Origin: a virus
Taxonomy: Duplodnaviria; Caudoviricetes
IMG/VR virus record: IMGVR_UViG_3300025711_000239
Location: 54,645-118,644 of that record
Reading direction: 5' to 3' (one strand)
Length of the DNA stretch: 64,000 bases
Shown: in pieces, positions 1-64,000 of the stretch
Position numbering within the stretch: position 1 is the stretch's first letter
Layout: every line of letters begins with the position of its first letter
Program-made: the position numbers and the translations under genes
Notes under the pieces: generated by a model
What the model saw: the letters and a program-made list of their open reading frames with translations, nothing else
What the model was told of the DNA's origin: nothing
The model's database searches: none

Positions 1-775
1 TGAGCATGTCAGCGTACTTAATGCCCTTAATGCTCAGGTCATCGGATACGCGGCAGAAAATGCGCTCCTGCCAGTCCAGGCTAAGCTGCGTGACCAGCTT
101 TCCGGCCTCGATGTGTGTACGCATTTCGTCGCTCAGCAAATCCTGTTTTTTGCAGCGGATTTTGCCGCCATCTTCCAGTATTGCCGCCAGCTCAGCCTCG
201 TCGCCCAGCGCAAAACCGGCAGGTAGTTCTGCGGCGCGCAGCCATTCAGTCAGCGTCAGCTCAATAGGATTAGCGGCCATCATTGGAATAACCGGCAGTG
301 AGCCGATGGTTTTGCGCAGTAGCGCCAGCATGTCTTCAGCAGATTTAGCGCTGGCTGCGTCAACGTAAATACGGCTGTTAACGCTGTCGATCCAGATGTA
401 CGACTCAGAGCGCCGTGAAAAAGCACGCGGCAGAAGCACACACAGCGCCTCGTCTCTCAGGCTGACTCTTTCACTGCGGCGCACCTTGCGCGCCTGCTCA
501 CGCTCAATTTTCTCCACTTTCTCGGCAACGTAATCATTGAGCGTTGCGACTGGCATGATTTTGGTTTCATGCTGACAGCACAGCAGGTACTGACCGTTCT
601 CAGCCAGTAACATGCTGTCAGACGTCACATTGATCCAGCCTGATTTAGCCATGTCTTGCGCAGCACAGGGAGAAAACGCCATAGTCTGCAGCTGCTGCTC
701 CAGTTCCTCCGCATCGAGCGGAATGTCCCGGTTCAGGCTGTAGACCATGACGTTTTTAAAGAAGGGGGATTTCAT
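1..775 (-). CDS. rdgC: RdgC-family recombination-associated protein (P1 HrdC-like); runs off the left edge
   Basis: Not in the ORF track. Manual translation from ATG at 775 gives MKSPFFKNVMVYSLNRDIPLDAEELEQQL...PCAAQDMAKSGW, a typical RdgC N-terminus. Confidence 0.9.
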   Translation of the reverse strand, partial: MKSPFFKNVMVYSLNRDIPLDAEELEQQLQTMAFSPCAAQDMAKSGWINVTSDSMLLAENGQYLLCCQHETKIMPVATLNDYVAEKVEKIEREQARKVRRSERVSLRDEALCVLLPRAFSRRSESYIWIDSVNSRIYVDAASAKSAEDMLALLRKTIGSLPVIPMMAANPIELTLTEWLRAAELPAGFALGDEAELAAILEDGGKIRCKKQDLLSDEMRTHIEAGKLVTQLSLDWQERIFCRVSDDLSIKGIKYADML

Positions 776-839
776 TCAGAAATGTCTCAACTAAAAGAGT
801 TAATACATTCTAAATAAATTTTTATATTTAAGATAACCA

Positions 840-1448
840 TTACTGACTAAACTCGAATTGCGCCGCGGTTGCGCTGAACGCTCCGCCAGACTGGAACACG
901 ATTTTCCCGCCTATCTTAATAGTCAGATTGCCGCCGACGTCGATTACCAGATTGCCCGGTCCCAGCAGGTAAATATCCCCGCCCTCATTCATCCCGATCC
1001 GCGAACCGCTGGCCGTATTGGCAATCTCATACCCGCCACCAGCAGACCGGATCTCCAATAGGTTATTGCGGTGCGACACAAAATCCGTAGTCGGATTCAG
1101 GGAAGGACGCGCTGGCGCATCGTCCACAGCTGGCGGCTCATACCCGCCACCCTGTCCGGAGGCTTCAGGCGCGACGCTTGGCACGCCGCCCGGTGCAGAC
1201 TGCGCCGCGCCGGTGATTAGCGGGCGCCGGGTATCCGGATTGCCGCGGCCGTCTTTGTAAGGGAACTCCACCCATACCTGATCGCCAACGATACAGGGTA
1301 TAAACGTGTTGCCGATCGGAAGCTGATATTCAGCCCAGGGCAGGGTATCCGCGTCCACATCAGCCCACTGCGGAGTAAGGCGGATCTGCGCCCGCATATG
1401 GCCCAACGGGTCTTTAGTCGCCGTGATAATGGCACGCTGCTTACTCAC
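840..1448 (-). CDS. Baseplate spike-like protein (P1 gp5-like)
   Basis: DPxxxxR..LPWA..GDQVWVEF OB-fold motif with beta-repeat C-terminus; size and synteny match P1 5-6-24-7-25-26. Confidence 0.75.
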   Translation of the reverse strand: MSKQRAIITATKDPLGHMRAQIRLTPQWADVDADTLPWAEYQLPIGNTFIPCIVGDQVWVEFPYKDGRGNPDTRRPLITGAAQSAPGGVPSVAPEASGQGGGYEPPAVDDAPARPSLNPTTDFVSHRNNLLEIRSAGGGYEIANTASGSRIGMNEGGDIYLLGPGNLVIDVGGNLTIKIGGKIVFQSGGAFSATAAQFEFSQ

Positions 1449-2434
1449 TGATTGGGTACTCCTAAAATCATGCGCGTGGTGTAGCCAATCCGATCCTCAT
1501 GGTGAATGACCGCAATGGCGATAAAGTTTTTGGGTAACGTTTCGTCTACTTGGTTTTCCGCGTCATAGCGGTGGATCTGCACGCCAATAACCATGCCTGC
1601 GGTGACGTCCGCGTTGCCGCTGACCTCAATATCCAGTTTGGGAACGATCACCCGCGCCATGTTTGTCAGCGTTGCCACGTCGGCGTCAGAAATGTATTTG
1701 ACCGGCTTCGTCTTATCGCCCACGGCTACGTAGCCCTCTGTCATGGAATAGCCGACATACTGATAGTCCCGGCTGCTGGTGGCGGCGGCATCCTGATTGA
1801 TGTTGCTCAGCTTGCTGATCGTGTAAGCCGCCTGGGGGTTGTTAGCCTCATAGACAAATGCTGCCTTTGTGCCGATTAGCTTTGCCATGTCCTTCATGCA
1901 GAACTTACCGCGGGCGCACCACACCAGCGCGCCATGATCGTCAGCTATCTGGCGCAGCACGCTGGACGGTTTCTCACCCATATTCAGGTGATAGGTCATC
2001 GCTTTGCGGAAGGCATCAGCCTCAATCGTCATTTTGCCAGCGAACTCTGCCATGACGTCACCCGGCTGGCGGTCGGCATACAGTCGCACGCGAGCAGACG
2101 GGGTTTTGAGACGCTTCAAATCCGCTGACACGGCGATGATCCGCACCACGTCACCGCTGGCGGGCGCGGACGTCACGAAAAACGTCTCTGTGTACGCGCC
2201 GCGCTGCCCGGTCGGGTCGCCCAGCTCTGCCACCAGCTCAGCGCCATACCGGGCGCCCATTTCGTCCACCAGCTTTCCGGCTGGATCGTGCGTCTCCAGT
2301 ACCAGCAGCGGCGCAGTCAGCGACGTTTTCTCGATGTAAATCACGGACGTTATCCAGCTGCGCGGCATTTCCGCGCCATTAAGCAGGACCGACTGCAGGA
2401 AGTACTGCATAGGCTTGTTTTGCTGATCAGCCAT
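1445..2434 (-). CDS. Tail/baseplate hub protein (P1 gp6-like)
   Basis: 329 aa, overlapping genes in the late operon; P1 synteny. Confidence 0.65.
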   Translation of the reverse strand: MADQQNKPMQYFLQSVLLNGAEMPRSWITSVIYIEKTSLTAPLLVLETHDPAGKLVDEMGARYGAELVAELGDPTGQRGAYTETFFVTSAPASGDVVRIIAVSADLKRLKTPSARVRLYADRQPGDVMAEFAGKMTIEADAFRKAMTYHLNMGEKPSSVLRQIADDHGALVWCARGKFCMKDMAKLIGTKAAFVYEANNPQAAYTISKLSNINQDAAATSSRDYQYVGYSMTEGYVAVGDKTKPVKYISDADVATLTNMARVIVPKLDIEVSGNADVTAGMVIGVQIHRYDAENQVDETLPKNFIAIAVIHHEDRIGYTTRMILGVPNQ

Positions 2435-3204
2435 CAGTTGCCTCCCGGTGCCAGCTGGGTGTCATAGCGGACGCTCCGGGCATCAACTTCATGCGCGGTC
2501 AGCACATCCACCATGACAATCAGCGACGCCTGGCAGGCGTAAATCCGATCCTGGGTGAACGGCGGCGACATATCGCTGAACATGATGGTTTTGGCGTCCT
2601 GAATGCTGCAGTTGATCTCAACGGGCCAGTGGACCAGCTTTTCCTGCGCCGTGAAGTTAGTGGTGAGCCGGGAGCGGAAGTTAGCGGCCAGCGTGTTGCA
2701 CATCAGTGACAGCGTATCTTTGTCACTGGCAATCAGCGTGATGGAGTAATTGAGCGAGGCCTGTGTAGCCTCAATCTGGGCCAGCGGCATATCGCCTTGT
2801 GACGGGTCGGTAAACTGGCCCAGGTTGCGGTCTATCTCCTGGTCGTTGTTGTCATAGGTGATATCAAACCCGCGAGACAGGTTGATCAGCGGCAGGGCGT
2901 CACGGTTCAGGTCTGGCATGTCCGACGCCTTCACGCTGCGGCGTCCGGCGCCCGCCTGGCGCACGGCGCGCAGAAAATCCATGACGTCATCAAACTTGCC
3001 GACGAATACACGATCTTCCGGCTTTCGCGCCAGAAATGAGCTATAGCGCTGCTCATGCTCCCGCGGCTTGGTTATGACGGCGCTGCTGAATACGTCATTC
3101 AGCGCCTTCGCTACGGCGGCGTCGGCGGCAGTAAAACCGGTACTCTCCACTTTTCCAGTGCGTGTAGTCACCCATTCACGGGTGCGGGAAAGCAGCTGAT
3201 TCAT
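2434..3204 (-). CDS. Baseplate/tail stability protein (P1 gp24-like)
   Basis: 256 aa; synteny and size; translationally coupled. Confidence 0.6.
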   Translation of the reverse strand: MNQLLSRTREWVTTRTGKVESTGFTAADAAVAKALNDVFSSAVITKPREHEQRYSSFLARKPEDRVFVGKFDDVMDFLRAVRQAGAGRRSVKASDMPDLNRDALPLINLSRGFDITYDNNDQEIDRNLGQFTDPSQGDMPLAQIEATQASLNYSITLIASDKDTLSLMCNTLAANFRSRLTTNFTAQEKLVHWPVEINCSIQDAKTIMFSDMSPPFTQDRIYACQASLIVMVDVLTAHEVDARSVRYDTQLAPGGN

Positions 3205-3986
3205 TCGATCCGTCCGTTGCTGGTGGTGTCAAAATTGCGGGCAGGAATGCAGTAGTAAAGCGATCCGACATTCTGCGTACCGAAGCCGTAAATGCGGTGA
3301 ACGTACCACCAGCGGCGTACCAGGTTGCCGCTGGCCATCTCTTCGTTCCACTCAAGGATTGAGCCAACCGGCACACCTTCAGCGGCGATGCGCAGGATCA
3401 GTACGTCGTCAGTAAATCCATCCTGTTCGCCATCGGCATCGAGCACCTGGAAACTTTCGCGCTCGTCCGGACAATCCAGCACCGTGACAATGACCGGATC
3501 AGCATCCTCATAGCTCAGGTGACGCTGGTTATTGTTGAGCTCGGTAAACGACGGCTGTTCAAAGCCCGTTTCATCGTCCACCTCGCCAACGTCGCGCATG
3601 TCCGGCAGGTATAGCAGCGCCTGAAACGCGCTGTAATCGCTCTCAATCGCTTTAATCCAGTCGCGGCGGACCATGTTGTTAAACGAGGCGTGGCCTTTGT
3701 AGCGCGGCTTTAGCGCCGTGCTCTGTTCGCGTGCCGCGAGCGTGTCCGGGAGCGGGGCGCTCAGCGGGTCATGATCCTCACTGCTATTGCTGTTAGCGTC
3801 ATCAGGACCGCCAGCGGTATCGCCATCGGGTGACGAGGCGGCGGTCGGCGCGGCGGCGTCCAGATCGATAACAGCGCTGCTGCTATCCGGCGTATCGACG
3901 GCGGAAGAGGGTTGCTCTGTTTCACTGCTGGTGGCCTCGTTGATCGTCGGTGGATTGTCGGCCAAAAATTCGTCGTACCGTCCCAT
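3201..3986 (-). CDS. Tail stability protein (P1 gp7-like)
   Basis: 261 aa with acidic low-complexity N-terminus; synteny. Confidence 0.6.
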   Translation of the reverse strand: MGRYDEFLADNPPTINEATSSETEQPSSAVDTPDSSSAVIDLDAAAPTAASSPDGDTAGGPDDANSNSSEDHDPLSAPLPDTLAAREQSTALKPRYKGHASFNNMVRRDWIKAIESDYSAFQALLYLPDMRDVGEVDDETGFEQPSFTELNNNQRHLSYEDADPVIVTVLDCPDERESFQVLDADGEQDGFTDDVLILRIAAEGVPVGSILEWNEEMASGNLVRRWWYVHRIYGFGTQNVGSLYYCIPARNFDTTSNGRIE

Positions 3987-5203
3987 TACTGATTACCTGC
4001 TTTTGTCTGGTTTTTTGCGTATTCAATAAACATCTTCTCGGCTTGGGCGCGGGGCGTGCCGCTCAGCACCAGGGCGTCAATGAACGTCTGGCGCTGGATC
4101 TTCGCCTGGTCTGCCAGCTGCTGACGCAGAAGGGCGTTTTTGGCCTTTTCGTCCGCCAGTTCCGCCTGCTTCTTCGCGGCGCGGGTGCGCTGCGCTGCGG
4201 TCAGCTTCTTGGCACGGGTCAGCTGGCCGCGCAGTTTGTCGATCCGCCCGTCGTCGTTGTCCAGGCGCTTCGCAAGCGCGCCCATGCGCTTCTGATACTT
4301 CTCATGCTCACGCTTAACAGCGGCGACGTTCGTCTGCGAACTACGGTTGCGGTTGAACTTCGCTTTGTCGGCGTCAGTGAAGTGCTCAGTGGTTTTGCGC
4401 GGGTCATCGCCATAGGCGTTGTTACTGGCGCTTTTATGCAATGCCTGGCCGATGCGCACCTGCCATGAGGCGGATTGCAGACGGGTGAAGGCGTGAATGA
4501 CGTGCTTACAGGCGACGCCTTTCAGATTCGGGTTTTTCTCTTTGGGGTAGGCGTACTCTTTTGGCGGGGCAAGCGCGAAATTGCCTGCTGTGGCGATGTA
4601 GCGATACCAGTACTGGTGACGGCCACAATCGCAATCAAAAGAGACGCGGCCAGCGCAGAGTCGCTTGGCAATTTTGGCTGCGCTGTCTTTGGCATCGGTG
4701 ATTTCCTCTATCAGCTGATCCCACTCTTCAAAGCGGAATTTCACGCGGTGATGCTTATCGAGCGAGGCGGCGGACGCCTCCACACTAACGGTCAGGACGT
4801 TATGTTTAAGCGTCGTGGGCGTGGCGCGCTTAATGCCACTTCCGTCATCTACCCGGTTGTTGGCGCGCTTAATGTCGATCTGCTGACTACCGGCCACCAG
4901 CTGCGCATACGTGATACCTGCCTGTGAAGAATTGAACTGCTGGCGGGCGCCGGCGCGATTTGCTTCGAACCCTTTCAGATCCTCTTTCGTGAAGAACGTG
5001 CCGGACTTCTTTTTGCCCAGGGCGATAATGTCGTCCAGCGCCTTGTTCTTCAGGGTCAGCGGGTTGAGCGTGCGCCGCGCTATGCGCCGGGATTTACGGC
5101 GGTCTTTATCAATCTGGTCAAAGACGCGGGAGAACTCTTTGGAGGAAAGCCCTGCCGTGTCGTAGCGCCCGGACCGTGTGCGGGCAAACGGAGTATCAGC
5201 CAC
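3986..5203 (-). CDS. Tail protein with SWIM-like Zn finger (P1 gp25-like)
   Basis: CDC...CKH motif; 405 aa; synteny. Confidence 0.65.
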   Translation of the reverse strand: MADTPFARTRSGRYDTAGLSSKEFSRVFDQIDKDRRKSRRIARRTLNPLTLKNKALDDIIALGKKKSGTFFTKEDLKGFEANRAGARQQFNSSQAGITYAQLVAGSQQIDIKRANNRVDDGSGIKRATPTTLKHNVLTVSVEASAASLDKHHRVKFRFEEWDQLIEEITDAKDSAAKIAKRLCAGRVSFDCDCGRHQYWYRYIATAGNFALAPPKEYAYPKEKNPNLKGVACKHVIHAFTRLQSASWQVRIGQALHKSASNNAYGDDPRKTTEHFTDADKAKFNRNRSSQTNVAAVKREHEKYQKRMGALAKRLDNDDGRIDKLRGQLTRAKKLTAAQRTRAAKKQAELADEKAKNALLRQQLADQAKIQRQTFIDALVLSGTPRAQAEKMFIEYAKNQTKAGNQ

Positions 5204-5528
5204 TGATTAGCTCCGGCTTGCCACCAGCAAAGTCGCGTATGCGCCCGCGCAGCCACGCCATATCGGGCAGAGAAAGCGTCTGGCCTGCTGGCAGCGGCTC
5301 CATTTCTGACTCTATTCCGCATAACAGACGGAATACCCAGCGCAGATCGTCATTACCTTCATAGGCGCGGTATGCCGCCAGGTCAGCGCGGAATATCTCG
5401 TCAAGACGGATGGTGTAGTCGCGGTTGTCTTCGTGGAATGAGGCGGATCGCTTGATCACTTCCTGATGGAAGAGGCTGCGTAGCACCACGTCACTAATTG
5501 AGCGATCGTCAAGGCGGTTATAACTCAC
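5196..5528 (-). CDS. Baseplate wedge protein (P1 gp26-like, gp53/LysM-like)
   Basis: RADLAAYRAY..LRWV..LPAGQTLSLP motif; synteny. Confidence 0.65.
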   Translation of the reverse strand: MSYNRLDDRSISDVVLRSLFHQEVIKRSASFHEDNRDYTIRLDEIFRADLAAYRAYEGNDDLRWVFRLLCGIESEMEPLPAGQTLSLPDMAWLRGRIRDFAGGKPELISG

Positions 5529-6178
5529 AGGATACGTTCCTCGTCACTGATTCGCTTGCCGGTCAGCGACTCCGGCACGGCTTCAGCGGCTTTGATTTTT
5601 TCATAGCCGATGATGCGTTTAAGCGTGTCCATAAGGGTCGGCTCCTGCTCTGCGGTCGCGGCGGTCATGGCATTGATGTAGTCCGCTGATGCCACGTTGT
5701 TGTAGCCCACAGCGAAGCAGCACAGAATGGTTAGTACCTGCTCCGGGCGTATCTCGCGCCAGTTGATCCGATAGACCTCTTCACCGCTGGCGTTGTATTC
5801 CACCTCAACGATGGAGTCTGGAATCTCAAATGCGCCCTTGTTCTCTGCTGGCAGCGCAATGTTGTCCTGCAGCAGGAGCTCGTTGTAACGCTCGATGCCA
5901 ATGAGTACCGCTGCACGCCCGTCGCTTCCCCGCGTTTTTAGTGAGATATGGTTGCCGCCTACTTCGTTGGCCACTTTGCCGGTTGCTTCATCCACCAGCA
6001 CCTTGAAGCCCTGTTTACGCAGTGCCTCAACGAAGGGGGCGAGTTTGGCCAGCTGCTTTCGCATGCCCTTTGGCAGCGTCTGCGGCTTTGACATAACGAG
6101 CGTGTGCTCTTCGTAAATGGCGGTGATCGCCATCGGCTGATTAGTGGAAAGACTGATTACTGCGATTTTCTGTTTCAC
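5525..6178 (-). CDS. Conserved P1-family hypothetical protein, first gene of the late operon
   Basis: 217 aa, coupled to the gp26-like gene; late-promoter motif upstream. Confidence 0.55.
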   Translation of the reverse strand: MKQKIAVISLSTNQPMAITAIYEEHTLVMSKPQTLPKGMRKQLAKLAPFVEALRKQGFKVLVDEATGKVANEVGGNHISLKTRGSDGRAAVLIGIERYNELLLQDNIALPAENKGAFEIPDSIVEVEYNASGEEVYRINWREIRPEQVLTILCCFAVGYNNVASADYINAMTAATAEQEPTLMDTLKRIIGYEKIKAAEAVPESLTGKRISDEERIL

Positions 6179-6307
6179 ATCTGTATCCCTGAAATGGCGA
6201 AAGGCCGCATATAGCGGCCTCTCTGGCTTTTAACGTTCCCAACCGCGCGTTGCAGATTAGGTAAGTTGTCAAAAATTCCATCAGGGAACCGCTAACAGCT
6301 TAGGGTG

Positions 6308-6328
6308 ACTGTAAGCGGTTTGTACTTT
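6308..6328 (-). promoter_or_regulatory. Putative Lpa-dependent late promoter
   Basis: AAAGTACAAACCGCTTACAGT, one of four matching 21-mers upstream of late genes. Confidence 0.6.
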
Positions 6329-6626
6329 GCAAAGTAGTGTCAACGAATTTTTTTGCTGGCTAACATTTATCCACCTGAAAAAAATTTTCAGTTTTTTTAA
6401 GCACCTTTTAATTAAAGGTTCCAAAAAAGACAAACTCGCATCAGCCTTGAATTGAAGGGCTTTTACATAGTTATTTTTTTATTAAAAATTAACTATTTTT
6501 TTAGCAAACTATCCTAAATATTAAGAAACACACAGCTTTCAAGTGGTTGATTAAAGATTATTAAACGTTGAATATAAAAATGGTCAGAAGATATAGCTTT
6601 TAAACTTAACTCTACGAGGTTTTAAA

Positions 6627-7409
6627 ATGGCTGAACAACCGCAATTGGATGTTACTGCTTCCGCTCCGAACTGGGGTCCATCGTATAACTTTAATGCTGT
6701 GCAAGATCCTAATTCATTACCTGCTGGAGATCCAAAAGCGCGTACTGATTTAATTCGTGCATATTATGACGGTACAGCTACGGCTAAATGGCTGCAAGAC
6801 TGCCTGAACTATCTCGATAAAGATATGAACGTAGTTAAGGCTTTACTATGCCGCGCTGCTTACGCCGACTATCAGGAAGCCCATGGAGGTGTTGGCTACT
6901 ATGGCTCAATCAAAAATGCGCCTGCTGACTGGCCACCATCTAGCCAAAACATGTTGACAGACAAAGCTTTTGCGCCGCTAGCCGCGCTTTATCACTATGC
7001 TTTTGGAGACGGCTCAGCTATGGCTGTCGATCTCGGTCAGTTGAGTTTTAACTTTGATCGTAATAATTTACCTCCAATAAATAATATTTTGAGCGGCGTT
7101 CACACTGGCGAATTTAATATTAATCAAAGCATCGGTTATGACTTTGCCAATAGCGATCGCTGGGCGTGGTCTTATTTGGGTCGGGTAAGTTTGACTTTGT
7201 CTGGAACACTTAAAGTTGATCCAGCTGGTAATTGGAACTTTGACGGTCGCGTTAATGGTGTGTCAGATCGTTATGATGCAAACCCAGATGCGAAACGAGG
7301 ACAAATTGGCGAGTTACTGACACAAATTTTGGCGCGAATTCCAAATCACACTGAATATGAAATTTTTATGCAGGGTGAGCATCGAATTCAAATTAGCGGT
7401 ACCCGGTAA
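6627..7409 (+). CDS. Colicin M-like lipid II-degrading bacteriocin
   Basis: C-terminal LGRVSLTLSGTL..WNFDG..DRYDANPDAKRGQIGELLT matches the ColM catalytic domain; N-terminal LDVTA resembles a TonB box. Confidence 0.85.
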   Translation: MAEQPQLDVTASAPNWGPSYNFNAVQDPNSLPAGDPKARTDLIRAYYDGTATAKWLQDCLNYLDKDMNVVKALLCRAAYADYQEAHGGVGYYGSIKNAPADWPPSSQNMLTDKAFAPLAALYHYAFGDGSAMAVDLGQLSFNFDRNNLPPINNILSGVHTGEFNINQSIGYDFANSDRWAWSYLGRVSLTLSGTLKVDPAGNWNFDGRVNGVSDRYDANPDAKRGQIGELLTQILARIPNHTEYEIFMQGEHRIQISGTR

Positions 7410-7416
7410 AATATCT

Positions 7417-7438
7417 AAAGGGGGCGTTTGCCCCCTTT
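7417..7438. terminator. Bidirectional terminator between bacteriocin and immunity gene
   Basis: AAAGGGGGCGTTTGCCCCCTTT hairpin. Confidence 0.7.
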
Positions 7439-7439
7439 A

Positions 7440-7790
7440 TTAATTACCGTACTCAATATCGGTTAGGTCAGAACATCGGGGCATGCCGGAGTAGGGGACG
7501 CCAGGCACTGCGCTAACAGTAAACGGTATCATTGCGATAGTAGGTCCTATCTGAACACCGCTCATATCCACACTCACATCCTTTCTAGCTAGATGATACT
7601 TCCCGAAAATACTGTTATCAGGACGCAATACATCCGCTATTACAGCATCAGCTGCTATTGCCGGCTGAAGTGTTTTGCACGCTTCAGTGTCCGCCGCGAT
7701 CTCATTTTTCATGTGTTGCTGAAGTGAAAAGTATCCGATCACCCCTATAGCAAAAACTCCAATGGCAACTTTGCTAACCTTATTCATCAA
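7440..7790 (-). CDS. Cmi/YebF-family colicin M immunity protein
   Basis: N-terminal TM anchor, two Cys, IPF motif; convergent with the ColM-like gene as in cma/cmi. Confidence 0.8.
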   Translation of the reverse strand: MMNKVSKVAIGVFAIGVIGYFSLQQHMKNEIAADTEACKTLQPAIAADAVIADVLRPDNSIFGKYHLARKDVSVDMSGVQIGPTIAMIPFTVSAVPGVPYSGMPRCSDLTDIEYGN

Positions 7791-7910
7791 ATATCCTATT
7801 CACTCAGATGTGAGAATGATAATCGTTTAATGATAATCTTACATGTATTTGATGTGGCAACCAACCCAAAGCTGGTGATTAATATTGCTGCTAACCATAT
7901 CAATTATTAT

Positions 7911-8579
7911 TCAAACACACTCAGTATCCGCCAGTAAGTGTTCGATGCTTGCCATAGTGTAAGCCTTGATCATCAATTCTTTTTCCGTGCCGTTATGCCG
8001 GGAGAATTCTGCTTTACCGCCTGTAATGCCGTCTGCGTGTACCGGCACCAGCCAGTTGAACTCAGCCCGGATTGCTGCCGGTGCAGCGTGCTGGTGATGA
8101 TTATCGCAAAGGGGGAGCTGTAAAAGGTGCGCGCCGGGTTTTGTGCGGCCCTCGATGTGATGCAGGTTGATTACTGGGGATTCCTTTCCGTGTTGTAAGC
8201 AGGCAATGCATGGAAGTTTACCCAGTGCATCCATAACAACGCGCTCGACTGCAGTCGGTGCGCGCCCTTTAAGGCCTCTTCCGGACGCGCTGGCGCGTGT
8301 TTGCCGCTTCGCTGCAACTGGAGCTGGCTTTTTCTCTCTTAGGCGCTCAGAGGCGCTTACAGCGCGTTTTACTGCTTTAGCTTTTTGCTCTGCAATCCAC
8401 TCCGGGGAATTACGCTTTTCAATCTGCCTGGCAAGCATCCTGTTACTGCTGGCTTTCTGCTTTGCGTACTGCTGCTGGCGAAACTCCGGGTCTGCCAGTT
8501 TTGCTGCATGTCTTTCGCGTTGGCGTTGCTGTACTTTTTCCTGCTTTTCCCGTGCGGCCTGAAAATCTGCGCTTTCCAT
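7911..8579 (-). CDS. ref: Ref recombination-enhancement HNH nuclease
   Basis: Basic N-terminal tail; GLKGR..LPCIAC..LHHIEGR..LPLC..HH motifs. Confidence 0.9.
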   Translation of the reverse strand: MESADFQAAREKQEKVQQRQRERHAAKLADPEFRQQQYAKQKASSNRMLARQIEKRNSPEWIAEQKAKAVKRAVSASERLREKKPAPVAAKRQTRASASGRGLKGRAPTAVERVVMDALGKLPCIACLQHGKESPVINLHHIEGRTKPGAHLLQLPLCDNHHQHAAPAAIRAEFNWLVPVHADGITGGKAEFSRHNGTEKELMIKAYTMASIEHLLADTECV

Positions 8580-8689
8580 GATTTAACCAAATCTAAATTA
8601 TTTTTTAGATTGTTGATCACCTTAAGGGATCTGTAAAGCGATATGAAATTGTCCACTGGTTATGGCTTTTAGTTAATCAGCACTGCGGG

Positions 8690-8909
8690 TTATCCACTTA
8701 TCCACTGGATAGATCATATAAATCGATCATATAGAGATCATAAATAGATCCTAATAGATCACCTTGCTTTCAACTTGATGAATTAAAAAGGAAAAAGTGG
8801 GTTTTACATTAGTCTATTCATGGTGGGAGTTAGTCTATTCATGTTGAATGTTAGTCTGTTCATGGTAATTGTTAGTTTATTCATGGTAGGGTGTTAGTCT
8901 ATTCATGGT
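8690..8909 (+). promoter_or_regulatory. Plasmid origin (oriR-like): two DnaA-like boxes, five GATC repeats, five iterons
   Basis: TTATCCACT at 8690 and 8698; GATC at 8712, 8725, 8736, 8747, 8757; TTAGTCTATTCATGGT-type iterons at 8809, 8830, 8851, 8872, 8894. Layout matches P1 oriR. Confidence 0.9.
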
Positions 8910-8951
8910 GGCGGTCATAAATATTCACATTACTACGATCAGGCGATATCA

Positions 8952-9836
8952 ATGGAAAATGGTAATCAAATCAAGACAATAAACGATGCCTTGTCATTTG
9001 TTGGTGGTGAAGAAGGGAAGACTTATACACTGACACCAACGGCTAACAGAACCGTCCAGCCAATAGCATTGATGCGCTTGGGAGTCTTTGTCCCATCGGC
9101 CAAAAATAAGCCCATAGCCGGACGCGGAAACTCCAATATTGACGCTTCGGAAGACCTGCGCGAGCTCGAAATAGCTAAGGCAGAGGGCTACACCAACATT
9201 AACATTCGCGGCAGTCGCCTTGATATGAGTACAGACTTCAAGACGTGGATAGGTGCTATACGGGCGTTCTCTAAATATGGCGACCACTCCAATCGTATAG
9301 AGTTGCCTTTCACTGAATTTGCCAAACTGACGGGCATCGCTGTTGATGATATCAACCAGCGTGCGCGTGATCGTTTTTTTGCGTCACTTAGCCGCATTGC
9401 ATCTATTGTGGTTTCATTCAAAAACAAAGACGGTAGCAAAGGCACTATCACCCACTTACTGCAAAGCGCGACGTTCGACATTGAGAGAGACGTTATCTCG
9501 CTGGAGGGCGACTCCAGGCTATGGGAGCTATATGCTTTTGATCATAAAGTCTTGTTGCAGCTAAAGGCCATACAGGCGTTACCACGCAAGGAATCAGCTC
9601 AAGCTCTCTATGTATACATTGAAAGTATGCCAAATGGATTCATACAGATATCACTGGAGCGTTTGCGTGAGCGGCTTAATCTGACATCTAGCATTAGTGC
9701 GCAAAATTTGGCGATAAGAAATGCTCTGAAGGAGCTACAGAAGATAGGCTATCTGACCTACACAGAAGTGAAGAAAGATGGGGTGGTGTACTTCCAGATC
9801 CATTCGCGCCGCCCGGAGCTGTTGCCAGCCGAATGA
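8952..9836 (+). CDS. repA: Replication initiator RepA (P1/RepFIB family)
   Basis: TVQPIALMRLGVFVP..AEGY..RLDMSTDFKTW..LPRKESAQALY motifs; flanked by iterons. Confidence 0.93.
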   Translation: MENGNQIKTINDALSFVGGEEGKTYTLTPTANRTVQPIALMRLGVFVPSAKNKPIAGRGNSNIDASEDLRELEIAKAEGYTNINIRGSRLDMSTDFKTWIGAIRAFSKYGDHSNRIELPFTEFAKLTGIAVDDINQRARDRFFASLSRIASIVVSFKNKDGSKGTITHLLQSATFDIERDVISLEGDSRLWELYAFDHKVLLQLKAIQALPRKESAQALYVYIESMPNGFIQISLERLRERLNLTSSISAQNLAIRNALKELQKIGYLTYTEVKKDGVVYFQIHSRRPELLPAE

Positions 9837-9837
9837 C

Positions 9838-10061
9838 GTTAGGTGATTCATGGTGAACGTTAGGTGAAAACCGGTAACGCACGCATAACGTTAGGTGATT
9901 CATGGACGGCATTAGTCTATTCATGGCAAATGTTAGAAAATAGCTGCATTTTTAGGCGTCATGCGGACAAAACGCCCAGCACACCATGAATAGACTAACG
10001 TCTGATGCTTCAGGGCAATGTATACCATGAATAGACTAATGCTTACCATGAATAGACTAAT
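9838..10061. repeat. incA-like copy-control iteron array
   Basis: Forward copies near 9839, 9891 and 9912 (plus a degenerate one near 9860); inverted ACCATGAATAGACTAA near 9983, 10024 and 10045. Confidence 0.85.
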
Positions 10062-10135
10062 GCCCGCTGAACGGGGAATGGTCCTGCCATGAACCGGCCA
10101 ACGTTTAACGCACGCTGTGATCTGGACAACCAGCA

Positions 10136-10162
10136 TAAAAAAAGCCGCCCGAAGGCGGCTTC
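10136..10162 (-). terminator. Intrinsic terminator after the small peptide ORF
   Basis: AAGCCGCC-CGAA-GGCGGCTT with A-tract (U-tract on the minus strand). Confidence 0.75.
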
Positions 10163-10165
10163 ATA

Positions 10166-10288
10166 TCAGTTGCTATGGATGACTGTCACCGGCACATTGA
10201 TGTAGGTATTGATGTTCATACCGTCACCTCCGTTTGGGTGCAGTAATGCCACCAGCAATGACACAACGTAAAATGCTTTACGCGTCAT
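10166..10288 (-). CDS. 40-aa peptide, candidate type I toxin (TimP-like architecture)
   Basis: Manual translation MTRKAFYVVSLLVALLHPNGGDGMNINTYINVPVTVIHSN; own terminator; antisense-matched leader. SD is weak. Confidence 0.55.
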   Translation of the reverse strand: MTRKAFYVVSLLVALLHPNGGDGMNINTYINVPVTVIHSN

Positions 10289-10603
10289 TGTTTAAGCCTT
10301 ACAGGTACTGACCAGTGGCGTTCGGTGCGCCCCGCAAGACATAAAACGCATGCTTGTGTTCGGTCGGGGGGGTTGATATGACAGTAAGGTACCGAATTGG
10401 CTGAGAATCCACCTTACTGCTTCGTCTTTACTAAGGATGCCACAACCACATAGGTGGTTTCATTGTCTTTCTACCATGCCACGATAACTTGCCGAAAAAA
10501 GTATCATTCTGATGTTTTTGGTTTTTCCTACAACACAACTTTTCTGAAAGAGTTTTTTCAAAAGTCGGGTTGCAAAGGAGGTCATGGGACGTATACTGGC
10601 GTT

Positions 10604-10740
10604 GAAAACGCATGCTTGTGTTTGCTGTTTTTAGCAAATCAGCAGAGGTGAAAATTGCCTGAGAACAATTTTTGCCTTCTGGAGAAATGCCTGAGAACAT
10701 TTTTCTGGATTCAATAAAGCCGCCTACGGGCGGTTTTTTT
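10604..10740 (+). ncRNA. Candidate ~137-nt antitoxin sRNA
   Basis: TTGCAA(10570)-N16-TATACT(10592) promoter, terminator at 10716-10740; 5' 18 nt complementary to the peptide mRNA leader. Confidence 0.55.
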
Positions 10741-11356
10741 GTATCTGCAACAAGCATATCGCAACCACGCTTCCCATTCATTGCCATCTAAGGCAGAGCA
10801 ATATTACTTTACCTTGGAAGCTACGACTCAAGATCTCATCAACTATGCCTTTTCGCACCTGAGACACATCGTAGACCCGGCACGTCACACGCTTCAAACA
10901 CTATCGCTTCTATTGTGAGTCTTAATATAATTGAGCGACCTTCAGAGGCATTCTATCACACTGTTTTGCGTGACTCCCTATGCTGCGAAATAGGCATGTA
11001 GCCAGGCTTAAATGGTTATTGCCACATCTTATCTGTGTTTTTTAACAGGTTTCAACTCCATGCAATGAATAGCTTCGAGCTCCATGCGCGCCACTCATAC
11101 CCTGTATAGTCAAAATCATAAATGCAGTAGTTGTTCGCGCGCAAGCCCACCATATATAGGGTTTCGCAAAACGCACATAAACTGAAGTAAGCAAGTCAGC
11201 AACGCTGGGCTTTGCAGCGCAGAAAATTCTTTTGTAAATGTCGCTGAGCCAAAAATAGGGCAAAAAAAGCCCTTGGCTATTGATTGGGGGAAGAGAGCGC
11301 AAACAATTGGAGTATGGCTTGCGCAGGTAGGGGGTGACGCAAAATTATGAGAAAAT

Positions 11357-11572
11357 TTAGAGTGTATGTTTCAGCAGTGCAAAGAGCATTGGCCTGCTAT
11401 TAATGGTATTACCCTTCAGGTCTATACATACCCAGTTTTTACGCTGAAACGTGATGTAGCAGTCGGTTCGGTTGATGCGAAGCGGCTCGGTTCTGCCTGC
11501 TTCTACAAAACCTTTTGCCTTCCAATAGCCGCGCATTTTGTCTAATTCGATCTGCTTCAAACCTAAATTCAT
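11357..11572 (-). CDS. Small hypothetical protein
   Basis: 71-aa ORF with operator motif A upstream. Confidence 0.45.
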   Translation of the reverse strand: MNLGLKQIELDKMRGYWKAKGFVEAGRTEPLRINRTDCYITFQRKNWVCIDLKGNTINSRPMLFALLKHTL

Positions 11573-11655
11573 AATGAGGAAATTCTTAAAAACTTTAGAG
11601 TGGACATATTCTCATATGAAATCACCCACTGGTCAATTCCATACTCCTAATCTTA

Positions 11656-11675
11656 TACTGTATTTTTATACAGTA
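11656..11675. promoter_or_regulatory. LexA (SOS) box
   Basis: TACTGTATTTTTATACAGTA directly upstream of the umuD SD. Confidence 0.92.
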
Positions 11676-11689
11676 AAAGGAGGGGCGTT

Positions 11690-12130
11690 ATGCGCTTAAC
11701 AATAATAGCAATACCAGATGAAGCCGCGCCGCGTCAGGCTTTCAGGCAGTTTCTTGAAACAGTGGCGGCGGGCTTTCCGTCTCCGGCCATTGGATATGAA
11801 GACACACCACTGGACCTGAACGAGTATTGCGTGAGGGCAAAAACAGCGACTTACTTCGTCCGCTGTGAGGGTGAGTCTATGATCGGGGCCGGTATTTTTG
11901 ACGGCGATCTGCTGGTGGTGGATAAATCCAAGGCGGCAGCAGACGGGCAGATCGTGATTGCCTCAGTGGACGGGGAGTTTACGGTAAAAAAGCTACAGCT
12001 GAGGCCGGTGCCGATGTTGCTGGCCATGAACCCGCGCTATAAGCCGATCCCTGTCGAGCCTGATTGTCTGGAAATATGGGGGGTGGTGACTTATGTGATC
12101 CACCGTACTGACAATGTTCCTGCACAGTGA
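11690..12130 (+). CDS. umuD: UmuD (S24 autopeptidase)
   Basis: VAAGFPSPA cleavage site, GESM catalytic Ser, FTVKK catalytic Lys. Confidence 0.93.
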   Translation: MRLTIIAIPDEAAPRQAFRQFLETVAAGFPSPAIGYEDTPLDLNEYCVRAKTATYFVRCEGESMIGAGIFDGDLLVVDKSKAAADGQIVIASVDGEFTVKKLQLRPVPMLLAMNPRYKPIPVEPDCLEIWGVVTYVIHRTDNVPAQ

Positions 12131-13379
12131 CGTTAACGCCTTCTACGTGTCGGCGGAGCTGACATTCAGGCCGGACCTTTACGGGCGTCCTGTCGTGGTG
12201 GCGACGAACAACGACGGCTGCATAGCGGCGCTTAACCGCGAGGCTAAGAACGTAGGCCTGAAGCGGGGCGATCCGCTGTTCAAAATCCGAGATACCATCC
12301 GGCGCTACGGCGTGGTGGTGTTCAGCAGCAACTACACGCTGTACGACGCATTCAGTAAACGTTTCCATATGATAGTGGGTGAGTATGTCCCGAACCTGGA
12401 AGCGTACTCGATCGATGAGGTGTTTGGCTCTCTGGATGGCATGGAAAAGCTGGTGGACTTTCAAACATTCGGGGAAGAGATCCGGCGCACAGTTATCCAG
12501 CACACCACGATGAAGTGTGGCATAGGGATAGCGGAGACAAAGACACTCTGTAAGGTTGCCACGCACGCAGCAAAGACCTGGCCTAGAACAGGCGGCGTGG
12601 TGGTGCTGACCGACCCGAAACGGCGCGACAAGCTGCTATCGCTTCTCGACGTCTCCGAGACGTGGGGTGTCGGCAGAAAGATAGGGGCTAGGCTGCAGCT
12701 GATGAACATCAAGACGATGCTCGACCTTGCCCGTGCTGACACAACTATGATCCGCAAAAACTTCAACGTTATGCTGGAGCGCACAGTCCGGGAGCTGCGC
12801 GGCGAACGCTGCTTCGAGCTCGAAGAGAACCCGCCGACTAAGCAGCAGCTGGTGGTAAGCCGTTCGTTCGGTAAACGTCTCACCAGCCTGGATGAAGTGA
12901 GTAACGCGGTTTGCTTCTTTGCCACCAGCGCCGGTGAAAAGCTGCGGCGTGAAAAGCAGTACTGCCGGAATATCACGGTATTTATCCAGACCAGCAAACA
13001 TGATCCGCGCCACGCATATTACTCACGCGGCGCCAGCCATTCGTTTACGACGGCCACACAGGACACACGCGATCTGATTGATGCCGCCGTGCGCGGCCTC
13101 AGAGCTATCTGGCGCGACGGCTACGAATATGCGAAGGCTGGGGTGATGCTGGGAGAGTTCTGCGGATCAGAGCAGCAGCTGAACCTGTTTGACGAGTCAC
13201 TGCCGCGTCCCGGCAGCGATAAGCTGATGGCCGTGATGGACAAGCTGAATAGTTACCAGCGCGGCACGCTGTTTATTGCCGGTCAGGGCGTTAACCTGGC
13301 CTATCAAATGAAGCGGGAAATGTTGTCTCCGCGCTATTTGACCCGTTGGGAAGAGTTACCCGTCGTAAAGATGAAGTAA
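12114..13379 (+). CDS. umuC: Y-family DNA polymerase V subunit UmuC
   Basis: DVNAFY, NNDGC, YSIDE, MKREMLSPRYLT motifs. Confidence 0.95.
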   Translation: MFLHSDVNAFYVSAELTFRPDLYGRPVVVATNNDGCIAALNREAKNVGLKRGDPLFKIRDTIRRYGVVVFSSNYTLYDAFSKRFHMIVGEYVPNLEAYSIDEVFGSLDGMEKLVDFQTFGEEIRRTVIQHTTMKCGIGIAETKTLCKVATHAAKTWPRTGGVVVLTDPKRRDKLLSLLDVSETWGVGRKIGARLQLMNIKTMLDLARADTTMIRKNFNVMLERTVRELRGERCFELEENPPTKQQLVVSRSFGKRLTSLDEVSNAVCFFATSAGEKLRREKQYCRNITVFIQTSKHDPRHAYYSRGASHSFTTATQDTRDLIDAAVRGLRAIWRDGYEYAKAGVMLGEFCGSEQQLNLFDESLPRPGSDKLMAVMDKLNSYQRGTLFIAGQGVNLAYQMKREMLSPRYLTRWEELPVVKMK

Positions 13380-13885
13380 TTTGTGATAAGTACATAATTA
13401 ACATGAATTTAGGTTAAGTATAATTCCAGAGTTACTAGCACCATTAATTTTAGTAGTTAAGCTGATCACTTGTTGATCAACCCTTAGAGTGTGCATACAA
13501 TCAGAAAAAACCGAAAACGCACAAATGAATGAAATGCGTTAACTTTTTCTGGCTTGGAGTTGTATGGATATGACTGGCATAGCAAACTTTGCTTTTAACT
13601 TAATGGTGCTTTTCTTTGCTTTTCTGGCACTGGTGTCTGTAGTGATCTTGTGCGGATTGCCCGCAATTTTGCGAGCATTTGACGCCTACTTAGCAAAATT
13701 AAACTCGCTCAACTGAACCTAAGATATATCCCCGCAATAAATTCAATTTCTTACCTGATGATCAGCTGGTTGCACCTAAAGCCAGCTGGTCTCGCTACTT
13801 CCAGAAAATAAAGTTTAATATAAATTTTAAAAAAATTTAGAATGTCATAAACTTATATCCGAAATTAACCACTGGATTACAGAGT

Positions 13886-14068
13886 ATGCACGTTACAACC
13901 AAAACCCTTAATCTAAGCCAGCCGTTCCTTATCAGTGCTTTACTCGCTGAAATTGCAAGACTTCATCCCGGTGCCAGCGTCAGCAATGCGCAATTCAGTG
14001 CCATTATCGAGGCTGCTAACCATATCGTCTGTGCTTTTAGCCGGAAAGTGGTGATGACTCATGACTGA
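13886..14068 (+). CDS. Small hypothetical protein, first gene of an early operon
   Basis: Overlaps the next gene; operator motif A just upstream. Confidence 0.5.
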   Translation: MHVTTKTLNLSQPFLISALLAEIARLHPGASVSNAQFSAIIEAANHIVCAFSRKVVMTHD

Positions 14069-14705
14069 CCGCTTTTACATGATCTGTACCAGAGATACGG
14101 TAGGCAGTAATGCCTCTTTCTGGTGCCAGAATGGTCATGGCTATCACACCAACATCGACAAAGCGCACGTTTATACCCAGGCAGAAGCACAGAGCCGGTG
14201 GAATACGGGCCGGAGTATCGATCAACCCGTTTGCGCTGACAGCGTTGATGCGCTGGCCGTCGTTCACGTTGACCACCAGCATGTACCCGGCGAATCATTC
14301 ATTACCCCTGATTGCAGTCGGTATGTTGCCTTTCAGAAAGGGCGCTGGGACGGCAATGATCTTTACTGGCTGCGCAACGGCGATGTGCCGACAACCGACT
14401 TCACACAAGCTGCAATTTTCAATAAACCGGGCGATACCTCCAATCTGGTTTGGCTACCGTTCGCCACGGCCGACGCAGTAAAGCGCCGCACGTTCCCTAT
14501 CGCCATGCTGAATCATCGCCGCATGGTGCAGGGTGCTGGCTTACGCGTACCGGCGCACATCAGCCGCGCACGCCGCCGCAAGCCAGGCACAGGAAAGACT
14601 CGCCATAACTGCCCGAACTGCGGGCGCATTAACTGGCAACTAAACCCTTATGACTTTGAAGGCTGCGCTGACTGGCAGTGTGAAGGGACGCCTACGCATG
14701 GATAA
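14061..14705 (+). CDS. Phage hypothetical protein with C-terminal CxxC
   Basis: 214 aa, coupled in the operon. Confidence 0.6.
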   Translation: MTDRFYMICTRDTVGSNASFWCQNGHGYHTNIDKAHVYTQAEAQSRWNTGRSIDQPVCADSVDALAVVHVDHQHVPGESFITPDCSRYVAFQKGRWDGNDLYWLRNGDVPTTDFTQAAIFNKPGDTSNLVWLPFATADAVKRRTFPIAMLNHRRMVQGAGLRVPAHISRARRRKPGTGKTRHNCPNCGRINWQLNPYDFEGCADWQCEGTPTHG

Positions 14706-15174
14706 GGCCGTCTTAGACATGTGCTGTGGCCCACGCATGATGTGGTTCGATAAAGCCGATCCCCGCGTGTTGTATTCCGATATCCGGGAAGAGACCCACC
14801 AGCTGCCCGACCGGGAGCTGGTTATCAGCCCGGACGTGATTGCCGACTTCCGTTCACTGCCTTTCCCGGATAACTCTTTTTATGTGATTGCCTTTGATCC
14901 ACCGCACCTGGAGCGTGCAGGCGAGAAGGGCTGGCAGCGCCTTAAATACGGGGTGCTTAATCGCGGAACGTGGCGCGCTGATTTGCGCGCCGGTTTTACT
15001 GAAGCCTTCCGCGTGCTGCGCCCGAACGGCCTGCTGATTTTTAAATGGAATGAAACGCAGATCCGGGCGCGGGACATTCTGGCACTGACTGACCAGAAAC
15101 CCCTGTTTGGCCACATCAGTGGCAAGCGTGGTTTAACGCACTGGTTTACCTTCATCAAAGACGGAGAGCAGTAA
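14698..15174 (+). CDS. Small SAM-dependent (probably amino-DNA) methyltransferase
   Basis: LDMCCGPRM motif I and FDPPH motif IV; ATG at 14698 overlaps the upstream gene end. Confidence 0.8.
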   Translation: MDKAVLDMCCGPRMMWFDKADPRVLYSDIREETHQLPDRELVISPDVIADFRSLPFPDNSFYVIAFDPPHLERAGEKGWQRLKYGVLNRGTWRADLRAGFTEAFRVLRPNGLLIFKWNETQIRARDILALTDQKPLFGHISGKRGLTHWFTFIKDGEQ

Positions 15175-15530
15175 TGAACCTGCGTAAATTCTTCCGGCTC
15201 AAAGCGCCTTGCGCTAACTGCCCGTTCCTGAAAGCTGGTGGCATCGAGCTGAATCCCGGACGCCTTGAGGGCATCAAAGCGCACTTGCTACGAGACGACT
15301 TTTCATCGTTCTACTGCCACAAAACCACGCACTGCACTGGCGAAGAAGAGGACGAAGACGGCGAGGGTTATAGCCCGTCCGGGAAAGAAGCACATTGCGC
15401 CGGCGCTGCCGCGTTTTTGCTTTCCCGCGGCCGTAGCAACATCGCCATGCGCCTAGCATTTGCTGAAGGGCAGATAACGCCTGCTGATTTTGAGCCTGCG
15501 ATCAGTATGATTACGACAGACTTAAAGTGA
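15174..15530 (+). CDS. Cys-rich phage hypothetical protein
   Basis: PCANCPF..FYCHKT..CAG motif. Confidence 0.6.
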   Translation: MNLRKFFRLKAPCANCPFLKAGGIELNPGRLEGIKAHLLRDDFSSFYCHKTTHCTGEEEDEDGEGYSPSGKEAHCAGAAAFLLSRGRSNIAMRLAFAEGQITPADFEPAISMITTDLK

Positions 15531-15545
15531 CCTATCTACACTGGC

Positions 15546-16379
15546 TTGAACATTAACTGCCAGAATAGAATAGGAACAATAAAAATATGTAGCTGGATTT
15601 ACTCAATGAAAATAAATGCTGAAGGTTTAAGTGTCTATCTAAAAGCCACATCTGAAAATATTGATGACCATTTCAAGCATCCACCTAACCTAATGCACTT
15701 GGTTAATGAAATGGACGAAATATTTCAGAATGAAATATTTGCGCATGAGTATGATGTAAGCGTTATTGCAGGCTTTCTTGCGATGAACTCTTACACATTA
15801 CTCTTAAGTGCTGTTCGGCAGGCGTTGTCCGGTCATATAGTCACCATTTTTCCCCTTGCAAGAACAGCCCTTGAATCCGCATGCTATGCCTATCTTATCG
15901 CACAAGATGAAGAAGTAGGGAGGATTTGGCTTAACCGGAACAAATCGAAAAGCGCACTTGAGAAATGTAGGAAAAATCTAACAGTACAGAAAGCTAAGAC
16001 TCAATTAATGTCCCTCTCTCCTGATATGGCTAACTTTACTAAACAACTGTATGACGAGTCCATTGATCATGGCGCGCACCCTAACCGTAAAGCAGTATTT
16101 AAACATCTGAGTAACATGGATGAGGAAGACGAAAAATCACACAGCTTTGTCTTAACTGGTGTTTATGGCCAAAATACCTGGCAGGTGAACTACGCACTTC
16201 TTGCATGTATTGAATATGGTCAGGCGATTGCGTTCATCCTGGCTGCTTGCGCCAAAGAACATCCTCTTATTTATGAACGTCGTGAAGTTTTTCAAAATTG
16301 GATTGATAAAAAAAATCAAATTGCAGAGGAATTGAATGGTGGTGAAATTGACTACGGTGATTTAACCCCGCCCGCATAA
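15546..16379 (+). CDS. AT-rich cargo protein, DUF5677/HEPN-like candidate
   Basis: RTALES..Y and LYDES..HGAHP motifs; low GC; likely start is ATG 15606. Confidence 0.45.
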   Translation: MNINCQNRIGTIKICSWIYSMKINAEGLSVYLKATSENIDDHFKHPPNLMHLVNEMDEIFQNEIFAHEYDVSVIAGFLAMNSYTLLLSAVRQALSGHIVTIFPLARTALESACYAYLIAQDEEVGRIWLNRNKSKSALEKCRKNLTVQKAKTQLMSLSPDMANFTKQLYDESIDHGAHPNRKAVFKHLSNMDEEDEKSHSFVLTGVYGQNTWQVNYALLACIEYGQAIAFILAACAKEHPLIYERREVFQNWIDKKNQIAEELNGGEIDYGDLTPPA

Positions 16380-16457
16380 CCTCATTTGCATACGCGAGAA
16401 TAGTTACCGCTGGCGGGCGCGCTTACCTGGTGCGCCACCAGCGACACAACAATAATT

Positions 16458-17015
16458 TCAGGCATGAGCAGCGCGGCGGCGCTCGATCAGTTTGTTAGCG
16501 ATAGACTCCACTTCTGCAAAGTCCTTTGAGGCGCTGGCTCTGAGCGCAAGATTCCACTTACTGAGTGTGCGGGCGTTAGCGGCCAGTTCACTGCCTGCCT
16601 TAAGTCGTCCATTCTCTGCCAGCCATTGTGCAACGTCAGCCCAATCCCAAAGTGGTGACTGGCCTTTAATGCGCTGAATAGGGCAGGGGAAATCACCGTT
16701 GCCGCGTGTGCCGTCTTTTAGCATAGCGATGGCCTGGCGGGACATTTCAGAGAGATCTGCAATGTCACTTAAGCCGACCAGTGCAGAATCCACAGACGTT
16801 ACTGTAGCGCCGGTACCGGCAGACTCCACGTTATCAATTGCTGATGCAATCGCATCGTCCAGCGAGTCCGCTTCACGATCAAATTCCAGATAAACAGAAC
16901 GGCCATATGCGCAGATCAGCGCATCATCACAGCCGCTTTCAAACAGCGCATCTTCCAGTCCTTCGGTCTCATACATTACGCCTGAGAGTGTCAGAGTGAA
17001 GTTATAAAGCGCCAT
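16458..17015 (-). CDS. HicB-like antitoxin with HTH domain
   Basis: LEFDREA..L..AI..A domain followed by GLSDIADLSEMSRQAI HTH; downstream of the HicA-like gene. Confidence 0.65.
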   Translation of the reverse strand: MALYNFTLTLSGVMYETEGLEDALFESGCDDALICAYGRSVYLEFDREADSLDDAIASAIDNVESAGTGATVTSVDSALVGLSDIADLSEMSRQAIAMLKDGTRGNGDFPCPIQRIKGQSPLWDWADVAQWLAENGRLKAGSELAANARTLSKWNLALRASASKDFAEVESIANKLIERRRAAHA

Positions 17016-17086
17016 AGTACCTCTTCTTATTCGTTGGTTTTGAGACTCGGTAAAGAGTGGCGTTAACCACTCCTTACCGGGCAAAA

Positions 17087-17311
17087 TCAAGGGCAGTGAC
17101 CTACCTTCCGCTTAATTTGCTTGGCGTGGTTCTCCGGGTTTTTCGGAGTTGACCACACACTCATAGAGTGATCTCGGTGTTCACTTTCTGGATTTCCACA
17201 ACGCAGCTTGCAAAAGCAGTGGGCAGAATCGCCCGGTGGAACCCAAACCCAGCCATGTTCTAACGCATAATCAATGGCTGCTTGAATATGCTTGTTCGGA
17301 TGTTTCTTCAT
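17087..17311 (-). CDS. HicA-like toxin
   Basis: 74 aa, GW....SAH..L.C...WSTP motif. Confidence 0.6.
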   Translation of the reverse strand: MKKHPNKHIQAAIDYALEHGWVWVPPGDSAHCFCKLRCGNPESEHRDHSMSVWSTPKNPENHAKQIKRKVGHCP

Positions 17312-17512
17312 TCGCCTCCGAGTAATACTATTCTATTCTCTGTGTTGACATCCGTCAACGCTGAATGAAATTCATCCGTTGATGCCCGCACCCCTTACTA
17401 CCTGATCGCGTACTGTCTACGGCCAGCCCGGACTAACAACAAGATAATTCATTTTGCTTGTATTGACAAGCAAAAACTATATCTGTATCTTACACCTCAT
17501 GGCGCTGCTTTA

Positions 17513-18235
17513 GTGCCACCGCCCTGGCGGCTCCAGGCAATAAGGAATCATTTCATGCCAATCTCTTCAATGACGGCCACCGCGGCACTTCAGCATATGT
17601 CTTACACCCTGACCGGCGTAATCAAACAGAGCCAGCAGGCGGGCTTTATCGCGGCTGAAGCCTACGCAGATATCAAAACTAATTATGAGCTAGTGGCCAC
17701 CAGCTGCACCGACTTGGCGACCGTTGTCTGGCTGAGTAATCACCTCTGCTTTGGCTACATTGGCGATGAACATACTTTTGAAGAGATCAACCTGGGCTAT
17801 CGCGATCACATCGACTACATCCTCAAATCTGGCTGGCGTCCGGGTACGGCACCGGCGCACCCAATGGTGCTTAGCAATATGTTTGAGCTGGAGTGGTGGG
17901 AGCCTCAGCAGATCACGGTGACTGCGCACAATGCGGATACCGTTACCGGCATTGCCACCATGACAGACACCGAAGGCGAATATCAATTTGCGTTTGAATG
18001 GCAGATGCAGATGGGGGAAAAGGCAGAGCAATATAACCTGCCGTTTATGGTACATATCACGGCAGCACGCTTTACTCTGCCCTATGAGTTCAAACTGTAT
18101 GAATGCGACGGAAGCCCGCTCGATGCGCTGGAAGCCATTCAGGAAATGGATTGCGCCTTGGGGTTTTGTAACGAGTATTTCGCTGACGTCTATGAAGAAT
18201 ATGCCCCGGCAGAAGGGGAAACTAATCGAGGCTAA
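17513..18235 (+). CDS. Acidic hypothetical protein
   Basis: Long ORF at the head of an operon; start uncertain. Confidence 0.5.
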   Translation: MPPPWRLQAIRNHFMPISSMTATAALQHMSYTLTGVIKQSQQAGFIAAEAYADIKTNYELVATSCTDLATVVWLSNHLCFGYIGDEHTFEEINLGYRDHIDYILKSGWRPGTAPAHPMVLSNMFELEWWEPQQITVTAHNADTVTGIATMTDTEGEYQFAFEWQMQMGEKAEQYNLPFMVHITAARFTLPYEFKLYECDGSPLDALEAIQEMDCALGFCNEYFADVYEEYAPAEGETNRG

Positions 18236-18237
18236 TC

Positions 18238-18462
18238 ATGACCGATAAAGCACGCGATCCACGGGCTTTAAATTCAGTGAAAGGAGCCGCCCCAGCGACG
18301 ACTCAGATTCAGATGCGCGTCGTTCCCGATGTTAAAAACCGCTATGTCGCACAGGCACAGCGGGAAGGGATGAAGCTGTCAGAATGGATTCAGTATCACC
18401 TTAATGATGTTTGCCAGTTGGCAGATGACGTAAAGCTACAGGATAAGAACACCAGTGATTAA
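18238..18462 (+). CDS. Ribbon-helix-helix-like small protein
   Basis: IQMRV...KNRY...AQREGMKLSEWI pattern. Confidence 0.6.
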   Translation: MTDKARDPRALNSVKGAAPATTQIQMRVVPDVKNRYVAQAQREGMKLSEWIQYHLNDVCQLADDVKLQDKNTSD

Positions 18463-18763
18463 ACAGGAAATAAGGGCGCTGTTTCTGGCGAACGGCTTCA
18501 AAATGGAGCAACAGCCTGATGGCAGTACCGATTTAAATCCCGCCTGCTACAGCGTCGCTCAGGCGCTTGCAGAGCAGTTCAGCGATATTTACGGGCAACC
18601 GGCAGGAAATGTTGAGATCGCCGCTGGTGGTGGCGCAGAGGCCCGCACAATGAAGCTGTTTCACGATAAGGCGGCAAGCATTGAGTTTCCGACCTACATC
18701 ATCCGCAAGCCGTCGAGAACATCCGCGCTGGCCACCAGCAAAAATACGGTATGCGGGCGCTGA
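18455..18763 (+). CDS. Phage hypothetical protein
   Basis: IRALFLANGF..Q.DG..DL.P motif common in phage early genes. Confidence 0.5.
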   Translation: MIKQEIRALFLANGFKMEQQPDGSTDLNPACYSVAQALAEQFSDIYGQPAGNVEIAAGGGAEARTMKLFHDKAASIEFPTYIIRKPSRTSALATSKNTVCGR

Positions 18764-19125
18764 TGGACGACAGGTTAAGTCAGTACGGCTGGCTCTCGTT
18801 TGAGGGCTGGCCGGACAGTGAAGTTCACGACTATCTCACCACTAAATGCGGCATCATTCACGCCCGCAAATTACCGGATGGTAGCTGGACTGGTCTTCTG
18901 CGTCTCCTGTACACGCTCAGCGTCTGCATGGGGATCACGCCAACGGACGTGTATCAGTATCGCTGGTGCTTTGAGGATCCGAATGAGGCGGTGTTTCTCT
19001 ATAAAAACGCCTTTGAAGTTGATGAGATACCGGAGCGCCGGGAGTCGCTGGTGGGCCACCGGCACACGACCGGCACTCCGCTTTACGTTGAGTTTGATCA
19101 ACTGGGTTTGCCGAAGTGGCGTTAA
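18751..19125 (+). CDS. Hypothetical protein
   Basis: Coupled ORF in the operon. Confidence 0.5.
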   Translation: MRALMDDRLSQYGWLSFEGWPDSEVHDYLTTKCGIIHARKLPDGSWTGLLRLLYTLSVCMGITPTDVYQYRWCFEDPNEAVFLYKNAFEVDEIPERRESLVGHRHTTGTPLYVEFDQLGLPKWR

Positions 19126-19247
19126 TCACCAGCTGACGCATAGAACGGTTAAACAATAAACAAACAGATTAACTAAACTTGTTACTTTATGAGCCATTAA
19201 GTTTAATGGCCTCAATACCTGCTTATTGCTTTCAAAATGGAATAGTA

Positions 19248-20183
19248 ATGAATTTTCTAAAACGGTTCTCAAAGGACTATCGGCGCATTACCTCTCGCCA
19301 CAACATCCCTTACGCGCAGGTTGCTGGAAGTAATAGCCGTAATGATATATCCAGCGTTGTTATCCCAACTGTAGGCGCTGACTTTATTGAAGAGGCCATT
19401 CTTAGCGCCACGTTCGCAGCACGCTATGCGCCAGAGCTGCGCGAAATAGTTATCGTGACCGATCAGCCTGCTTCCGCATTTACTAATCTGCCGGAAAAGG
19501 CGCGGGTTGTGACACTGGATATTCAGATCCCAAATCCTTCACACCGCTATGCGCAGATATACAAAAGCCGTCTCTTGAAAATGCAGGCTCCGTTATCAGC
19601 CAGCCCGGACTCGACCGGCGTACTGATGATCGACTCAGATTTAAATCTTCTGAAAATGCCGAGCTACCAGCTGGAGAAATTCAGCCTCTACTCATGCTTC
19701 CGTAACGGACGTATGGGTGCGAAGTTTGAAAAGCGTGGTTATCAGAACGTGCCAGCCTATTACGCTAACAGTGTGCGGCCTGGTCTGGAACAGCACGTTA
19801 ACAGCGCGTTCCTGGCGGCTACCTACTTCACATGGCAGAGGCTCTGCCCGTTGTGGGTAAACCTGTTTAATGACACATGGGAAACGCTCCCGGATGATCA
19901 ACCACCAACGGATCAGCCGCCGCTGTCAGCCGCACTGGATACCCTGGACTATCAGACGGTGAACTTGGGTGACTGGACTAACTGGCCGGTATCCAAAAAG
20001 ATTGGTGGCACGCCGTCTGTTATTCCAAAAGAAGTGATTGGCGCTCACGGTGGCTTCCCGTTAAGCGAATGGCAGAAGTATCTGGATAACCCCGATCAGC
20101 CGTTGCTGTTTCGTGGTCAGGATTACACCCGCAAAGTGCGCTATCTGACGGATGAAGAAAAGCGCGCTGGCGTTTCATCCTGA
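19248..20183 (+). CDS. GT-A-fold glycosyltransferase-like protein
   Basis: IVIVTD, LMIDSD (DxD), VNSAF, TDQ and H motifs resembling GT8; start uncertain. Confidence 0.55.
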   Translation: MNFLKRFSKDYRRITSRHNIPYAQVAGSNSRNDISSVVIPTVGADFIEEAILSATFAARYAPELREIVIVTDQPASAFTNLPEKARVVTLDIQIPNPSHRYAQIYKSRLLKMQAPLSASPDSTGVLMIDSDLNLLKMPSYQLEKFSLYSCFRNGRMGAKFEKRGYQNVPAYYANSVRPGLEQHVNSAFLAATYFTWQRLCPLWVNLFNDTWETLPDDQPPTDQPPLSAALDTLDYQTVNLGDWTNWPVSKKIGGTPSVIPKEVIGAHGGFPLSEWQKYLDNPDQPLLFRGQDYTRKVRYLTDEEKRAGVSS

Positions 20184-20302
20184 TTACCACTGTCCACCAG
20201 CTATCCGGCTGGTGGCCGGTTATGAGTTACAGTAAACGCGGCTCTACGTTTTGACGTGAAGGCGCAGATGTATAAAGTAGAATTAATCAGGTAGGAATAG
20301 GG

Positions 20303-20833
20303 ATGAAATACGCGCAGTTGAAGCGCTTCTGGCATGTGGAAGTTATTGGTGTTGAGAAAAAGTTTTCCTGGGTTCGGCTTGCAACAAGGCTCCGCAACAA
20401 GCCGGGGCTGAAGTTCATTTTCTGGTGGCGCTTAGCTAGTTTTCTTTATGAAAATGGATACCGTCGCATCGCGTACCGTATTCACTCACGCATTAAAGGC
20501 CGCTTTGCTTGCGATATCATGTTGGGCGCAAAGATAGGCGAGGGCTTGAGTATCGCACATCATGTTGGCGTCGTAGTCACCAAGCGGGTTGTGGCAGGGC
20601 GCAATATGCGGCTGACGCAAAACTCCGTAATAGGAAACAGTGGGAAAGGAAAAGACGGTTCAATTCAAATTGGCGATAACTTTTTCCTGGGATCAAATAG
20701 CTGTGTAATAGCTGATAATCTGGTGATCGGGAACAACGTTACCGTCGGTGCAATGAGCTTTATTAATAAAGACATTCCTAATAACTCCACAGTTTACACC
20801 CGCAAAACTGTAGAGCTCGTAGAAAGGGATTAA
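20303..20833 (+). CDS. Hexapeptide-repeat O-acetyltransferase (CysE/WcaB-like)
   Basis: AKIGEGLSIAHHVGVVV, IGDNFFLG and IGNNVTVGAMSFINKDIP repeats. Confidence 0.85.
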   Translation: MKYAQLKRFWHVEVIGVEKKFSWVRLATRLRNKPGLKFIFWWRLASFLYENGYRRIAYRIHSRIKGRFACDIMLGAKIGEGLSIAHHVGVVVTKRVVAGRNMRLTQNSVIGNSGKGKDGSIQIGDNFFLGSNSCVIADNLVIGNNVTVGAMSFINKDIPNNSTVYTRKTVELVERD

Positions 20834-21016
20834 ATGCCAGCTACCTGGCGAATGAAGAAAATCGCGTAGGCGTCTTCTCCTTCTCCCGAATGACCACCAG
20901 CTATATGGCTGGTGGATTGTTACTGGCTTAAGCCTGCCAGTTATGCTGTACCTGACAGGCTTAACATCAACTAAGCCCGAATTTATTGGCCGGACATTGT
21001 TACAGGTAATTCGCCA

Positions 21017-21379
21017 TTGATATTTTTAGCGGTGGCTGGTGGCGTTTTGTTGGCACTGGGTGGAGTCGGTACGCTGGTTTATCTCAAAACTGGCGATCAG
21101 TACTACAGCGTTTCCAATCTGGAAGAGTGTAAAAACTACACTAATGACCAAGCAAAAGAAGCAGTACTAAGCGCACGTCTTAAACAGCCTAATGGCTGGA
21201 AAAGCTGGGGGGATGCTTCTAAGGTCGCCAATCAAAATGGCATAAGGTTCATTGATAACGAAATCAAAGGCCCGGACAAGATCTGGATGATCCCGTTTTA
21301 TGACGAAAAAATCCCTGATAAGAAGCAGTTTGGCATGCTGGATTGTGGGACATTAACAGTCGAGTTTGCGTCTGAGTAA
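21017..21379 (+). CDS. Orphan YebF/Cmi-family protein
   Basis: TM anchor, C..., WMIPF, LDC...VEF motif. Confidence 0.65.
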   Translation: MIFLAVAGGVLLALGGVGTLVYLKTGDQYYSVSNLEECKNYTNDQAKEAVLSARLKQPNGWKSWGDASKVANQNGIRFIDNEIKGPDKIWMIPFYDEKIPDKKQFGMLDCGTLTVEFASE

Positions 21380-21444
21380 TGCGCTCTCGTTCTAAATCAC
21401 AAACCGCTTATCCTGGCCGTCAAAATGACTAAGAGGCCACCAGC

Positions 21445-21861
21445 ATGACTACCCAAACCGACTCAAACTCTTTTACCGTAAATGCGGGCGCATCGTCAGA
21501 AACAGCAAACGCCGGCGAATTGATCGCTTTCGCCGGCGCGAGGTTTTCCCTGCCGATTATCCCGGCGCCGTTGGTTGTGTCGTTCTACGGCTCGGACGGC
21601 ACGCGGGCGCAGCTTACAGTGAATAAGGGAAGGGTGACGTTTGAGGGTGATCCGGACGCTGCAGCGGAAATGTTTATCGAGGCGGTGACACGGAAGCATG
21701 CGCAGCAATGGGGCGCGCAGCAGGCGCAGCTTGAGAAAGCAGAAGCCCAGCTGGCGGCATATTCACACCATAACGGCCTGATGATGCTCTCACAGCGGCT
21801 GGTGGACGCAGAGAAGGAACGCGACGCATTGCGCGAAGAAATTAACCAGTGCAGGACATAA
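21445..21861 (+). CDS. Phage hypothetical protein with coiled-coil C-terminus
   Basis: SD GAGG; 138 aa. Confidence 0.5.
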   Translation: MTTQTDSNSFTVNAGASSETANAGELIAFAGARFSLPIIPAPLVVSFYGSDGTRAQLTVNKGRVTFEGDPDAAAEMFIEAVTRKHAQQWGAQQAQLEKAEAQLAAYSHHNGLMMLSQRLVDAEKERDALREEINQCRT

Positions 21862-21925
21862 GTTAACCGGACTCCGAACAGGGCAGAACGTTCACTATAG
21901 TTAGCAGACTTACTAAACGATCAAG

Positions 21926-23188
21926 TTATTTTATCCGGGGAATGTCTTTCAGCCGCGTGGTGTATCGAGGCGACAGCATTTCCCTCTTCATCTGCCACGC
22001 GCTGTCTTGCTCCCCCTGGCCTGCGAAGAATACCTTCCCCCTACCGGAGCGATTGATAGCGTCTAGCGCGGCCATTAGCGCGTCAGCGTTAGCTCGCGGC
22101 TGCTGCTCACTGAACATGTCAAACTGCGCTACACCTGACTGGTAAAAATCGCCCAGCATGACGCCTGCTTTTGCATACCGGTAGCCGTCGCGCCAGATGG
22201 TGCTCAGTCCGCGCAAAGCTGATTCGATAATGTCCCGCGTGTCGCTGGTGGGGTAGTCGCAGACACATGATGCAGTATTCGAATACTGCGGATCATCCGC
22301 GTGCCTGGCGGTGGCGATCGACACGCCAATCTGACGGCAACGTGAGTGTTGCTCTCTCAGCTTTTCTGCTGCACGCGTGGCATACAGTGTGACGGCCTGC
22401 TTCATGTCCTCCAGCTCTGTGATCCTCTCACCAAATGATCTAGAGTTTAAAATGTTCTGCTTTGGCGGCGGGGCGTCTTCCAGTGCAATGCAGGATTCAC
22501 CATTAAGCTCACGGGTGGTGCGCTCAACGATGACGTCAAAGTTTTTCCGTATCATGCTGATGTTACTGTCAGCCAGCTGTAGGGCCGTGGTGATCCCCAG
22601 CTGGTGCATGCGCTTGGTAATACGCGGACCGATACCCCATATATCGCCGACGTCGATCAGGTGAAGTAGCTTTCGCTGCCGGGTACGGCTGGACAGGTCT
22701 ACCACACCCTTTGTTTGCGTCCACTTCTTCGCAGCATAGTTAGCCAGCTTGGCCAGTGTCTTCGTCGGGCCAAATCCCACGCCGATGATCAGCCCAGTTT
22801 CCTTCCGAACACGCTCACGCATCTGGTGTCCGAACGTCTCAAGCGGGATCAGATTACCAATGCCGGTGACGTCCAGAAATGATTCATCAATGGAGTAAAC
22901 CTCCTGTCCAGCCGCCATCTCTCCCAGGATGGCCATCATGCGTGCAGATAGATCGCCGTACAGCTCGTAATTGGAACTGAACACATGCACGCCATTCTGT
23001 CTGAAAAAACGCTCATTCAGAAACAGCGGCGCCGCCATCTTGATCCCCAGGCGCTTTGCCTCCCCCGAACGTGCGATCACACAGCCGTCATTGTTCGAAA
23101 CGACGACAATGGGCTTACCGCGCAGATCGGGCCTGAACACGGTTTCACAGGAGGCATAAAAGTTATTGGCATCGGCCAGCGCGAACAT
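21926..23188 (-). CDS. umuC: Second UmuC
   Basis: DANNFYASCE, SNNDGC, YSIDE, WQMKREMLSPRYTT motifs. Confidence 0.95.
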   Translation of the reverse strand: MFALADANNFYASCETVFRPDLRGKPIVVVSNNDGCVIARSGEAKRLGIKMAAPLFLNERFFRQNGVHVFSSNYELYGDLSARMMAILGEMAAGQEVYSIDESFLDVTGIGNLIPLETFGHQMRERVRKETGLIIGVGFGPTKTLAKLANYAAKKWTQTKGVVDLSSRTRQRKLLHLIDVGDIWGIGPRITKRMHQLGITTALQLADSNISMIRKNFDVIVERTTRELNGESCIALEDAPPPKQNILNSRSFGERITELEDMKQAVTLYATRAAEKLREQHSRCRQIGVSIATARHADDPQYSNTASCVCDYPTSDTRDIIESALRGLSTIWRDGYRYAKAGVMLGDFYQSGVAQFDMFSEQQPRANADALMAALDAINRSGRGKVFFAGQGEQDSAWQMKREMLSPRYTTRLKDIPRIK

Positions 23189-23190
23189 GC

Positions 23191-23568
23191 TTACTCTCCA
23201 GCGGGTCCGTTAAAGCCGATCCCGGCCACATCCGTTAAGGCATAAGCCACTACACCCCATACAGGAAGCGCCTGGCTCACATCGAGCAGCGTTACAGTCT
23301 CGTCCGCATCCAGCGCTTGTAGAGCGGGAACCGGATTGAGCAGTAACCGCCTTAGCGTCAGCTCGCCGTCAAACTCCGCCACGATAAGCTGGCCGTGCGC
23401 CGGCGTCAGGGCGCGATCGATGGCCAGCACGGACCCTTTGACGATCCCGGCGCCAGGGCAGTCGGACTCGCTGCGCATCAGATAGGTTGAGTAAGGGGAA
23501 AGATATACCAAATCGCCCAGGTTCAGGCGCGTTTCAGTGTAGTTCTGGGCGGGGCTCTGAAAGGCCAT
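23191..23568 (-). CDS. UmuD'-like (HumD-type) subunit lacking pro-peptide and catalytic dyad
   Basis: Starts at MAFQSPA; the SM Ser and VK Lys motifs are replaced (DCP, LRR). Confidence 0.8.
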   Translation of the reverse strand: MAFQSPAQNYTETRLNLGDLVYLSPYSTYLMRSESDCPGAGIVKGSVLAIDRALTPAHGQLIVAEFDGELTLRRLLLNPVPALQALDADETVTLLDVSQALPVWGVVAYALTDVAGIGFNGPAGE

Positions 23569-23752
23569 TGCAATGCTCCATTCTGATCAACGTTATACAG
23601 CTCCTGAAATGAGTATATGACGCAGCAGGTGGAAATGCTCAGATGTACAAGCCAATGTCCGCTATGAGTGAAAAGCAGTATGTAAAATCGAAGTAGAAAA
23701 GATAAATGCAAAATGCATTTATCTTTTTCACAGCTATCAAAACCGTTGACGT

Positions 23753-24424
23753 TTAGTCTTCTTGATTCTCTTTTTTCTTTATTGCATCGCTATACCGCTG
23801 CCGCTCAATAAGGCTGGCACTTGGATCGTTCAGTACATCCTTACCTTTGATATTTACGTCGTGATCTATCTCATGTTGTGGGGCATAGCTTTTATCTACT
23901 CTACCTTGTGAAGTTGCGCTCGTTAAGCCAGCGGATAATGAATCCAATTTATCCACATCAGAGGTTCCTATGTAGGCAAGGAGAAAAGCAAAAATAAAAG
24001 TACCGTACCACACCATAGTAAAGGTGCTCATTCCATAACTGAAATCGGAAACACTTGCCCTTGTAGCGAATAAAATTAAAAAGGAAGCTAAGACTAAGGC
24101 GCGTCTTTTCCATTTATTCAATAAGTTACGAGAGTATTTAACATAGTTAACCAGCGCAATCCCAAACAGAATAACAGATAATAACATCGCCCATACTGGA
24201 AGTGACGGGAAATGGCTGTCGCAATTACTTGCTATTGTAACCAATGAAGCAATTAAAAAAATAGAAAGAATATACAAACGAATGGCAAGTCCTATTTTTT
24301 CACGTTTATCAATCTTTAAGAAAAGAACCGGCAATACAACCAATGCGTTTATGGGCATTGATGAAAAAATAAGACTTAGATACTGTTGCATGTTGACACC
24401 CCGCCTTTGCGCTATTAAAGCCAT
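23753..24424 (-). CDS. AT-rich multi-pass membrane protein
   Basis: About 5 hydrophobic segments; low GC. Confidence 0.55.
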   Translation of the reverse strand: MALIAQRRGVNMQQYLSLIFSSMPINALVVLPVLFLKIDKREKIGLAIRLYILSIFLIASLVTIASNCDSHFPSLPVWAMLLSVILFGIALVNYVKYSRNLLNKWKRRALVLASFLILFATRASVSDFSYGMSTFTMVWYGTFIFAFLLAYIGTSDVDKLDSLSAGLTSATSQGRVDKSYAPQHEIDHDVNIKGKDVLNDPSASLIERQRYSDAIKKKENQED

Positions 24425-24815
24425 TTAAAATAAAATTATCCCAGCTACTTCAAGAAGATTTATAGCTTATTGATTATCTTCAGCCAGGAAATGGATAGCC
24501 TTCCGTAGATTAACGTATCGAACCTATAGCTATGTGCATTAAACAAGGCTAGAGAATACTACGAAATAGTTATAAAAGAATCAGTACTATCCATTTACCT
24601 TAGTATTTCTTGGGTGCGCAACTCAGATTGGCTCAGTGTCATTAGCAGGCATAAAAAAAGCCCCGGTTAAGGGACTTTGGAGAGCAAAGGCTAATGGCAA
24701 CATCCAGCAAGAAACATCCGCTATGTAAATTACCAAGCCCTTAGATTTATACAAGCTATTTCAGCGCCAGCCTGAAACACTTTAACCTGCTAATTCTGGC
24801 AGGTATTAACGCCTT

Positions 24816-25610
24816 TTATTCCGCTTTCTGCGGTTCTGCCGTTGCCGCTGTGGCCACCAGCTCCGGCTCAGGCTGTGGGACGTCGGCTTTGATCTTTGCC
24901 AGCAGGATAGTGCGCTGTAGTTGCGCCTTTTCGGTAGCCTCTTTCACCATGTCTTCATCCAGCCCAACAACCGCGTATTTATCGAGGCCTTCAACACGGA
25001 ACAGGTTCGTTTCCGGCACCAGCTGCTTCAGGCCAATTTCATTCTCCGGGGTAATGTAGAGCAGTTGCGGCTCTGCTTCTGCTCCGTCCGGGATGTACAC
25101 ATAAGCACGCTGGCCAACACCGATTGCCTGAAGGAACAGGAGGCAAACTGCCAGTGGCAGTGAGGGGTGTGACACGCTCATTGGCTGTAACTTACCGGCC
25201 AGCAAGCCGTGTAGTTTCACGTCATATGGCCTGAAGCGGCTGATTGTCTCCACGCGCCATGAGCCCGCCAGCGAACCGTCCACAAACGCCTCGCCAGTCG
25301 CATTCATGGCGATCTGACGCATGAGTAGTTGCGCAAAGCTGTTATCAAGCGTCGGCGCGAGGGGCAATGCGCCGGTTTTCTCGTTGATAGAGTTCACAGC
25401 ATCCTGGCGGCTGGCGGCATCTTCCGGCAGTTCTTGCTGGTGTAACAGCCAGAAGCGATCGTTTTTGTTAACCCACACTGTCACGCCTTCAACGTTCTGC
25501 GGCTCAAAACCCAGCGCGCCCAACAGCGCAATCTCCACATCTTGCGGAAGGATCTCGCCCTTATCGTTCAGCTCAATCGCGGTTTCTTTATTGATAATGT
25601 ATCTGGTCAT
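24816..25610 (-). CDS. Phage hypothetical protein (possible ABA-sandwich/DUF2591-like domain)
   Basis: ..PLAVCL.FL..IG motif; coupled in the operon. Confidence 0.5.
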   Translation of the reverse strand: MTRYIINKETAIELNDKGEILPQDVEIALLGALGFEPQNVEGVTVWVNKNDRFWLLHQQELPEDAASRQDAVNSINEKTGALPLAPTLDNSFAQLLMRQIAMNATGEAFVDGSLAGSWRVETISRFRPYDVKLHGLLAGKLQPMSVSHPSLPLAVCLLFLQAIGVGQRAYVYIPDGAEAEPQLLYITPENEIGLKQLVPETNLFRVEGLDKYAVVGLDEDMVKEATEKAQLQRTILLAKIKADVPQPEPELVATAATAEPQKAE

Positions 25611-25619
25611 GATCGGGCC

Positions 25620-26216
25620 TTATTTGGTTGAGGTCTTTTTGCTGGTGGAGGTGTTGCTGGTGGTATCGGTCGCTGCTGGCTCTTCAGTTTCTGCTGTCTC
25701 CTGCAACTCTGCCGAGGTAGTGGCTGTATGGTCCTCTGTCGGCGTCGGATCGGCCTGAACCGATGTAGAGGAGCCAAAGCCGTTATCGCCCCGGACGGTT
25801 TCTGACAGCTCATCGACTTCTTTCCAGGTGACAGGCTCGACTTTCTCGATCATTGCCTGCGCAATTACCATTCCGGCTTTTGGCTCAATGAACTCGCCAC
25901 CTTCATCGGCAATCATGCGCAGTTTGATCTCGCCACGGTAATCGCTGTCGATGATGGCCACGTTGTTTGCCAGGCGCAGGAAGTTATTCGCCGCCAGCCC
26001 GGAACGGGGATAAATCTTCATGCAGTAGCCTGCCGGAATCTCCACGGCCAGCCCGGTTGTGATCCACCATGCACGCGGCTGGCGTGCCGCGCCTGGCGTC
26101 TGTACAACGTTGAGTTTCACGTCCAGCGCGGTGATATCCCATTCAGCAGCGCCGTCTGAACCTCGGAACGGCAGTACTGCATCAGGGGTGAGGCGTTTGA
26201 TCTTAACTTGTGGCAT
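25620..26216 (-). CDS. dut: Trimeric dUTPase with C-terminal low-complexity tail
   Basis: PRSGLA, IIDSDYRGEI, IAQ and RGDNGFGS motifs. Confidence 0.9.
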   Translation of the reverse strand: MPQVKIKRLTPDAVLPFRGSDGAAEWDITALDVKLNVVQTPGAARQPRAWWITTGLAVEIPAGYCMKIYPRSGLAANNFLRLANNVAIIDSDYRGEIKLRMIADEGGEFIEPKAGMVIAQAMIEKVEPVTWKEVDELSETVRGDNGFGSSTSVQADPTPTEDHTATTSAELQETAETEEPAATDTTSNTSTSKKTSTK

Positions 26217-26694
26217 GGCTTTTCTCCGGTGATTTAAAGGTGTAATGGCGGCGTTTGCGGACAGAGTTTTCATAAAGGGGAACGTCTGTGTATTCCACCA
26301 GCCCGCGGGCAATGAGTTTCTTAACTGACTGCAGGAAGAGGGAGTGACTTACATCAAATTCCTGACGCACGTTTCTGGCGGTGATGTACCGGTGCTGGTT
26401 GAGCAGCATCAGAATGTATTCTTCAATCTTCCCCATCTTCAGGGGAATCAGGCTGGTGGCATACGCGGCAGACACTGCCAGGGTGTACTCGTTGTCAATA
26501 GACCGCGTGATTAGCCCATTCTTCTGCAGGTCCAGCAGCGTTCCCCGTATGACATGCGTAGACGTGTCAGGCAGGGCTCGTGTAAAGCGGCGGCGCGTGG
26601 CGATACGCTCATCTTTCAGCAGCAGCAGCACTGCTGAAGCCGTCTCCGGATAGCGGGCGCGAAAAATTTTAAGTTTTGGTAAAAGGCGCTTCAA
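26203..26694 (-). CDS. Basic tandem winged-helix-like protein
   Basis: L..LQKNGLI...Y and VKKLIARGLVE...Y repeats; operator motif A upstream. Confidence 0.5.
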   Translation of the reverse strand: MKRLLPKLKIFRARYPETASAVLLLLKDERIATRRRFTRALPDTSTHVIRGTLLDLQKNGLITRSIDNEYTLAVSAAYATSLIPLKMGKIEEYILMLLNQHRYITARNVRQEFDVSHSLFLQSVKKLIARGLVEYTDVPLYENSVRKRRHYTFKSPEKSHATS

Positions 26695-26805
26695 AGTTCT
26701 GTTATCCTTGCCAATGGTTTATTTCGGATACCTACATCCAGTGGTTAACGTTTGAACCTGATTGATTGAACGGAATAAGGGAGCCAGTGATGGTTCCCTT
26801 TTTCT

Positions 26806-27264
26806 TTAGTCCTGAGTCCATTTCTCGCCCGTATCCACGCACACCACGCCGTGACACACACGCCCTTGATCAAGCCTGAAAGCCATGCCGCCCAGCCGGT
26901 TGCGCCTGCGGTAGAATTGCGCGCCTGACAGGTAGGCATGCGGCACGCCGGAATCAATCGCCCCTTCCTCCGTACACTGACCGTCCTCTGCATCGGCATA
27001 GCCACGCGCAAACTCGCTGAGCACTTCACGCCGGTCTTCAAAGCGAATAATTTCGCCCTGATCCGGATCGCGTGCGTACTCGATCGCGCTGTATTTAACG
27101 AGGGATGCGACGGTTTTGGGATGCCGGAATATTTCCTCGCCCCAGTACTGGCCGGTGCAGGAATCGACGTAGGAGCCGTTGGAATAAGTGCCGATAGGGT
27201 TAGAGACGTCGTGAGCCATAGCCACTGCCACGAAGAAGTTAACGACGTTGCCGGTAACAGACAT
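26806..27264 (-). CDS. Hypothetical protein
   Basis: Coupled to the upstream gene. Confidence 0.5.
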   Translation of the reverse strand: MSVTGNVVNFFVAVAMAHDVSNPIGTYSNGSYVDSCTGQYWGEEIFRHPKTVASLVKYSAIEYARDPDQGEIIRFEDRREVLSEFARGYADAEDGQCTEEGAIDSGVPHAYLSGAQFYRRRNRLGGMAFRLDQGRVCHGVVCVDTGEKWTQD

Positions 27265-27596
27265 TATTTCCCCGCAAAGAGCCGTTCCCGGCTGCTTAAG
27301 GTGTTGGTTTCCTGCCGGGTGAAAGCATCGTCCACCAGCCCAACAAACGCGGCAAATTCACTTCTGTAATACTCCAGTAGTTTATTTGCGGCGCGGTCGG
27401 TGATGTTTTCCACGTAATAGCAGGCGCTGTGTCGGTCGCGCCAGGGTTTATCGAGGGTCAGCAGCGGAACGGCTTCAGAGAGGGTATTAACGCTGAACCC
27501 CACCAGCACAACTCCGCCGCGCTCGATGGCGGTGAAGTTCAGCTGGTGGGCCTCAACGGTAAACGTTCGTGTCAGTAAGATTTTTTCTCTGGCCAT
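27264..27596 (-). CDS. Hypothetical protein
   Basis: 110 aa, downstream of the recombinase. Confidence 0.5.
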   Translation of the reverse strand: MAREKILLTRTFTVEAHQLNFTAIERGGVVLVGFSVNTLSEAVPLLTLDKPWRDRHSACYYVENITDRAANKLLEYYRSEFAAFVGLVDDAFTRQETNTLSSRERLFAGK

Positions 27597-27689
27597 CGGT
27601 AATCGCAGGGTGCGGGACGGCCTGAATTGTCGGGGATAAATCTTACCATTACAATTATTATTTCTTTAGATTTCGATAAACTTAATTCT

Positions 27690-28721
27690 CTATTCCCCGT
27701 CCAGTATCCCCGACATTTTGCCTTTCTGACTTTCAGAGCGGCGCAGATAGCGCATGACCGTTTTCGGATCCTGCCAGGTGCCTTCCTGCATGATTTGGGT
27801 AATCGTTGCGTCGCGTTCGGCCATGTCCATCGCTGCACCAACACGGGCGCTGTGACCGGACCATTTCGTATAACGGCCTTTGTTATCCTGTACCGGGTCT
27901 TTCCCCAGCAGATCCCATGCGTCTTTGAAAATCTTCTCGGTCGCCGGTGCCGACATAGGCTTTTCAGATACGCCAGCCGTATTGTTATGGCGGACAGGCC
28001 CGAAAACCATCGCATCCGGATGATGGATCAGCCCGGAAAGGTCCAGCCAGTGGAGCAGATGACCGGCAGCGGCACGGCTGAGGTGCTTTATCACGCCCGC
28101 GGCCGTCACCATCGTTTTAGTGTGTGACAGGTTAATCACCACATGGCCACTGTCGCTGATATCAAGATCACGCACCCGGATGCGGCTGAGCTCGGACATT
28201 CGGCAGAGGGTGTTATAGGCGACAAACAGGAATGCCAGGTTGCGCTGATCGGTCAGCCGTTCGGAGCGGCCCATGAGGTGCGACAGCAGCTGCAGGTCAG
28301 GAAGGCGAAATGGCACAGCCTGGCCGGTGCGCTCACCCTGCAAAACGGCCTCGCGGCGGATGCGTTTCATGGAGCGTTTCAGGTCCACGCTTCCCCGGAG
28401 ATCTGGCAGGCCGCTTTCCCGGCATAACATGTTCATCATGGCATAGTGCTTGTCGATCGTGCTCGATGCCAGGCCGCTTTCTGCCATATCCAGAAAGTAT
28501 TCCCGCGCCAGCTCAGGGTCGATCGGCAGATAGCCAACGTCACGCTCGTTACACCAGAAGGCCCAGCGACGGATGACAGATAAAAGGTCGCGGAAAGTAT
28601 TCTCGGAATAAGCGGCCTTATCTGCGATGAATCTCCGCAGGTTATTAGCAATATCTTCCGGCGTTAATTGCGTTAATTCTGCCGGGAGTGCGCCGGTCTT
28701 TATTTGAGCCAGATGTTTCAT
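27690..28721 (-). CDS. cre: Cre/Dre/Panto-family tyrosine recombinase
   Basis: 343 aa; YNTLCRMSE, KT, WSGHSARVGAA.DMA, W and VMRY residues as in Cre. Confidence 0.93.
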   Translation of the reverse strand: MKHLAQIKTGALPAELTQLTPEDIANNLRRFIADKAAYSENTFRDLLSVIRRWAFWCNERDVGYLPIDPELAREYFLDMAESGLASSTIDKHYAMMNMLCRESGLPDLRGSVDLKRSMKRIRREAVLQGERTGQAVPFRLPDLQLLSHLMGRSERLTDQRNLAFLFVAYNTLCRMSELSRIRVRDLDISDSGHVVINLSHTKTMVTAAGVIKHLSRAAAGHLLHWLDLSGLIHHPDAMVFGPVRHNNTAGVSEKPMSAPATEKIFKDAWDLLGKDPVQDNKGRYTKWSGHSARVGAAMDMAERDATITQIMQEGTWQDPKTVMRYLRRSESQKGKMSGILDGE

Positions 28722-28911
28722 TTATATATTTCATCCCAAATCACAGAGACAACGCTACGCGAAATCTACGAAAAAAGCAGGGGTATGATACGTCAGATTT
28801 CACGTAGCGACGCCCGATGCAAAACCGCTCACAAAGTACACAGTTTGCCTGCGGCCTCGCTAATCTGATCATTTGATCATCAACCACTGTTCAAGCATAC
28901 ATGAAACAGGG

Positions 28912-28945
28912 GAAACTTTATATAAGGCTTATTATTTAAAGTTTC
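28912..28945. other. 34-bp lox-type recombination site (pox/rox-like)
   Basis: GAAACTTTATATA-AGGCTTAT-TATTTAAAGTTTC: 13-bp arms with 1 mismatch and an 8-bp asymmetric spacer, upstream of cre. Confidence 0.9.
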
Positions 28946-29331
28946 ATTTTTTGGAACTTATCGGGTGGATGCTGGCCTAGAGAGTAGCTAAATCGAAAAA
29001 TTTGCAAATTCGTTACGCTATTGTTCGTGATCGCAAGCATGCCTTCATATATGATCATTTGGCATTCAATTTGATTGCAAATAGTTACTATTATCAGTTG
29101 AGGCTATTGCCGTGAGCGCGTTGTGCCTGGTAATAGTTACACAACCCTGAACACACAGTTTCATTGATAAGCGTGTACAGCGGAAATATCTGACAGATGC
29201 ACAATGCAGACTATTCTTATTATTGCAATTCTAAGGAGAGTTAATTTTACATGGCTACTGATTCTGTCTATATTCGCCTGCATTAAGTCCAGAGAGGCTT
29301 GTACCGCTCATTAATATTTTTGGAATACATT

Positions 29332-30414
29332 ATGCCTAACTTCAGCGATGTAGAATTTGAGAAACGTTATAAACATTTTCTACAGGTACAATCCGAGTGG
29401 CTAACTCTCATTACGGACCACCAGATTTTCATTGATAAAAACGCCTTGGGTGAAGAATGCCGTCCTATCGGGTTTATCACTGACAAGAAAGCCTTCCAGC
29501 GCGCCGAGCACCTGCTGGCCGATTGGCAGAGTTTTGCTGACCTGGCAGAAGAGAAACGTAAAGCGCGTTCAATCGCTATCACCACGAACCTTTATCTTCC
29601 AGTTCCGACCCTGATAGTTAATCCTAAGCACGTCACCATTAACCGCTTCCGCGCCACTGCGACCGCGAACCACACACGCGAAGATATTCTCAGACGTTAT
29701 GAGAAGCAGATCGGCAAGCTGCGCAAGGTTCCGTTTGCTGCCGGTGCCATCATGTCGCTGGAGGATGAGAAAAAGGTATTTGAAGAGGCCGCGCCTGGCG
29801 CAATGTACCGCGCACGCACCAGCAACTACTCTGACATTCAGGTAACGGCGCGTTACACCGACGACAAGAAAGACGAAGGTGAATCGTTCCGGTATGGCGC
29901 GCACGGCATGCTTATCTACGGCGACAACCTGAATAAAGAGCGCGACATTAAGCTGAACGTTAACAGCAACGGCGGTTACACGTCCTCTTATGATGCGATC
30001 TCACCTATAACATGCTCAGTGCTGCCGAATGCCAAGCTGTACACGATGGAAGACGTGGAATACAGCAAAACTCTGGCTGCGCAGCGGTCTTCGGTTGCAT
30101 ACACGGTAAACACACGCCGCGCTCAGTTTGAAAACCGGGCAAAGGCCAAGATTGCGAAGGCAAAAGACGCACAGGAAGCGCGTCTGTTTAAGGCTGAAAT
30201 CGACGAAAACCGTGACCTGCTGGAGAAGCTGGAGGCCTATGACTGGGCGCTGCTGGATAAGAAGGTAGCAGCTGGTGATACAGAGCAGCTGACTATGCCG
30301 GAAATCCGTAAGCGTTACGGCGGTGAAGAGCCTCGCGCCGGTAAAAACATGCGCAATATGTACACTCTGCTGCGTGAGTTAGAAAGCAATCAGAAAAAGC
30401 AGGACCAAGAATAA
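29332..30414 (+). CDS. c1: C1-type primary repressor
   Basis: RP.., LYLPVP, SSYDAISPITC..PNAKLY motifs resemble P1 C1; lies between pacB and the lox site as in P1. Confidence 0.8.
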   Translation: MPNFSDVEFEKRYKHFLQVQSEWLTLITDHQIFIDKNALGEECRPIGFITDKKAFQRAEHLLADWQSFADLAEEKRKARSIAITTNLYLPVPTLIVNPKHVTINRFRATATANHTREDILRRYEKQIGKLRKVPFAAGAIMSLEDEKKVFEEAAPGAMYRARTSNYSDIQVTARYTDDKKDEGESFRYGAHGMLIYGDNLNKERDIKLNVNSNGGYTSSYDAISPITCSVLPNAKLYTMEDVEYSKTLAAQRSSVAYTVNTRRAQFENRAKAKIAKAKDAQEARLFKAEIDENRDLLEKLEAYDWALLDKKVAAGDTEQLTMPEIRKRYGGEEPRAGKNMRNMYTLLRELESNQKKQDQE

Positions 30415-30444
30415 TCAGTATCCTGCCACCAGCAGTGAGAACAG

Positions 30445-30468
30445 AAGGGCGCATAAGCGCCCTTTTTT
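30445..30468 (+). terminator. Terminator after c1
   Basis: AAGGGCGC-ATAA-GCGCCCTT followed by T-tract. Confidence 0.8.
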
Positions 30469-30537
30469 ATTGCCGTTAATCTGCCGTTTCGCCTGGTTGT
30501 TAAGCAGCTACTGACTATAGTGGTTGCCCGCTGGTGG

Positions 30538-32049
30538 TCAGGTCAGCAACGCATCCAGCTCTGACAGCTCATCCAACTTGCTCTGTGTGAAGTCAGCCAT
30601 ATCTTCGCTCAGTTCGGCCTCTGCCGGACGGTAGCCAATCAGGAAAATGAAGCAGTAGGTATCCCAGCGGTCAGGCGACTTGATGTTAAGTTTTTGGCGC
30701 ATCTGCGGCTTAGGCACCATCATAATCCGCCCCATTTCATCCATAAAGTACGGAATTTTTGAAGCCTGCTCTGCCGTGTGCTGCGAGATATCAATGCGCA
30801 TACGGCCCGACCGGATCGCGTCAGCAGCCATGATGTTCGACCAGGCGCGCTGGTTCTTAAAGCGCTCCCTCACCTTCTTACTGAATGGCGGCTGGCCCCA
30901 GCGAATACTGACTGCGTTAACGCCCCGGCGCTCCAGCTGCTTAAGCGTACCTGATCCCACGCCGTCTCCGTCCACGGCAATCGTAATGCCCGGATAGCGC
31001 TCCTGCGTGCATTCGTTGGCTATATAGTCACCGAACGAGATCGGATCCATTGTGCCTGGCATTTCCACCAGCTTAAACGACACGACACGGCGGGCATCAC
31101 CGTAGCCGGATACCTTACAGATATTGAGTATCGACTTATCGCGCCCGTTACCGACGTCGGCGGTGGCCACCCATCCCCAGCCCTTCTCCAGATACACTTT
31201 CCGGCGCGCTGCGCGATCGCACTCGTCACGTCCCAGCAGATAGCCGCTGACGTTACGCGGGAAGCGGCCCAGCACCTTCACCATGTATTCCAGTGAATCA
31301 CGCCCGCCGTACTCCACCAGCTTCTCCCGGATGAACTTCAGGGTTACGTGCGGCGCTTCTTCGGAGTTGAGCACAATGGCATTCCAGAAGCCGTTAGGGT
31401 TATCCGGGTGTCTGGCTAAAGAATGGTGCGAGTCATAGAAGTAACCACTGGGGCGAGTAGGCTGCGACATCATCAGCATGCGGTTATCGTCTTCTGTCAG
31501 CGCACCACGCATGATAGCGATCGCTTTATCAGAGATACCCGACGCTTCATCGAGAATCAGCAGGATGTGCGCGGCGTGCTCACCGGCCAGCGCTTCCTCA
31601 TTACCCAGACGATAGCCCTTACAGAGCACCTCCCAGATGCCCTTACGCGACTTCTCATAAAACATGGTATCGGTCAGGGTGAAGTAGTTCTGAAGCCACG
31701 GGTGACGTCTGGCGGCGTTCGCCCAGTAGGTTTTCACATACTTGAATACGCCGGTCTTAACCTGCCCGATTTTGTTGGCCACGATGATTACACGGGCATC
31801 CGGATACATGATCATGTAGATAAGCAGCATCATGGCCGTCAGGGATGATTTACCGGTACCGTGTCCGGACGTTACGGTAGTCTGGCTCCCGGTCTCCTGT
31901 ACGGAGTTCATGATCTCTTCCTGTTGCCAGGTGGGGATCATGCCAAACAGCTCAACGACGGCCAGCGCCCAGTTATAGCGGTACCGGATAACCATATCGC
32001 GCCAGCGCGGGTCTGTGGTAACGCTCTTAATTCGCTTCTGGCCACCCAT
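30538..32049 (-). CDS. pacB: Terminase large subunit PacB
   Basis: SGHGTGKS Walker A, ILDEASG Walker B, ADVG and KSPD nuclease motifs. Confidence 0.93.
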   Translation of the reverse strand: MGGQKRIKSVTTDPRWRDMVIRYRYNWALAVVELFGMIPTWQQEEIMNSVQETGSQTTVTSGHGTGKSSLTAMMLLIYMIMYPDARVIIVANKIGQVKTGVFKYVKTYWANAARRHPWLQNYFTLTDTMFYEKSRKGIWEVLCKGYRLGNEEALAGEHAAHILLILDEASGISDKAIAIMRGALTEDDNRMLMMSQPTRPSGYFYDSHHSLARHPDNPNGFWNAIVLNSEEAPHVTLKFIREKLVEYGGRDSLEYMVKVLGRFPRNVSGYLLGRDECDRAARRKVYLEKGWGWVATADVGNGRDKSILNICKVSGYGDARRVVSFKLVEMPGTMDPISFGDYIANECTQERYPGITIAVDGDGVGSGTLKQLERRGVNAVSIRWGQPPFSKKVRERFKNQRAWSNIMAADAIRSGRMRIDISQHTAEQASKIPYFMDEMGRIMMVPKPQMRQKLNIKSPDRWDTYCFIFLIGYRPAEAELSEDMADFTQSKLDELSELDALLT

Positions 32050-33323
32050 CAGGCTTCATCCTCGCCCGGTATGACGTCTATCTCAGGCGGTATATCGTCG
32101 TCATCGCCATACAGCTCCGCCGTGGCCATATAGTCAAAGTTGCCATTCAGATTACCCTCGCCCGCCGTTTCGCCGGCGCGGTTCTCTCCGTCCGCCTGGA
32201 CGTCACCAAATCCACCACCATCCACCAGCGCCGCGACTGCTGCACGCCGTTCCTCTACAAAGGCTGCGCTGGTGGCCTGCTGTTCGCGGAACTTCCTCGC
32301 ATCCCGATCCAGCTGTTCTTCAGTAACCGCCCCGGTTTCATCAACTGGCGGTTCGGCGTTCTTGAGCTCGTTCTCAAGGCGTCTGGACAGCGACTCCGGC
32401 AGCTTGATACCGTGCCGCTCGATGTATTCTGCCGTCTGCAGTAAGTCCCAGTCCTTTTCTTCGCGCAGCTGGTAGGCACGGCTGATCACCTCACCGGCGT
32501 TATGCGTCAGCGCATGCTTCTCATTGTCGCGCCGGTTCTTATCGGTGCCGCTGGCTATCGCGGCTACGCGTGTGGCGTGGTCATTGACCAGATAGCCGAC
32601 TTCAATCATCAGCTTGGTCATTTTCAGGATAGGGTGAGGCCCGCCACCGCCTTCGTCATCACCCTTTTTGCCACCGCTCTCCAGGTTGTCGGCTTCGAGC
32701 TCAAACAGCTCTACCGCCCGCGCCGTGGTGCGCTTCAGCAGGTCCATGTGGGCCAGCGAGTCAAACAGCACCGTCATGGCGCTGGCCTCCACGCCCTCGC
32801 CCAGCACCTCTAAAGCCGCTTCATAATCTTCCGGCCGCGGGTAGCCGCGCCGGTTAGCCACCAGCTTAGTTTCATGCCCTTCCTCAAAGGGTTTACCCTC
32901 CCCGCGAGGCTTTGGAGTGTGCTTCGGGCGCCCGGAATCCTGATCACCGGCATTTATGATCTTTTTGGCATGTGAAGCATTGGGCTTTTTCTTCGCGCCA
33001 GGCTGCGCTGCTGTGTCAGCGCGTGGTTCCAGCACCCCCTCTAAAGCCGCGCTGTGCCTGAGTTTTCGCCCGTTTCGGCGGATGGTCAGGTCTTCTTTAC
33101 TGGTGTGATCATTTTGATGATCAGAAGCGTGATCACTCGAATGATCATGATTGTGATCACCAGCCTGATCACTCATTGCGGCCAGCGCCTTGCCGTTCAG
33201 CTCCCGACGTGCGGTGTTAAACGGCAGACCGTAGTGCTCACAGTACTCTTTGACGGTTATCCCGCTCTGCGCCTTCTGCTCGATGAAGGCTTTTCTGTGG
33301 TCATCCCAGTTAACTTTGGACAT
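32049..33323 (-). CDS. pacA: Terminase small subunit PacA
   Basis: N-terminal HTH; contains the pac repeats; coupled to pacB. Confidence 0.88.
   Translation of the reverse strand: MSKVNWDDHRKAFIEQKAQSGITVKEYCEHYGLPFNTARRELNGKALAAMSDQAGDHNHDHSSDHASDHQNDHTSKEDLTIRRNGRKLRHSAALEGVLEPRADTAAQPGAKKKPNASHAKKIINAGDQDSGRPKHTPKPRGEGKPFEEGHETKLVANRRGYPRPEDYEAALEVLGEGVEASAMTVLFDSLAHMDLLKRTTARAVELFELEADNLESGGKKGDDEGGGGPHPILKMTKLMIEVGYLVNDHATRVAAIASGTDKNRRDNEKHALTHNAGEVISRAYQLREEKDWDLLQTAEYIERHGIKLPESLSRRLENELKNAEPPVDETGAVTEEQLDRDARKFREQQATSAAFVEERRAAVAALVDGGGFGDVQADGENRAGETAGEGNLNGNFDYMATAELYGDDDDIPPEIDVIPGEDEA
33106..33171. repeat. pac site: six TGATCA hexamers at 12-bp period
   Basis: TGATCA at 33106, 33118, 33130, 33142, 33154, 33166 inside pacA, like the P1 Dam-regulated pac hexamers. 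Confidence 0.85.
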
Positions 33324-33356
33324 GGTTTATCGTTCAAAAAAGGCCAATAAACCGGG

Positions 33357-33377
33357 ATGGTATGGAGTCTGTAATTT
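33357..33377 (-). promoter_or_regulatory. Putative late promoter of pacAB
   Basis: AAATTACAGACTCCATACCAT. Confidence 0.6.
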
Positions 33378-33508
33378 GCAGTGATCACAATAATGATCAC
33401 GGACTACACAAACGCGCTGGAAAGTTACCGTTTAAGTGTCATTTTTTTAAAATTAGTGGTACTTTTGAATCTCAATCAAAGTACGAAATAAACCACTGGA
33501 TAATTTAA

Positions 33509-34633
33509 ATGACTAATAAGAAAGCTGTTTTAGTAGCTGTAGATGCGGGTTCAGGCAACGTAACGATTGCCTATGAGGAAAAAGGCCAATGGCTTTCCCT
33601 TATCACCCCGTCGCTGGTTCATGAAGGCCACCAGCAGTCCTATTCAAACAATGCGTCATCTACCTGGTTTACCGAAAACGGCAACGGGAATGAAGCAGCC
33701 TATACCGTCGTGAAAAAGGGCTTTACTGACCTGTACGACACCTGCGACCCGGACTACCAGATTTCCGCACCACACCGCGTGCTGGTTCATGAATGCCTGA
33801 AACGTGCTGGCATCGTGGATTGCGACGTCATCCTGGGTGAAACCCTACCAATCGGACAGTTCTACAGCGGTACCGGCGTTATCAATCAGGACCGCATCAA
33901 CCGCAAAGTTGAAAGCCTGAAAAAGCCTGTGCGCAACTACAGCGGCGACGTTGCTCCGGCGCGCATCAAACACGTTGAGGTCTTCCCGGAAGCTGTACCG
34001 GCGATTCTGGCCGCACAGTCCGAATTTCCAGACCTGGAGCAGGCACAGACCATTCTGGTGATTGATATCGGCAGATTCACCTGTGATATCGCTATCGTGG
34101 ATGAAGAGCTGGTGCCAATTAAAAAGGCCAGCTTTGAGCATGGCATTCAGAAGATGATTAACCGCGTCCTGGTGCTGCTGCAGGAGTTCGAAAAGAGTTC
34201 TGGCCGCTCATTCAACGCAGAAGAAATCCCGGTTGGTATCGTGGACGATATTATCCGTCAGGGTTACATCGGCTCCCGTATGGAAGCAGCCAAAGACAAG
34301 CGTATCGACGTAACCAGCGTTATCGATCAGGCAGCGGGTGAGCTGGCGTCTGAAATCTGGCGTGACGTACGCTCTCTGCTGCGCAACGTAATCGCCCTTG
34401 ACGCTGTTCTGGTTGTCGGTGGCGGTGCTAACTATCTGGCAGGCCGTCAGGCAGGCCTGAGCGACCATACAGCTGACTGGCACGATATGGTCATCATCCC
34501 GGCACAGCCAGAGCTTTCCATTGCGCGTGGCGTATTCATGGCGCTTATGTCATCAGAAGAAGAGCTACGTGACACGATCAAAGAAACGGCGACCGTAAGC
34601 GACATTAAAAGCCGCGCCAGCGATAAAGGTTAA
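33509..34633 (+). CDS. parM: ParM/StbA actin-like partition ATPase
   Basis: VDAGSGN, VFPEA, IDIGRFTCD and VVGGGA actin-fold motifs. Confidence 0.9.
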   Translation: MTNKKAVLVAVDAGSGNVTIAYEEKGQWLSLITPSLVHEGHQQSYSNNASSTWFTENGNGNEAAYTVVKKGFTDLYDTCDPDYQISAPHRVLVHECLKRAGIVDCDVILGETLPIGQFYSGTGVINQDRINRKVESLKKPVRNYSGDVAPARIKHVEVFPEAVPAILAAQSEFPDLEQAQTILVIDIGRFTCDIAIVDEELVPIKKASFEHGIQKMINRVLVLLQEFEKSSGRSFNAEEIPVGIVDDIIRQGYIGSRMEAAKDKRIDVTSVIDQAAGELASEIWRDVRSLLRNVIALDAVLVVGGGANYLAGRQAGLSDHTADWHDMVIIPAQPELSIARGVFMALMSSEEELRDTIKETATVSDIKSRASDKG

Positions 34634-34635
34634 CT

Positions 34636-35193
34636 ATGAGTCAGGTATTAAGATTAAGCGGGCTGGAGGACGACGGGTTACTTACCGGCGCTGCTCTGGC
34701 TGAATATAACCGGTTGCAGACCAACGCGGCCAAGCGTAGCTATCTGGTGCGCCTGGTGCGCAGTGGCTACGCGCTGGATGAAATGGGCTTAAGTCCCGTC
34801 ATCGAGCTGTTGCAGACAACGGACGGCAAGAAGTTCCTGAAAATGTCCGAGCGTGAGCGTCTGCAGCGTCTGCTTACCATGATCAGCGCCCTGTTGGGTG
34901 AAAGCGCTGGCGTGCCGGTTGCTGCTGCTCCGTCAGCGCCAGCAGCCGTACAGTCAGCGCCAGCGGCGGAACAGGCTATGCCAGAGTCAGTAGCGCCACC
35001 AGCAGCAGAAGCCCTGCCAGCTGAGCCGGTAGCTACTGCCAGTGAGCCTGAACAGCCTGTCGCTGCTCCTGCCCGGAGTACATCGGAGTCTTCGGACGAA
35101 GATGATAAGCCACAGGCATGGGGCGGTCCGTCAATGGCCAAAGCAGGTAAAGCACGTAACCTGCTTCAGGCCAGCAAAAAGAACGCCGGATAG
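34636..35193 (+). CDS. ParR/StbB-like adaptor
   Basis: Follows parM; folded N-terminus, Pro/Ala-rich linker, short basic C-terminal helix. Confidence 0.6.
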   Translation: MSQVLRLSGLEDDGLLTGAALAEYNRLQTNAAKRSYLVRLVRSGYALDEMGLSPVIELLQTTDGKKFLKMSERERLQRLLTMISALLGESAGVPVAAAPSAPAAVQSAPAAEQAMPESVAPPAAEALPAEPVATASEPEQPVAAPARSTSESSDEDDKPQAWGGPSMAKAGKARNLLQASKKNAG

Positions 35194-35214
35194 TCCTGAT
35201 TATCCCAGCCCCGT

Positions 35215-35622
35215 TCACATGAGCGGGGCATTCTCTATCCTTCCCCTTCTGCACATATCCATCAGTTCCCTTGCCATTGCGCACACCGACTGCTGCTCCA
35301 TTTCCTTTTTCTGAAGAACCTGCTTCGTGGCGCTTTCCACACACAGCGAACCGTAATTGAGATCCTTTCTTCCGCGTACCTTGAAGATATAGCCGTTCAT
35401 GGCCTCCAGCCGATACTGGCGGGGATACGCGTCGGGATGTACCCGGCATTGTGCGAACGGCGAACGTACAAAGGAGCGCAGGATATTGGAGATAATGCCG
35501 GTGTTCACCGCTAAGTGCGGGTATTCAGTTTCCACCAGCTTAGTGACTTCGGCCACTGTCATGTAGTCCCGTCTGCGTATCAACAGATCGGCTACCTCTA
35601 TACTGCTCACCTTTTGGTCCAT
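35215..35622 (-). CDS. lpa: Late promoter activator Lpa
   Basis: S.E.AD..IR....EYPHL.V..PR..MAR.L pattern as recalled for P1 Lpa; upstream of pacA on the same strand. Confidence 0.7.
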   Translation of the reverse strand: MDQKVSSIEVADLLIRRRDYMTVAEVTKLVETEYPHLAVNTGIISNILRSFVRSPFAQCRVHPDAYPRQYRLEAMNGYIFKVRGRKDLNYGSLCVESATKQVLQKKEMEQQSVCAMARELMDMCRRGRIENAPLM

Positions 35623-36040
35623 GTACTGCTCCGCTTGAATTGACTACAAGCAATTCTAAGGATTGTGTAATCCGAGCAAGTGCGAACGATGTAAATATCG
35701 CCATTATTAGCAGGTATGAATGAGTTTTCAGGATGATTCTGGCCATGACAGGCGTATGGCTAAACTGGCTGGTGGGCTTATCATGTTGTGACGATTGCAG
35801 TACTGGCAGTGTACTCCCGCACTATTACCGGCCCTTAATAGGTCCACAATAAGTTATAGTGCTGAGCGGTATTATCACGGAAAAACTGGATATGTTACTT
35901 AGAGTTTGAACAATGTGCAGTGTGTTGCCGGTGCCGGACGAGGGTGTTCATCCGGCAATCATGTATCAGGTAGTGGCTTACTACTCTGAACCAGAAAGTT
36001 ACTCTGTCACGTCCAGACTACTGACTTTTTACTGTTCCCG

Positions 36041-36631
36041 TTACACCACCTTCCAGTCGCTTGCGAGAATATCGGTAGAAGCAGGCGACCAGTCAGAGAC
36101 AGTCAGCTGTTCTGCGTCAACGAGCAGAAGCTGAGGCATCTGCGTGACAGTAGCCTCCGGATTGCAGTCAAAGTAACGTGCCGGTACGCCGTACATGTCT
36201 GTTCCCATCAGCGCGGCGCGCATCATGCCTCTGTTGAGTCGGAGATAAACTCCCTTCCCCCATGTTTCCCGTGCCACCTTACAGCCTTCAGATAGCCATA
36301 GTTGTGCCACGGCTAGCGGTGCATGCTCCTGCCTGAAATTCAGTTCGCCCTTCTCAATCATCGCTTCATTTTGCAGGATCAGACCGTTCAACTTAATCAG
36401 CGCGACACAGGCGGCGTGGTTCAGGGTTTCGCCATAACCGGTCATTGTCAGGCCGTTTTTACTGATAACGGCGGCATATCCGGTGTTTTTGGTCTCGGAC
36501 GTCTCTGTAATGGTGTATCCAAGACGGGCAATAACCGCCAGAAGTGCCATATAATCGCCTGCGTAGTCAGCTTCGGCATCTGCGAACATAGCGATCGTGG
36601 CATTTAATTGTTGAGCGGTCATCATTATCAA
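36041..36631 (-). CDS. ABA-sandwich-like domain fused to DUF2829/Tad2-like domain
   Basis: C-terminal LSEGCKVARETW...WSPASTDILASDWKVV. Confidence 0.75.
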   Translation of the reverse strand: MIMMTAQQLNATIAMFADAEADYAGDYMALLAVIARLGYTITETSETKNTGYAAVISKNGLTMTGYGETLNHAACVALIKLNGLILQNEAMIEKGELNFRQEHAPLAVAQLWLSEGCKVARETWGKGVYLRLNRGMMRAALMGTDMYGVPARYFDCNPEATVTQMPQLLLVDAEQLTVSDWSPASTDILASDWKVV

Positions 36632-36960
36632 TAGCCTCGTTTCTGTTTGCGCTTCTGCGCTGTATGTCTGCGTTTCTTCTCTGCGTCGCAGTGCTGCTGT
36701 GCTTCTGCAATGCTTGTGGCCAAACGACGTATTCCCTGTTCGATCTCTTCCTGCGCCGGTGGCCGGGTATCGCCCACCAGCAATGTTCTTACCTGCGGTA
36801 CGGGAATGGTTGGCGGACGGCGGGCTACCCAGCTGAGACTCCCCATTAATGCGCCCATCAGTGCGATCTTTTTCATGCGTTTTCTCTTCCTGCAGGCGTG
36901 CAGAATCCCCGGCAGGTGCCGGTGATTAAATTTCACCTGGTTAAGTCCGGCGTGGGACAC
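36628..36960 (-). CDS. Hypothetical basic protein
   Basis: Coupled to the downstream gene; start probably at MKKIAL. Confidence 0.4.
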   Translation of the reverse strand: MSHAGLNQVKFNHRHLPGILHACRKRKRMKKIALMGALMGSLSWVARRPPTIPVPQVRTLLVGDTRPPAQEEIEQGIRRLATSIAEAQQHCDAEKKRRHTAQKRKQKRGY

Positions 36961-37021
36961 GCACGGCGATAATTTGAAGCCAGCGCCAGCGCCGGCGCGT
37001 GGCCAGTTGGCTGTAATGAGA

Positions 37022-37122
37022 TTGTGCTGCCCGGATTCGAACCGGCTACCGTCCGTCTGTCCCCATCAGGCCTTACGGCTATTCAATGGAACGGCGGCTG
37101 CTCCCCTTAAGCGACAGCACAA
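37022..37122 (-). ncRNA. tRNA-like RNA with expanded central arm
   Basis: Acceptor TGTGCTG/CAGCACA, D-like arm GCTT-AAGGG-GAGC, T arm CCGG-TTCGAAT-CCGG; about 50 nt replace the anticodon arm. Confidence 0.5.
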
Positions 37123-37344
37123 CGGTAAAAGCACGTTGCAGGCGCTCTTACCTGTTGTCCTATATCAGCCCGCCACCAGCTGCGCGACAAGCCATTTATG
37201 ACCAGCAAACAGTCCGGCATTCAGCAGGCCGTGAAACATGGCAAACTGCATAGCTCTGATGGTCTTTGTGTAGGTGCTGTCACTCATGCGTATCACGTCC
37301 GGATTGGCTGGCTGTCTTACCCTGATCATGCCAGAAGTAGCGTC

Positions 37345-37734
37345 TCAATATTCTGGTAAATAAAATCCGCGAATACGGGTTGCTAACAGTTTATTGCAAA
37401 GGGATATTGCCCCTCTCTGCGCCAGCATCAGCTGTGACTCTACAGGCGATAATTCCTCAAAAAGAGGTGAGTCCTGCATCATTTTAATCATCTGATCTTC
37501 CATGTCTGACAGTATTTTCAACTCCATAATGGCGCGCTGCTGATACGGGTCAAGATGTGAAACATCTTCCATCACGACATAGCTTTCAGCCAGTTCTTGC
37601 TCACTTACTAGGGCAATGCAGGATCCGTGTTCATCCCATAGTGCGTATTTGCACAATCCACTATTCTTTTCTATACGCTCAATGGTTAACGGCTGCGGTC
37701 TGGCTAAAGCGACACGATTTTTACCCTTGTCCAT
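37345..37734 (-). CDS. Protein with crAss001_48-like helical C-terminal domain
   Basis: LDPYQQR...EL....F.ELS..E..LM.AQ..A.....L.TRI..F pattern. Confidence 0.6.
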   Translation of the reverse strand: MDKGKNRVALARPQPLTIERIEKNSGLCKYALWDEHGSCIALVSEQELAESYVVMEDVSHLDPYQQRAIMELKILSDMEDQMIKMMQDSPLFEELSPVESQLMLAQRGAISLCNKLLATRIRGFYLPEY

Positions 37735-37972
37735 ATATACCTCTCATAAATGTTTATGGTGGCCGGTGCCATACCCGGCAAGTAACCCCTCAAGTGACTG
37801 GTCAACCTGGTTACTGGCGGCTTTAACCCCTGTGTACGCGACTGAAGAAGCGGGGGCCAGTCTTGCGATCGCAGCAGCAACTGCGAATGCACCACAACGG
37901 ATAGAGCACTGACCATTCCTAGTCCAATGGCGCTTTGCGCAAAGCATCAATGCTCTTTCCTGTTGGTGTGCC

Positions 37973-38101
37973 TTATTTGCGTCGCTGCTTCTTCCTGCTG
38001 CCTCTTACCGCTTTAATGAACGTCTCGATGGCATAGATGGCCACCAGCGCGTAAATCACGGTGAGAAACGGGTGCTCTGCAGCAAATTCTGATAACGACA
38101 T
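37973..38101 (-). CDS. 42-aa single-TM protein (TciC-like position)
   Basis: Manual translation MSLSEFAAEHPFLTVIYALVAIYAIETFIKAVRGSRKKQRRK; SD AAGGA. Confidence 0.5.
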   Translation of the reverse strand: MSLSEFAAEHPFLTVIYALVAIYAIETFIKAVRGSRKKQRRK

Positions 38102-38327
38102 AATGCGTCCTTCGTAGAGGAATGCTGTCTATTCCAGCTGTCAGAACTAACCGCCCAGGCGCTCAACCTGCGATGACAATATCCTGCTGGCTGGATGACA
38201 TTACGTGTTGACCGGATAACCAAACAGACGAGAAGGTAATTAAACGCCCAAGCTCCGCACCCACATGTCCCATAATGCCCCACTTTCGGCCACCAGCAGG
38301 GATCGCTGGCATATTGTTACTGGCCGT

Positions 38328-38492
38328 TTATTTCTTTGCTGCCTTAAAGGCGAACTTTAAAAAAGGCATGGCGACATAAATAGCAAGGCCGATTAATGCT
38401 AAATCAGCGCCCACTGATAAGATCCTACTGGTGAAGTCCACCAGTATGGCCAGCAGAAGCAGCAGCGCGGCAAAGAAAAGGCGGAATTTCAT
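38328..38492 (-). CDS. 54-aa two-TM protein (DUF3927/TciB-like)
   Basis: Manual translation MKFRLFFAALLLLLAILVDFTSRILSVGAD...; TAATG overlap with the TerB gene. Confidence 0.7.
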   Translation of the reverse strand: MKFRLFFAALLLLLAILVDFTSRILSVGADLALIGLAIYVAMPFLKFAFKAAKK

Positions 38493-38926
38493 TACACGTA
38501 ATCGTCGTAACGCAGGCCCAGCACACGGCCAACTTCTTCGATAACTTTCTTTTCTTCCGGCGCGATATCACCATCAGCTTCAGCCAGAGTGATCATGTTC
38601 ACGAACACTTCAACCGCCTCTTTCTGGTCGTTTTTAATGTCCTGGATTTCTTCTAAGATTTTGTTCTTGCCTACGCGGAAACCGGCTTCAAGCTGCTCTT
38701 TAAAGCGGGTAATGCTCTGCGTAATTTCAGGACCAAAATGCGACAGGTTGGCATTCGAACGAAGCAGCTTATCCAGCTTGTCCAGCTCCGACTGATCGAT
38801 AGACCCATCAGCTGCAGCCACAAGCAGGCAACCGCCAACGATCGCTTCCATCAGGTCGCGGTTTTCAATCTTCTTCAGTTCCTGACGTGCTGCTGCTGCT
38901 TTCTTGCCAAAAATTTTGCCAAACAT
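38492..38926 (-). CDS. TerB-family protein (P1 TciA-like)
   Basis: VAAADG.ID..E and AEADGDI..EE motifs. Confidence 0.88.
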   Translation of the reverse strand: MFGKIFGKKAAAARQELKKIENRDLMEAIVGGCLLVAAADGSIDQSELDKLDKLLRSNANLSHFGPEITQSITRFKEQLEAGFRVGKNKILEEIQDIKNDQKEAVEVFVNMITLAEADGDIAPEEKKVIEEVGRVLGLRYDDYV

Positions 38927-39634
38927 AGCGTTCCCCGGTGAGGTTTAGAAAGGGTTGTTGTGACCGTTTTCCGTTAGCGCGATTGTTTAATGAGGCGGGA
39001 CTTAAACCCGCTTTGCTTTCGCAGCCCATCGCTGACCGCCCGTGTTAATTCACAGGCAGGGCTTTCGCCCCGTGGATTCCGGATCCACAACTCCTACGGT
39101 GTGTTAAAGCGATCACCACAACGGTCGAGAACACTGAGCAACCACGCGCCGGGTGTTCAATTAAGTCACCCTTCAGTGCTCTCGCCGTTATGGGCTGGTC
39201 TTTCCCAGCTGTCACGAACTGTTAAGGTCTGCCGCTGACCTGTCCTGCCACCAGCCAAATTAGCCGGTAGACAGGGCATCGCCTGGTGTTGGCGTGTAGT
39301 GCATGGGGGGCTGGTGCCTCCAGCTGTCCGATACGGAATCTACGGACGGGTCACGTAAAGGAATTTGCAAAACGTCAGGTAACTGTTCCGTCCCGCGTGC
39401 GCATAGCCGCATTCCCCCATTTGTGAGCGCGCTGACAGAAGCGCCAGCACGCTCACAAATAGTGATCCCTTACGAGGATCAGGCGGGAACATGTTTAAGC
39501 CTCATGGGGCATTCTTTGCGCGGGATTAGTCCATCAACCGCGTTCACTGCCATGACAGGAGGGGCTACTTGCCGTTCACCCTACTCATAACACACCCGGA
39601 AAAAGCTAATAACCGGGGGCGGCCCGTTACGAAC

Positions 39635-39707
39635 TGGTGCATGGGGCCGGATTTGAACCGGCGGCGGACTTAACGACTTCTGCGTTCGGCCTCTTCGCTA
39701 CCCATGC
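39635..39707 (-). tRNA. Degenerate tRNA-like gene (GTT triplet in an unpaired anticodon region) with encoded CCA
   Basis: GCATGGG...CCCATGC-A-CCA acceptor, D arm, GCCGG-TTCAAAT-CCGGC T arm; the anticodon stem does not pair. Confidence 0.6.
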
Positions 39708-40144
39708 TGAATATTTGCCGGTGCATACCCGGCGCGGACACTTAGGTATCTGGTCAACCTGTCCGCTTGCGTCACAAATAGGTGTGGAGGCACCTGCCAG
39801 ATTTGCATTGCGTTTGCCTCGCTGCCGAAGCGTTTCCCCGTTTTCAGCCGTCAGCACACCTTGATGCACTCACGGCTGAACCTGAAAAAAAGCCCGGAAA
39901 CTACCGGGCATGAAAGTTACTACACACAGCAAAATCTACTCTGGAATAGACTTTGATTTGTGAAAAAAGAGCGGACTAAACAGACAGTTATGATTAATCC
40001 GCCAAATGCCTATTATGAATTTTGCACGGAGCAGTAAAGTCCTTGTCAGCGGGGAGAAATGTACACAAAGCGGAGTTATGAAGCAATGAAAATCTAAGAA
40101 ATCTCTTAGATTTTCAAAGCACGGTAAAAGGAGGTGACGGAGGA

Positions 40145-41434
40145 TTAGCGGCGCTTTACTTTCGGGTTCTTGATGTTCTCAATGTCGCCGTTCACCTTCG
40201 CCCACTTGATGCACCAGCTGTTCACGGCAGCGCGGATCTCCATCACTGATGCCTCGCTCAGCCCCTTCACCTTCGCCAGTTCTGTAGGCAGTTCACCACC
40301 AGCATCGGCAACCGTCTCATATCCCGCCTTAATCAGTGCGTTAAGGGCGCGTGTCGGTATGGCCAACTCGGAGACCGGCGCGGCTTTGCCATCCAGAATG
40401 CGCTGGTGGAGACGCGGGTAATCGAGCGCTATACGTTTCATGATGCGTGCGTGCAACTCGTCGTTAACAGCGGTATCCCACATCGGCTCAAGGTCCGGCA
40501 GCAGGCGGAATACCGGATTGCCCCATACTCCAGGCACAACGTCCATTGCCAGCATCATCGCGGTGCGGATCTGGAAATGGAAATCAGCCGTTTCAATAGA
40601 GACGTCGCGGATACCGTGGAAGACACTCAGACCAAAGTGGAAGTTGTAGATGTAGCAGCCCACGTCACCGGAGCCGTCCGGCAGCTGAAGCAGGAACTGC
40701 TGCACGTCTTCCCGGCCATCGTGGAAATCGACGCGCTCTTTCAGATTGTTATAAAGCGCAGTTGTCTTAAGCAGGTCATTAGCCGTTTCAGCGCGCAGGC
40801 GGCGCTCATCGCCGACAACCTTATCCGCGATGTTCAGTTTGCTCTGTAAGTCCTGACGCTTAACGCTCTCCTTTTTGCGGTCAGCGCGCATCTGCGAAAT
40901 GGTTTTATCCCGCTCGTTCAGATCAGTTGCCAGGCGTTCAGGGTGTTTACGGCGGTATTGCGTGTGCTCCAGATTGAGCGTTGCCAGCGCCAGCTGCGCG
41001 GTCGTCAGGGCGGACTCCATCCCTTGTAGCTTCGTTTCCGCTTTGATTGCGCGGTTTTCTGCTTCCAGCACGCTTTCTTTTGCCGCGTCTCTTGCTTCTT
41101 CAATGGCGTTCTGTGCATCGAGACGGATTTTCGTTACTTCGTTGTGCAATGCGGACTGCGCGCCCAGCTGCTGCTGCGCCTGCTCCAGCGCCTCTAACAT
41201 CAGATTGTAGGTATCAGCTTCATGGTTGAGGCGCATGCCGATATCGATCTGGATCTGCTCCAGTGCGTTTGTACAGTTATCAAGGAGGCGTAGCTCCAGG
41301 TCATCGAGCGTCAGGCGTTTTCTGACGGAATTAAGCTGGCCGTAAGCGGTGACAAAGGCCTGATGAAGAACATCGTCATCAACGTTACATTCAGGGAGAT
41401 TTTGCAGCTGCTGGAGTGGAGCAAGAGTAGTCAT
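40145..41434 (-). CDS. PmgS-like coiled-coil protein with C-terminal RNAP alpha-CTD-like HhH domain
   Basis: 429 aa; N.EAD..N.L and DF..Q motifs recalled from P1 PmgS; C-terminal EL.IPTRALNALIKAG..TV.D..L.KVKGL. Confidence 0.7.
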   Translation of the reverse strand: MTTLAPLQQLQNLPECNVDDDVLHQAFVTAYGQLNSVRKRLTLDDLELRLLDNCTNALEQIQIDIGMRLNHEADTYNLMLEALEQAQQQLGAQSALHNEVTKIRLDAQNAIEEARDAAKESVLEAENRAIKAETKLQGMESALTTAQLALATLNLEHTQYRRKHPERLATDLNERDKTISQMRADRKKESVKRQDLQSKLNIADKVVGDERRLRAETANDLLKTTALYNNLKERVDFHDGREDVQQFLLQLPDGSGDVGCYIYNFHFGLSVFHGIRDVSIETADFHFQIRTAMMLAMDVVPGVWGNPVFRLLPDLEPMWDTAVNDELHARIMKRIALDYPRLHQRILDGKAAPVSELAIPTRALNALIKAGYETVADAGGELPTELAKVKGLSEASVMEIRAAVNSWCIKWAKVNGDIENIKNPKVKRR

Positions 41435-41576
41435 AATGTGTTATCAGATCCGCGTGTTATTTGCGGCGGATGATAACTCGAAATTGACCACTGTCTAAGG
41501 GTTTTCTTAGATTTCGTTTAACGATTTAGGAGGGATAGCTGGTGGCATTGTTCCGGACTCTGCCACCAGCAGTGGA

Positions 41577-41873
41577 TTACAGCAGTTTCAGCGCCGTTAT
41601 GAATAAGGCAGCAGCAGTAACGATCATCAATACATTCAGCAATACAGAGGGTACTTTGATATCGCCTGACTCATACTCAGCCTGCGTCATCCGCCCTAGG
41701 TAGCTATGCGAGACCAGCACTGCGTTTTCGTCAAAGCTCAGCGTAGCCCGAACTGTCTCCAGCGCCTGACGGGATATCTGACGTGTGGCCAGCTGGACTA
41801 TTCCGGATCGCATCTTGCCGTTGTCACCCATGTAGCAGACCGTATGATAGTGAAATGGCTTGTTCTGGCCCAT
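41577..41873 (-). CDS. Small protein with C-terminal TM segment
   Basis: SYLG.MT..E motif; coupled. Confidence 0.55.
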   Translation of the reverse strand: MGQNKPFHYHTVCYMGDNGKMRSGIVQLATRQISRQALETVRATLSFDENAVLVSHSYLGRMTQAEYESGDIKVPSVLLNVLMIVTAAALFITALKLL

Positions 41874-42391
41874 TAGGCGACTTCCACCCAGTCAGTTACG
41901 CGCATATCGTTAATGCTCAGGTCGTGCATTTCCACGCCGCCGTCCGGTCGGGTCAGAATCAGCACGTCACAGCCTTCATGCTCCTGCTCAAGCGACACAA
42001 AATAACCCGCCCCCCACGCTTCCCGACGCATCAGCAATTCCGGATCTTCTTTCATTCTCAGTAAGGCCTGGTCGTAGCTGCACGTAATGGCACCGATTCC
42101 AATTTTGCTCAAACCTTCGATCTGTGCCGTTGTCATGCGTCCGCGTCCTTCTGTTAATGATTTTCTCAAGATGTAGCTAATCCCCTTCACGCCGCCGAAA
42201 TAGTTCAGCTGGCGGTTGCTCATGCCGCTGCGCGTCATAAGCTCCTGCTTCGGTACTTTGAAAATGCCGACGTCCATAGCAATGTCGGCAAAAACCGAAA
42301 GCCCCCGTCCCAAGCTGTCTCGCGTCTTATTACGGCGCGCATACTGCTCAAACGTGGGGCATCCGGTAAAAAATTGCGCATCAAAAAGCAC
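41873..42391 (-). CDS. TetR-like HTH fused to DUF2829/Tad2-like domain
   Basis: GIFKVPKQELMTRSGMSNRQLNYFGG followed by YDQAL.RMK....MRREAW...DM..TDWVEV. Confidence 0.6.
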   Translation of the reverse strand: MLFDAQFFTGCPTFEQYARRNKTRDSLGRGLSVFADIAMDVGIFKVPKQELMTRSGMSNRQLNYFGGVKGISYILRKSLTEGRGRMTTAQIEGLSKIGIGAITCSYDQALLRMKEDPELLMRREAWGAGYFVSLEQEHEGCDVLILTRPDGGVEMHDLSINDMRVTDWVEVA

Positions 42392-42982
42392 TTATTCGCT
42401 CCAGAATCCGTCGTTCTCATGTGCTGGCATTACTTCACCTGCTTTGAGAACCGCATACTGTTCCATCACGCTGATCGTTTCTTCAGGTGAAAATGATAAA
42501 AGAACGTAATACCCCTGCTCCTTAAGGCGACGCATCCACGTCACCTGATGCTCTGAAGGCATACGCTTACCGTGTTTCTGCTCTACACGCATTCCGTGAT
42601 AGACGCCTGCCGGTATTTCCAGGGACATATCCGGAACGCCCCGCTTTGCGCCTTCAGCCTCAATTGCTGCGGCGGTCGCCTTTAAGCGAAATCCTCCGTT
42701 AGGTACGGCAAACAGATGGTCATAAATAACCCTGTTGTGACGGTGAAAATGGTCAAAGATTCGAACCTGATCGTAATGCTCTTGCCTGCCTTTGCGCAGA
42801 TCGGGATTTTTGACGAGAGCGGCCAGCGCTTTTGCGTGAACCGATATTTCAATAACTGCCGCCAACCATGCAGACGCTTTGCCGGATTTTACCGACGATC
42901 CACCAGCAGATTTTTCTGCTGTTCTGGTGCGGTTTTTTTGATTTTTTTTATAAGAGTGCAACCACTCTTCACTGAAGCGCAT
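42392..42982 (-). CDS. VRR-NUC nuclease (P1 Mat-like position)
   Basis: EH..Q, AVPNGG, GVPD, VEQK and SEHQ..W motifs; probable start MRFSEEWL. Confidence 0.8.
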   Translation of the reverse strand: MRFSEEWLHSYKKNQKNRTRTAEKSAGGSSVKSGKASAWLAAVIEISVHAKALAALVKNPDLRKGRQEHYDQVRIFDHFHRHNRVIYDHLFAVPNGGFRLKATAAAIEAEGAKRGVPDMSLEIPAGVYHGMRVEQKHGKRMPSEHQVTWMRRLKEQGYYVLLSFSPEETISVMEQYAVLKAGEVMPAHENDGFWSE

Positions 42983-43118
42983 ATCCGGATTTGCCAACCG
43001 ATGATTAATTAGTCTAAAAGATGGATCTGCGTTGGGGGCTATTTTTAACGCTGAGACGGGAAAAAACAAGCCTGTAATCTACATCTTTGAAAGATAGTCA
43101 TTACAGGCAGTTACCTTT

Positions 43119-43283
43119 TTACTGGTGAGCCATCCACATGAACGCCAGGGTATAGATAAGACCGATAGTGCTAAGGCAAAGCGTGACGAATCTGCCGATC
43201 ACATTAGAAAAAGGCGTGACTTTTGCGGTAATAGCCTTGTTTGAGGTGGCATTAACAAAATCACGCTGCGCAAAATTTTTCAT
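43119..43283 (-). CDS. 54-aa protein with C-terminal TM segment
   Basis: Manual translation MKNFAQRDF...LCLSTIGLIYTLAFMWMAHQ; AG-rich SD. Confidence 0.4.
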   Translation of the reverse strand: MKNFAQRDFVNATSNKAITAKVTPFSNVIGRFVTLCLSTIGLIYTLAFMWMAHQ

Positions 43284-43435
43284 GTTATATTCTCTCTGTT
43301 GTGCGCAGGGGTGTACGTCGCCAAACTGAACCCCTGCGAAAGTGAAAGCCCGGCCATATGGTCGGGCTTTTTCTTGGTCGCCGCCTTAGCTGCTTAATGC
43401 AATCTAAGGGTTTTCTAATTTACCGTCAATTAAAA

Positions 43436-43720
43436 TCACGACTTTTCGTCACTTTTCGTCTGTGGCAAGGCTTCTCCGGCATTTTTCAGGCGTGATAATG
43501 CGTCCTGTAGTGCGAAAATCCAGCTACTTTTATCCAGCTCCCGTACCCGCTTAACTCTCTCCTGGGTGTAAGGATTAATAACCCAAACCCATGTTTCACT
43601 GTCCTGGCGATCTCGCATCGTAAATACCCCAGTTGGGGGGTAAAAACTCAGCTCAGCGCCATTCACATAGGCATAGGCTTCCAGTTCCTCCAGCTTAAGG
43701 TGTTTATTCTCTCGCGGCAC
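43436..43720 (-). CDS. Lxc-like modulator (by synteny)
   Basis: darB-ulx-lxc order and size as in P1. Confidence 0.45.
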   Translation of the reverse strand: MPRENKHLKLEELEAYAYVNGAELSFYPPTGVFTMRDRQDSETWVWVINPYTQERVKRVRELDKSSWIFALQDALSRLKNAGEALPQTKSDEKS

Positions 43721-43728
43721 GGTCTCTC

Positions 43729-44157
43729 CTAAAATCTTCTTTTCTCTATGGATTCATCATAGCTGACGTACAGGTAAGGTTCAGTATCATCCGCTGACGG
43801 CATCACAGGAAGCAGATGCACCGCGCTGAATACGGCATCATTTTCTGTCCGGTCGTCAGCGTACAGGTGCGCAGCTATGACCGTAAGAGCAGGACGCGAA
43901 AGCGAGTATATTTCAGCTACATCACTTTCGACTACCTGCCCAAATTTAGTATTAGCACGTTCAAGCAATAACGTTTTGACTGCAGGCCACCACGGGCCAA
44001 ATGCCCGATACGCGAACCTGGTACTGCTGACGCGCTTTACTAAATTTTCCAGATAGTTTACTAAAAATACTTCTTCGGTTCGCCCGTCCAGCGCCAGTGG
44101 TAGCAGGCTTTCAATGTAAGTCTCGGTTGGCTTGATAGTATCAATCAGTGTCGTCAT
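43729..44157 (-). CDS. Ulx-like protein
   Basis: YRAFGPWWPAVK motif; directly downstream of darB. Confidence 0.65.
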   Translation of the reverse strand: MTTLIDTIKPTETYIESLLPLALDGRTEEVFLVNYLENLVKRVSSTRFAYRAFGPWWPAVKTLLLERANTKFGQVVESDVAEIYSLSRPALTVIAAHLYADDRTENDAVFSAVHLLPVMPSADDTEPYLYVSYDESIEKRRF

Positions 44158-44188
44158 GTTAGACGGCCCTCGCGGGGCCGCTCCTGAA

Positions 44189-47100
44189 TTATGCGTTAAC
44201 AATGTCGTTGCGTAACGCATCGAGATCGTGGGAAGAAGGGATAAGCCAGGCGGCTTGTGTAAACTCGTTTCCGGCTACCGGGTTTTCTTCGAAATTCCAG
44301 AATTTCGCGCCGTACTTCTCTTTAATCAGGTCACGCACTGCTTTGCGCTTAAGTACCGGCTTGTCGCTGGTATCCATCAGCACGTAGGCACCTCCAGCCG
44401 GGAAGTCGATTTTAAAGGTGCGGTTCATCCACTTACGCGAGGCCACCAACTCCTGCTCATTTTTCATTACCTGGAAGCCATCAGCCTGCTTCTGTACCTG
44501 GACTGTGCGCACGGTCGCTGCTGCAGCCACAGCGCGCTGGCTTGCTGCTTCACGGCGGGCCTTTACGTCTTCAGGCGACAGTTTGCCGATCATCAGCGCT
44601 TTATAGTCGTCCCACGTCGTCGCGTACTCGCGGTAATCGCCTTTTTCCATTCGATCCAGCCACAGATAAACCATCGTTAGCTGCCGCTTAATAGCGTTGG
44701 ATGAGGCGAATGTTTCAACGGTAATTCCGGCGTCATCGAGCGCACCCAGTGAAACGCCGGCGCGCAGATAAATTGCAGCCGGTGACTCCGTTACGGTTGC
44801 TGCCCGGTCAATGTCACTGTAAGCATCAAACTTAGACTTCACCAGCAGCACGGCAATACCGGCCTGGCTATCACTCTCGCTCATCTGGCGGAACTGCTGC
44901 AGCGCGGCGGCGGCATACTGTTCTGTCAGTGATTTGACAGCCTGCACCTTGCCGTCCGCCATCTCGTTACGCAGGTGTTCGAACATTGCTTCGTACTCAT
45001 GACGGTTAGAGAAGCCCTCCATGCCGTTACGGAACTGACGAAGGCTGATAACGTTGCTCCAGTAGTAACGGTCCTGCGCCGAATCCAGGAAGGCGGCATG
45101 TGCCTCTTCATCATTCGCGCCGGTCACTGACCGCTTTTTGGGGTCGTTCGCTTCGAACTCGGCCACCAGTCGGTTAAAGACTTTAACCACGTCCGCCATG
45201 CCCGCCTGCTTCCCGTAAGCCTGCAATGCCGTGTCGTAATTACGGCCAAACATTGCCTTAAAGAAGCCCTGGGCGCTGTAGATGTTGTTGTCCACGCTGT
45301 ACTGATAAAGCTCACGCTTCAACTGCTCGTCGGTGTGGTCCGGGTACAGCCACGTTTCAGCCGGTCGCTCTTCGCTGGCGCTGATCGTGCCTCTCAAGTA
45401 AGCCAGTTTCAGCCTGCCGTCATTGTCGCGGTAGAGCCATCCGTCCGTGTTCACATTCAGGACGCCCGCGTGAATGGCCGCATAGAAGTCAGCACGGCTT
45501 AGCGTGTCCGCCAGGTTTACCGGCTCGATTCCCTTCGCTGCTGTCTGGAGCGCTTTTGCCTGGTCACTGGTGATATCCACGCGGTCGCCCACCAGCGCAG
45601 ACGGCATTTCAGCAAAGCCACCGACATTCGGACCGGTATAGCAGCGCAGCGGCTTGTGGATCAGCTCAACCTCAACCGTATTTTTCTCCGGGAAGAATTT
45701 ACGGATCTGGAATACGCCCTTTTCTTCACGGTCATCGTTTAGCCAGATTTCATAGGTCGCGCCAATTCGCACCAGCTGGCCGTCTGGCAGTTTCATGTAC
45801 TGCTCCGGGGCGCGCAGCACGTCCGGATCGACTTCCAGCGCGCCGGATTTAATTGCGCGTTCCACTTCACCGCGGGAGCGCTTAATGGTGCTGGCTGCAC
45901 TTTTGGAGCGCGTCAGCGCCTTACGTGCGCCGCCCAACTCCTGCTCCAGCTTTTTCTGCTTCGCCAGACCTTCACGCAGTGCAGCACGTGCTACACGACG
46001 ATCCTGACCGCGCCAGGCATCAGCTGACCGCTTGCCGTCTCTTTCAAGCTCACGGTTATAGGCTGCTTCTGCGTCGGTGACGTCCTCACGCAGGCCATCA
46101 ATCTCGCCGTTGATCGCATCAAAGGCAGCAGACAGCTTGGTAATATTGCCTTCCAGCACTTCAACTGGCGTGGCGGCAGCAACGCTTGCCTTCAGGTAGA
46201 TATCCAGCGCGGCAGCGGCTTCGCGCTCGGCCTGCTGGCGGTCGGCTTCCCGCTTAGCTTTCAGCTGTGCATCCACGCGGGCGCGACGCTCTTCCGGGTT
46301 AGCGGCCAGCAGCAGGCTTTGCTCTTCTTTCGACTCCACATCGCCGTTTTTGATACTGGACACGTCGGATTTCATAACGTCATTGATCCAGTTTTTCTTG
46401 CGCTGCAGCGTCTCCAGGCGGAACTCGTCAAATGATCCTTTGCCACAATAGTAATGCACGCGCATGGTGTCGCGCTCGGAGCCCACGCGGGCGCCGCGTC
46501 CGTTACGCTGATCGATACTGGCTGGCGTCCAGGGGAGTGTCAGATGGTGCGTATCAGCGGTGCCTTTGTGCAGGTTTATCCCTACTTCGGCCTTTTTGTT
46601 GCAGATGATGATCGGCGTGCGGCCTTCGTTATAGTCGGCGGCAATGCCTTCCATCCCGGCCAGAGAGGCGTCACTCAGTGCGGCCTGATAATCCTCATAG
46701 CGCGCCAGTTCCTCATAGTACTTATCCCATGAGCCGTCCTTAAAACTGCCGTCTGCTTTTTCCACCGGCTCCACCGGCTTCTTAACGGGCTTCACCTTCA
46801 CGCCAGAGGCTTTGCTGACTGTTGTGGCATTGATAATGCCTACCTGCTGCTCCGTGAGGCCTAGGGCGCTGGCGATAATGCGGCGCAGCTTGTTGTGCTG
46901 GGACTTTTCATCCATGAAGATGATCTGTTTACCATCCGGCAGTCCTGCCTTCAGGTTCTCAATCAGCGCGGCATACTTGGGCGGTACCGGGTGTGAGACG
47001 TTTTCCATGCTGATACCGGCAGACGCGATCGCGGCCAGTACCTGCTGCTCCAGCGTGTCACTCACCACCAGCTCCACGACGCCCCCGCGATTCTTCAGCG

Positions 47101-50100
47101 TGGTTTTGACTACCTTGCTGGTGCGTGTGTCGGTCAGGCCGGTTTCCGCGTCCTCAGCTGTCTCTTCTTCATCACCGGCAAGCAGCTGGCCACCGGCCTC
47201 ACCTGGCAGCGCCCGCGCCACCTGTTTCGCCAGTTCCAGATCCTCTTCACGGAAGCGGAACGTGATAGCAGAGCGGTACAGGTCCGGATCGATAACCACC
47301 TTATCCATATCGCGGATAACGGAGAAAATGAAATCGTCGTCGTTCTGCACGATGGACATGGTGCCGTCGCCATTGTCCTGGACGGTTTCCTTCTGCCCGA
47401 TACGGCTGGCGCGCACGCGCAGCTCTTCATAAAGCTCCTTCTGATCGCGGGTCATCGGCACGCCCACGGTTTTCTCGTCGAGGCCCGGAATCTTCACGCT
47501 GTCTTTCACGTCAGCAGCAGATTTGAGCGTCGTCCAGCGATGGAATATTCCGCGCAGGCCGTCTAGGTTTTTGAAGCCCACCAGCCCCTGCTTGTCTTCC
47601 AGTTCGCCGGAAATCTTCTGCACGGTCACGGATTCGGTTTCACCAAACACCCGCACAAAGTCATCCGGCGTCAGGATCCCCATCGCCTTCCATTCATCCA
47701 GCGACACGACGTGTGACAGCATGTTAAAGGCGTCAATCGGGGAGTTAACCAGCGGCGTTGCGGTCAGCATAACGACGCCGCGGCCGTTGTACTTTTTCAT
47801 CATGTACTGGCTTTTTACGGCCATATCGCGGGCAATCTTGGAGACGGAGGGATTAGGCAGGTAGGCCAGCTGGCCCGCCTCACGTCCGGCGCTGTGCGAG
47901 TTGCGGTAGTTATGCCCTTCATCTGCGATCACGCTATCAAAGTGCATATCCTCAAAGTACGGGATCTGGCTCTTTTTCTTCGTGCCGGTATCGGCGGCTT
48001 TGTCGCGGAGTTTGTTACGGGACGTGGCGGCGCGGTGTGTGGACTTCATCAGGTCCGTGCGGCCATTCTCAATCTGGTTAAAGACAGCCTGGCTGGAGTT
48101 TTCCTCAATGGTCTCCGGGCGCATCGGGATATCGCCAAACTGCTCTTTGGTCATCACCACGGCGCGGTAGTTGGAGACCGGGATCATGTTCATGCGCTCA
48201 AGCACGGTTGCGGCCGCGGACTCTTTCACCACGTTTCGCATCACCGGCTGGCCGTCTTTGTCCAGTTTTGGCTCGTTGTTTTCGTCGCGCTCCTGGGCCT
48301 GCATGATCTGGCCATCTTCGCCGCGCACTTCGTCCAGCCCGACAAACAGGATGTTCTGGAAGGCTTCGGCGCTATAGAAGCCCTGTGCTTCGTGATACCA
48401 GTTCTGGAGGACGGCTTTCGGCACGACGTAGACGGTTCGCTTACTGCGCCCCACCTCGTAGTTATAGGCTTCCAGTGCCAGCGCCGTTGTGGTTTTACCC
48501 AGCCCCGTACCAAAGCCCATGATGCCGCGCCCATCTTCTGACAGGCGCCGGACTTCGGCATTCTGGTAGCTCAGCGGGATACGCTTTCCGCTGATCTGTT
48601 GCAGTTGCAGCGAGGAAGAAGAATGCTCAAACGGAACATAGCCATTGAACGCATCGTTGTAGTCGCTGACGACGGTTTCCACGTCCGGATGCGTGCGCAG
48701 CCAGTCGTTGAAATGCGACTCCAGATCGCTAATGCGCTTCAGGTACGCATTAGCATTCACCCCGCGTGGCTTCACGCCATTGAGGTAATTCTCCAGCTGG
48801 TTATAAAAGCCGTCTTTGTAGCTGGCGCGCTTGAACTCGGTCACGCCGCCTTTGCTGGTGACAGAGCGAACCTGATAGCCAGAGAAAACGCCGTCTTTGC
48901 CCGCGTAGTTGTCTTCTGAGGTCAGATAGCCGTTATCGTTTTCCAGGTCCTGGGTGTATTTGAAGTCATCAAAGCCCTGCTCGATCAGAAATTCTTTGAT
49001 CAGGCGACGGTCCAGCCAGCGGGCATTGAGGTTAACTGTAATATCTTCAATCGACGTGTGCTTGCGCTTCTCGTTAATGGCTTCCAGCTGGCGGACATAG
49101 TTCGCCTTTACCGGGCCATCCGGCGTGTCGTCAATAAGCCCCGCCAGACGGGAAACTTTGCCGCGCACGTTCCCGCTGGTGGCACGGGCCAGCGGCATGA
49201 TATTGCCGTTACCATCGAGGGCGATCTCCGGGAAGGTCGCCAGGTGCGCCAGCAGCGCCTCGTCATCCTCCGGCAGTTGCCCGGTAAACGCGGCGCGGAA
49301 TGCCGACAGCGCTACAGGTACCAGATCCACATCACTGAAAAGGTGCGATACAACCTGCTCCGGGCTGGCGAAATCGACTGCCGCAGCCTCGCTGCGGTCG
49401 ATGGTGCCGTTCAGCAGCGCAGACAGATCACCTTCACGGCTGACGTTGGCCTGAAAACTCAGCCAGCCTTTCGCGCTGGCGTCTGACAGTCCGGCCAGCT
49501 TCAGGCCTTTCGGCGTGCCGTACTGGCCTACTTCTTCGCTCACCAGGCGGGCAGCGTCGGCAATGATGCCGCTGGCGTCGCCGCCCAGCATCTGCGTATT
49601 CAGCGCGTCATTGATACGCAGACCGATGATCGAGGCACGCATAACGCGCCAGCGGTGGCCTGGTTTCTGCTGCATGGCGAAACGGATAGCAGCATGGGTG
49701 CGATCGTCAAACAGCTGGGGATATTCCACGCTGGCGGCGTACAGTTCGCGGCTGTCCAGCGAAAGCATGCCGTTAATGGTGCGCGTTTTAGTCTGAAGGT
49801 CGCCAAAAGTGGCCGCGCCGAACCGCGCCGCGTCGATCCCGCTCGATGCCGTTGTGGCGTCTTTGATGAAACGGGTGCCGTCATAGGTGTGCCAGACGCC
49901 AGCCATGAGGCGCTTATCACCTTCAACCGGCGACTGCCAGACGGCGGCAGGCGTACCCAGCCGATCCCAGTCGATACGGCTGTCAAAGCGGCGCGACAGC
50001 GCGGCCTTCATTGCCTCATTGGTCAGCTGGCCATCTTTCTTCACCACCAGGATGTTGTTGAAGTCAGATCGCTCAGTTTCACCGTGAACAAAGCGACGGC

Positions 50101-51058
50101 CTTCGGTTTCAAACCACTTGCCCCGGATGAACGTTGGCCACAGCACGCTTGCCGCCTCAAGCGACTGTTCATCGCTGTCATGCACCAGCTGCGTCAGCGC
50201 TTCGGTGTGCTTTCTCAGCACCCACACATCCACCACCGTTGCGGTACCGCTTTCAGCAAACGTGCCGGACGGCATACGGTGCGCGCCCAGGAACTCCGCC
50301 ACACGGGAAACGCGATCGCGCAGTTTTTTGTTGTTGCCGCCGCCGTCGGTCATGCCGTTGGGAACTACCAGCACCACCAGCCCGCCATACTTCACCTTGT
50401 CGATGGTGCGCATCACAAAGTAGTGGCCGACGTTGGTTTCATCTCGGTAAGCCGGGTCGAGCTCCGCAAAGCCTGTGCGCGAGTCTCCAAATGGCACATT
50501 ACCTACGGCGTGGTCATAGCTGTTGTCTGGCACGGATGCCGCCAGCTTCTCAAACGCGCCCAGGCGAACATCGTCCTCCGGGTGCAGCAGCTGGTTAATG
50601 CGTCCGGACGTGTCCGAAATCTCCGCTGACGTCATCATGGCGCCAGCCGGTTTTGTCTCCTGAAAAACGCCGGTACCGGCTGACGGCTCCAGCATGTGAC
50701 CGCTGGTAATGCCGTAATCGGAAAACAGATCCCATATTCCCTCGGCCATAAATGGCGGCGTGTAGTACTCGTACTGACTGCCGCCACTGCCTTCAAGACC
50801 GCCCTCGCCGCTGTAGCCCGCCAGCACCCGGCGCTGCTCATCGGTCAGCTTGTTGCCGTCGAAGCCCTGCGGCAGTGAGTTAAGCAGTGCGATCGCGTTG
50901 TCGTTTGCACTGCGGCGCTCACGCTGCAGGCTCACGCCTTCACGCTTGGTAACGCCAAACGCTACAACGGTCCGCTGTTTGTGCAGGCGCATGACCAGCC
51001 GGATCAGTTCCTCAACCGATCCCGCCTCCTGCACCGCCCTGTTTGTTGGATTTTCCAC
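44189..51058 (-). CDS. darB: DarB antirestriction protein (methyltransferase + SF2 helicase)
   Basis: 2289 aa; LEPSAGTG/NVPF methyltransferase motifs; GLGKT, DEGH, TATP and QRNGRGAR helicase motifs. Confidence 0.93.
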   Translation of the reverse strand: MENPTNRAVQEAGSVEELIRLVMRLHKQRTVVAFGVTKREGVSLQRERRSANDNAIALLNSLPQGFDGNKLTDEQRRVLAGYSGEGGLEGSGGSQYEYYTPPFMAEGIWDLFSDYGITSGHMLEPSAGTGVFQETKPAGAMMTSAEISDTSGRINQLLHPEDDVRLGAFEKLAASVPDNSYDHAVGNVPFGDSRTGFAELDPAYRDETNVGHYFVMRTIDKVKYGGLVVLVVPNGMTDGGGNNKKLRDRVSRVAEFLGAHRMPSGTFAESGTATVVDVWVLRKHTEALTQLVHDSDEQSLEAASVLWPTFIRGKWFETEGRRFVHGETERSDFNNILVVKKDGQLTNEAMKAALSRRFDSRIDWDRLGTPAAVWQSPVEGDKRLMAGVWHTYDGTRFIKDATTASSGIDAARFGAATFGDLQTKTRTINGMLSLDSRELYAASVEYPQLFDDRTHAAIRFAMQQKPGHRWRVMRASIIGLRINDALNTQMLGGDASGIIADAARLVSEEVGQYGTPKGLKLAGLSDASAKGWLSFQANVSREGDLSALLNGTIDRSEAAAVDFASPEQVVSHLFSDVDLVPVALSAFRAAFTGQLPEDDEALLAHLATFPEIALDGNGNIMPLARATSGNVRGKVSRLAGLIDDTPDGPVKANYVRQLEAINEKRKHTSIEDITVNLNARWLDRRLIKEFLIEQGFDDFKYTQDLENDNGYLTSEDNYAGKDGVFSGYQVRSVTSKGGVTEFKRASYKDGFYNQLENYLNGVKPRGVNANAYLKRISDLESHFNDWLRTHPDVETVVSDYNDAFNGYVPFEHSSSSLQLQQISGKRIPLSYQNAEVRRLSEDGRGIMGFGTGLGKTTTALALEAYNYEVGRSKRTVYVVPKAVLQNWYHEAQGFYSAEAFQNILFVGLDEVRGEDGQIMQAQERDENNEPKLDKDGQPVMRNVVKESAAATVLERMNMIPVSNYRAVVMTKEQFGDIPMRPETIEENSSQAVFNQIENGRTDLMKSTHRAATSRNKLRDKAADTGTKKKSQIPYFEDMHFDSVIADEGHNYRNSHSAGREAGQLAYLPNPSVSKIARDMAVKSQYMMKKYNGRGVVMLTATPLVNSPIDAFNMLSHVVSLDEWKAMGILTPDDFVRVFGETESVTVQKISGELEDKQGLVGFKNLDGLRGIFHRWTTLKSAADVKDSVKIPGLDEKTVGVPMTRDQKELYEELRVRASRIGQKETVQDNGDGTMSIVQNDDDFIFSVIRDMDKVVIDPDLYRSAITFRFREEDLELAKQVARALPGEAGGQLLAGDEEETAEDAETGLTDTRTSKVVKTTLKNRGGVVELVVSDTLEQQVLAAIASAGISMENVSHPVPPKYAALIENLKAGLPDGKQIIFMDEKSQHNKLRRIIASALGLTEQQVGIINATTVSKASGVKVKPVKKPVEPVEKADGSFKDGSWDKYYEELARYEDYQAALSDASLAGMEGIAADYNEGRTPIIICNKKAEVGINLHKGTADTHHLTLPWTPASIDQRNGRGARVGSERDTMRVHYYCGKGSFDEFRLETLQRKKNWINDVMKSDVSSIKNGDVESKEEQSLLLAANPEERRARVDAQLKAKREADRQQAEREAAAALDIYLKASVAAATPVEVLEGNITKLSAAFDAINGEIDGLREDVTDAEAAYNRELERDGKRSADAWRGQDRRVARAALREGLAKQKKLEQELGGARKALTRSKSAASTIKRSRGEVERAIKSGALEVDPDVLRAPEQYMKLPDGQLVRIGATYEIWLNDDREEKGVFQIRKFFPEKNTVEVELIHKPLRCYTGPNVGGFAEMPSALVGDRVDITSDQAKALQTAAKGIEPVNLADTLSRADFYAAIHAGVLNVNTDGWLYRDNDGRLKLAYLRGTISASEERPAETWLYPDHTDEQLKRELYQYSVDNNIYSAQGFFKAMFGRNYDTALQAYGKQAGMADVVKVFNRLVAEFEANDPKKRSVTGANDEEAHAAFLDSAQDRYYWSNVISLRQFRNGMEGFSNRHEYEAMFEHLRNEMADGKVQAVKSLTEQYAAAALQQFRQMSESDSQAGIAVLLVKSKFDAYSDIDRAATVTESPAAIYLRAGVSLGALDDAGITVETFASSNAIKRQLTMVYLWLDRMEKGDYREYATTWDDYKALMIGKLSPEDVKARREAASQRAVAAAATVRTVQVQKQADGFQVMKNEQELVASRKWMNRTFKIDFPAGGAYVLMDTSDKPVLKRKAVRDLIKEKYGAKFWNFEENPVAGNEFTQAAWLIPSSHDLDALRNDIVNA

Positions 51059-51137
51059 TGTGTAACTTTTCCTCAGATTGCATAAAGCGGATATGCTTTA
51101 TCTGATTCTAAAGGTTTATTAAATAGGGCGTATAAAT

Positions 51138-52838
51138 TTGGCTACTAAAAAAAAGGCGTTGTCCGTTTTAAGCGCATTGAGGCAGGCATTCCGGGGGGCT
51201 GCGACTGAGGCACCGCAAAGTCTCGCATGGACTAACGGGCAAAACGTGGTCGTCTCCCGCTCCGGGCTGGCGGCTATGGCGTACAACGAAGGGAAAGCGG
51301 GGGAAATGACCTCGGCTGGCGACAGTCTTTACCTGGGCGCAGAGTTGCCGCTGGACCGGCTACAACGCTATGCGATTCTGGAGGAAATGGCTAATAGCCC
51401 GACGTGCTCAGCAGCGTTAAATATCCACATTGGCCACGCACTCGCGCCGGACAAAAAAACCGGGCTGGCGTTCTCTATTATGCCGGTCGATCCGTCCGAC
51501 GCAGAAGGCGCGGCACGGGCCAAAGAGCTGCAGGATGATTTGGGCGCGATGATTAACCGGCAATTGCCGTCGCTGGCTATGACAATGGCGATTTTCGGCG
51601 TGTCCTATGTGCGCCCCTATGCCCGGTCAGGGAAAGGGATCACCAGCCTGGAAAACAGCTATTACTCGCTGCCCTATTTCATCCAGGAGTTTTACAAAGG
51701 TGATCAGCTGGTCGGCTTCGGCGGGGATTATGTGCTGTCACCCGATACCCATACCCGCACGCTGTCTACGCCGTGGTCGCTGGTCCCGATGAAAAATCCG
51801 TACTGGACACCCACGCGTAATGTGCAGCCGGTGACGTCCGGGAATCGTGGTTATTCTCTGCTGTCGGAGGAAGAGGACAAGGAAGTTGCGGAGACGCAGA
51901 ACTACGGCACCAGCTTCCTGGCGCACGCCTATGAACCCTTCCTGAATCTGGTCGGCGCGCTGAATGCGCTGAAGGCAACTCGCTACAATGCTGCCAAAAT
52001 TGACCGCCTGATTGCTCTGACTACCAATTCACTCGATCCGGTCGTTGGCGCAAACTATACCCGCACCGTCTCGCAGACGCTCAAGCGCCACGGCGAAGCA
52101 CTCCAGAAAAAAGCGGTGAACGGTAACACCATGCCAACCGTGATGAACCATGTGATCCCGGTAATGGGTGACGGCAAAAACGGGATTACGATCGACACGC
52201 AGTCGATACCCGCGGACATTACCGGCATCGAGGACGTGATGTTTCACCTGCGCCAGCTGTGCGCCGCGCTCGGTATCGACTCAACAATGCTGGGCTGGGC
52301 CGATCAGATGGCAGGCGGGCTGGGTGAAGGCGGCTGGATACAGACGGCCATTCAGGCGGCACTCCGGGCGCAGTGGCTCAGACAGGGTGCGCAGGAAATG
52401 ATTTACCGCTTGATAGACATTCATTTGGCCTTCAAATACGGCAAGGTGTACCCGGTCAACGATCGTCCATATGTCGTTCAGTTCATTTCAATGAACACCG
52501 CAATTCAGGAGGAAGAAAGCCGTGAAATGGATGCCCGCGCCAATTTCATTACCCTAATGGTGCAGGTCATGGACGCACTTCAGGCGAATAACAAGCTGGC
52601 GGAAAACGACACGTTCATGCGCTACCTGTTCAGCGATCAGCTGAAGATGGACGGCGGCACGCTCGACAAGATGCTGGCAGAGTTTGAGAAGAGCAGGAAG
52701 AAGGCGGACGCGCAGGAGGATGAAGGCGGTGGAGGTGGCATGATGAATGAATCAGCACCTGACAACATCGATCCGGCCAGTTGGACACATGACGAACTCG
52801 TAGCCTTTGCTCGTTATGTAACCTCGCCCGACAAATAG
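51138..52838 (+). CDS. prt: Portal protein
   Basis: 566 aa, divergent from darB and followed by the protease, as in P1. Confidence 0.8.
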   Translation: MATKKKALSVLSALRQAFRGAATEAPQSLAWTNGQNVVVSRSGLAAMAYNEGKAGEMTSAGDSLYLGAELPLDRLQRYAILEEMANSPTCSAALNIHIGHALAPDKKTGLAFSIMPVDPSDAEGAARAKELQDDLGAMINRQLPSLAMTMAIFGVSYVRPYARSGKGITSLENSYYSLPYFIQEFYKGDQLVGFGGDYVLSPDTHTRTLSTPWSLVPMKNPYWTPTRNVQPVTSGNRGYSLLSEEEDKEVAETQNYGTSFLAHAYEPFLNLVGALNALKATRYNAAKIDRLIALTTNSLDPVVGANYTRTVSQTLKRHGEALQKKAVNGNTMPTVMNHVIPVMGDGKNGITIDTQSIPADITGIEDVMFHLRQLCAALGIDSTMLGWADQMAGGLGEGGWIQTAIQAALRAQWLRQGAQEMIYRLIDIHLAFKYGKVYPVNDRPYVVQFISMNTAIQEEESREMDARANFITLMVQVMDALQANNKLAENDTFMRYLFSDQLKMDGGTLDKMLAEFEKSRKKADAQEDEGGGGGMMNESAPDNIDPASWTHDELVAFARYVTSPDK

Positions 52839-52902
52839 AGTCAGGTTAAATATTACTCATAGCCGCCCTTGAGCTAATCAATACGCGGCTATTTCAACCT
52901 TT

Positions 52903-53160
52903 TCAGTGAAGCAGCGAAATAACCTGCCAGTCAGCTGACAAAATATCTTCAGGCGTTGGATCATATATTGATAACTCGCCGGACTCGCCCATGAATATAA
53001 ATTGCATCTGACTATCTGAATCGGCCTGCGTGAATACGTGAATAGGTGTATCGCCCCATTTTGCACGGCGACAGATAGTACTGTCAGTCAGGCTTATGGC
53101 AAGCATGGCATTGGCGAACCTAAGCACCGCCTGGGATGGCGTATAAGAGATATCAGGCAT
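52903..53160 (-). CDS. Stand-alone DUF2829/Tad2-like protein
   Basis: FANAM....RRAKW...YDPTPEDILSADWQVI; SD GAGGAG. Confidence 0.7.
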   Translation of the reverse strand: MPDISYTPSQAVLRFANAMLAISLTDSTICRRAKWGDTPIHVFTQADSDSQMQFIFMGESGELSIYDPTPEDILSADWQVISLLH

Positions 53161-53215
53161 GGAGTGCTCCTCGTACTGAAAGAAGCGTCACTACTGGAGG
53201 TTCCAAGCTCCGGGT

Positions 53216-53291
53216 GGTGACGTTGACAGGGTTGGAACTACCGGCGTACGAGGAGACCGGCCTACCCGAAGGTAGCCCCGCCAACGCCACC
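53216..53291 (-). ncRNA. C4-family antisense RNA
   Basis: Cloverleaf GGTGGCGTTGGCGG..CTACC-TTCG-GGTAG..CCGG-TCTCCTCGTACG-CCGG-TAGTTCCAA..CTGTCAACGTCACC, with complementary targets on both sides. Confidence 0.85.
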
Positions 53292-53402
53292 ATTGAAACA
53301 TCTGGCAAACACCAGACGTGGTAGCGCCGGAGGCACTAAGTGCCTCCTCGTACTTTCGTTCGGGGTTCCAATCCCGACCACTGTTTATGCAGTGGCGCGC
53401 AC

Positions 53403-53430
53403 ACTATATCCGCGATGCGGATAAATTCAA
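53403..53430 (-). promoter_or_regulatory. Sigma70 promoter for the c4 module
   Basis: TTGAAT-N16-TATAGT with operator motif A adjacent (53439-53461). Confidence 0.6.
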
Positions 53431-53497
53431 TATTTCTAATATGAAATTATCCAGTGGTTATTAGATCCACTGATAACCAAAGAATCGCTAACCCCAT

Positions 53498-53518
53498 AAA
53501 TTACAACCTTCCTACCAT
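53498..53518 (+). promoter_or_regulatory. Putative late promoter of pro
   Basis: AAATTACAACCTTCCTACCAT. Confidence 0.55.
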
Positions 53519-53588
53519 CATCTCACGCAGGCTATCGCCAGCGCTGCCGCCGCTTTGCGGGGCATAACCCTGTGATTATGAGGTACTT

Positions 53589-54593
53589 ATGGAAGCACTC
53601 CGCACGGTAACGGATCGTTTTTCATTGATTGATAAAATTCGTCGGTTTACACCACAAAACGACCGCAACTACCTGCTGCGATCTGTTCGTGAAACGTTCG
53701 CCAGCCCCGAAACTCAGGAGCGTATTCAGCTGGGGGAAATGTTCGGCTATTACGGCCACGGACGCCGCGCCGCCTACTACGCAAAGACTGGACGGCTTAA
53801 CCTGCCGGAATTTGCGGTTGTGATGATTGATGGTAAGCCAGTGACACTGGAAAACGTGCCGTCGAACCGCACTCTGGATGCCAGCGTGGATGATAACGGC
53901 ATCGTGACTCACGTTCAGGAGATTCTGGATACCGAACCCGGCAATATCGTTGACGGCATGAACCGCTCACGCGCTGGTGGCTGGTCCTGGGCTACTGGCG
54001 GCGACGATAACGCCATTTCGAAAGTGACTAGCTTCCACGGCTTCGACTATGTGACGAACCCAAATTATATCAGTCAGGACCACCCTGCTCTGCTTCTGGA
54101 ATCGGCCAGCGAACGAGCCGACATGATGCACGCGGGCTTAATAGAAAAGGGATATTCGGAGAATCAGGCTGCTGACATTATTCAACACTTTGAAACCCTG
54201 CGTAGCCAGACAGCAATGCTGGAGTCCGTGGATTTTTCACTGCTGGAGTCTGCGCTGCATATTGAGCACGGTAAGCGTCTGGAGGTAGAGGAACGTCTGC
54301 GAAACGCTCAGCTAATGCTCGAAAGTGCTGGCACCGTGGCAAAGGCCCGTCGCCGGATCATGAAGGATGCGCTGGCTAACATGCCGCTGTTTTTAAGTAA
54401 AGTTCAGCAGGCGGCATTATGCCGGATGGACACGCCGGAAGACGCGCAGATCGTCGCTGCAATGCTGGAATCAATCGGCACAAATGCGACGGCTACACTG
54501 CCGATCGGCACCGCCCACCAGCACACATTACCGCAGACGCGCCCGCCAGCTGTGGACTCAACACCACTGCTGTGGATCAACCCAAGAAAATAA
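53589..54593 (+). CDS. pro: Head-processing protease
   Basis: GYYGHGRR, GGWSWA and GFDYV..PN motifs; synteny. Confidence 0.8.
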   Translation: MEALRTVTDRFSLIDKIRRFTPQNDRNYLLRSVRETFASPETQERIQLGEMFGYYGHGRRAAYYAKTGRLNLPEFAVVMIDGKPVTLENVPSNRTLDASVDDNGIVTHVQEILDTEPGNIVDGMNRSRAGGWSWATGGDDNAISKVTSFHGFDYVTNPNYISQDHPALLLESASERADMMHAGLIEKGYSENQAADIIQHFETLRSQTAMLESVDFSLLESALHIEHGKRLEVEERLRNAQLMLESAGTVAKARRRIMKDALANMPLFLSKVQQAALCRMDTPEDAQIVAAMLESIGTNATATLPIGTAHQHTLPQTRPPAVDSTPLLWINPRK

Positions 54594-54853
54594 GGGAAAA
54601 AAGAAAACCGTGCCCTGAAAACTGGGGCACGTTTTAGTCAAAACTAAAAATTAGGAAAAAGCTGAGTGTTGATCCGGAACGGGATCGAGTTTATTATCCG
54701 CGCTCTGATTCAGTTTAGCGGCTGAATGAGAGGACGAAAAAAAATCGGCTGTTAGCGCAGACGATTTTTTAAGCAACTTTGTGTGGTCTTCGACAACCAC
54801 ACCGGCGTTGTGCCGTATAACTTCTTTGAACGGAAGTTGGCCTTAAAACCATT

Positions 54854-55780
54854 ATGACGCCAGGTATTGCACCTGTTGTCTCATGGAGAACAACTGTGCC
54901 TATAGTAGCTAATAGCGCCGATCCCGGCAACACTTTTCCCGCATTCTGCTCAAATAACGAGCACAGATCTGTCCGAATTACCGGCTTTGATCTCACCCAC
55001 ATTATTGAACTTTCCCCTCTGCCGAAATCTGTCACCCGCGTTTTAAAATTTGCCTGTAATCTGGCCGGTTCTACGTCCGATTTCATCATCATTAAATCGC
55101 TCAGGAATCTGGCTGAAGAAGCCGGTTGCAGTATCTCCACCGTTCAGCGTGCTTATCGTGCTGCCGTTAAGCTGGGGATCCTCAGCTATGAAGAGCAGCG
55201 CGACGAGAAAAATCACAGCGTCAGCAAACCCAGCAAGTACACGTTTACCAGTAAAGCACTGTCCTTTGTACGGGCCAGTCTGGACGCACTGAAAGAGGCG
55301 AATCTGAAGCCGTCCGGACGTCAGACCATAGTTCGGAGAATTATCGCTAACGCCTTCTTTAATAACGATTTTATCCACAACACACCTAGTCAAAATGAAC
55401 AGGCCACCCCTGGTCAAACTGACCAACAAGAAGTAAGAGATCTCTCCAGTAAAAGAAAAATACAAAATGGAGAGGCATTAAATTCTGAGGTTCAAAAGTC
55501 ATCACAAGAACAACCGGCCTTTGTGAAAAAGTTCGGGCTCTACCAGAACACGCAAAAGCAACTGGCTGCAGCATCGTCAGCAGCGCAGAACGAACGAAGC
55601 GCAGAAGAGTTTCAGCGAAAAGGCGGAGTACTGCATGAAGCATATCAGGCGCTGAAATCTACGTTCAGGGCAAAGCCTACTGGTGGCAGGAAGCAAAAAA
55701 GTCGCCGCTATGTTGACTCATTAAGCGGCGACTACTCAAACGTGGACTATGCGATCCCTGAAGGCTGGCGCGGGTATTAG
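54854..55780 (+). CDS. repL: Lytic replication initiator RepL
   Basis: GFDL..NLA..TS..LAEEAGCSISTVQRA..GIL HTH like P1 RepL; perfect DnaA box TTATCCACA at 55371 inside the gene; start possibly GTG 54896. Confidence 0.8.
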   Translation: MTPGIAPVVSWRTTVPIVANSADPGNTFPAFCSNNEHRSVRITGFDLTHIIELSPLPKSVTRVLKFACNLAGSTSDFIIIKSLRNLAEEAGCSISTVQRAYRAAVKLGILSYEEQRDEKNHSVSKPSKYTFTSKALSFVRASLDALKEANLKPSGRQTIVRRIIANAFFNNDFIHNTPSQNEQATPGQTDQQEVRDLSSKRKIQNGEALNSEVQKSSQEQPAFVKKFGLYQNTQKQLAAASSAAQNERSAEEFQRKGGVLHEAYQALKSTFRAKPTGGRKQKSRRYVDSLSGDYSNVDYAIPEGWRGY

Positions 55781-56268
55781 TCGGTAATCACACCTCCGGA
55801 TTTCAGGTAAGCGTCGAGTAGCGTCTCAAGGGGATGCGTTTTCTGACCATACGGCGAACCAGTGAGCGAGGCCCAGATATCGTTAGTTTTGCCGATCGCT
55901 GTGCGGATCCGTCCGGCCAGCACGTCGGAATAAGCCCCTTGCTCTTTCAGCAGCTGGTCAAGCAATCGCTCCTGTGAGGCAGGGCTAAAATCAGGCAGAT
56001 TCAGCTGGTTTTTATAGGCAGGCCAGTAGCGATAAAGCTGCTGATAGCGGCCTGCTGCGGTAGACGCCAGGCCATGACTGTTAAGCGCTTTTGCACGGCG
56101 ATGCGCAAACGGGTGATCGCTGAAGTCGGTAAAGACTTCGCCCTGCTTTTCGCCCAGCCCGGTCACGATGACGTCATAGCCATTCATACGGGTTAACGGG
56201 TGAGTATTGGTTCCTTCGGAAAAGGCCAGCATGTCGCCAAAGGCTTTACGGTTTGGGGATTGGTCCAT
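55777..56268 (-). CDS. Lambda R-type lysozyme/transglycosylase
   Basis: SEGT, STAAGRYQ, DFSPASQ, WASL.G..YGQ motifs; start set at MDQSPNR, downstream of the late promoter. Confidence 0.92.
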   Translation of the reverse strand: MDQSPNRKAFGDMLAFSEGTNTHPLTRMNGYDVIVTGLGEKQGEVFTDFSDHPFAHRRAKALNSHGLASTAAGRYQQLYRYWPAYKNQLNLPDFSPASQERLLDQLLKEQGAYSDVLAGRIRTAIGKTNDIWASLTGSPYGQKTHPLETLLDAYLKSGGVITD

Positions 56269-56302
56269 TTTGGTTCCGCTCTCTATGTTGATGAAGAGCC
56301 GG

Positions 56303-56323
56303 ACTGTATGGAGTTTGTAATTT
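56303..56323 (-). promoter_or_regulatory. Putative late promoter of the lysozyme gene
   Basis: AAATTACAAACTCCATACAGT. Confidence 0.6.
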
Positions 56324-56458
56324 CCAGTGAAAGAAAGGCCGCATGGTGCGGCCATTGTGCGTTAGCTCATAGCGGGCATTAAGCACCTATAGTCCGCTCT
56401 GTGCCAAAAGCGGACATTCCGTTCAATAGCTCTAACTTCTCTTTTGGCTTATAGGATG

Positions 56459-57340
56459 TCAATTATTTTGGCTGCGTCTATATTCGTCTACCTTATTTTT
56501 GTGCTTAATCATTAATTCTCTATCAGCTTCTGGAAGAAAACTATAGTCGAAAAATTTATCAATTTTCTTTTTCGCACACAATCTGATTAAATCAGGCGTG
56601 AAATATTCATATACAGGGTTGAAATCATTATTTTTCTTCATTGCTATTTCAGCATCTAATATTCTACGGTCTAACTCATTTAAACTTGAATTCAGCCAAT
56701 GCATAAGCTCATGAAAGCTGTTGATTTCATCTGCTTGAATTCCTGTATATCTTGAAACGGCTAACGGATAACTTATATCTTCGTCTATAATTAGATCAGT
56801 GACAATGATAAGAATCATTGCACATGAAAGTATCTCTCTGTCGTCAAAAAGATCATATCTAAGTTCATATTTTATTCTTATTTTCTTTGAGTGCCCCCAA
56901 TACCTTGTGCTAGTTAGAATGGCTCTATTTAAACAGGATTTTAATATATTGGATTGTACCAAGTGGATTGTTTTTTTCTTAAACTCATCAAAAGTATATA
57001 AGCTTATATTTGTATGCTTGGTAGCTTCTATGGCACCGGTCTGGAACCCATTTTTGGATATAATAAAACCTCTATCAGCTCCAGTATTTTGAATTACTGT
57101 CGAAAACGCATGAACAACTTCCTTGGTTACATTACTATTCCAATATTTAGCTTCTACAAACCATTTGAAATCCGTGCCAAGATATTTTGACTCCACTACT
57201 ACATCTATATCTGAGCTTCCTCTTGCCCCATCTACTGTAACGTTTGTCTTAGCGCTAGCGCCTATGCTTTTAAAATGCTCGCAAATTTCTTCTTGAAATT
57301 TATACCACCCAGACTCTAGGTTTTTGTTATATTTAGTCAT
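56459..57340 (-). CDS. Mrr-cat-type PD-(D/E)xK nuclease with helical C-terminal domain
   Basis: FQEE, DIDV, VEAKYW and GFQTGA motifs; very AT-rich. Confidence 0.8.
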   Translation of the reverse strand: MTKYNKNLESGWYKFQEEICEHFKSIGASAKTNVTVDGARGSSDIDVVVESKYLGTDFKWFVEAKYWNSNVTKEVVHAFSTVIQNTGADRGFIISKNGFQTGAIEATKHTNISLYTFDEFKKKTIHLVQSNILKSCLNRAILTSTRYWGHSKKIRIKYELRYDLFDDREILSCAMILIIVTDLIIDEDISYPLAVSRYTGIQADEINSFHELMHWLNSSLNELDRRILDAEIAMKKNNDFNPVYEYFTPDLIRLCAKKKIDKFFDYSFLPEADRELMIKHKNKVDEYRRSQNN

Positions 57341-58098
57341 CTAAGGATCTCATAATATTTCAAATAAGGGAGCATTACTTGGTTGCAATGAAATAAAAGT
57401 AATGCTAGTAGTAGGGTTGCCAATGATCTATTTTCATGTAGACTTTTCTATCTCACTAATCGTCAAAATGCAATTGTTTACTTCCAAAATTTTTAATTGC
57501 AGCATCTTAGTTTTTTCTTAACCAATACGGCGTTATTATTTAAAGCTTGAGAAGCTAGCACATTGTTGCTGTTAACTAACATATATTAGCCCGTTTATGG
57601 CTCACAGCGCTCCGCTAGTTCTGTCTGATGTCTGCCGTGCTAAAAGCGGTATCTATCCATATAAACCTAAGCTGTCAGGCTAAAAACGTACCTCTTCGAT
57701 GTTGGGCGGAGCTTACCAGCTTGTCGGTTAATGCAGTTTGGCTGACGACATGGCTGACCAAGGAAACTTGAGGGGACTATTAAATTCGCTTAGGGAGGTG
57801 TGGTTCAATGCAGGTGATAAAACTAAGGAAAAGATCTGACTAGTTATACGGCTTCGAGTACCAAAATACGAGTTGTTGACAAGAATTTGCATTCTCTCTT
57901 AGTTAACGAGCCGAATGCTGTGGCTAGGATCAAATAACCAATTTCTTCATCACAGTAAACTTAGCCTACACCAGCCACTTTTTTTCTCAAAAGCTCAAAT
58001 CTGTAGACAAATTGTACAGACTAAATGTATAACAAATAATTAGGATTATTCTCACTCCTGACTGATGTCTAACAGACTGTCCACGTACTCTTATCTGG

Positions 58099-59049
58099 AT
58101 GAAAAATATGGAAATTGAGAAAAACACGATTGATGATGTTATGCGGGCTGTGTTTGAAAATATCCTGTCAAATGGTGTTCCTGTTGAAACAACACGGGGA
58201 CCGACAAAAGAGATTCTGGGTACACACATCATTTTGAGCAATCCGATTTGCCGGATTAGCAGAACAGAATCCAGAGGTAAAATATTCACCTGTCTGGGTG
58301 AGTTGATGTGGTACCTATCAGGCAGTGACGAGGTTGAATCTATTCGCTATTACATCTCAAAATACCAGGATTCTGCAGAAAGTGATGGCACAATTAATGG
58401 CGCTTACGGACCTCGTCTCTTTGGTACCAAGAATGAAATTAACCAGATTGAGAATGTCATCCGGCTTTTAAAAAAACGCAACACATCTAGGCGAGCAGCC
58501 ATACAGCTTTTTGACGCAAACGATATAGCCCATCCCTTCGTTGAAGTCCCCTGTACTGTCGGGCTCCAGTTTGCGATTAGGAATGATTCCCTCGATATGT
58601 TCACATTCATGCGCTCTAACGATGCGCGAGCAGGACTGGTTCACGACATATTTGCATTCACGATGCTTCAGGAAATGATTGCAAAAACCCTCGGTTTAAA
58701 TTTGGGCGTTTATCGCCATTATGCGGCAAGTCTGCACATCTATACCGAGGATATTCCCCTCATCGAAGCTGCGCTTAAAGAGGGTTATGCGCCATCTGCA
58801 CCAGTTATGGTGGCAATGCCCACAGAGGATATAAATCACTACTTATGCATCATTGTTGATGCAGAGAAACGCATCCGAGAGGGCGACATTCCAGACATTG
58901 ATACGCTAAGCCTGAGTGAATACTGGAAAGATGTCCTTCGTATGCTGGCGATATTCAGATGCAAAAAAGACAAGGACTTGCCAGCTGCTCGGTCCATTGC
59001 CGGGAAATTGCAAAATCAGTCATACAAAATTTATCTTGAGTGGTTGTGA
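58099..59049 (+). CDS. Thymidylate synthase-fold enzyme (dCMP hydroxymethylase-like)
   Basis: AYGPR, SRRA, PCT, MRSND, HD in place of the PFN Asn, and SLHIY. Confidence 0.85.
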   Translation: MKNMEIEKNTIDDVMRAVFENILSNGVPVETTRGPTKEILGTHIILSNPICRISRTESRGKIFTCLGELMWYLSGSDEVESIRYYISKYQDSAESDGTINGAYGPRLFGTKNEINQIENVIRLLKKRNTSRRAAIQLFDANDIAHPFVEVPCTVGLQFAIRNDSLDMFTFMRSNDARAGLVHDIFAFTMLQEMIAKTLGLNLGVYRHYAASLHIYTEDIPLIEAALKEGYAPSAPVMVAMPTEDINHYLCIIVDAEKRIREGDIPDIDTLSLSEYWKDVLRMLAIFRCKKDKDLPAARSIAGKLQNQSYKIYLEWL

Positions 59050-59996
59050 GGGAGAAAATGAAACGACAGGATCTAATTGATGAAATTTCAGAGCAGCTCG
59101 AATCGTTCAGTACACACGAAATCCCGCTCAGGGGATTAGATACCCCCGACAAAATCACAACGCTCGCCGCACAGATACTCGACAGCAAGCGTCGTATTGA
59201 GTACGTCGGAGCCATTGGTAGAAATAAGATATCCCCGCTTCGGGGAAATCCCCACAGCGATATTTTTGATCCGCTACGAGCTGCATGGTTGCATGTTTAT
59301 GAAGGGAATGTAGATGAGGCGTGCTGGCTTATTTTCCTGTCCACCCACTTTGGCAAACATCTCAAATATGGTTGGCAATTGTGCGCCGACATTTATGGTG
59401 GACTCGGTGGCGATGTATGGACTTGGGAGAAAGTGGTTGCGGAAGTGGACACCTTTCACGCCTGGTATGAGGGCTGCTATCGCCAGATGCTGGCAGACGG
59501 TCAGAAAAGAAGGTTTGGGAACCATAGAAAGTACGAATCCCTCAAACCGGACAGCAAGCGCCCCCTTCCACGCGTTATCAGCTCATACGTAGCGTGGGTA
59601 GGAAACGTAGGTAGTCACGAAGCGCGATTTGCTGAAGCCAAAGCCGCATCTAGTAGTCAGGAAGAGTACTTTGATATTCTTTACCGAAGCATGAGGGCTG
59701 TTTTGTCATTTGGGCGGGCTGGAAGGTTCGACTTTCTGACAATGCTCATCAAGTTCTGCATTATTGATGCCAAGCCGGGAACGCTGTATCTGAACGGGGC
59801 AACAGGACCTCTGGATGGCGCAAACCTTCTATTTTACGGTGAAGCGAGAAATGCGGCCAATTATAAGGTATTAGACGATCTTCTGGCGAGGCTCAGCGCC
59901 TTCATGGACATGGGACTGCTTGAAATGCAAATTCTTGAGGATGCTCTTTGCAACTGGCAGAAATCACCCTCTCGCCACGTTTACTTTGGCGGATGA
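59040..59996 (+). CDS. alpha-glutamyl/putrescinyl thymine pyrophosphorylase-like (clade 3) protein
   Basis: FDPL.AA, EACWL.FL..HFG, FGNHRKYESL, FGR..RFD.L, GATGP..GA and EDALCNWQK motifs; coupled to the TS-fold gene. Confidence 0.7.
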   Translation: MVVREKMKRQDLIDEISEQLESFSTHEIPLRGLDTPDKITTLAAQILDSKRRIEYVGAIGRNKISPLRGNPHSDIFDPLRAAWLHVYEGNVDEACWLIFLSTHFGKHLKYGWQLCADIYGGLGGDVWTWEKVVAEVDTFHAWYEGCYRQMLADGQKRRFGNHRKYESLKPDSKRPLPRVISSYVAWVGNVGSHEARFAEAKAASSSQEEYFDILYRSMRAVLSFGRAGRFDFLTMLIKFCIIDAKPGTLYLNGATGPLDGANLLFYGEARNAANYKVLDDLLARLSAFMDMGLLEMQILEDALCNWQKSPSRHVYFGG

Positions 59997-59998
59997 TT

Positions 59999-61081
59999 TC
60001 AGGACAGATCTTCACGGTTATATTTGACTTTGAATTTGGCAAAATGATCAAAGGGAATTTTTTGGGCGTGCTGTAACTGCCCCAGCACTATCCCTTTTGA
60101 TACACCAATTTTCCGAGCAAATTTAATAATATTTTTCCAATTTCGCCCACTCAGCTTGTCAAACTCTGCACGGTATGCTGGGGGAATCAGGACGTTGCTG
60201 GAAAACTCGTTTGCTTCCTGTTCTTCTTTTTCAGAAAGGCCACTCATTCCTTCTATGCGGTGCTGTTCACAGTTGTGCAGAACCAGATGGCCAATCTCAT
60301 GGAACAACGTAAACCAAAAATGATCGTCTCTGAGATACCGAAAACTCATTATTAGTGTCGCTTTGCCAGACTCAAAAAAACAGGTAGCGCCGCTTGCTGG
60401 ACAACCTGTTGGCGTTGGCAGGATCACAAGCGCTACACCAGCGTCAGCGAGTATGCTGCGTATCGCAGGAAGAAATACTTTGGGATCAGCTTCAAGAGAA
60501 TGTTTTCTTAAAGCTTCTAGGCTGCCTTTAAGTATTTCCTTATCCCATGCATAAGTTCTCTGTTTTCGCGAAATATATTCAGCTTTCTTGAGCCAAGTTA
60601 TTACGGCCATTTCTTCCGTTCTGAAAGCTTCAGATTTTCTGAAAGCTATAGCAGTCTGTTTACTTTTATAATAATCAAACCATTCAGGTACAGATGAAAC
60701 GCCGAAAAAACTCAGGCAATACTCTACTTTTTTATTACCACTCAGGCCCTTCGGGATCCAACCCAGTTTACTCATATCTGACGTAGGCAGAGACTGAACC
60801 CATTCATTATTTTGGCGAATGATGGCATCTTTATGTTGGCGATATTTATTTTCACGACTGAGCCAGAAAGTCGTGCTGACATTGAAGAGAGATTCAAGTT
60901 TGTTGGCAATCTTCTCAGTGAGAATAAGCTCACCAGAAATCAACTCACGACTTTTAATCATGGAAAGGCCAACTCTTTTACTGAGCTCTTCTTCGTTGAA
61001 ACCAAGTTCATCCATGAGGTCTATTATGGTATCTCCGGGGGCTGACACCCAATCCGTGTTAAATCCGTTATCAGAAACCAT
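59999..61081 (-). CDS. HigA-type HTH fused to ImmA/IrrE metallopeptidase
   Basis: PG..I HTH; DHFWFTLFHEIGH; E.EAN.F. Confidence 0.88.
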   Translation of the reverse strand: MVSDNGFNTDWVSAPGDTIIDLMDELGFNEEELSKRVGLSMIKSRELISGELILTEKIANKLESLFNVSTTFWLSRENKYRQHKDAIIRQNNEWVQSLPTSDMSKLGWIPKGLSGNKKVEYCLSFFGVSSVPEWFDYYKSKQTAIAFRKSEAFRTEEMAVITWLKKAEYISRKQRTYAWDKEILKGSLEALRKHSLEADPKVFLPAIRSILADAGVALVILPTPTGCPASGATCFFESGKATLIMSFRYLRDDHFWFTLFHEIGHLVLHNCEQHRIEGMSGLSEKEEQEANEFSSNVLIPPAYRAEFDKLSGRNWKNIIKFARKIGVSKGIVLGQLQHAQKIPFDHFAKFKVKYNREDLS

Positions 61082-61523
61082 AATCTTCGCCTATATGAAC
61101 CAATTTCAACCGAGTTACCCGACCCCAATCAAGTGAATTGTCTGCCTGACGGGGTGGTTTGAGATGACCATTTACAAAGTACATCTTAACGCCTTCGCTA
61201 AGGTTAATTGTAACGTAATCGCATCCATTTTCGCATAAAAACTCTGTTTTAAGAAAACTTGGAAGCTCAGCTATCGATGCTGAAGACCAGATATCAGCAC
61301 ACCGCACGCGCAGTTTTGCAGCTACGGCATCACCGAACAAATTTATCCCTGCTTCTTTAAACTCAACTGAATCTCTGAGTTCGGAACTGTCACAAAAAAT
61401 CTGCAATGGGTTACCAACGCTGAGCGATTTATCAGAGAATATTATATTGTAATGTATAAAAAATCCACGGTTTAACGGGCAGGTACATGAGGATGTCAAT
61501 GAAATTTCAATAATTACGCTCAC
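61071..61523 (-). CDS. HigB-like (killer suppression) protein
   Basis: Overlaps the antitoxin start; G..VA.KL..R...I and DW..V..L motifs; true start probably further downstream. Confidence 0.55.
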   Translation of the reverse strand: MSVIIEISLTSSCTCPLNRGFFIHYNIIFSDKSLSVGNPLQIFCDSSELRDSVEFKEAGINLFGDAVAAKLRVRCADIWSSASIAELPSFLKTEFLCENGCDYVTINLSEGVKMYFVNGHLKPPRQADNSLDWGRVTRLKLVHIGEDYGF

Positions 61524-61787
61524 CTCTTAGTAGAAACTGTCATCTAGGAACAGTGAACAAAGCTTATAACTAAAATCTCCTCATTTTTCCGCTGTAGCTC
61601 TCTGGTCCTACCCACGAAATGCGAACTCACTTTGTTGCGGCCAATATTGATCTCCATTCGGCATTCTATTCTTTATCATCCATTTGGAACGCACCATGAC
61701 TAGTAAGCAGCGCATAAAGCACTAAGGGTACCTGACCAACTCTCCGTTGATTCACTCATAACGCTGTTAGCAATGTCCGCTTTTCGT

Positions 61788-63031
61788 TGTGAGTTCAACG
61801 GGTCGATGCAACGCTATCCTTAATCAAGGGGGGCGTTGCCATGAAACGAAGAACTCGGATTAACTACACGCCAGAGCAGAAGGCGATTATCTGGGACAGA
61901 TATAAGCAAGGTGATTATCTGGGACAGATATAAGCAAGGTGATTCCCTGCATGATATCGCCAGAATGTTCGACAGATATCATTCTTCTATTATGCCCAAT
62001 ATCCATCAGACTGGTGGATACCGCCCCCTGTCCAAAAGCGGCATCCGTTAGCGCTTTCACTTGATGAAAGAGAGGAAATATCCAGAGCGCTGGTAGCAAA
62101 ATCAGCATCAGGGCGATCGCAAACAAACTATCGAGAGCCCCCTCAACGATTAGCCGGGAAATAAAGAGGCACGCTGGTGCAAATCAATACCGTGCATCAA
62201 AAGCGGATACTGCTGCGTGGGAAAATGCTCTGAGACTAAAACCTTGCAAGCTAATTGAAAGACCCAAAGTGTAGAATCATCGCAGAGAAGATGCATCAGG
62301 ACTGGTCGCCGGAACAAATCGCCGGTTGGCATAAACGCTGTTATCCGGATAATCAGGAAATGCATGTGCCACACGGAACGATATATAAAACGCTTTTTAT
62401 ACAAACCCGGGGTGCATTAAAAAAAGAACTGCAGCAATGCCTCAGAAGCGTAAGAGTCGTGCGTAGATCCAGAACATCATCGCTTAAAGGGAAAGGATTA
62501 GGGTCAATCCGGGATACGATCTCTATCAGCGAAAGACCACCTGAAGCCGCTGACAGAGCCATACCCGGTCACTGGGAAGGTGACCTGATCCAGGGCTCTA
62601 AAACTCCTATATCGTCACCCTCGTAGAACGTCATTCCCGTTTTGTTATGCTGGCCAGGATCGGGGACAACAAGACCATAACGGTTATATCTGCACTCATC
62701 AAACAAGCCCGGGAATTACCTGCTGAGCTTTATAAAACATTAACATGGGGCTGGGGCGCTGAAATGACCAGCCACACCCGGTTTACTGTAGCCACAAATA
62801 TCCAGGTTTACTTCTGCAATCCTCAATCCCCCTGGCAACGCGACTCCAATGAAAATACAAACAGATTGCTTAGGCAGTATTTTCCAAAAGGAACTGACTT
62901 ATCGGTTCACAGCCAGCAAAGACTAGACAGTGTTGCCAGGCAGCTCAACGAGAGGCCAAGAAAAACGCTAGACTATGAATCACCCGCAGAGCGTTTTAAC
63001 CAATGTGTTGCATCCATCGGTTGAACTCACA
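61788..63031 (+). mobile_element. IS30-family element with inactivated transposase
   Basis: Terminal IRs TGTGAGTTCAAC..GATGCAAC; fragments WSPEQI, GHWEGD, SPWQR..NENTN.LLRQYFPKG; frameshifts plus a 28-bp tandem duplication at 61885-61940. Confidence 0.92.
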
Positions 63032-63082
63032 GCGAAAAGCGGACATTGCTAACAGCGGTCTATGTGAAACTCGCGGAGCAGG

Positions 63083-64000
63083 TCACCTATATGTCTGAAC
63101 TTTGAACTCACTGAGATCACTACTTTCAACTATCTCAAAAAAATTGATGTCATTTTTCATATTTTTATCAATAAGGTTTTTGAAGGAAAGTTTACGTTCC
63201 TTACTCATTCTCAAGCCAAAAATGACTTGGTTCAATGTCCCAGGAAAATCAAACAAACCAGATTCTTCTTCAATGTAACGCCATTCTTTTTCATACTTCC
63301 AAGCAGGAGTTTTAGTGCTGATGGTTGATCTAAATGTATCGTCTTCAAATGAAACTCTTTGAATATTAGATACGCCACTGTAGGGTGCCATAATGTGCAC
63401 TTCGTTTTTAAAACCAACCTTGAACGTAGGTTTTTCTTTGGCGTAATTAACAGGTAAACAATTTCGGGCGCTAGCTAATTTACAATCACCAGATGTACTA
63501 AATCCAAATACAATACCTTTATGATTATCTCCATAGTGTGCCCACATCAATTCATTGCTACAAGTTTCACTAAGGCTAAAAACCCCAACTAAAGACAGGC
63601 GGTGTCGCATATCTTTAAATATATCTCTTGGATTTGACAACTTCATACCATGTTCAGAATATAGAGTCCGAAGAGCCTTCATTTTTCGATCGTGACTCAA
63701 GTTTCTAAAACGCTTCAACCATTTTCTAGTTGATCGTTCATTCATTGAAAAAAGCGTTTCCGGTGGCTGAAATGTAGGCATGGTAGTTACAGCCCCCATT
63801 ATTTGCCCCCGCTCTAGTTCAAGAATTGTCCTTTCCTCCCAATCTTTGGGAATCTCACCAATTCTACATTCTAACGGATCATTTAGTTGTTTTGGGGATG
63901 CAAGCCAGATTTTTTTATTTTTAATTATTTCTTCTGTTCGCTCAGAATCATCTCTATACTTATAAAGAACCTCGGGCTTTATTTTTTCAGGCTCAGTCAC
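63083..64000 (-). CDS. DUF2971-family protein (start at window edge)
   Basis: LYKYR, NDPLE, LMWAHY.D.HKG and K...W.YEKEWR motifs. Confidence 0.8.
   Translation of the reverse strand: MTEPEKIKPEVLYKYRDDSERTEEIIKNKKIWLASPKQLNDPLECRIGEIPKDWEERTILELERGQIMGAVTTMPTFQPPETLFSMNERSTRKWLKRFRNLSHDRKMKALRTLYSEHGMKLSNPRDIFKDMRHRLSLVGVFSLSETCSNELMWAHYGDNHKGIVFGFSTSGDCKLASARNCLPVNYAKEKPTFKVGFKNEVHIMAPYSGVSNIQRVSFEDDTFRSTISTKTPAWKYEKEWRYIEEESGLFDFPGTLNQVIFGLRMSKERKLSFKNLIDKNMKNDINFFEIVESSDLSEFKVQTYR

Follow-up and report, generated by a model that had tools for sequence, protein, structure and literature searches.

Does the short region between tciAB and lpa of this phage-plasmid encode proteins that capture immune signals, and if so, which signals? 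The question arises from a first-pass annotation of a 64,000-nucleotide stretch of viral DNA (hereafter the window), in which two open reading frames, here called gene A and gene B, were singled out as candidate immune-signal sponges. Two published sponge families bear on the answer. Tad2 sponges are described in 10.1101/2023.05.01.538930 and 10.1101/2023.11.15.567273, and Sequestin (PF21825) is, according to 10.1101/2025.07.12.664507, a sponge for 3'cADPR that was discovered through its fusion to Tad2 and Acb4, in line with the remark of the first-pass annotation that fusions of sponges with partner domains have yielded new families.

Judged by its sequence, the window is part of a P1/D6-like phage-plasmid of Pantoea agglomerans. 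It is 100% identical to P. agglomerans plasmid NZ_CP134741 and holds the P1/D6 gene set, with the order tciA-tciB-...-Tad2-like-...-lpa-pacA as in phage D6. Both open reading frames are real and lie on the minus strand; they are separate genes, with 719 bp between them, and form a small accessory islet between tciAB and lpa. The islet and its borders comprise the following features:

35215..35622, minus strand: lpa (late promoter activator), the downstream islet border (PF25716, E 3.2e-30; D6 order kept)
36041..36625, minus strand: gene A, 194 aa, an N-terminal domain and a C-terminal Tad2/DUF2829 domain (open reading frame; start placed by orthologs and annotation)
36628..36876, minus strand: 82-aa open reading frame directly upstream of gene A, its stop 2 nt before the gene A ATG
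37022..37121, minus strand: tRNA-like remnant between genes A and B (Rfam tRNA, 25.5 bits, gathering score 29, E 0.052)
37165..37287, minus strand: 40-aa open reading frame kept in related elements (annotated in a near-identical plasmid; tblastn match in all related loci)
37345..37734, minus strand: gene B, 129 aa, a short N-terminal beta domain and a C-terminal divergent Sequestin (PF21825) domain (open reading frame; phrog_774)
38328..38926, minus strand: tciA/tciB-like genes, the upstream islet border (TerB Pfam match, phrog_632/phrog_1470; D6 order kept)

The 82-aa open reading frame adjoins gene A wherever a related locus was examined and has no family match, and ARAGORN made no call at the tRNA-like remnant. 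Scanned for promoters and terminators, the islet gave counts not above those of shuffled sequence, and nothing meaningful emerged from PADLOC and NCBIfam searches.

The list of open reading frames gives gene A as 36041-36631, with a TTG start. Because all 24 full-length orthologs (24/24) and the deposited annotation start two codons later (MMTAQQ), gene A is taken here as 36041-36625; the C-terminal DUF2829 domain that had been read in the longer frame is retained, and only the start has moved. The relatives of gene A form 26 clusters; in 24 the protein is full-length and has PF11195. Two parts can be delimited in the protein:

36331..36625, minus strand: N-terminal domain of gene A, residues 1-98, weakly ABA-sandwich-like (AF2 topology and fold match, see below)
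36044..36298, minus strand: Tad2-like domain of gene A, residues 110-194 (PF11195, E 2.6e-11)

Against PF11195, gene A scores 44.3 bits at a cut-off of 25 (45.6 bits in the six-frame search), and the family is matched by 25/25 members of the gene A family. The best PDB sequence matches are all Tad2 proteins: ModTad2 (8v3e/9eib, E 0.003-0.009), SPO1 Tad2 (8sme) and SptTad2 (8wjd). We compared gene A with the Tad2/DUF2829 (PF11195) proteins SPO1 Gp34.65 (8SME-8SMG), ModTad2 (8V3E, 9EIB), HgmTad2/AcrIIA7 (8KBI) and SptTad2 (8WJD). Like these solved Tad2s it has the signature W...W-x-P-x-x-T-D-x-L-A-x-D-W; unlike them (88-104 aa; AcrIIA7 158 aa), it carries an extra N-terminal domain of ~100 aa. 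An AF2 model built with 25 orthologs (55-98% identity) has a mean pLDDT of 44, with 25-41 in the Tad2 part, which is too low to judge the fold of either domain or to compare it with the known Tad2 architecture, a helix plus antiparallel sheet, in which two V-shaped dimers make up a homotetramer.

The side chains of the gcADPR pocket of SPO1 Tad2 are W25, W73, T78 and D79, as given in 10.1101/2023.05.01.538930. In the alignment with gene A these contacts are kept as W122, W179, T184 and D185, with V169 in place of I63, and W122, W179 and D185 are invariant across the 25 orthologs. Missing is the phosphate-contacting Asn that follows the first Trp (N26 in SPO1, N22 in HgmTad2): gene A reads W122-G123-K124-G125, with a one-residue gap relative to SPO1, ModTad2 and SptTad2, and W-G instead of W-N-G is found in 25/25 orthologs and in both paralogs described below. 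The water-coordinating D67, H71 and S76 of SPO1 Tad2 are Q, S and A in gene A. A second difference from SPO1 Tad2 is the longer insertion that separates strand 2 from the following core strand (~32-34 aa against 24 aa); in Tad2 homologs that bind cyclic dinucleotides it measures 35-41 aa.

These differences raise the possibility that gene A has a Tad2 fold with a target other than the gcADPR of type I Thoeris, namely His-ADPR, cyclic dinucleotides or cyclic mononucleotides. Models for such targets exist in ModTad2 (His-ADPR, type II Thoeris) and in HgmTad2/SptTad2 (cyclic dinucleotides, insertion-domain pocket), and a review reports binding of cUMP/cCMP by a Tad2 homolog. The missing phosphate-contacting Asn and an insertion near the length seen in the cyclic-dinucleotide binders would fit, but the canonical gcADPR pocket (W122, W179, T184, D185) is kept and the residues of the insertion pocket are not alignable without a reliable model. 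ModTad2 is the best PDB sequence match, but the PDB matches are weak (E 0.003-0.3), and since ModTad2 itself has the W-N-G motif, the missing Asn is no specific pointer to it. We regard a different target as unlikely, though the missing Asn beside the first Trp leaves room for more than one signal.

Existing names suggest other functions for gene A. On a near-identical plasmid, its RefSeq product name is 'MW1434 family type I toxin-antitoxin system toxin', but no model of NCBIfam release 20.0 matches the protein, and two orthologs now carry the NCBI name 'Thoeris anti-defense Tad2 family protein'. Type I toxins are typically small hydrophobic peptides, and a soluble two-domain protein of 194 aa is unlike them. 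An anti-CRISPR of the AcrIIA7 type has in its favor that a DUF2829 protein was first reported under that name, and that 9kzr, a chain of AcrIIA7, gives a weak PDB match (E 0.24); the anti-Cas9 activity of HgmTad2/AcrIIA7 is reported as not reproducible. A toxin or an AcrIIA7-type inhibitor is therefore a very improbable identity for gene A, and we continue with the Tad2 assignment.

Tad2 in P1/D6 phage-plasmids has been reported before. Orf6 of Escherichia phage D6 (YP_009914683.1, 191 aa) resembles gene A in its two-domain architecture and in its place between tciB and lpa, but is very diverged (25% identity over residues 28-192). Its first Trp also stands directly before a residue other than Asn, and its T78 equivalent is V. 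The neighboring D6 orf5 (130 aa) differs from gene B, and a Pfam search at E<=1 gave no match to Sequestin for it.

The front part of gene A had been called 'ABA-like'. An additional domain without a family name is indeed present, and two weak leads connect it to the ABA sandwich, but the PF18066 model was not matched by residues 1-98 at E<=10, by any ortholog (0/25), or at E<=1 in a six-frame search of the record. Residues 1-98 likewise matched no Pfam family at E<=10 and no PDB sequence, and a word-based search found relatives only within the same protein family (25 matches among 37 candidates). The first lead comes from the AF2 topology, helix-helix-strand-strand-strand-helix (pLDDT 50-71): with this low-confidence model as query, the best fold match among 48,161 chains was a phage protein of Bacillus cereus, 1r7l_B (Z 4.5, rmsd 3.1, 78 aligned, 18% identity), and we take 1r7l to be the founding structure of PF18066. 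The second lies in the nearest Atlas clusters, Phage_ABA_S, with a score of 0.87 (below the lead level of 0.9) and PF18066 on 24-30% of their members. PF18066 had no match at E<=1e-5 in 301 Enterobacterales genomes, where the controls were equally without match, and nothing relevant on the ABA sandwich domain or PF18066 was found in the literature.

Two further Tad2-like genes lie in the window:

41873..42391, minus strand: Tad2-like paralog, 172 aa, with ~100 aa extra at the N-terminus (PF11195, 26.0 bits; 27.9 bits in the six-frame search)
52903..53160, minus strand: Tad2-like paralog, 85 aa, stand-alone, between portal and head-processing genes (PF11195, 29.3 bits; 28.8 bits in the six-frame search)

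Both are marginal, at 1-4 bits above the PF11195 cut-off of 25. Searched in six frames, the 118,644-base record as a whole has exactly three Tad2-like places, which bears out the earlier count of three Tad2 paralogs on the element. The first-pass annotation proposed that the three may cover different signals, and their pocket residues do differ: the equivalents are W126, H156, N161 and D162 in the 172-aa protein, and W35, Y66, E71 and D72 in the 85-aa protein.

Gene B matches phrog_774 over its full length (E 1.4e-42). Its N-terminal beta part ends in EQELAESY and is followed by a helical part with the pattern LDPYQQR...Q...RI; the front domain has no library match. The family relevant to the helical part is PF21825, formerly 'crAss001_48 related protein' and called Sequestin in Pfam 38.1; a literature search under the name crAss001_48 found nothing. 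The limits of the helical part and of the cassette discussed below are:

37360..37569, minus strand: Sequestin-like helical hairpin of gene B, residues 56-125 (hhalign, conserved residues, pLDDT ~90)
37331..37756, no strand: cassette with gene B, approximate limits (DNA alignment with three related plasmids)

Gene B stays below the PF21825 cut-off of 24.8 (14 bits, E 0.048; 15 bits in the six-frame search). When the gene B orthologs alone (3 sequences) were compared by hhalign with 37 PF21825 proteins, residues 56-125 aligned with a probability of 96.8% (E 2.9e-10). A profile search in which PF21825 was found on 37/39 matches was discarded as circular, as the query profile included the bona fide member P0031. 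An exhaustive phmmer search of 1.84 billion representatives gave only 3 matches at E<=0.001: the own cluster of gene B, the true relative P0031 (E 3.4e-4; itself 65 bits against PF21825), and P0030, a spurious tandem-repeat protein that was set aside. With tblastn, gene B had no match even at E<=1 in 50,697 phage records and matched 1 record among 72,556 plasmids; a search of IMG/VR gave 3 close loci.

The pocket of SequestinA consists of R8, E12, Q47 and R61, and Ala mutants of E, Q and R were inactive, according to 10.1101/2025.07.12.664507. In gene B the corresponding residues are R67, E71, Q106 and R120, at identical spacing (+4, +39, +53). Across 41 aligned sequences E71, Q106, L117 and R120 never vary, and R67 hardly does. 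Of the eight columns without variation among the 37 PF21825 proteins, gene B deviates at three (A68 for V, M85 for F, I110 for M), which count as only nearly invariant once it joins the alignment. The AF2 model has a mean pLDDT of 74.8, with helices at 63-88 and 97-125 at ~90. Superposed in BFVD, the hairpin fits phage proteins of 60-75 aa with an rmsd of ~1 A (TMt 0.85-0.94), the crAss001 protein among them (TMt 0.94, rmsd 0.8), at weak Foldseek E-values (0.01-0.3). Fold searches of the PDB with gene B gave generic helical hairpins only (Z <=8.7, Foldseek E >=0.13), and a search by sequence found no Sequestin structure there.

An oligomer prediction, proposed with the first-pass annotation as a check, returned an antiparallel homodimer for gene B, with ipSAE values of 0.54/0.52/0.51 against 0.00 for the best control. 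The runs had at least 96% of contacts in common, with a partner pLDDT of at least 81. The ipSAE mark was reached by 20/30 solved one-chain pairs and by 1/23 proteins solved as single chains, counts that apply only approximately here because our own alignment was used. The predicted interface includes R67, E71, Q106 and R120, although the dimer may partly reflect a general pairing tendency of hairpins.

The slot that holds gene B provides a further comparison. In three related plasmids the flanks are nearly identical, and the interior is absent or replaced. Gene B is absent from a 96.8%-identical plasmid, and the NZ_CP141613 annotation is without the gene. In Pantoea sp. GD03673 the same slot encodes a 131-aa two-domain protein that matches PF21825 at 63.9 bits; it shares 23% identity with gene B across 115 residues that extend over both domains. 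Gene B is thus gained and lost like a cassette.

On the profile-profile comparison, the pocket residues, the fold, the dimer prediction and the positional allele, gene B ranks as a divergent Sequestin despite the missed Pfam cut-off. The same lines of evidence agree with the earlier description of gene B as a crAss001_48-like protein of two domains. Its nomination as a sponge candidate gains from this kinship and loses in novelty, since the family has already been shown experimentally to be a sponge. Gene B shares with Sequestin (SequestinA/B, T4 Y16O) a helical hairpin of ~65 aa with the start motif P-Y-Q-Q-R, the spacing of the pocket residues, the predicted antiparallel homodimer, carriage by a phage and a place beside a Tad2 gene. 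It differs from the family in its low identity (~25%) and a one-residue insertion in the loop region, and from most members, which stand alone at 60-80 aa, in its extra 55-aa N-terminal beta domain.

It is also conceivable that the hairpin has diverged so far that its sponge function was lost or changed, with the N-terminal beta domain as the acting part and the hairpin only as a dimerisation module. The score under the Pfam threshold and the single true relative (P0031) beyond the own cluster are compatible with such a loss. Gene B is dispensable, as its absence from the 96.8%-identical plasmid indicates, but such gain and loss is typical of counter-defence genes. In 10.1101/2025.07.12.664507, 10/13 tested PF21825 proteins are listed as active against Thoeris and 3/13 as not inhibitory, which would also fit a loss; against it, gene B retains each of the three residues that Sequestin needs for activity in the mutant tests, and they lie at the predicted interface. 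The N-terminal domain is also present in the GD03673 allele and is therefore under some constraint. We consider a lost or altered sponge function improbable for gene B, and prefer its reading as a 3'cADPR sponge.

What we infer for ligand binding, for anti-defence activity, for the oligomeric state of gene A and for the front domains is the following. The C-terminal hairpin of gene B would most likely form an antiparallel homodimer with two interface pockets, each formed by R67, E71 and R120 from one chain together with Q106 from its partner. These pockets would sequester 3'cADPR (1''-3' gcADPR), and its capture would block ThsA, the type I Thoeris effector, as demonstrated for Sequestin proteins. 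Gene A would most likely assemble through its C-terminal Tad2 domain and sequester an ADP-ribose-derived TIR signal in a pocket of W122, W179, T184 and D185. That the islet encodes two proteins of immune-signal sponge families which act as proposed, gene B on 3'cADPR and gene A on a TIR signal, has in our estimate a probability of about 0.6. As to the hosts, a ThsB-type TIR (PF08937) was found in 5/75 Pantoea species genomes, and ThsB_TIR had no match in the genomes carrying the element (0/4).

A broader role would follow if the front domains (~100 aa in gene A, ~55 aa in gene B) were counter-defence modules in their own right, which together with the W-G Tad2s neutralise several TIR signals at once. 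In that case they could bind ligands or mediate oligomerisation as new units and so widen the signal range, including signals beyond those of known sponges. The gene A front domain also occurs in phage D6 orf6 and that of gene B in the GD03673 slot allele; we hold this role to be doubtful. Published fusions in 10.1101/2025.07.12.664507 are Tad2-Acb4 (Pasteurella phage Pm86), Tad2-PF21825 (Comamonas element) and PF21825-Acb4 (Pseudomonas phage YH6). The islet is like them in its pairing of sponge domains with other domains and in the presence of Tad2 and Sequestin in one element; it is unlike them in that the two reside in separate genes, each with an attached domain that has no match among known sponge families.

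Genes A and B are new members of known sponge families. They are readily recognised as an example of an already published counter-defence strategy, not as a new kind of system, and they leave the current understanding of how sponges work unchanged. As a Tad2 variant without the phosphate-contacting Asn and a Sequestin variant missed by the Pfam model, they are cheap targets for work on ligand specificity, and both front domains are candidates for fusion-guided discovery, the approach behind Sequestin. The slot of gene B is a precise one, where near-identical plasmids differ by exchange, loss or replacement of Sequestin alleles, and a practical spot to seek more counter-defence genes. With three Tad2-like genes and one Sequestin-like gene, this temperate plasmid-prophage of a plant-associated enterobacterium joins the elements with stacked sponge genes.

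The first-pass annotation had read two minus-strand genes of the window as a cluster of candidate sponges, phage proteins that sequester bacterial immune signals, and its assignment of both to known sponge families proved correct. Gene A (194 aa) has a C-terminal Tad2/DUF2829 domain behind a separate N-terminal domain, and gene B (129 aa) a C-terminal Sequestin-like helical hairpin behind a short β domain.

The 4-kb stretch around these genes is 100% identical to a circular, non-mobilizable Pantoea agglomerans plasmid of 94,249 bp, pFC61912-B_D (NZ_CP134741). By its annotation this plasmid is a P1/D6-type phage-plasmid, with terminase, portal, head-processing protein, Lpa, TciA/TciB, ParM and UmuDC-like genes, as well as a gene for a 2,289-aa SNF2/DarB-like protein. 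Five more plasmids (approximately 87–96 kb; four from Pantoea, one labelled Acinetobacter) match in parts at 82–97% identity. The IMG/VR record containing the window (bases 54645–118644) is classed as a provirus. At 118,644 bases the record exceeds the near-identical circular plasmid by approximately 24 kb, related plasmids being 90–95 kb in size; the extra DNA may be a terminal overlap or flanking DNA. The gene order of Escherichia phage D6 is tciA, tciB, orf6, orf5, lpa, pacA, pacB, and orf6 is the sole phage-record match to gene A (25% identity, residues 28–192). The D6 gene order and the orf6 match together indicate a conserved position of genes A and B in the P1/D6-type lineage, between tciAB and lpa, where all genes lie on the minus strand.

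Features of the sponge-gene stretch and its surroundings, in window coordinates
35215–35622, minus strand: lpa, one border of the stretch
36041–36625, minus strand: gene A
36628–36876, minus strand: 82-aa open reading frame (ORF), its stop 2 nt before the gene A ATG
37022–37121, minus strand: tRNA-like element of 100 nt between genes A and B, T-arm GGTTCGAATCC
37345–37734, minus strand: gene B
38328–38926, minus strand: tciAB, the other border
39635–39707, minus strand: intact tRNA-Phe (GAA), in a gene-poor region on the upstream side of tciA
40145–41434, minus strand: 429-aa protein with PF03118, the C-terminal domain of RNA polymerase alpha (E 5e-7)
41873–42391, minus strand: Tad2-like paralog, 172 aa
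52903–53160, minus strand: Tad2-like paralog, 85 aa

Gene A and the 82-aa ORF were found together in every related locus examined. The latter begins like a signal peptide, ends in a tail rich in Lys/Arg, and matched no family. The tRNA-like element scores 25.5 bits with the Rfam tRNA model, under the gathering score of 29, and received no ARAGORN call. The 429-aa protein, an unusual gene for a phage-plasmid, might act on host transcription.

Residues 110–194 of gene A match Pfam PF11195 (Tad2-like, DUF2829) at 44.3 bits (cut-off 25). The top sequence matches among solved structures are exclusively Tad2 proteins, namely ModTad2 (8v3e/9eib, E 0.003–0.009), SPO1 Gp34.65 (8sme) and SptTad2 (8wjd), followed more weakly by AcrIIA7 (9kzr) and HgmTad2 (8kbi). 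The protein starts with MMTAQQ in 24/24 full-length orthologs and in the deposited CDS; a TTG start at 36631, called by the ORF tool, is two codons too early by this comparison. The SPO1 record supplied the SPO1 Tad2 sequence with which the domain was aligned, and the alignment was read at the ligand contacts named in 10.1101/2023.05.01.538930. W25, W73, T78 and D79 are kept (W122, W179, T184 and D185 in gene A), I63 is conservatively replaced by V169, and T65 is changed to A171, as are the water-coordinating D67, H71 and S76 (Q173, S177 and A182). N26 is missing, with a one-residue gap at W122-G123-K124-G125. This W-G form occurs in 25/25 gene A orthologs, in D6 orf6 and in both window paralogs. 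In HgmTad2 the equivalent N22 holds the diphosphate together with G23, so the absent asparagine genuinely sets gene A apart from the canonical pocket. The segment from strand 2 to the next core strand is also longer, at approximately 32–34 aa compared to 24 aa in SPO1 Tad2; it measures 35–41 aa in Tad2 homologs that bind cyclic dinucleotides via that insertion. Ligands described for the family are gcADPR of type I Thoeris, His-ADPR of type II Thoeris (ModTad2, Tatumella homolog), cyclic dinucleotides and, per a review, cUMP/cCMP. Given this known divergence, we commit, on sequence grounds, to gene A as a Tad2-type sponge and assign no specific ligand.

The further Tad2 paralogs named in the first-pass annotation both score above the curated PF11195 cut-off (26.0/27.9 bits for 41873–42391 and 29.3/28.8 bits for 52903–53160), and neither has a PHROG match. 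The first has W126 followed by G, with H156, N161 and D162 at the positions of W73, T78 and D79; the second has W35 followed by G, with Y66, E71 and D72. Both are Tad2-like by the cut-off, with pockets that are clearly altered. That they cover different signals is a reasonable guess, and that they have lost sponge function is equally possible. At 41577–43069 (minus strand) the 172-aa paralog is tightly flanked by a 98-aa ORF on one side and, on the other, by a 225-aa gene (VRR-NUC in the annotation of the near-identical plasmid), and overlapping or abutting start and stop codons suggest a single operon.

Residues 1 to approximately 100 of gene A match no Pfam family at E ≤ 10 and no PDB sequence, and a search limited to this region returned only the same proteins (25 hits/37 candidates). 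PHROG phrog_7362, of unknown function, matches residues 32–195, so the two-domain form is an existing phage protein family. The AF2 model is poor (mean pLDDT 44); residues 1–60 reach 56–71, in the low-confidence order helix-helix-strand-strand-strand-helix. The proposal of an ABA-like domain gained two weak, independent leads: the Bacillus cereus phage protein 1r7l_B, the top fold match among 48,161 PDB chains (78 residues, 18% identity, Z 4.5, rmsd 3.1 Å), and the nearest Atlas clusters, which carry PF18066 on 24–30% of members (score 0.87, under the tool's level for more than a lead). Against it, the PF18066 Pfam model does not match gene A. An ABA-like domain is possible; the literature library searched yielded no published function for the phage ABA sandwich domain.

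Gene B scores only 14 bits with PF21825 (cut-off 24.8), formerly crAss001_48 and named Sequestin in Pfam 38.1 according to the Atlas. As described in 10.1101/2025.07.12.664507, this family was chosen for its fusions to Tad2 (60 cases) and Acb4 (91 cases), which outnumber those of any other family, 10/13 tested members inhibited type I Thoeris, and SequestinA bound and released 3'cADPR. The modelled unit there is an antiparallel homodimer with interface pockets that use R8, E12, Q47 and R61, and E12A, Q47A and R61A abolished SequestinA activity. In gene B, R67, E71, Q106 and R120 have exactly this spacing. An hhalign comparison of an alignment restricted to gene B orthologs (3 sequences) with 37 PF21825-carrying proteins gave a probability of 96.8% (E 2.9e-10, residues 56–125), and E71, Q106, L117 and R120 are invariant in the joint 41-sequence alignment. 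In the AF2 model (mean pLDDT 74.8) helices 63–88 and 97–125 reach approximately 90. Many phage proteins of 60–75 aa in BFVD, including a 63-aa crAss001 protein, superpose on this hairpin (rmsd 0.6–1.4 Å, TM (target) 0.85–0.94), with weak E-values (0.01–0.3), as expected for a hairpin.

Two copies of residues 56–129 are predicted to pair (ipSAE 0.54, 0.52 and 0.51; best control 0.00), with at least 96% of contacts common to the runs and a partner pLDDT of at least 81. The ipSAE mark is reached by 20/30 proteins with a solved one-chain pair and 1/23 with a solved single-chain structure (own alignment used, so these counts are only rough). The predicted contacts (74-74, 75-75, 109-109, 71-78, 67-81 and 120-106) describe an antiparallel two-fold dimer, with R120 against Q106 of the other chain as in the published Sequestin model. 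Memory of a solved complex is an unlikely source of this prediction, since PDB sequence and fold searches revealed no solved Sequestin structure; the ready pairing of hairpins in general tempers it. The profile comparison, pocket residues, fold and predicted dimer bear out the crAss001_48-like domain proposed earlier. The front domain (strands 17–22, 28–33 and 39–44, helix 45–50; pLDDT 57–73) has no family match, its sole Pfam hit being a non-significant Tudor_RapA (E 0.052).

Gene B occupies an exchangeable slot, the flanks of which (up to ~37756 and from ~37331) are nearly identical in a DNA alignment of four elements. Because one of the two genes, A or B, served to retrieve the loci by similarity, the contents below are not unbiased frequencies.

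Contents of the slot
Window, and three elements retrieved through their similarity to gene B (NZ_CP134741 and two IMG/VR contigs): gene B
pPA-MXU-90 (96.8% identical overall): empty
P. conspicua element: empty
'Ca. P. borealis' element: empty, by spacing only
Pantoea sp. GD03673, 2888–3283 of locus L012, plus strand: 131-aa two-domain Sequestin (PF21825, 63.9 bits)
Enterobacter sp. BRE11, 2896–3312 of locus L013, plus strand: unrelated 138-aa protein (phrog_5902, unknown function)

The GD03673 protein shares only 23% identity with gene B (115 residues, spanning both domains), so these alleles are very diverged despite near-identical flanks. The BRE11 protein has no Pfam hit and is a possible further counter-defence candidate. 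In PLSDB, gene B matched 1/72,556 records.

On the host side, a ThsB-type TIR (PF08937) occurs in 5/75 Pantoea species genomes and in 0/4 genomes carrying the element; these counts fit a sparse, strain-variable Thoeris and are of small informative value.

A 2026 review lists seven sponge families, Tad2 and Sequestin included. The preprint 10.1101/2025.09.12.675607 reports DefenseFinder 'Tad2 AcrIIA7' hits in 93% of phage-plasmids of the D6 type and 56% of those of the P1 type, and NCBI names two gene A orthologs 'Thoeris anti-defense Tad2 family protein'. Genes A and B are accordingly members of known families, and the mildly interesting points are the two front domains, the W-G variant of the pocket, a Sequestin missed by the Pfam model and the swap slot.

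Follow-up and report, generated by a model that had tools for sequence, protein, structure and literature searches.

What does a phage-plasmid do with an immune-signal sponge that is built into the same polypeptide as a DNA-binding-type domain? To our knowledge, phage sponge proteins have until now been portrayed as sinks that absorb immune signals passively, in some cases joined to another sponge. The gene considered here, from a P1/D6-like phage-plasmid of Pantoea, encodes a different arrangement, in which the sponge fold is permanently joined to a domain of DNA-binding type and the pairing is conserved across a phage-plasmid lineage. Such an arrangement suggests either self-regulated sponge production, as in anti-CRISPR/Aca systems, or viral readout of host immune second messengers, and either option would extend knowledge of how counter-defence is regulated. 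The window, by which we mean the whole 64,000-nucleotide stretch of DNA that was analysed, contains the gene and its predicted domains at the following positions.

41873..42391, minus strand: coding sequence of the HTH-Tad2 fusion, 172 aa plus stop, with a GTG start (open reading frame list and sequence)
42086..42391, minus strand: N-terminal domain, residues 1-102, basic, all-helical, with a predicted TetR_N-like HTH fold and no sequence family
42200..42250, minus strand: predicted helix-turn-helix proper, helices 48-55 and 59-64 (predicted secondary structure, invariant columns)
41876..42085, minus strand: C-terminal domain, residues 103-172, a minimal, acidic Tad2-like (DUF2829) domain (PF11195, Foldseek, VIA-align)

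The initial annotation had proposed a TetR-like HTH followed by a Tad2/DUF2829 domain on the strength of two residue patterns, and both are present in the translation: a TetR-type pattern (G42..V46..E50 L51..R54 S55 G56 M57 S58.R60 Q61 L62.Y64 F65 G66 G67) and a DUF2829 signature (A109..M113 K114..R122 R123.A125 W126, then D162....D167 W168.E170). This anatomy was borne out by a PF11195 match and by structure models, with the likeness to TetR confined to the level of the fold. The MLFxAxFF N-terminus that follows from the GTG start is conserved in the 13 cluster representatives. The size of the element is given as 90 kb; two RNA libraries (X4 and X7) each yielded one 98-kb contig of flat depth, for which DNA carry-over is likely. 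Contigs from a third RNA library (X2) span 42041-43164 and 41866-42050 over the gene, although contigs of this kind say nothing about transcription, and carried-over DNA is a likely source here too.

The fusion is rare, fixed and obligate. Searched with HMMER against 1.84 billion proteins in full, the N-terminal domain returned 2 representatives; all 12 clusters found consist of proteins of 172-184 aa, and the domain was found only in proteins of this length and always with a Tad2 domain. Because the same architecture and synteny recur down to 30-34% identity, the fusion is more than a chance joining. Purifying selection acts on both halves, with dN/dS of 0.13 for the N-terminal and 0.23 for the C-terminal domain, the former being the more constrained, and the short linker between them (K96-I102) hardly varies among relatives as distant as 49% identity. 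A tblastn search of the protein against 50,697 phage records and a megablast search of the neighbourhood gave no match. The HTH-Tad2 combination has apparently not been described before: we did not find it in the literature, although the 650 to 2,783 homologues of the Tad2 surveys may include members of the family. Among four carrier genomes, a small and incomplete sample, one encodes a SMODS (CD-NTase) domain and none a TIR_2 domain.

The N-terminal half is probably a DNA-binding domain with a TetR-type HTH fold, as judged from its models and composition. It has a pI of 10.1, as against 4.3 for the C-terminal domain, and eight of its basic residues (R19, R20, K22, R24, K48, R60, K69 and R76) are invariant in the 13 representatives. 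Within and just after the predicted HTH the invariant positions are K48, R60 and Y64, followed by G66 G67. K69 G70. Modelled alone, the domain folds confidently (pLDDT 88.6, pTM 0.82). All of the 50 best VIA-align rows for this model, headed by a KstR-DNA complex at Z 8.0, and 48 of the 50 best for the full model, with Z up to 8.6, are TetR-type or other transcription regulators; Z runs from 5.7 to 8.6 across both models, and values up to 8.6 are of a size that, by the tool's own guidance, helical models often reach. Foldseek likewise returned mostly TetR-type regulators for the domain alone, with probabilities up to 0.96 and E values of about 1 or worse. The predicted helices in residues 21-81 superpose on TetR alpha1-alpha4 with an rmsd of 1.3-3 Å over 55-84 residues, so that the predicted arrangement is a three-helix HTH plus helix 4 as in TetR, at the level of the fold.

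Membership of the TetR_N sequence family, for which the initial annotation had suggested an HMM search, did not hold up: residues 1-105 match no Pfam family even at E<=10, and hhalign against 17 TetR_N domains from one genome (G003) gave P 0.007 and a probability of 5%, with residues 35-69 set in HTH register. The stretch placed in this register reads G..(S/T)...L....G(M/V)S...L.Y...K. Residues ~19-99 have no match in Pfam (E<=10), NCBIfam, PHROGs or PADLOC. Profile and single-sequence searches of PDB sequences gave chance matches only, and a search of the ESM Atlas gave no usable match.

The C-terminal half fared better, and modelled as Tad2 as the initial annotation had anticipated. It scores 26.0 bits against PF11195 (Tad2-like) over residues 105-171 (E 1.4e-5), a margin of 1 bit over the cut-off of 25. 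A relative of 34% identity (P0007), named Thoeris anti-defense Tad2 family protein at NCBI, clears the cut-off with 28.5 bits, and two others fall below it (P0005, 22.4 bits; the CP009882 protein, 18.4 bits). The best 10 PDB rows of Foldseek are all Tad2 chains at probability 1.00; for the full model these rows have E values of 0.03-0.06 and TM scores on the target of 0.57-0.70. VIA-align places ModTad2 (Z 8.5, rmsd 2.4, 67 residues aligned) and AcrIIA7/HgmTad2 (Z 8.4) over residues 103-172, these being 2 of its 50 rows. The pLDDT of this half in the full model is 67-84, and a search of PDB sequences gave no sequence-level match between the fusion protein and solved Tad2 chains. Like SPO1 Tad2, HgmTad2/AcrIIA7 and ModTad2, the predicted domain has a helix-plus-antiparallel-sheet fold with RR..W and D....DW motifs, which are invariant in the 13 representatives. 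The element carries two further genes of this kind, the first of which is annotated as "MW1434 family type I TA system toxin" in NZ_CP141613.

36041..36631, minus strand: second Tad2-like gene, 196 aa, an extra N-terminal domain plus Tad2 (PF11195, 44.3 bits, residues 112-196)
52903..53160, minus strand: third Tad2-like gene, 85 aa, stand-alone (PF11195, 29.3 bits)

Whether the fusion could still hold an immune signal depends on its pocket. The preprint passage on SPO1 Tad2 names W25, N26, W73 and D79 as ligand contacts in the central pocket. In a MAFFT mapping, W25 corresponds to W126 and D79 to D162, both invariant in the 13 representatives; N26 corresponds to G127, a position held by G, E, K, P, S or Q among relatives, and W73 to H156, where 5 of the 13 have H and the other 8 have Y. 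As aligned, the pocket is partly canonical, with two of the four key SPO1 contacts kept and two replaced. Replacements of a similar kind stand at the N26 and W73 positions in the element's other Tad2-like genes. The beta2-beta3 insertion is the shortest among the aligned Tad2 domains. In HgmTad2 this insertion is described as the cyclic dinucleotide binding region, in the part of the preprint that concerns it (10.1101/2023.11.15.567273), and its shortness therefore argues against binding of CBASS dinucleotides at that site. Unlike the solved Tad2 proteins, the fusion adds an N-terminal HTH-like domain of ~100 aa, has the N26 and W73 equivalents replaced and carries a minimal insertion.

We tentatively favour a reading in which the fusion is a two-domain anti-defence protein, a Tad2 sponge that also binds DNA, on the pattern of anti-CRISPR/Aca fusions. 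The Tad2 domain would most likely homotetramerise like the solved Tad2 proteins, and the central pockets where protomers meet would capture an immune signal that is TIR-derived and of ADP-ribose type. A four-copy complex prediction of the fusion protein scored 0.00 against a mark of 0.42, which informs neither way on the tetramer. Oligomerisation through Tad2 may in turn present the basic HTH domains in pairs for binding to phage DNA, and the HTH would most likely control its own or a neighbouring transcription unit, for which the Aca-type HTH of anti-CRISPRs offers a precedent. Sponge and regulator would thereby share one polypeptide, and ligand-controlled DNA binding would not be required. 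AcrIIA1 is a further anti-CRISPR with a built-in Aca-type HTH. In AcrIF24 and AcrIIA15, HTH and inhibitor likewise form one polypeptide, and the HTH is reported to repress the promoter of the protein itself (PMC9638941, PMC9001735, PMC10901769). Like these two proteins, the fusion, by its models and its PF11195 match, joins an HTH-like and an anti-defence domain. Unlike it, AcrIF24 and AcrIIA15 are encoded in acr operons and block Cas effectors through direct protein contact, whereas the second domain of the fusion has a small-molecule sponge fold.

The gene's surroundings bear on this reading from two sides. The immediate neighbours are as follows.

42392..43069, minus strand: upstream gene of VRR-NUC / pmgM-like nuclease fold (phrog_2363, E 1e-52, from residue 31)
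41577..41873, minus strand: downstream pmgR-like gene, 98 aa (phrog_3177, E 5e-33)

The GTG of the fusion gene directly abuts the stop of the VRR-NUC gene, and the ATG of the pmgR-like gene overlaps the fusion-gene stop; the gene lies within a string and is coupled in translation to the genes on either side. The real start of the VRR-NUC gene is probably the ATG at 42982, which is kept in 12 of 13 aligned loci, the thirteenth (L027) aligning poorly there. The pmgM-like protein of D6 passes VRR_NUC, and the pmgR-like gene is the equivalent of D6 orf10 ("similar to P1 pmgR"). By tblastn the latter gene is syntenic in 26 of 27 loci, and L027 has a 97-aa ORF in that place. In D6 the slot of the fusion gene is taken by orf11, which is unrelated to it (BLASTP E 13, no Pfam family). 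A survey across related phage-plasmids, as suggested at the outset, found the fusion kept together with its gene order, darB-ulx-...-VRR-NUC-fusion gene-pmgR-pmgS, in 27 of 27 related loci of P1/D6-like elements. The presence of darB and ulx upstream makes this an anti-defence neighbourhood, in a gene string devoted to morphogenesis and anti-restriction. Acr-aca units open an anti-defence operon, and classic TetR regulators adjoin a divergent promoter. The fusion gene has no divergent promoter beside it, and its mid-string position, unlike the place of acr-aca units at the operon head, weakens even the DNA-binding-sponge reading that we prefer.

A second possibility, which the initial annotation had put forward and which we consider unlikely, is that the protein is a ligand-responsive one-component regulator: the Tad2 pocket would bind a host immune signal (from Thoeris or CBASS in the annotation's version, TIR-derived in ours), occupancy would alter the geometry or affinity of the HTH pair, and phage genes would switch, with escape from a doomed lysogen or expression of late or anti-defence genes as example outputs. 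If true, the protein would let a virus sense bacterial immune second messengers, beyond just mopping them up, and it would be a natural ligand-controlled repressor for Thoeris-type signals that could be useful as a biosensor. The domain order matches that of TetR regulators (KstR, NalC, AcrR; PF00440), in which an N-terminal HTH precedes a small-molecule-binding oligomerisation domain. Unlike theirs, the sequence of the fusion has no TetR_N match, and its gene has no divergently oriented target gene as a partner. Its C-terminal half is predicted to be beta-rich and Tad2-like in place of the all-helical ligand-binding and dimerisation domain of TetR (helices 4-9), which is missing, so that strictly speaking the fusion does not belong to the TetR family of regulators. 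The near invariance of the K96-I102 linker suggests a fixed coupling instead of a floppy tether, and the restriction of the N-terminal domain to Tad2 fusions also speaks for this reading. Since the two other Tad2-like genes could do plain sequestration, the copy in the fusion may have a different job. Against it stand the half-canonical pocket and the preprint's account of Tad2 itself, which in the section concerned describes mainly local loop closure on ligand binding and no movement of the N-terminal helix, the point where the HTH would attach (10.1101/2023.11.15.567273).

In favour of a sensor, the promoter of the next unit, pmgS, contains an exact palindrome.

41494..41511, no strand assigned: exact 18-bp palindrome TCTAAG-N6-CTTAGA (motif B) in the pmgS promoter region; candidate regulator site
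40093..40110, no strand assigned: the palindrome again, in an exact copy immediately downstream of pmgS

The initial annotation had noted two operator families in the window, one of which needs a regulator other than C1, and motif B was considered as an operator of the fusion. The exact palindrome is real in the window, where TCTAAR-N6-YTTAGA has 3 exact copies against 0.02 expected for a pattern chosen after the copies were seen; its assignment to the fusion protein did not survive. With up to 2 mismatches the motif occurs 8 times, which is no enrichment over the 5.9 +/- 2.5 expected. The copy at 41494..41511 overlaps the -35-like TAGACA of a predicted promoter, the right half of the motif coincides with -10/-35-like hexamers, and its "partial copies" share mainly CTTAGA(A/T)T, which resembles a -10 hexamer. 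Exact copies number 0 in five other records, three from distant fusion carriers and two from the non-carriers D6 and JK004, so that neither co-occurrence nor independence can be argued. We rejected motif B as the operator of the fusion protein; that no operator detectably co-varies with the protein also speaks against a sensor.

We also doubt a third explanation, that the N-terminal domain does not bind DNA and is instead a second sponge module or an adaptor, making the protein a two-headed sponge, or a Tad2 that is brought to a partner, say for packaging with the Dar proteins. The darB/ulx system of P1 is packaged into the capsid, and its genes are neighbours of the fusion gene. N-terminal fusions to Tad2 are known in Acb4-Tad2 and Tad2-Sequestin, which have been modelled as homotetramers; there the Acb4 and Sequestin (PF21825) partners are themselves sponge domains, and Sequestin is short and alpha-helical (PMC12265669). 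The same report describes sponge pockets as positively charged (PMC12265669), so a basic pI alone does not point to DNA, and the TetR likeness of the N-terminal domain is at middling Z. Unlike in those fusions, however, the partner domain of this protein shows no match to either Acb4 or Sequestin and looks DNA-binding-like: PF21825 and PF13876 give no hit in it at E<=10, its 50 best structural rows are all transcription regulators of one family and not mixed helical bundles, and hhalign sets its conserved stretch in TetR-HTH register.

That the protein is an ordinary phage transcription factor, with the Tad2 fold recruited solely for oligomerisation and binding no immune signal, would fit a C-terminal domain that is the less constrained half, lies barely over the PF11195 cut-off (and below it in two relatives), has two of four key contacts replaced and carries so short an insertion, but is quite unlikely given that the equivalents of W25 and D79, which line the SPO1 ligand and are not obviously structural, never vary among the 13 representatives, which reach down to 31% identity, and that the other two replacements resemble those in the element's further Tad2-like genes.

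Returning to the DNA-binding sponge, we found no conserved operator-like palindrome directly upstream of the fusion gene's own unit. Three inverted repeats considered as operators, at 43070-43108 (followed by a T-run), at 43340-43375 and, containing Chi, at 41538-41570, are better explained as terminator-like hairpins.

The fusion gene lies between two neighbors on the same strand, upstream of which sits a small open reading frame:

41873-42391, minus strand: HTH-Tad2 fusion gene, 172-codon ORF starting with GTG
42392-43069, minus strand: VRR-NUC/pmgM-like gene, upstream of the fusion gene, its stop directly before the fusion GTG
41577-41873, minus strand: pmgR-like gene, downstream of the fusion gene, its ATG overlapping the fusion gene's stop
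43119-43283, minus strand: 54-aa ORF whose C-terminal half is hydrophobic, between two hairpins, with a promoter-like site ahead

Because of these two junctions, the three larger genes look translationally coupled. The GTG start is supported by conservation of the N-terminal motif MLFxAxFF, which was kept in 13/13 aligned cluster representatives. The VRR-NUC gene is probably annotated too early at TTG 43069, with ATG 42982 (residue 30) the more likely start. Of the 13 aligned loci, 12 keep this codon, and the thirteenth (the distant IMG/VR contig L027) aligns poorly there; the PHROG match of the protein starts at residue 31, and the hairpin at 43070-43108, terminator-like and trailed by a T-run, falls within the "extension". 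The order upstream of this gene is promoter-like site, hairpin, conserved 54-aa ORF, and terminator-like hairpin with T-run. The 54-aa ORF had a tblastn match in 26/27 related loci (51-100% identity), and a family search assigned it to no family.

The initial annotation had described the C-terminus as Tad2-like (DUF2829), and this assignment held. PF11195 (Tad2-like) matched residues 105-171 with 26.0 bits (E 1.4e-5), a margin of one bit over the Pfam cut-off of 25. A relative, P0007 (34% identical), scored 28.5 bits, above the cut-off, and already carries the database name Thoeris anti-defense Tad2 family protein, while two other relatives fell under it at 22.4 and 18.4 bits. When the full-length AlphaFold2 model (alignment of 6 sequences, mean pLDDT 78.9) was compared with the PDB by Foldseek, the best 10 rows were all Tad2 chains, from SPO1 Tad2 and Myroides Tad2 (probability 1.00, E 0.03-0.06, TM on target 0.57-0.70). 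VIA-align likewise matched modeled residues 103-172 to ModTad2 (Z 8.5) and AcrIIA7/HgmTad2 (Z 8.4). A comparison by sequence alone found none of the solved Tad2 chains.

The N-terminal half had been called a TetR-type HTH, a claim that stood for the predicted fold and not for the sequence family: Pfam (including TetR_N), NCBIfam, PHROG, and PADLOC returned no family for this domain, even at E<=10. The model of residues 1-104 (alignment of 12 sequences) was confident (pLDDT 88.6, pTM 0.82) and had seven helices. In a search of 48,161 chains independent of Foldseek, all of the best 50 rows were TetR-type or other transcription regulators, from a KstR-operator complex at the top (Z 8.0, rmsd 3.0, 71 residues) to Z 5.7 at rank 50. 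The tool itself warns that Z below 8, or below ~13 for helical models, may reflect a common arrangement, so the argument for a TetR fold rests on the uniform match list and not on the score. With the full model, the best 50 VIA-align rows comprised 48 such regulators plus 2 Tad2 proteins. TetR proteins also predominated in Foldseek with the N-domain alone, with probabilities up to 0.96 and E-values of ~1 or worse. Profile-profile comparison with the 17 TetR_N domains of a control genome gave P 0.007 and a probability of 5%; residues 35-69 fell on the HTH, with K69 on the conserved TetR_N lysine. Collectively, these results indicate that the N-domain likely adopts a TetR_N-like HTH fold, a resemblance at the level of fold, with TetR sequence-family membership unsupported by profile searches. 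Unlike TetR regulators, the fusion protein is without their defining helical ligand-binding domain.

The N-domain is basic (pI 10.1, compared to 4.3 for the C-domain), and its invariant residues include R19, R20, K22, R24, K48, R60, Y64, G66, G67, K69, G70, and R76. This anatomy, a basic HTH-like domain, conserved linker, and Tad2 domain, together with the reported precedents of sponge fusions (PMC12265669) and of Acr proteins with built-in HTH repressors (abstracts of PMC9638941, PMC9001735, and PMC10901769), points to a DNA-binding Tad2 protein. The reading we rank first, though tentatively, is that one polypeptide would be bifunctional, acting as both sponge and regulator. No HTH-Tad2 fusion was described in the literature searched; as far as these sources go, the combination appears new, while Tad2 fusions with other sponges and HTH-Acr fusions are already known.

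The initial annotation had instead proposed a regulator controlled by its ligand, a reading we consider less likely than the bifunctional one; the computed results do not tell the two apart. According to the preprint on SPO1 Tad2, 1''-3' gcADPR is contacted mainly by W25, N26, W73, and D79. The Pfam model served to identify SPO1 Tad2 in NC_011421, and its sequence was aligned to the Tad2 domains from the window, D6, and JK004, the last two lacking the fusion gene. W25 and D79 correspond to W126 and D162 of the fusion, both invariant among 13 representatives; N26 corresponds to G127 (G/E/K/P/S/Q among relatives) and W73 to H156 (H in 5/13, Y in 8/13). HgmTad2 is reported to form its cyclic-dinucleotide site from the beta2-beta3 insertion region (10.1101/2023.11.15.567273), whereas in the fusion that insertion is minimal, the shortest among the aligned domains. 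Since the Tad2 family is described as having diversified to His-ADPR, N7-cADPR, and cUMP (10.1101/2025.08.24.671296), this half-canonical pocket, as judged from the alignment, is compatible with a different ligand or, equally, with none.

We also searched for operators. The palindrome proposed earlier as motif B (TCTAAR-N6-YTTAGA) occurred in 3 exact copies in the window versus 0.02 expected, the second and third flanking pmgS:

8592-8609: exact palindrome
40093-40110: exact palindrome
41494-41511: exact palindrome, overlapping the predicted pmgS promoter at its -35-like hexamer and adjoining a conserved CAGTGGTTAATTTC stretch

The search could link no site to the fusion protein. Three distant fusion carriers had zero exact copies of the palindrome, as had D6 and JK004, and the right half degenerates at the pmgS promoter of distant loci. 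An N-domain that does not bind DNA at all is, in our assessment, about as likely as the ligand-controlled regulator. Less likely still is a transcription factor that uses Tad2 solely for oligomerization, and a small share of probability falls outside these four readings.

HMMER with the N-domain through all 1.84 billion protein representatives found 2 proteins (184 aa and 182 aa), and word-indexed searches with the whole protein and the N-domain profile brought the total to 12 clusters, every one 172-184 aa and none shorter or longer. By tblastn, 6 plasmid records carried the fusion (5 Pantoea and 1 labelled Acinetobacter), and 50,697 phage records gave no match. A related-locus search yielded 25 loci, 21 of them from IMG/VR and 4 from genomes (Pantoea in three cases, Enterobacter in one); long contigs bearing the gene were 86-98 kb. 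With two plasmid regions added, this survey of related phage-plasmids found the same gene order in 27/27 loci: darB, ulx, a 94-aa gene, (the 54-aa ORF), VRR-NUC/pmgM-like, fusion gene, pmgR-like, and pmgS. The order held at 30% identity in the most distant locus, L027 (86 kb), whose homologue (7995-8543, 182 aa, 30-34% identity, neighbors unchanged) begins with a TTG that overlaps the stop codon of VRR-NUC; the cluster of this homologue, recorded from Atlantibacter hermannii, already bears the name Tad2 family protein at NCBI. In phage D6, the slot holds an unrelated 66-aa ORF. Median dN/dS was 0.13 in the N-domain versus 0.23 in the C-domain (151 non-independent pairs from 22 equal-length gene copies).

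The element is a P1/D6-like phage-plasmid that encodes PmgS-like, Ulx-like, DarB-like, and Lpa proteins. Two further genes passed PF11195, giving three Tad2-domain proteins, compared to two passing genes in D6 and one in JK004:

36041-36631, minus strand: second Tad2-like gene, with an extra N-terminal domain (44.3 bits)
52903-53160, minus strand: third Tad2-like gene (29.3 bits)

In a RefSeq plasmid, the product of 36041-36631 is labelled "MW1434 family type I TA system toxin", which looks like a misleading name for a Tad2-domain protein. A 129-aa ORF (37345-37734, minus strand) matched PF21825 (crAss001_48), to which the Sequestin sponges belong, only below threshold, at 14 bits where 24.8 are required (E 0.048). 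The stretch separating the pmgR-like gene from pmgS contains a perfect inverted repeat (41538-41570; 10-bp arms, 13-nt loop), which includes the Chi octamer GCTGGTGG and is kept in Pantoea-type loci. Finally, two sequencing runs labelled as transcriptomes of one organism (X4 and X7) each gave a single 98-kb contig of flat depth (compared over 40100-44300), ~90% alike to the window with short diverged blocks at 41873-41939 and 43164-43233; a whole related element was assembled out of an "RNA" library.

What the first reader, a model, noticed from the sequence alone, without database searches (positions are those of the whole stretch)
52903..53461. C4 antisense switch controls a Tad2-like gene instead of icd/ant
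Seen on the minus strand, in order: operator motif A, promoter, target pair TTGGAAC (53365-53371) and GTACGAGGAG (53344-53353), C4 cloverleaf with loops CTCCTCGTAC and GTTCCAA, and a second target pair (53200-53206, 53167-53176). The last target is the Shine-Dalgarno of an 85-aa DUF2829/Tad2-like ORF. Known: in P1/P7 immI, C4 silences icd-ant. Inference: the same RNA timer gives a brief burst of an anti-defence sponge on infection and silences it in lysogeny. The module is inserted antisense between portal and protease.
Basis: partly seen in the sequence, partly recalled or inferred. Interest (0 to 1): 0.8.

Follow-up and report, generated by a model that had tools for sequence, protein, structure and literature searches.

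The report
C4 RNA switch gating Tad2-like gene
A Pantoea relative of phage P1 keeps P1's C4 antisense-RNA switch, but the switch sits on the ribosome-binding site of one small protein shaped like the Tad2 immune-signal sponge instead of the usual cell-division inhibitor and antirepressor, so what that protein does is an open, easily testable question.

Summary
Rfam finds a full-length C4 RNA at 53210-53297(-) (81.8 bits). The last target covers the GGAG 6 nt before the ATG of an 85-aa ORF. That ORF passes Pfam Tad2-like (29.3 bits, cut-off 25) and folds as Tad2 (pLDDT 90; the first 24 Foldseek hits are all Tad2 structures).

The window is a Pantoea agglomerans P1/D6-type phage-plasmid. This is its only C4 (3 of 3 whole plasmids). 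No icd, D6-type Ant, ANT, Rha or Bro-N gene was found in them. All 11 related loci keep C4 directly before this ORF. Four loop variants carry matching target changes. The ORF is under purifying selection.

RNA control of this gene is well supported. Its role as a sponge is inferred only; an immunity-circuit role is a live rival. I found no paper on the pairing. This scan has noted the same cassette before on other genomes. Verdict: a new variant of a known kind, of moderate to high interest.

The parts
53443..53456 (-). copy of dispersed operator-like motif A (GAAATnnnCCASTG, written here on the + strand), 12 nt upstream of the -35 hexamer; presumed repressor site
   Evidence: 11 matches in the window (7 exact) against 1.98 expected. 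Conserved in 7 of 7 aligned relatives. Binding is not tested.
53403..53430 (-). sigma-70-like promoter TTGAAT-16-TATAGT
   Evidence: 9 of 12 matches. Both hexamers are invariant in 7 of 7 relatives. RNA-library contigs of two studies end at 53374, about 20 nt downstream of the expected start (weak hint).
53378..53395 (-). 5' leader hairpin CCACUG-loop-CAGUGG
   Evidence: fold. In relatives CCGCTG pairs with CAGCGG (L005, L013), a change on both sides. Function unknown.
53365..53371 (-). target a1 (TTGGAAC), complementary to the C4 joint GUUCCAA
   Evidence: invariant in 10 of 10 cassettes
53344..53353 (-). target b1 (GTACGAGGAG), complementary to the C4 hairpin loop
   Evidence: it changes together with the loop in the other loop types
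53210..53297 (-). C4 antisense RNA gene (88 nt); b' loop CUCCUCGUAC at 53246-53255, a' GUUCCAA at 53231-53237
   Evidence: RF01695, 81.8 bits, gathering 45; both elements unpaired in the MFE fold, z -4.6
53200..53206 (-). target a2 (TTGGAAC)
   Evidence: helix 2: 98.6% of cells paired
53167..53176 (-). target b2 (GTACGAGGAG); its GGAG (53167-53170) is the Shine-Dalgarno of the ORF, 6 nt before the ATG
   Evidence: helix 1: 95% of cells paired; 2 pairs with changes on both sides, in 7 cells
52903..53160 (-). 85-aa Tad2-fold ORF, the only cargo of the cassette in this window
   Evidence: PF11195 29.3 bits; pLDDT 90.2; ranks 1-24 all Tad2 structures; dN/dS 0.11-0.47 in 15 of 15 pairs
52923..52942 (-). 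weak terminator-like hairpin inside the last codons of the ORF
   Evidence: 8 pairs, 3 G-C, tail TTATTTCGCT; the consensus scan found 2 such sites against 0.9 expected in the region, so this is not significant
51138..52838 (+). portal gene (prt), flank, convergent with the ORF (64-nt gap)
   Evidence: annotated phage portal protein in the 99.9% identical plasmid
53589..54593 (+). head processing protease gene (pro), flank, divergent from the C4 promoter
   Evidence: 58% identical to D6 Pro, 44% to P1 Pro

Best explanation
This is the immI-type immunity cassette of a Pantoea P1/D6-like phage-plasmid, cut down to one cargo gene.

Proposed mechanism:
1. A sigma-70 promoter (TTGAAT-16-TATAGT), flanked by a copy of the phage's dispersed operator-like motif, makes one transcript. 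It holds a leader with decoy sites a1/b1, the 88-nt C4 RNA, sites a2/b2, and an 85-aa ORF.
2. C4 is released from this precursor. In P1 this is done by RNase P (recalled, not tested here).
3. C4's hairpin loop CUCCUCGUAC and unpaired GUUCCAA pair with b2 and a2. This buries the GGAG Shine-Dalgarno and blocks translation.
4. In a cell with no C4 pool (fresh infection) the first transcripts are translated. Once C4 accumulates, and in a lysogen, the gene is silent. C4 from a resident plasmid would also silence the same gene on an incoming phage of the same loop type.

The cargo is a divergent member of the Tad2 (DUF2829) family. Its most likely job is to bind a small nucleotide signal of a host defence system (Thoeris, CBASS or Pycsar type).

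Shown: the RNA gene, the complementarity, its conservation with compensatory changes, the coding status of the ORF, and its fold.
Inferred: processing, timing, the ligand, and the anti-defence effect.
My odds: C4 controls this ORF, about 0.85. The ORF is a signal sponge, about 0.45.
For: RNA gene and layout:
- C4 is found at full length, 81.8 bits. Its loop and joint are unpaired in the MFE fold.
- Two exact target pairs are present, against 0.00 expected.
- The layout matches the annotated D6 immI. There the loops CGUAAGU and CUGUCAA face TTGACAG/ACTTACG before C4 and again after it, on the GAGG of icd.

Conservation:
- C4 lies directly before the ORF in 11 of 11 related loci, although the protein has drifted to 29-49% identity in the further ones.
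- On 10 cassettes, 96.5% of 170 loop/target cells pair, against 34.7-48.2% when the partners are slid.
- Two pairs change on both sides (C-G to U-A in 4 rows, A-U to G-C in 3 rows).
- 0 of 500 shuffles reach the observed percent paired, double-change cells or covariation score.
- Cognate duplexes are more stable than most non-cognate ones: loop A on its own b2 is -18.2 kcal/mol, on type-B b2 -7.5.

The ORF:
- dN/dS is 0.11-0.47 in 15 of 15 pairs.
- Pfam Tad2-like is above the cut-off for this ORF and two relatives.
- A profile search of the PDB puts four Tad2 chains first (E 0.013-0.061).
- The AF2 model has pLDDT 90.2. Foldseek ranks 1-24 are all Tad2 structures, with query-normalised TM 0.61-0.66.
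- The SPO1 Tad2 ligand contacts W25, W73 and D79 (text of 10.1101/2023.05.01.538930, passage read) align with W35 (invariant), Y66 and D72 (nearly invariant).

Expression:
- RNA-library contigs from three studies cover C4, and one runs from 53374 into the ORF. This is presence only.
Against: - No experiment supports any step.
- Two of the five measures are not above the shuffles: pairs with a change on both sides (287 of 500) and further pair types (500 of 500). The rows are close relatives.
- Loop B binds type-A targets almost as well as its own (-11.5 against -13.5), so specificity is one-sided.
- One relative (L012) has a type-A loop facing a type-B b2 and a frameshifted ORF, so the link can decay.

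Against the sponge role:
- The Pfam score is only 4 bits above the cut-off.
- SPO1 N26 is G36 here.
- The subfamily is tiny (20 hits at E<=0.001 among 1.84 billion representatives). It has its own invariant C30-R31-R32 and H41, which are not aligned to like residues in the Tad2 chains.
- The plasmid has two other Tad2-like domain genes.
- The gene sits exactly where P1 and D6 keep their antirepressor.

Other limits:
- RNA contigs cannot show strand, ends or level, and DNA may be present in such libraries.
Confidence: 0.5

Rival explanations
1. The Tad2-fold protein is the effector of the immunity circuit itself. It would replace or partner the antirepressor (for example by binding the C1-type repressor or the HTH-Tad2 fusion protein), or act as a ligand-sensing co-regulator of the lysis-lysogeny switch. 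C4 control then serves superinfection immunity exactly as in P1/P7.
For: - This is the only C4 in 3 of 3 whole Pantoea plasmids.
- None of the 3 holds icd or D6-type Ant or an ANT, Rha or Bro-N domain. The D6 control rang for Rha.
- In D6 the last gene of the C4-icd-ant operon (orf17, 65 aa, start overlapping the ant stop) looks like a shrunken relative with the same C-R-R..W and D-W motifs. Support: hhalign E 9.5e-5, probability 58.7%; Pfam Tad2-like 15.2 bits, below the cut-off; 27 of 30 Atlas neighbours are Tad2-like, with a recognition value under the mark.
- The same plasmid fuses a Tad2-like domain to a probable DNA-binding domain (41873-42391).
- Four loop/target specificity types recall P1/P7 heteroimmunity (recalled), which makes most sense if expression from an incoming phage matters to the resident one.
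Against: - The fold, and three of the four main ligand contacts of a small-molecule sponge, are kept or conservatively replaced.
- There is no sequence likeness to any known antirepressor.
- There is no BLAST likeness to the HTH-Tad2 protein.
- No interaction has been shown.
- P1-type phages have a second antirepressor route (Coi; text of PMC8198154) that I did not look for here.
Confidence: 0.25
2. Type I toxin-antitoxin-like addiction module. The 85-aa protein is toxic and C4 is its RNA antitoxin, stabilising the plasmid prophage. RefSeq names close relatives 'MW1434 family type I TA system toxin'.
For: - The RefSeq product name is given to the 93% identical and P. eucalypti copies.
- An antisense RNA blocks translation of a small ORF on a low-copy plasmid.
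Against: - The name traces to a list of predicted toxins in S. aureus with no test of MW1434 (PMC6266405, passages and Table 1 read).
- No NCBIfam model matches the ORF.
- The model is a soluble alpha/beta Tad2 fold, not a small hydrophobic membrane peptide.
- Newer RefSeq names for relatives say 'Thoeris anti-defense Tad2 family protein'.
- C4 and its target come from one transcript, unlike most type I pairs (recalled).
Confidence: 0.07
3. The C4 gene is a relic of a former icd-ant operon and no longer regulates anything. The ORF is expressed constitutively, or from the repressor-controlled promoter alone.
For: - icd-ant are gone.
- One relative (L012) shows a mismatched b2.
- Earlier notes of this scan report lineages with decayed target sites (unchecked).
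Against: - The C4 score is as high as or higher than in D6 (81.8 against 69.6 bits).
- In this window all four targets are perfect.
- Compensatory loop/target changes are seen across relatives.
- The C4-to-ATG distance is fixed at 49 nt in 7 of 10 cassettes (for L012 counted to its first ATG).
Confidence: 0.05

Closest known systems
immI operon of phages P1 and P7 (a1/b1, c4, a2/b2, icd, ant1/ant2)
   Same: - C4-family RNA (Rfam RF01695) made from the same transcript as its targets.
- Two unpaired elements pair with one site pair before and one after the RNA gene.
- The last site covers the ribosome-binding site of the first ORF.
- A repressor-type operator lies next to the promoter.
- The role of C4, icd and ant in P1 is taken from the text of PMC8198154. 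The a/b names and RNase P processing are recalled.
   Different: - The cargo is one Tad2-fold gene. No icd or ant is found anywhere in 3 of 3 related plasmids.
- The cassette lies between prt and pro on the opposite strand.
- The operator motif differs from the P1 C1 operator (recalled).
immI region of Escherichia phage D6 (MF356679.1: repL, a1b1, C4, icd, Roi/Rha-like ant, orf17)
   Same: - D6 is the closest sequenced phage (Pro 58% identical).
- Same switch layout, read directly.
- Its operon ends in a 65-aa gene that is probably a shrunken relative of this ORF.
   Different: - D6 keeps icd and ant between C4 and the small gene.
- Its cassette lies after repL on the same strand as pro.
- The loop sequences are unrelated.
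Tad2 (Thoeris anti-defence 2, DUF2829, PF11195): SPO1 Gp34.65, ModTad2, HgmTad2/AcrIIA7, SptTad2
   Same: - Pfam family above the cut-off.
- Same helix plus beta-sheet fold (query-normalised TM 0.61-0.66).
- Counterparts of SPO1 W25, W73 (as Tyr) and D79, and the C-terminal D-W motif.
   Different: - 10-18% identity to the solved chains.
- G in place of N26.
- Own invariant C-R-R and His.
- No oligomer or ligand known.
- No known Tad2 is reported under antisense-RNA control (searches found no such paper).
Aca-controlled anti-CRISPR operons (works-like comparison only; recalled)
   Same: A counter-defence gene whose expression is shut down soon after infection by a regulator encoded in the same operon.
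   Different: There the regulator is a DNA-binding protein that acts on transcription. Here it would be an RNA that acts on translation. There is no homology.

Membership tests
C4 antisense RNA (Rfam RF01695) | covariance-model score above the gathering threshold over the full model | tested here: met
   81.8 bits against 45, model 1-87/87, E 1.7e-14
C4 antisense RNA (Rfam RF01695) | two unpaired elements complementary to a site pair upstream (a1/b1) and a site pair downstream (a2/b2) | tested here: met
   Exact 7-nt and 10-nt complements at 53365-53371/53344-53353 and at 53200-53206/53167-53176. The elements are unpaired in the MFE fold. The Rfam c4-a1b1 model did not reach its gathering score in this window, although it did in D6.
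C4 antisense RNA (Rfam RF01695) | release of the mature RNA from the operon transcript (RNase P in P1; recalled) | not testable with these tools
   Contigs of RNA libraries cover the region but cannot show ends.
P1/P7-type immI operon | b2 overlaps the ribosome-binding site of the first ORF after c4 | tested here: met
   GGAG 53167-53170 lies inside b2, 6 nt before the ATG at 53160. The pairing is kept with compensatory changes in 10 cassettes.
P1/P7-type immI operon | cargo is icd followed by an antirepressor (ant) | tested here: not met
   The only ORF after C4 is the Tad2-like gene. No icd, D6 Ant, ANT, Rha or Bro-N match was found in 3 of 3 related whole plasmids. Searches had no positive control.
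Tad2 / DUF2829 (PF11195) | Pfam gathering score | tested here: met
   29.3 bits against 25. Relatives score 29.4 and 29.6.
Tad2 / DUF2829 (PF11195) | Tad2 fold (N-terminal helix plus antiparallel sheet) | tested here: met
   AF2 pLDDT 90.2. Foldseek ranks 1-24 are all Tad2 structures, 8 of them at E<=0.001.
Tad2 / DUF2829 (PF11195) | ligand-contact residues of SPO1 Tad2 (W25, N26, W73, D79) | tested here: inconclusive
   W35, Y66 and D72 correspond to W25, W73 and D79, but N26 is G36. This rests on the HMMER alignment and the residue list in the paper passage.
Tad2 / DUF2829 (PF11195) | homotetramer with two pockets between protomers | tested here: inconclusive
   One job gave no verdict (see Tried and rejected). 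This needs SEC-MALS or a solved structure.
Tad2 / DUF2829 (PF11195) | binds an immune signalling nucleotide and rescues phage from Thoeris, CBASS or Pycsar | not testable with these tools
   bench assay needed
Type I toxin-antitoxin toxin ('MW1434 family') | small hydrophobic membrane-active or otherwise toxic peptide with a tested RNA antitoxin | tested here: not met
   The predicted fold is a soluble alpha/beta fold. There is no NCBIfam match. The family name rests on an untested list (PMC6266405). Toxicity itself is not testable here.

The most novel reading that the evidence does not exclude
The C4 switch is a weapon between phages, and the Tad2-fold protein links host immune signalling to the immunity circuit. 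A resident phage-plasmid would use its C4 pool to silence, in trans, the counter-defence (or antirepressor-like) gene of an incoming relative. That disarms the invader, and invaders escape by co-changing loop and target, which would explain the four specificity types seen here. In the boldest form, the Tad2-fold protein is a ligand-sensing immI effector. It would bind a defence second messenger and act on the repressor network, as the HTH-Tad2 fusion in the same plasmid and the ant-coupled mini-Tad2 of D6 hint. The lysis-lysogeny decision would then read the host's alarm state.
Probability: 0.15. Interest if true: 0.85.

Novelty: new variant of a known kind. Interest (0 to 1): 0.58.

Why it matters
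How phages time their counter-defence genes is known mainly for anti-CRISPR operons, which use protein repressors. An antisense RNA that gates a Tad2-family gene would be a second, RNA-based solution. It sits in a classic, well-understood switch, which makes it easy to test with loop mutants and compensatory SD mutants.

The cassette also poses a clean question about the P1 family. A lineage has lost icd and ant but keeps C4 with co-evolving targets, so the remaining cargo must be what the immunity RNA is kept for. Either a sponge needs immunity-type control, or a Tad2-fold protein has taken over an immunity role. Either answer is new.

A practical point: RefSeq labels these proteins 'type I TA system toxin', and in one record labels the C4 gene 'ash family protein'. 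Both labels look wrong.

Tried and rejected
Complex prediction of four copies of the ORF (alignment A3): no verdict. This is no evidence either way.

I could not see the genomic context of P0017, P0018 and P0022 themselves.

tblastn of the ORF against 50,697 phage records: no match. The ORF alone against PDB sequences gave only chance hits to designed ankyrin repeats. NCBIfam gave no family. PHROGs gave only a weak 'transcriptional regulator' family, E 0.087. PADLOC gave nothing.

BLASTP of the ORF against the HTH-Tad2 protein at 41873-42391 gave no alignment. I dropped the idea that the two are recent paralogues.

A 17-nt stretch that resembles the recalled P1 C1 operator (53455-53471) is unique in the window. 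I do not claim it as an operator.

No convincing intrinsic terminator follows the ORF.

RNA runs: X18 gave no contig over C4 or the ORF, and no run covered 52764-52968. Uncovered parts prove nothing.

The b1/loop pairing was not counted with the count of structure pairs, because the type-B rows are offset by two columns in A6. I give duplex energies instead.

From the 20 hits I left 7 out of alignment A3: six proteins of 697-1223 aa with several short matched stretches, and one of 221 aa.

I did not search for Coi, or for P1 Ant1/2 itself.

Papers:
- PMC8198154, PMC6266405, PMC2864571, 10.1101/2023.05.01.538930 and 10.1101/2025.08.24.671296 were read as found passages only.
- 10.1101/2023.11.15.567273 was seen in the search listing only.
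- Citron and Schuster 1990 and the RNase P work are recalled.
- Supplementary tables of the two Tad2 papers (lists of homologues) were closed and might already list this Pantoea protein.
Full report
WHAT IS THERE. On the minus strand of 52903-53461 the sequence reads, in order:
- a copy of a dispersed operator-like motif;
- a promoter, TTGAAT-16-TATAGT (53430-53403);
- a leader hairpin;
- TTGGAAC (53365-53371) and GTACGAGGAG (53344-53353);
- an 88-nt C4 RNA gene (53297-53210);
- TTGGAAC (53200-53206) and GTACGAGGAG (53167-53176);
- the ATG at 53160 of an 85-aa ORF that ends at 52903.

Rfam's C4 model matches over its full length at 81.8 bits (gathering 45, E 1.7e-14). It is the only Rfam hit in the 64-kb window. 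The minimum-energy fold is a 17-bp closing stem with two hairpins. CUCCUCGUAC is exactly the 10-nt loop of the second hairpin, and GUUCCAA lies in the unpaired joint (z -4.6). The 10-mer occurs three times in the window against 0.05 expected. The spaced pair occurs twice against 0.00 expected. The GGAG of the last target lies 6 nt before the ATG.

WHERE IT IS. The stretch is 99.9% identical to the Pantoea agglomerans plasmid NZ_CP134741.1 (94 kb), and 93% identical to two further P. agglomerans plasmids. Their annotation shows a P1-like phage-plasmid: RepB, ParM, terminase, a late promoter activator, ddrA, a DarB-like SNF2 protein, portal, head-processing protein and tail genes. The nearest sequenced phage is Escherichia phage D6 (Pro 58% identical); P1 and P7 are at 44%. 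In D6 and P1 the portal and protease genes abut. Here 750 bp carrying the cassette on the other strand separate them. In D6 the order is prt, pro, repL, a1b1, C4, icd, ant (Roi/Rha-like), orf17, then a hydrolase on the other strand. In Pantoea, pro is followed by a RepL-like gene (31% identical over 134 residues) and then directly by the lysozyme gene. The immI block is thus missing from its D6 place, and a shorter one sits, inverted, between prt and pro.

IT IS THE ONLY C4, AND ICD/ANT ARE GONE. Each of 3 whole Pantoea plasmids holds exactly one C4, at this place.
- None of the 3 gave a match to D6 Icd or D6 Ant (no positive control).
- None matched Pfam ANT or Bro-N.
- None matched Pfam Phage_pRha; in that call the D6 record rang twice, as a control.

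The genome record that holds the window has a second C4 (78.2 bits). It lies 47 kb outside the window in a P4-like element, with an AlpA-like gene, an Icd/Ash-like ORF and a primase. Its loops are unrelated.

THE SWITCH IS KEPT BY SELECTION. I collected 11 related loci:
- plasmids L004, L005, L010 and L014;
- genome contigs L011-L013;
- viral and metagenome contigs L017, L018 (the same contig as L021), L019 and L020.

All 11 have a C4 of 81.8-85.4 bits directly before the homologous ORF. The distance from C4 to the ATG is 49 nt in 7 of 10 cassettes (for L012 counted to its first ATG).

Four loop types occur:
- CUCCUCGUAC (window, L014, L011, L012);
- UUUCUUGUGC (L004, L005, L013);
- UUCCUCGUAC (L017, L019);
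- UCCCUUGUAC (L020).

The b2 target changes with the loop: GTACGAGGAG, GCACA(A/G)GGAG, GTA(C/T)GGGGA, GTACAGGGA.

Counted on the 10-row alignment A6:
- 96.5% of 170 loop/target cells form standard pairs, against 34.7-48.2% when the partner is slid by 1-3 columns.
- Two pairs change on both sides: C-G to U-A in 4 rows, and A-U to G-C in 3 rows.
- 0 of 500 shuffles reach the observed percent paired, number of double-change cells, or covariation score.
- Two other measures are not above the shuffles: pairs with a double change (287 of 500) and further pair types (500 of 500).
- The rows are close kin, so these are a few events, not many.

Duplex energies agree in one direction. Loop A gives -18.2 kcal/mol on its own b2 and -7.5 on a type-B b2. 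Loop B gives -13.5 on its own and -11.5 on a type-A target.

One relative (L012) is a hybrid. It has a type-A loop and b1 but a type-B b2. Its ORF closes after 18 codons and resumes in another frame. This shows that the link can decay.

THE CARGO IS A REAL GENE WITH THE TAD2 FOLD. dN/dS between six copies is 0.11-0.47 in 15 of 15 pairs, with dS mostly above 1. The gene diverges faster than its flanks: against plasmid CP009882.1 the C4-pro side aligns at 82.8% DNA identity, while the ORF body does not align at all and the proteins are 45% identical.

Family evidence:
- Pfam Tad2-like (PF11195) matches at 29.3 bits, cut-off 25. Two relatives score 29.4 and 29.6.
- The word-based search found 8 close proteins, all from Pantoea-type sources. 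Two of them are named by NCBI 'Thoeris anti-defense Tad2 family protein'.
- The exhaustive profile search found only 20 proteins at E<=0.001 among 1.84 billion representatives.
- In the 20-row alignment A3 the invariant residues are A18, C30, R31, R32, W35, H41, G61, P68, D77 and W78.
- A profile of A3 against PDB sequences puts four Tad2 chains first (E 0.013-0.061) and HgmTad2/AcrIIA7 fifth.

Structure and ligand residues:
- The AF2 model has pLDDT 90.2.
- Foldseek ranks 1-24 are all Tad2 structures: SPO1, Myroides, SptTad2 and HgmTad2/AcrIIA7. Query-normalised TM is 0.61-0.66, and 8 hits are at E<=0.001.
- The Tad2 paper names W25, W73, N26 and D79 as the main ligand contacts of SPO1 Tad2 (passage read).
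- By the alignment these correspond to W35, Y66, G36 and D72. Three of four are kept or conservatively replaced.
- Tad2 homologues are known to bind quite different signals: 3'cADPR, His-ADPR, cyclic dinucleotides and cUMP/cCMP (passages of 10.1101/2025.08.24.671296). The ligand cannot be guessed from family membership.

HOW IT MOST LIKELY WORKS. I take the mechanism from P1/D6, whose anatomy this cassette copies. In P1, C4 is needed for full repression of ant, and icd and ant lie behind it (text of PMC8198154). In D6 the same two complementarities are readable, with b2 on the GAGG of icd.

Here one transcript carries a1/b1, C4, a2/b2 and the ORF. Mature C4 pairs with a2/b2 and hides the SD. 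With no C4 pool the first transcripts are translated. With a pool, as in a lysogen, the gene is silent, and so is the same gene on an incoming phage of the same loop type. The operator-like motif next to the promoter would add a transcriptional layer. That motif has 11 copies in the window against 1.98 expected, mostly before operons. All of this paragraph is inference except the sequence features.

RNA-library contigs give only presence. Three of the four RNA runs laid have a contig over C4. Two contigs from different studies end at the same base, 53374, about 20 nt below the expected start. One of them runs on through C4 into the ORF, to 52977.

WHAT THE PROTEIN DOES: TWO LIVE READINGS.

(a) Signal sponge. 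This is supported by family, fold and pocket residues. Silencing in the lysogen makes sense, because a sponge would also disarm the host's signal-based defence against other phages.

(b) Part of the immunity circuit.
- The cassette is the plasmid's only C4 and holds the place of icd-ant.
- D6's immI operon already ends in a 65-aa gene whose start overlaps the ant stop. That gene shares the C-R-R..W and D-W motifs. Support: hhalign E 9.5e-5, probability 58.7%; Pfam 15.2 bits, below the cut-off; 27 of 30 Atlas neighbours are Tad2-like, with a recognition value under the tool's mark.
- Every one of 3 Pantoea plasmids has three Tad2-like domain genes, one of them fused to a probable DNA-binding domain.
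- The loop types diversify as in P1/P7 heteroimmunity (recalled).

I put (a) at about 0.45 and (b) at about 0.25. The RefSeq label 'MW1434 family type I TA system toxin' rests on an untested list of predicted S. aureus toxins (PMC6266405) and does not fit a soluble Tad2 fold.

COMPARISON AND NOVELTY. As a switch, this is a member of the C4 family and works like immI. As an operon, it fails the immI criterion of icd-ant cargo. As a protein, the cargo is a divergent Tad2-family member whose activity is untested.

Three full-text searches found no paper that joins the terms: 'C4 antisense RNA' or 'Tad2'; 'Tad2' with 'antisense RNA' and 'Thoeris'; and 'C4 antisense' with 'anti-defense'. The library lacks most subscription journals, and supplements were closed.

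This scan has noted the same cassette several times on other Pantoea-type phage-plasmids, with the same verdicts. These are unchecked AI notes, not independent evidence. I rate it a new variant of a known kind.

Noticed in passing
L017 2862-5257 (IMG/VR contig): In one relative the C4/Tad2-like cassette is followed, on the same strand, by a Septu-like defence pair: PtuA / PDC-M01A ATPase (E 1.9e-172) and an HNH partner PDC-M01B (E 2.4e-91). The prt-pro gap therefore acts as a variable cargo slot headed by the C4 cassette.
   Followed up: partly
L004 2926-3234; L005 3298-3777: Some relatives carry a second small gene after the Tad2-like ORF (102 or 159 aa, shared N-terminus MxKAxKxYVS, with Cys pairs). 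It has no Pfam, NCBIfam or PADLOC family. It is absent from this window.
   Followed up: partly
window 36041-36625 (-) and 41873-42391 (-): There are two further Tad2-like domain proteins in the same plasmid: 194 aa (PF11195 44.3 bits, C-terminal) and 172 aa (26.0 bits, behind a probable DNA-binding domain). All 3 Pantoea plasmids searched have three such genes; D6 has two above the cut-off.
   Followed up: partly
L006 8507-8704 (phage D6 orf17): This 65-aa gene is translationally coupled to the D6 antirepressor, at the end of the C4-icd-ant operon. It is probably a shrunken Tad2-like domain with the same C-R-R..W and D-W motifs.
   Followed up: partly
L010 4027-4167 (CP060164.1): A CDS annotated 'ash family protein' lies on top of the C4 RNA gene (4084-4171). 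It looks like a mis-call of the RNA gene as protein. The same label sits over the C4 match in many E. coli P1-like plasmids. The record is labelled Acinetobacter venetianus, but its gene coordinates match those of a Pantoea plasmid (L004) almost exactly.
   Followed up: no
G000:C1:7603-7690 (L003), outside the window: A second C4 RNA (78.2 bits) lies in a P4-like element, next to an AlpA-like gene, an Icd/Ash-like ORF and a primase. The genome record (118.6 kb, classed as provirus) is 24 kb longer than the 94-kb plasmid.
   Followed up: partly
L012 2923-3030 (Pantoea sp. GD03673 contig): A hybrid, decaying copy. It has a type-A C4 loop and b1 but a type-B b2. The a2 site has one change (TTGGAAG). 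The ORF is frameshifted after 18 codons.
   Followed up: partly
window 53463-53472 and 53447-53456 (-): CAGTGGAT and CACTGGAT form a direct repeat 16 nt apart, just upstream of the promoter. The second copy is part of motif A. Both are conserved in relatives. This may be a double repressor site.
   Followed up: no
window 53334-53350 (-): The 3' half of b1 (GGAGG) is drawn into a conserved hairpin, GGAGGCAC-UUA-GUGCCUCC, in the leader fold. This could tune how well b1 competes for C4.
   Followed up: no
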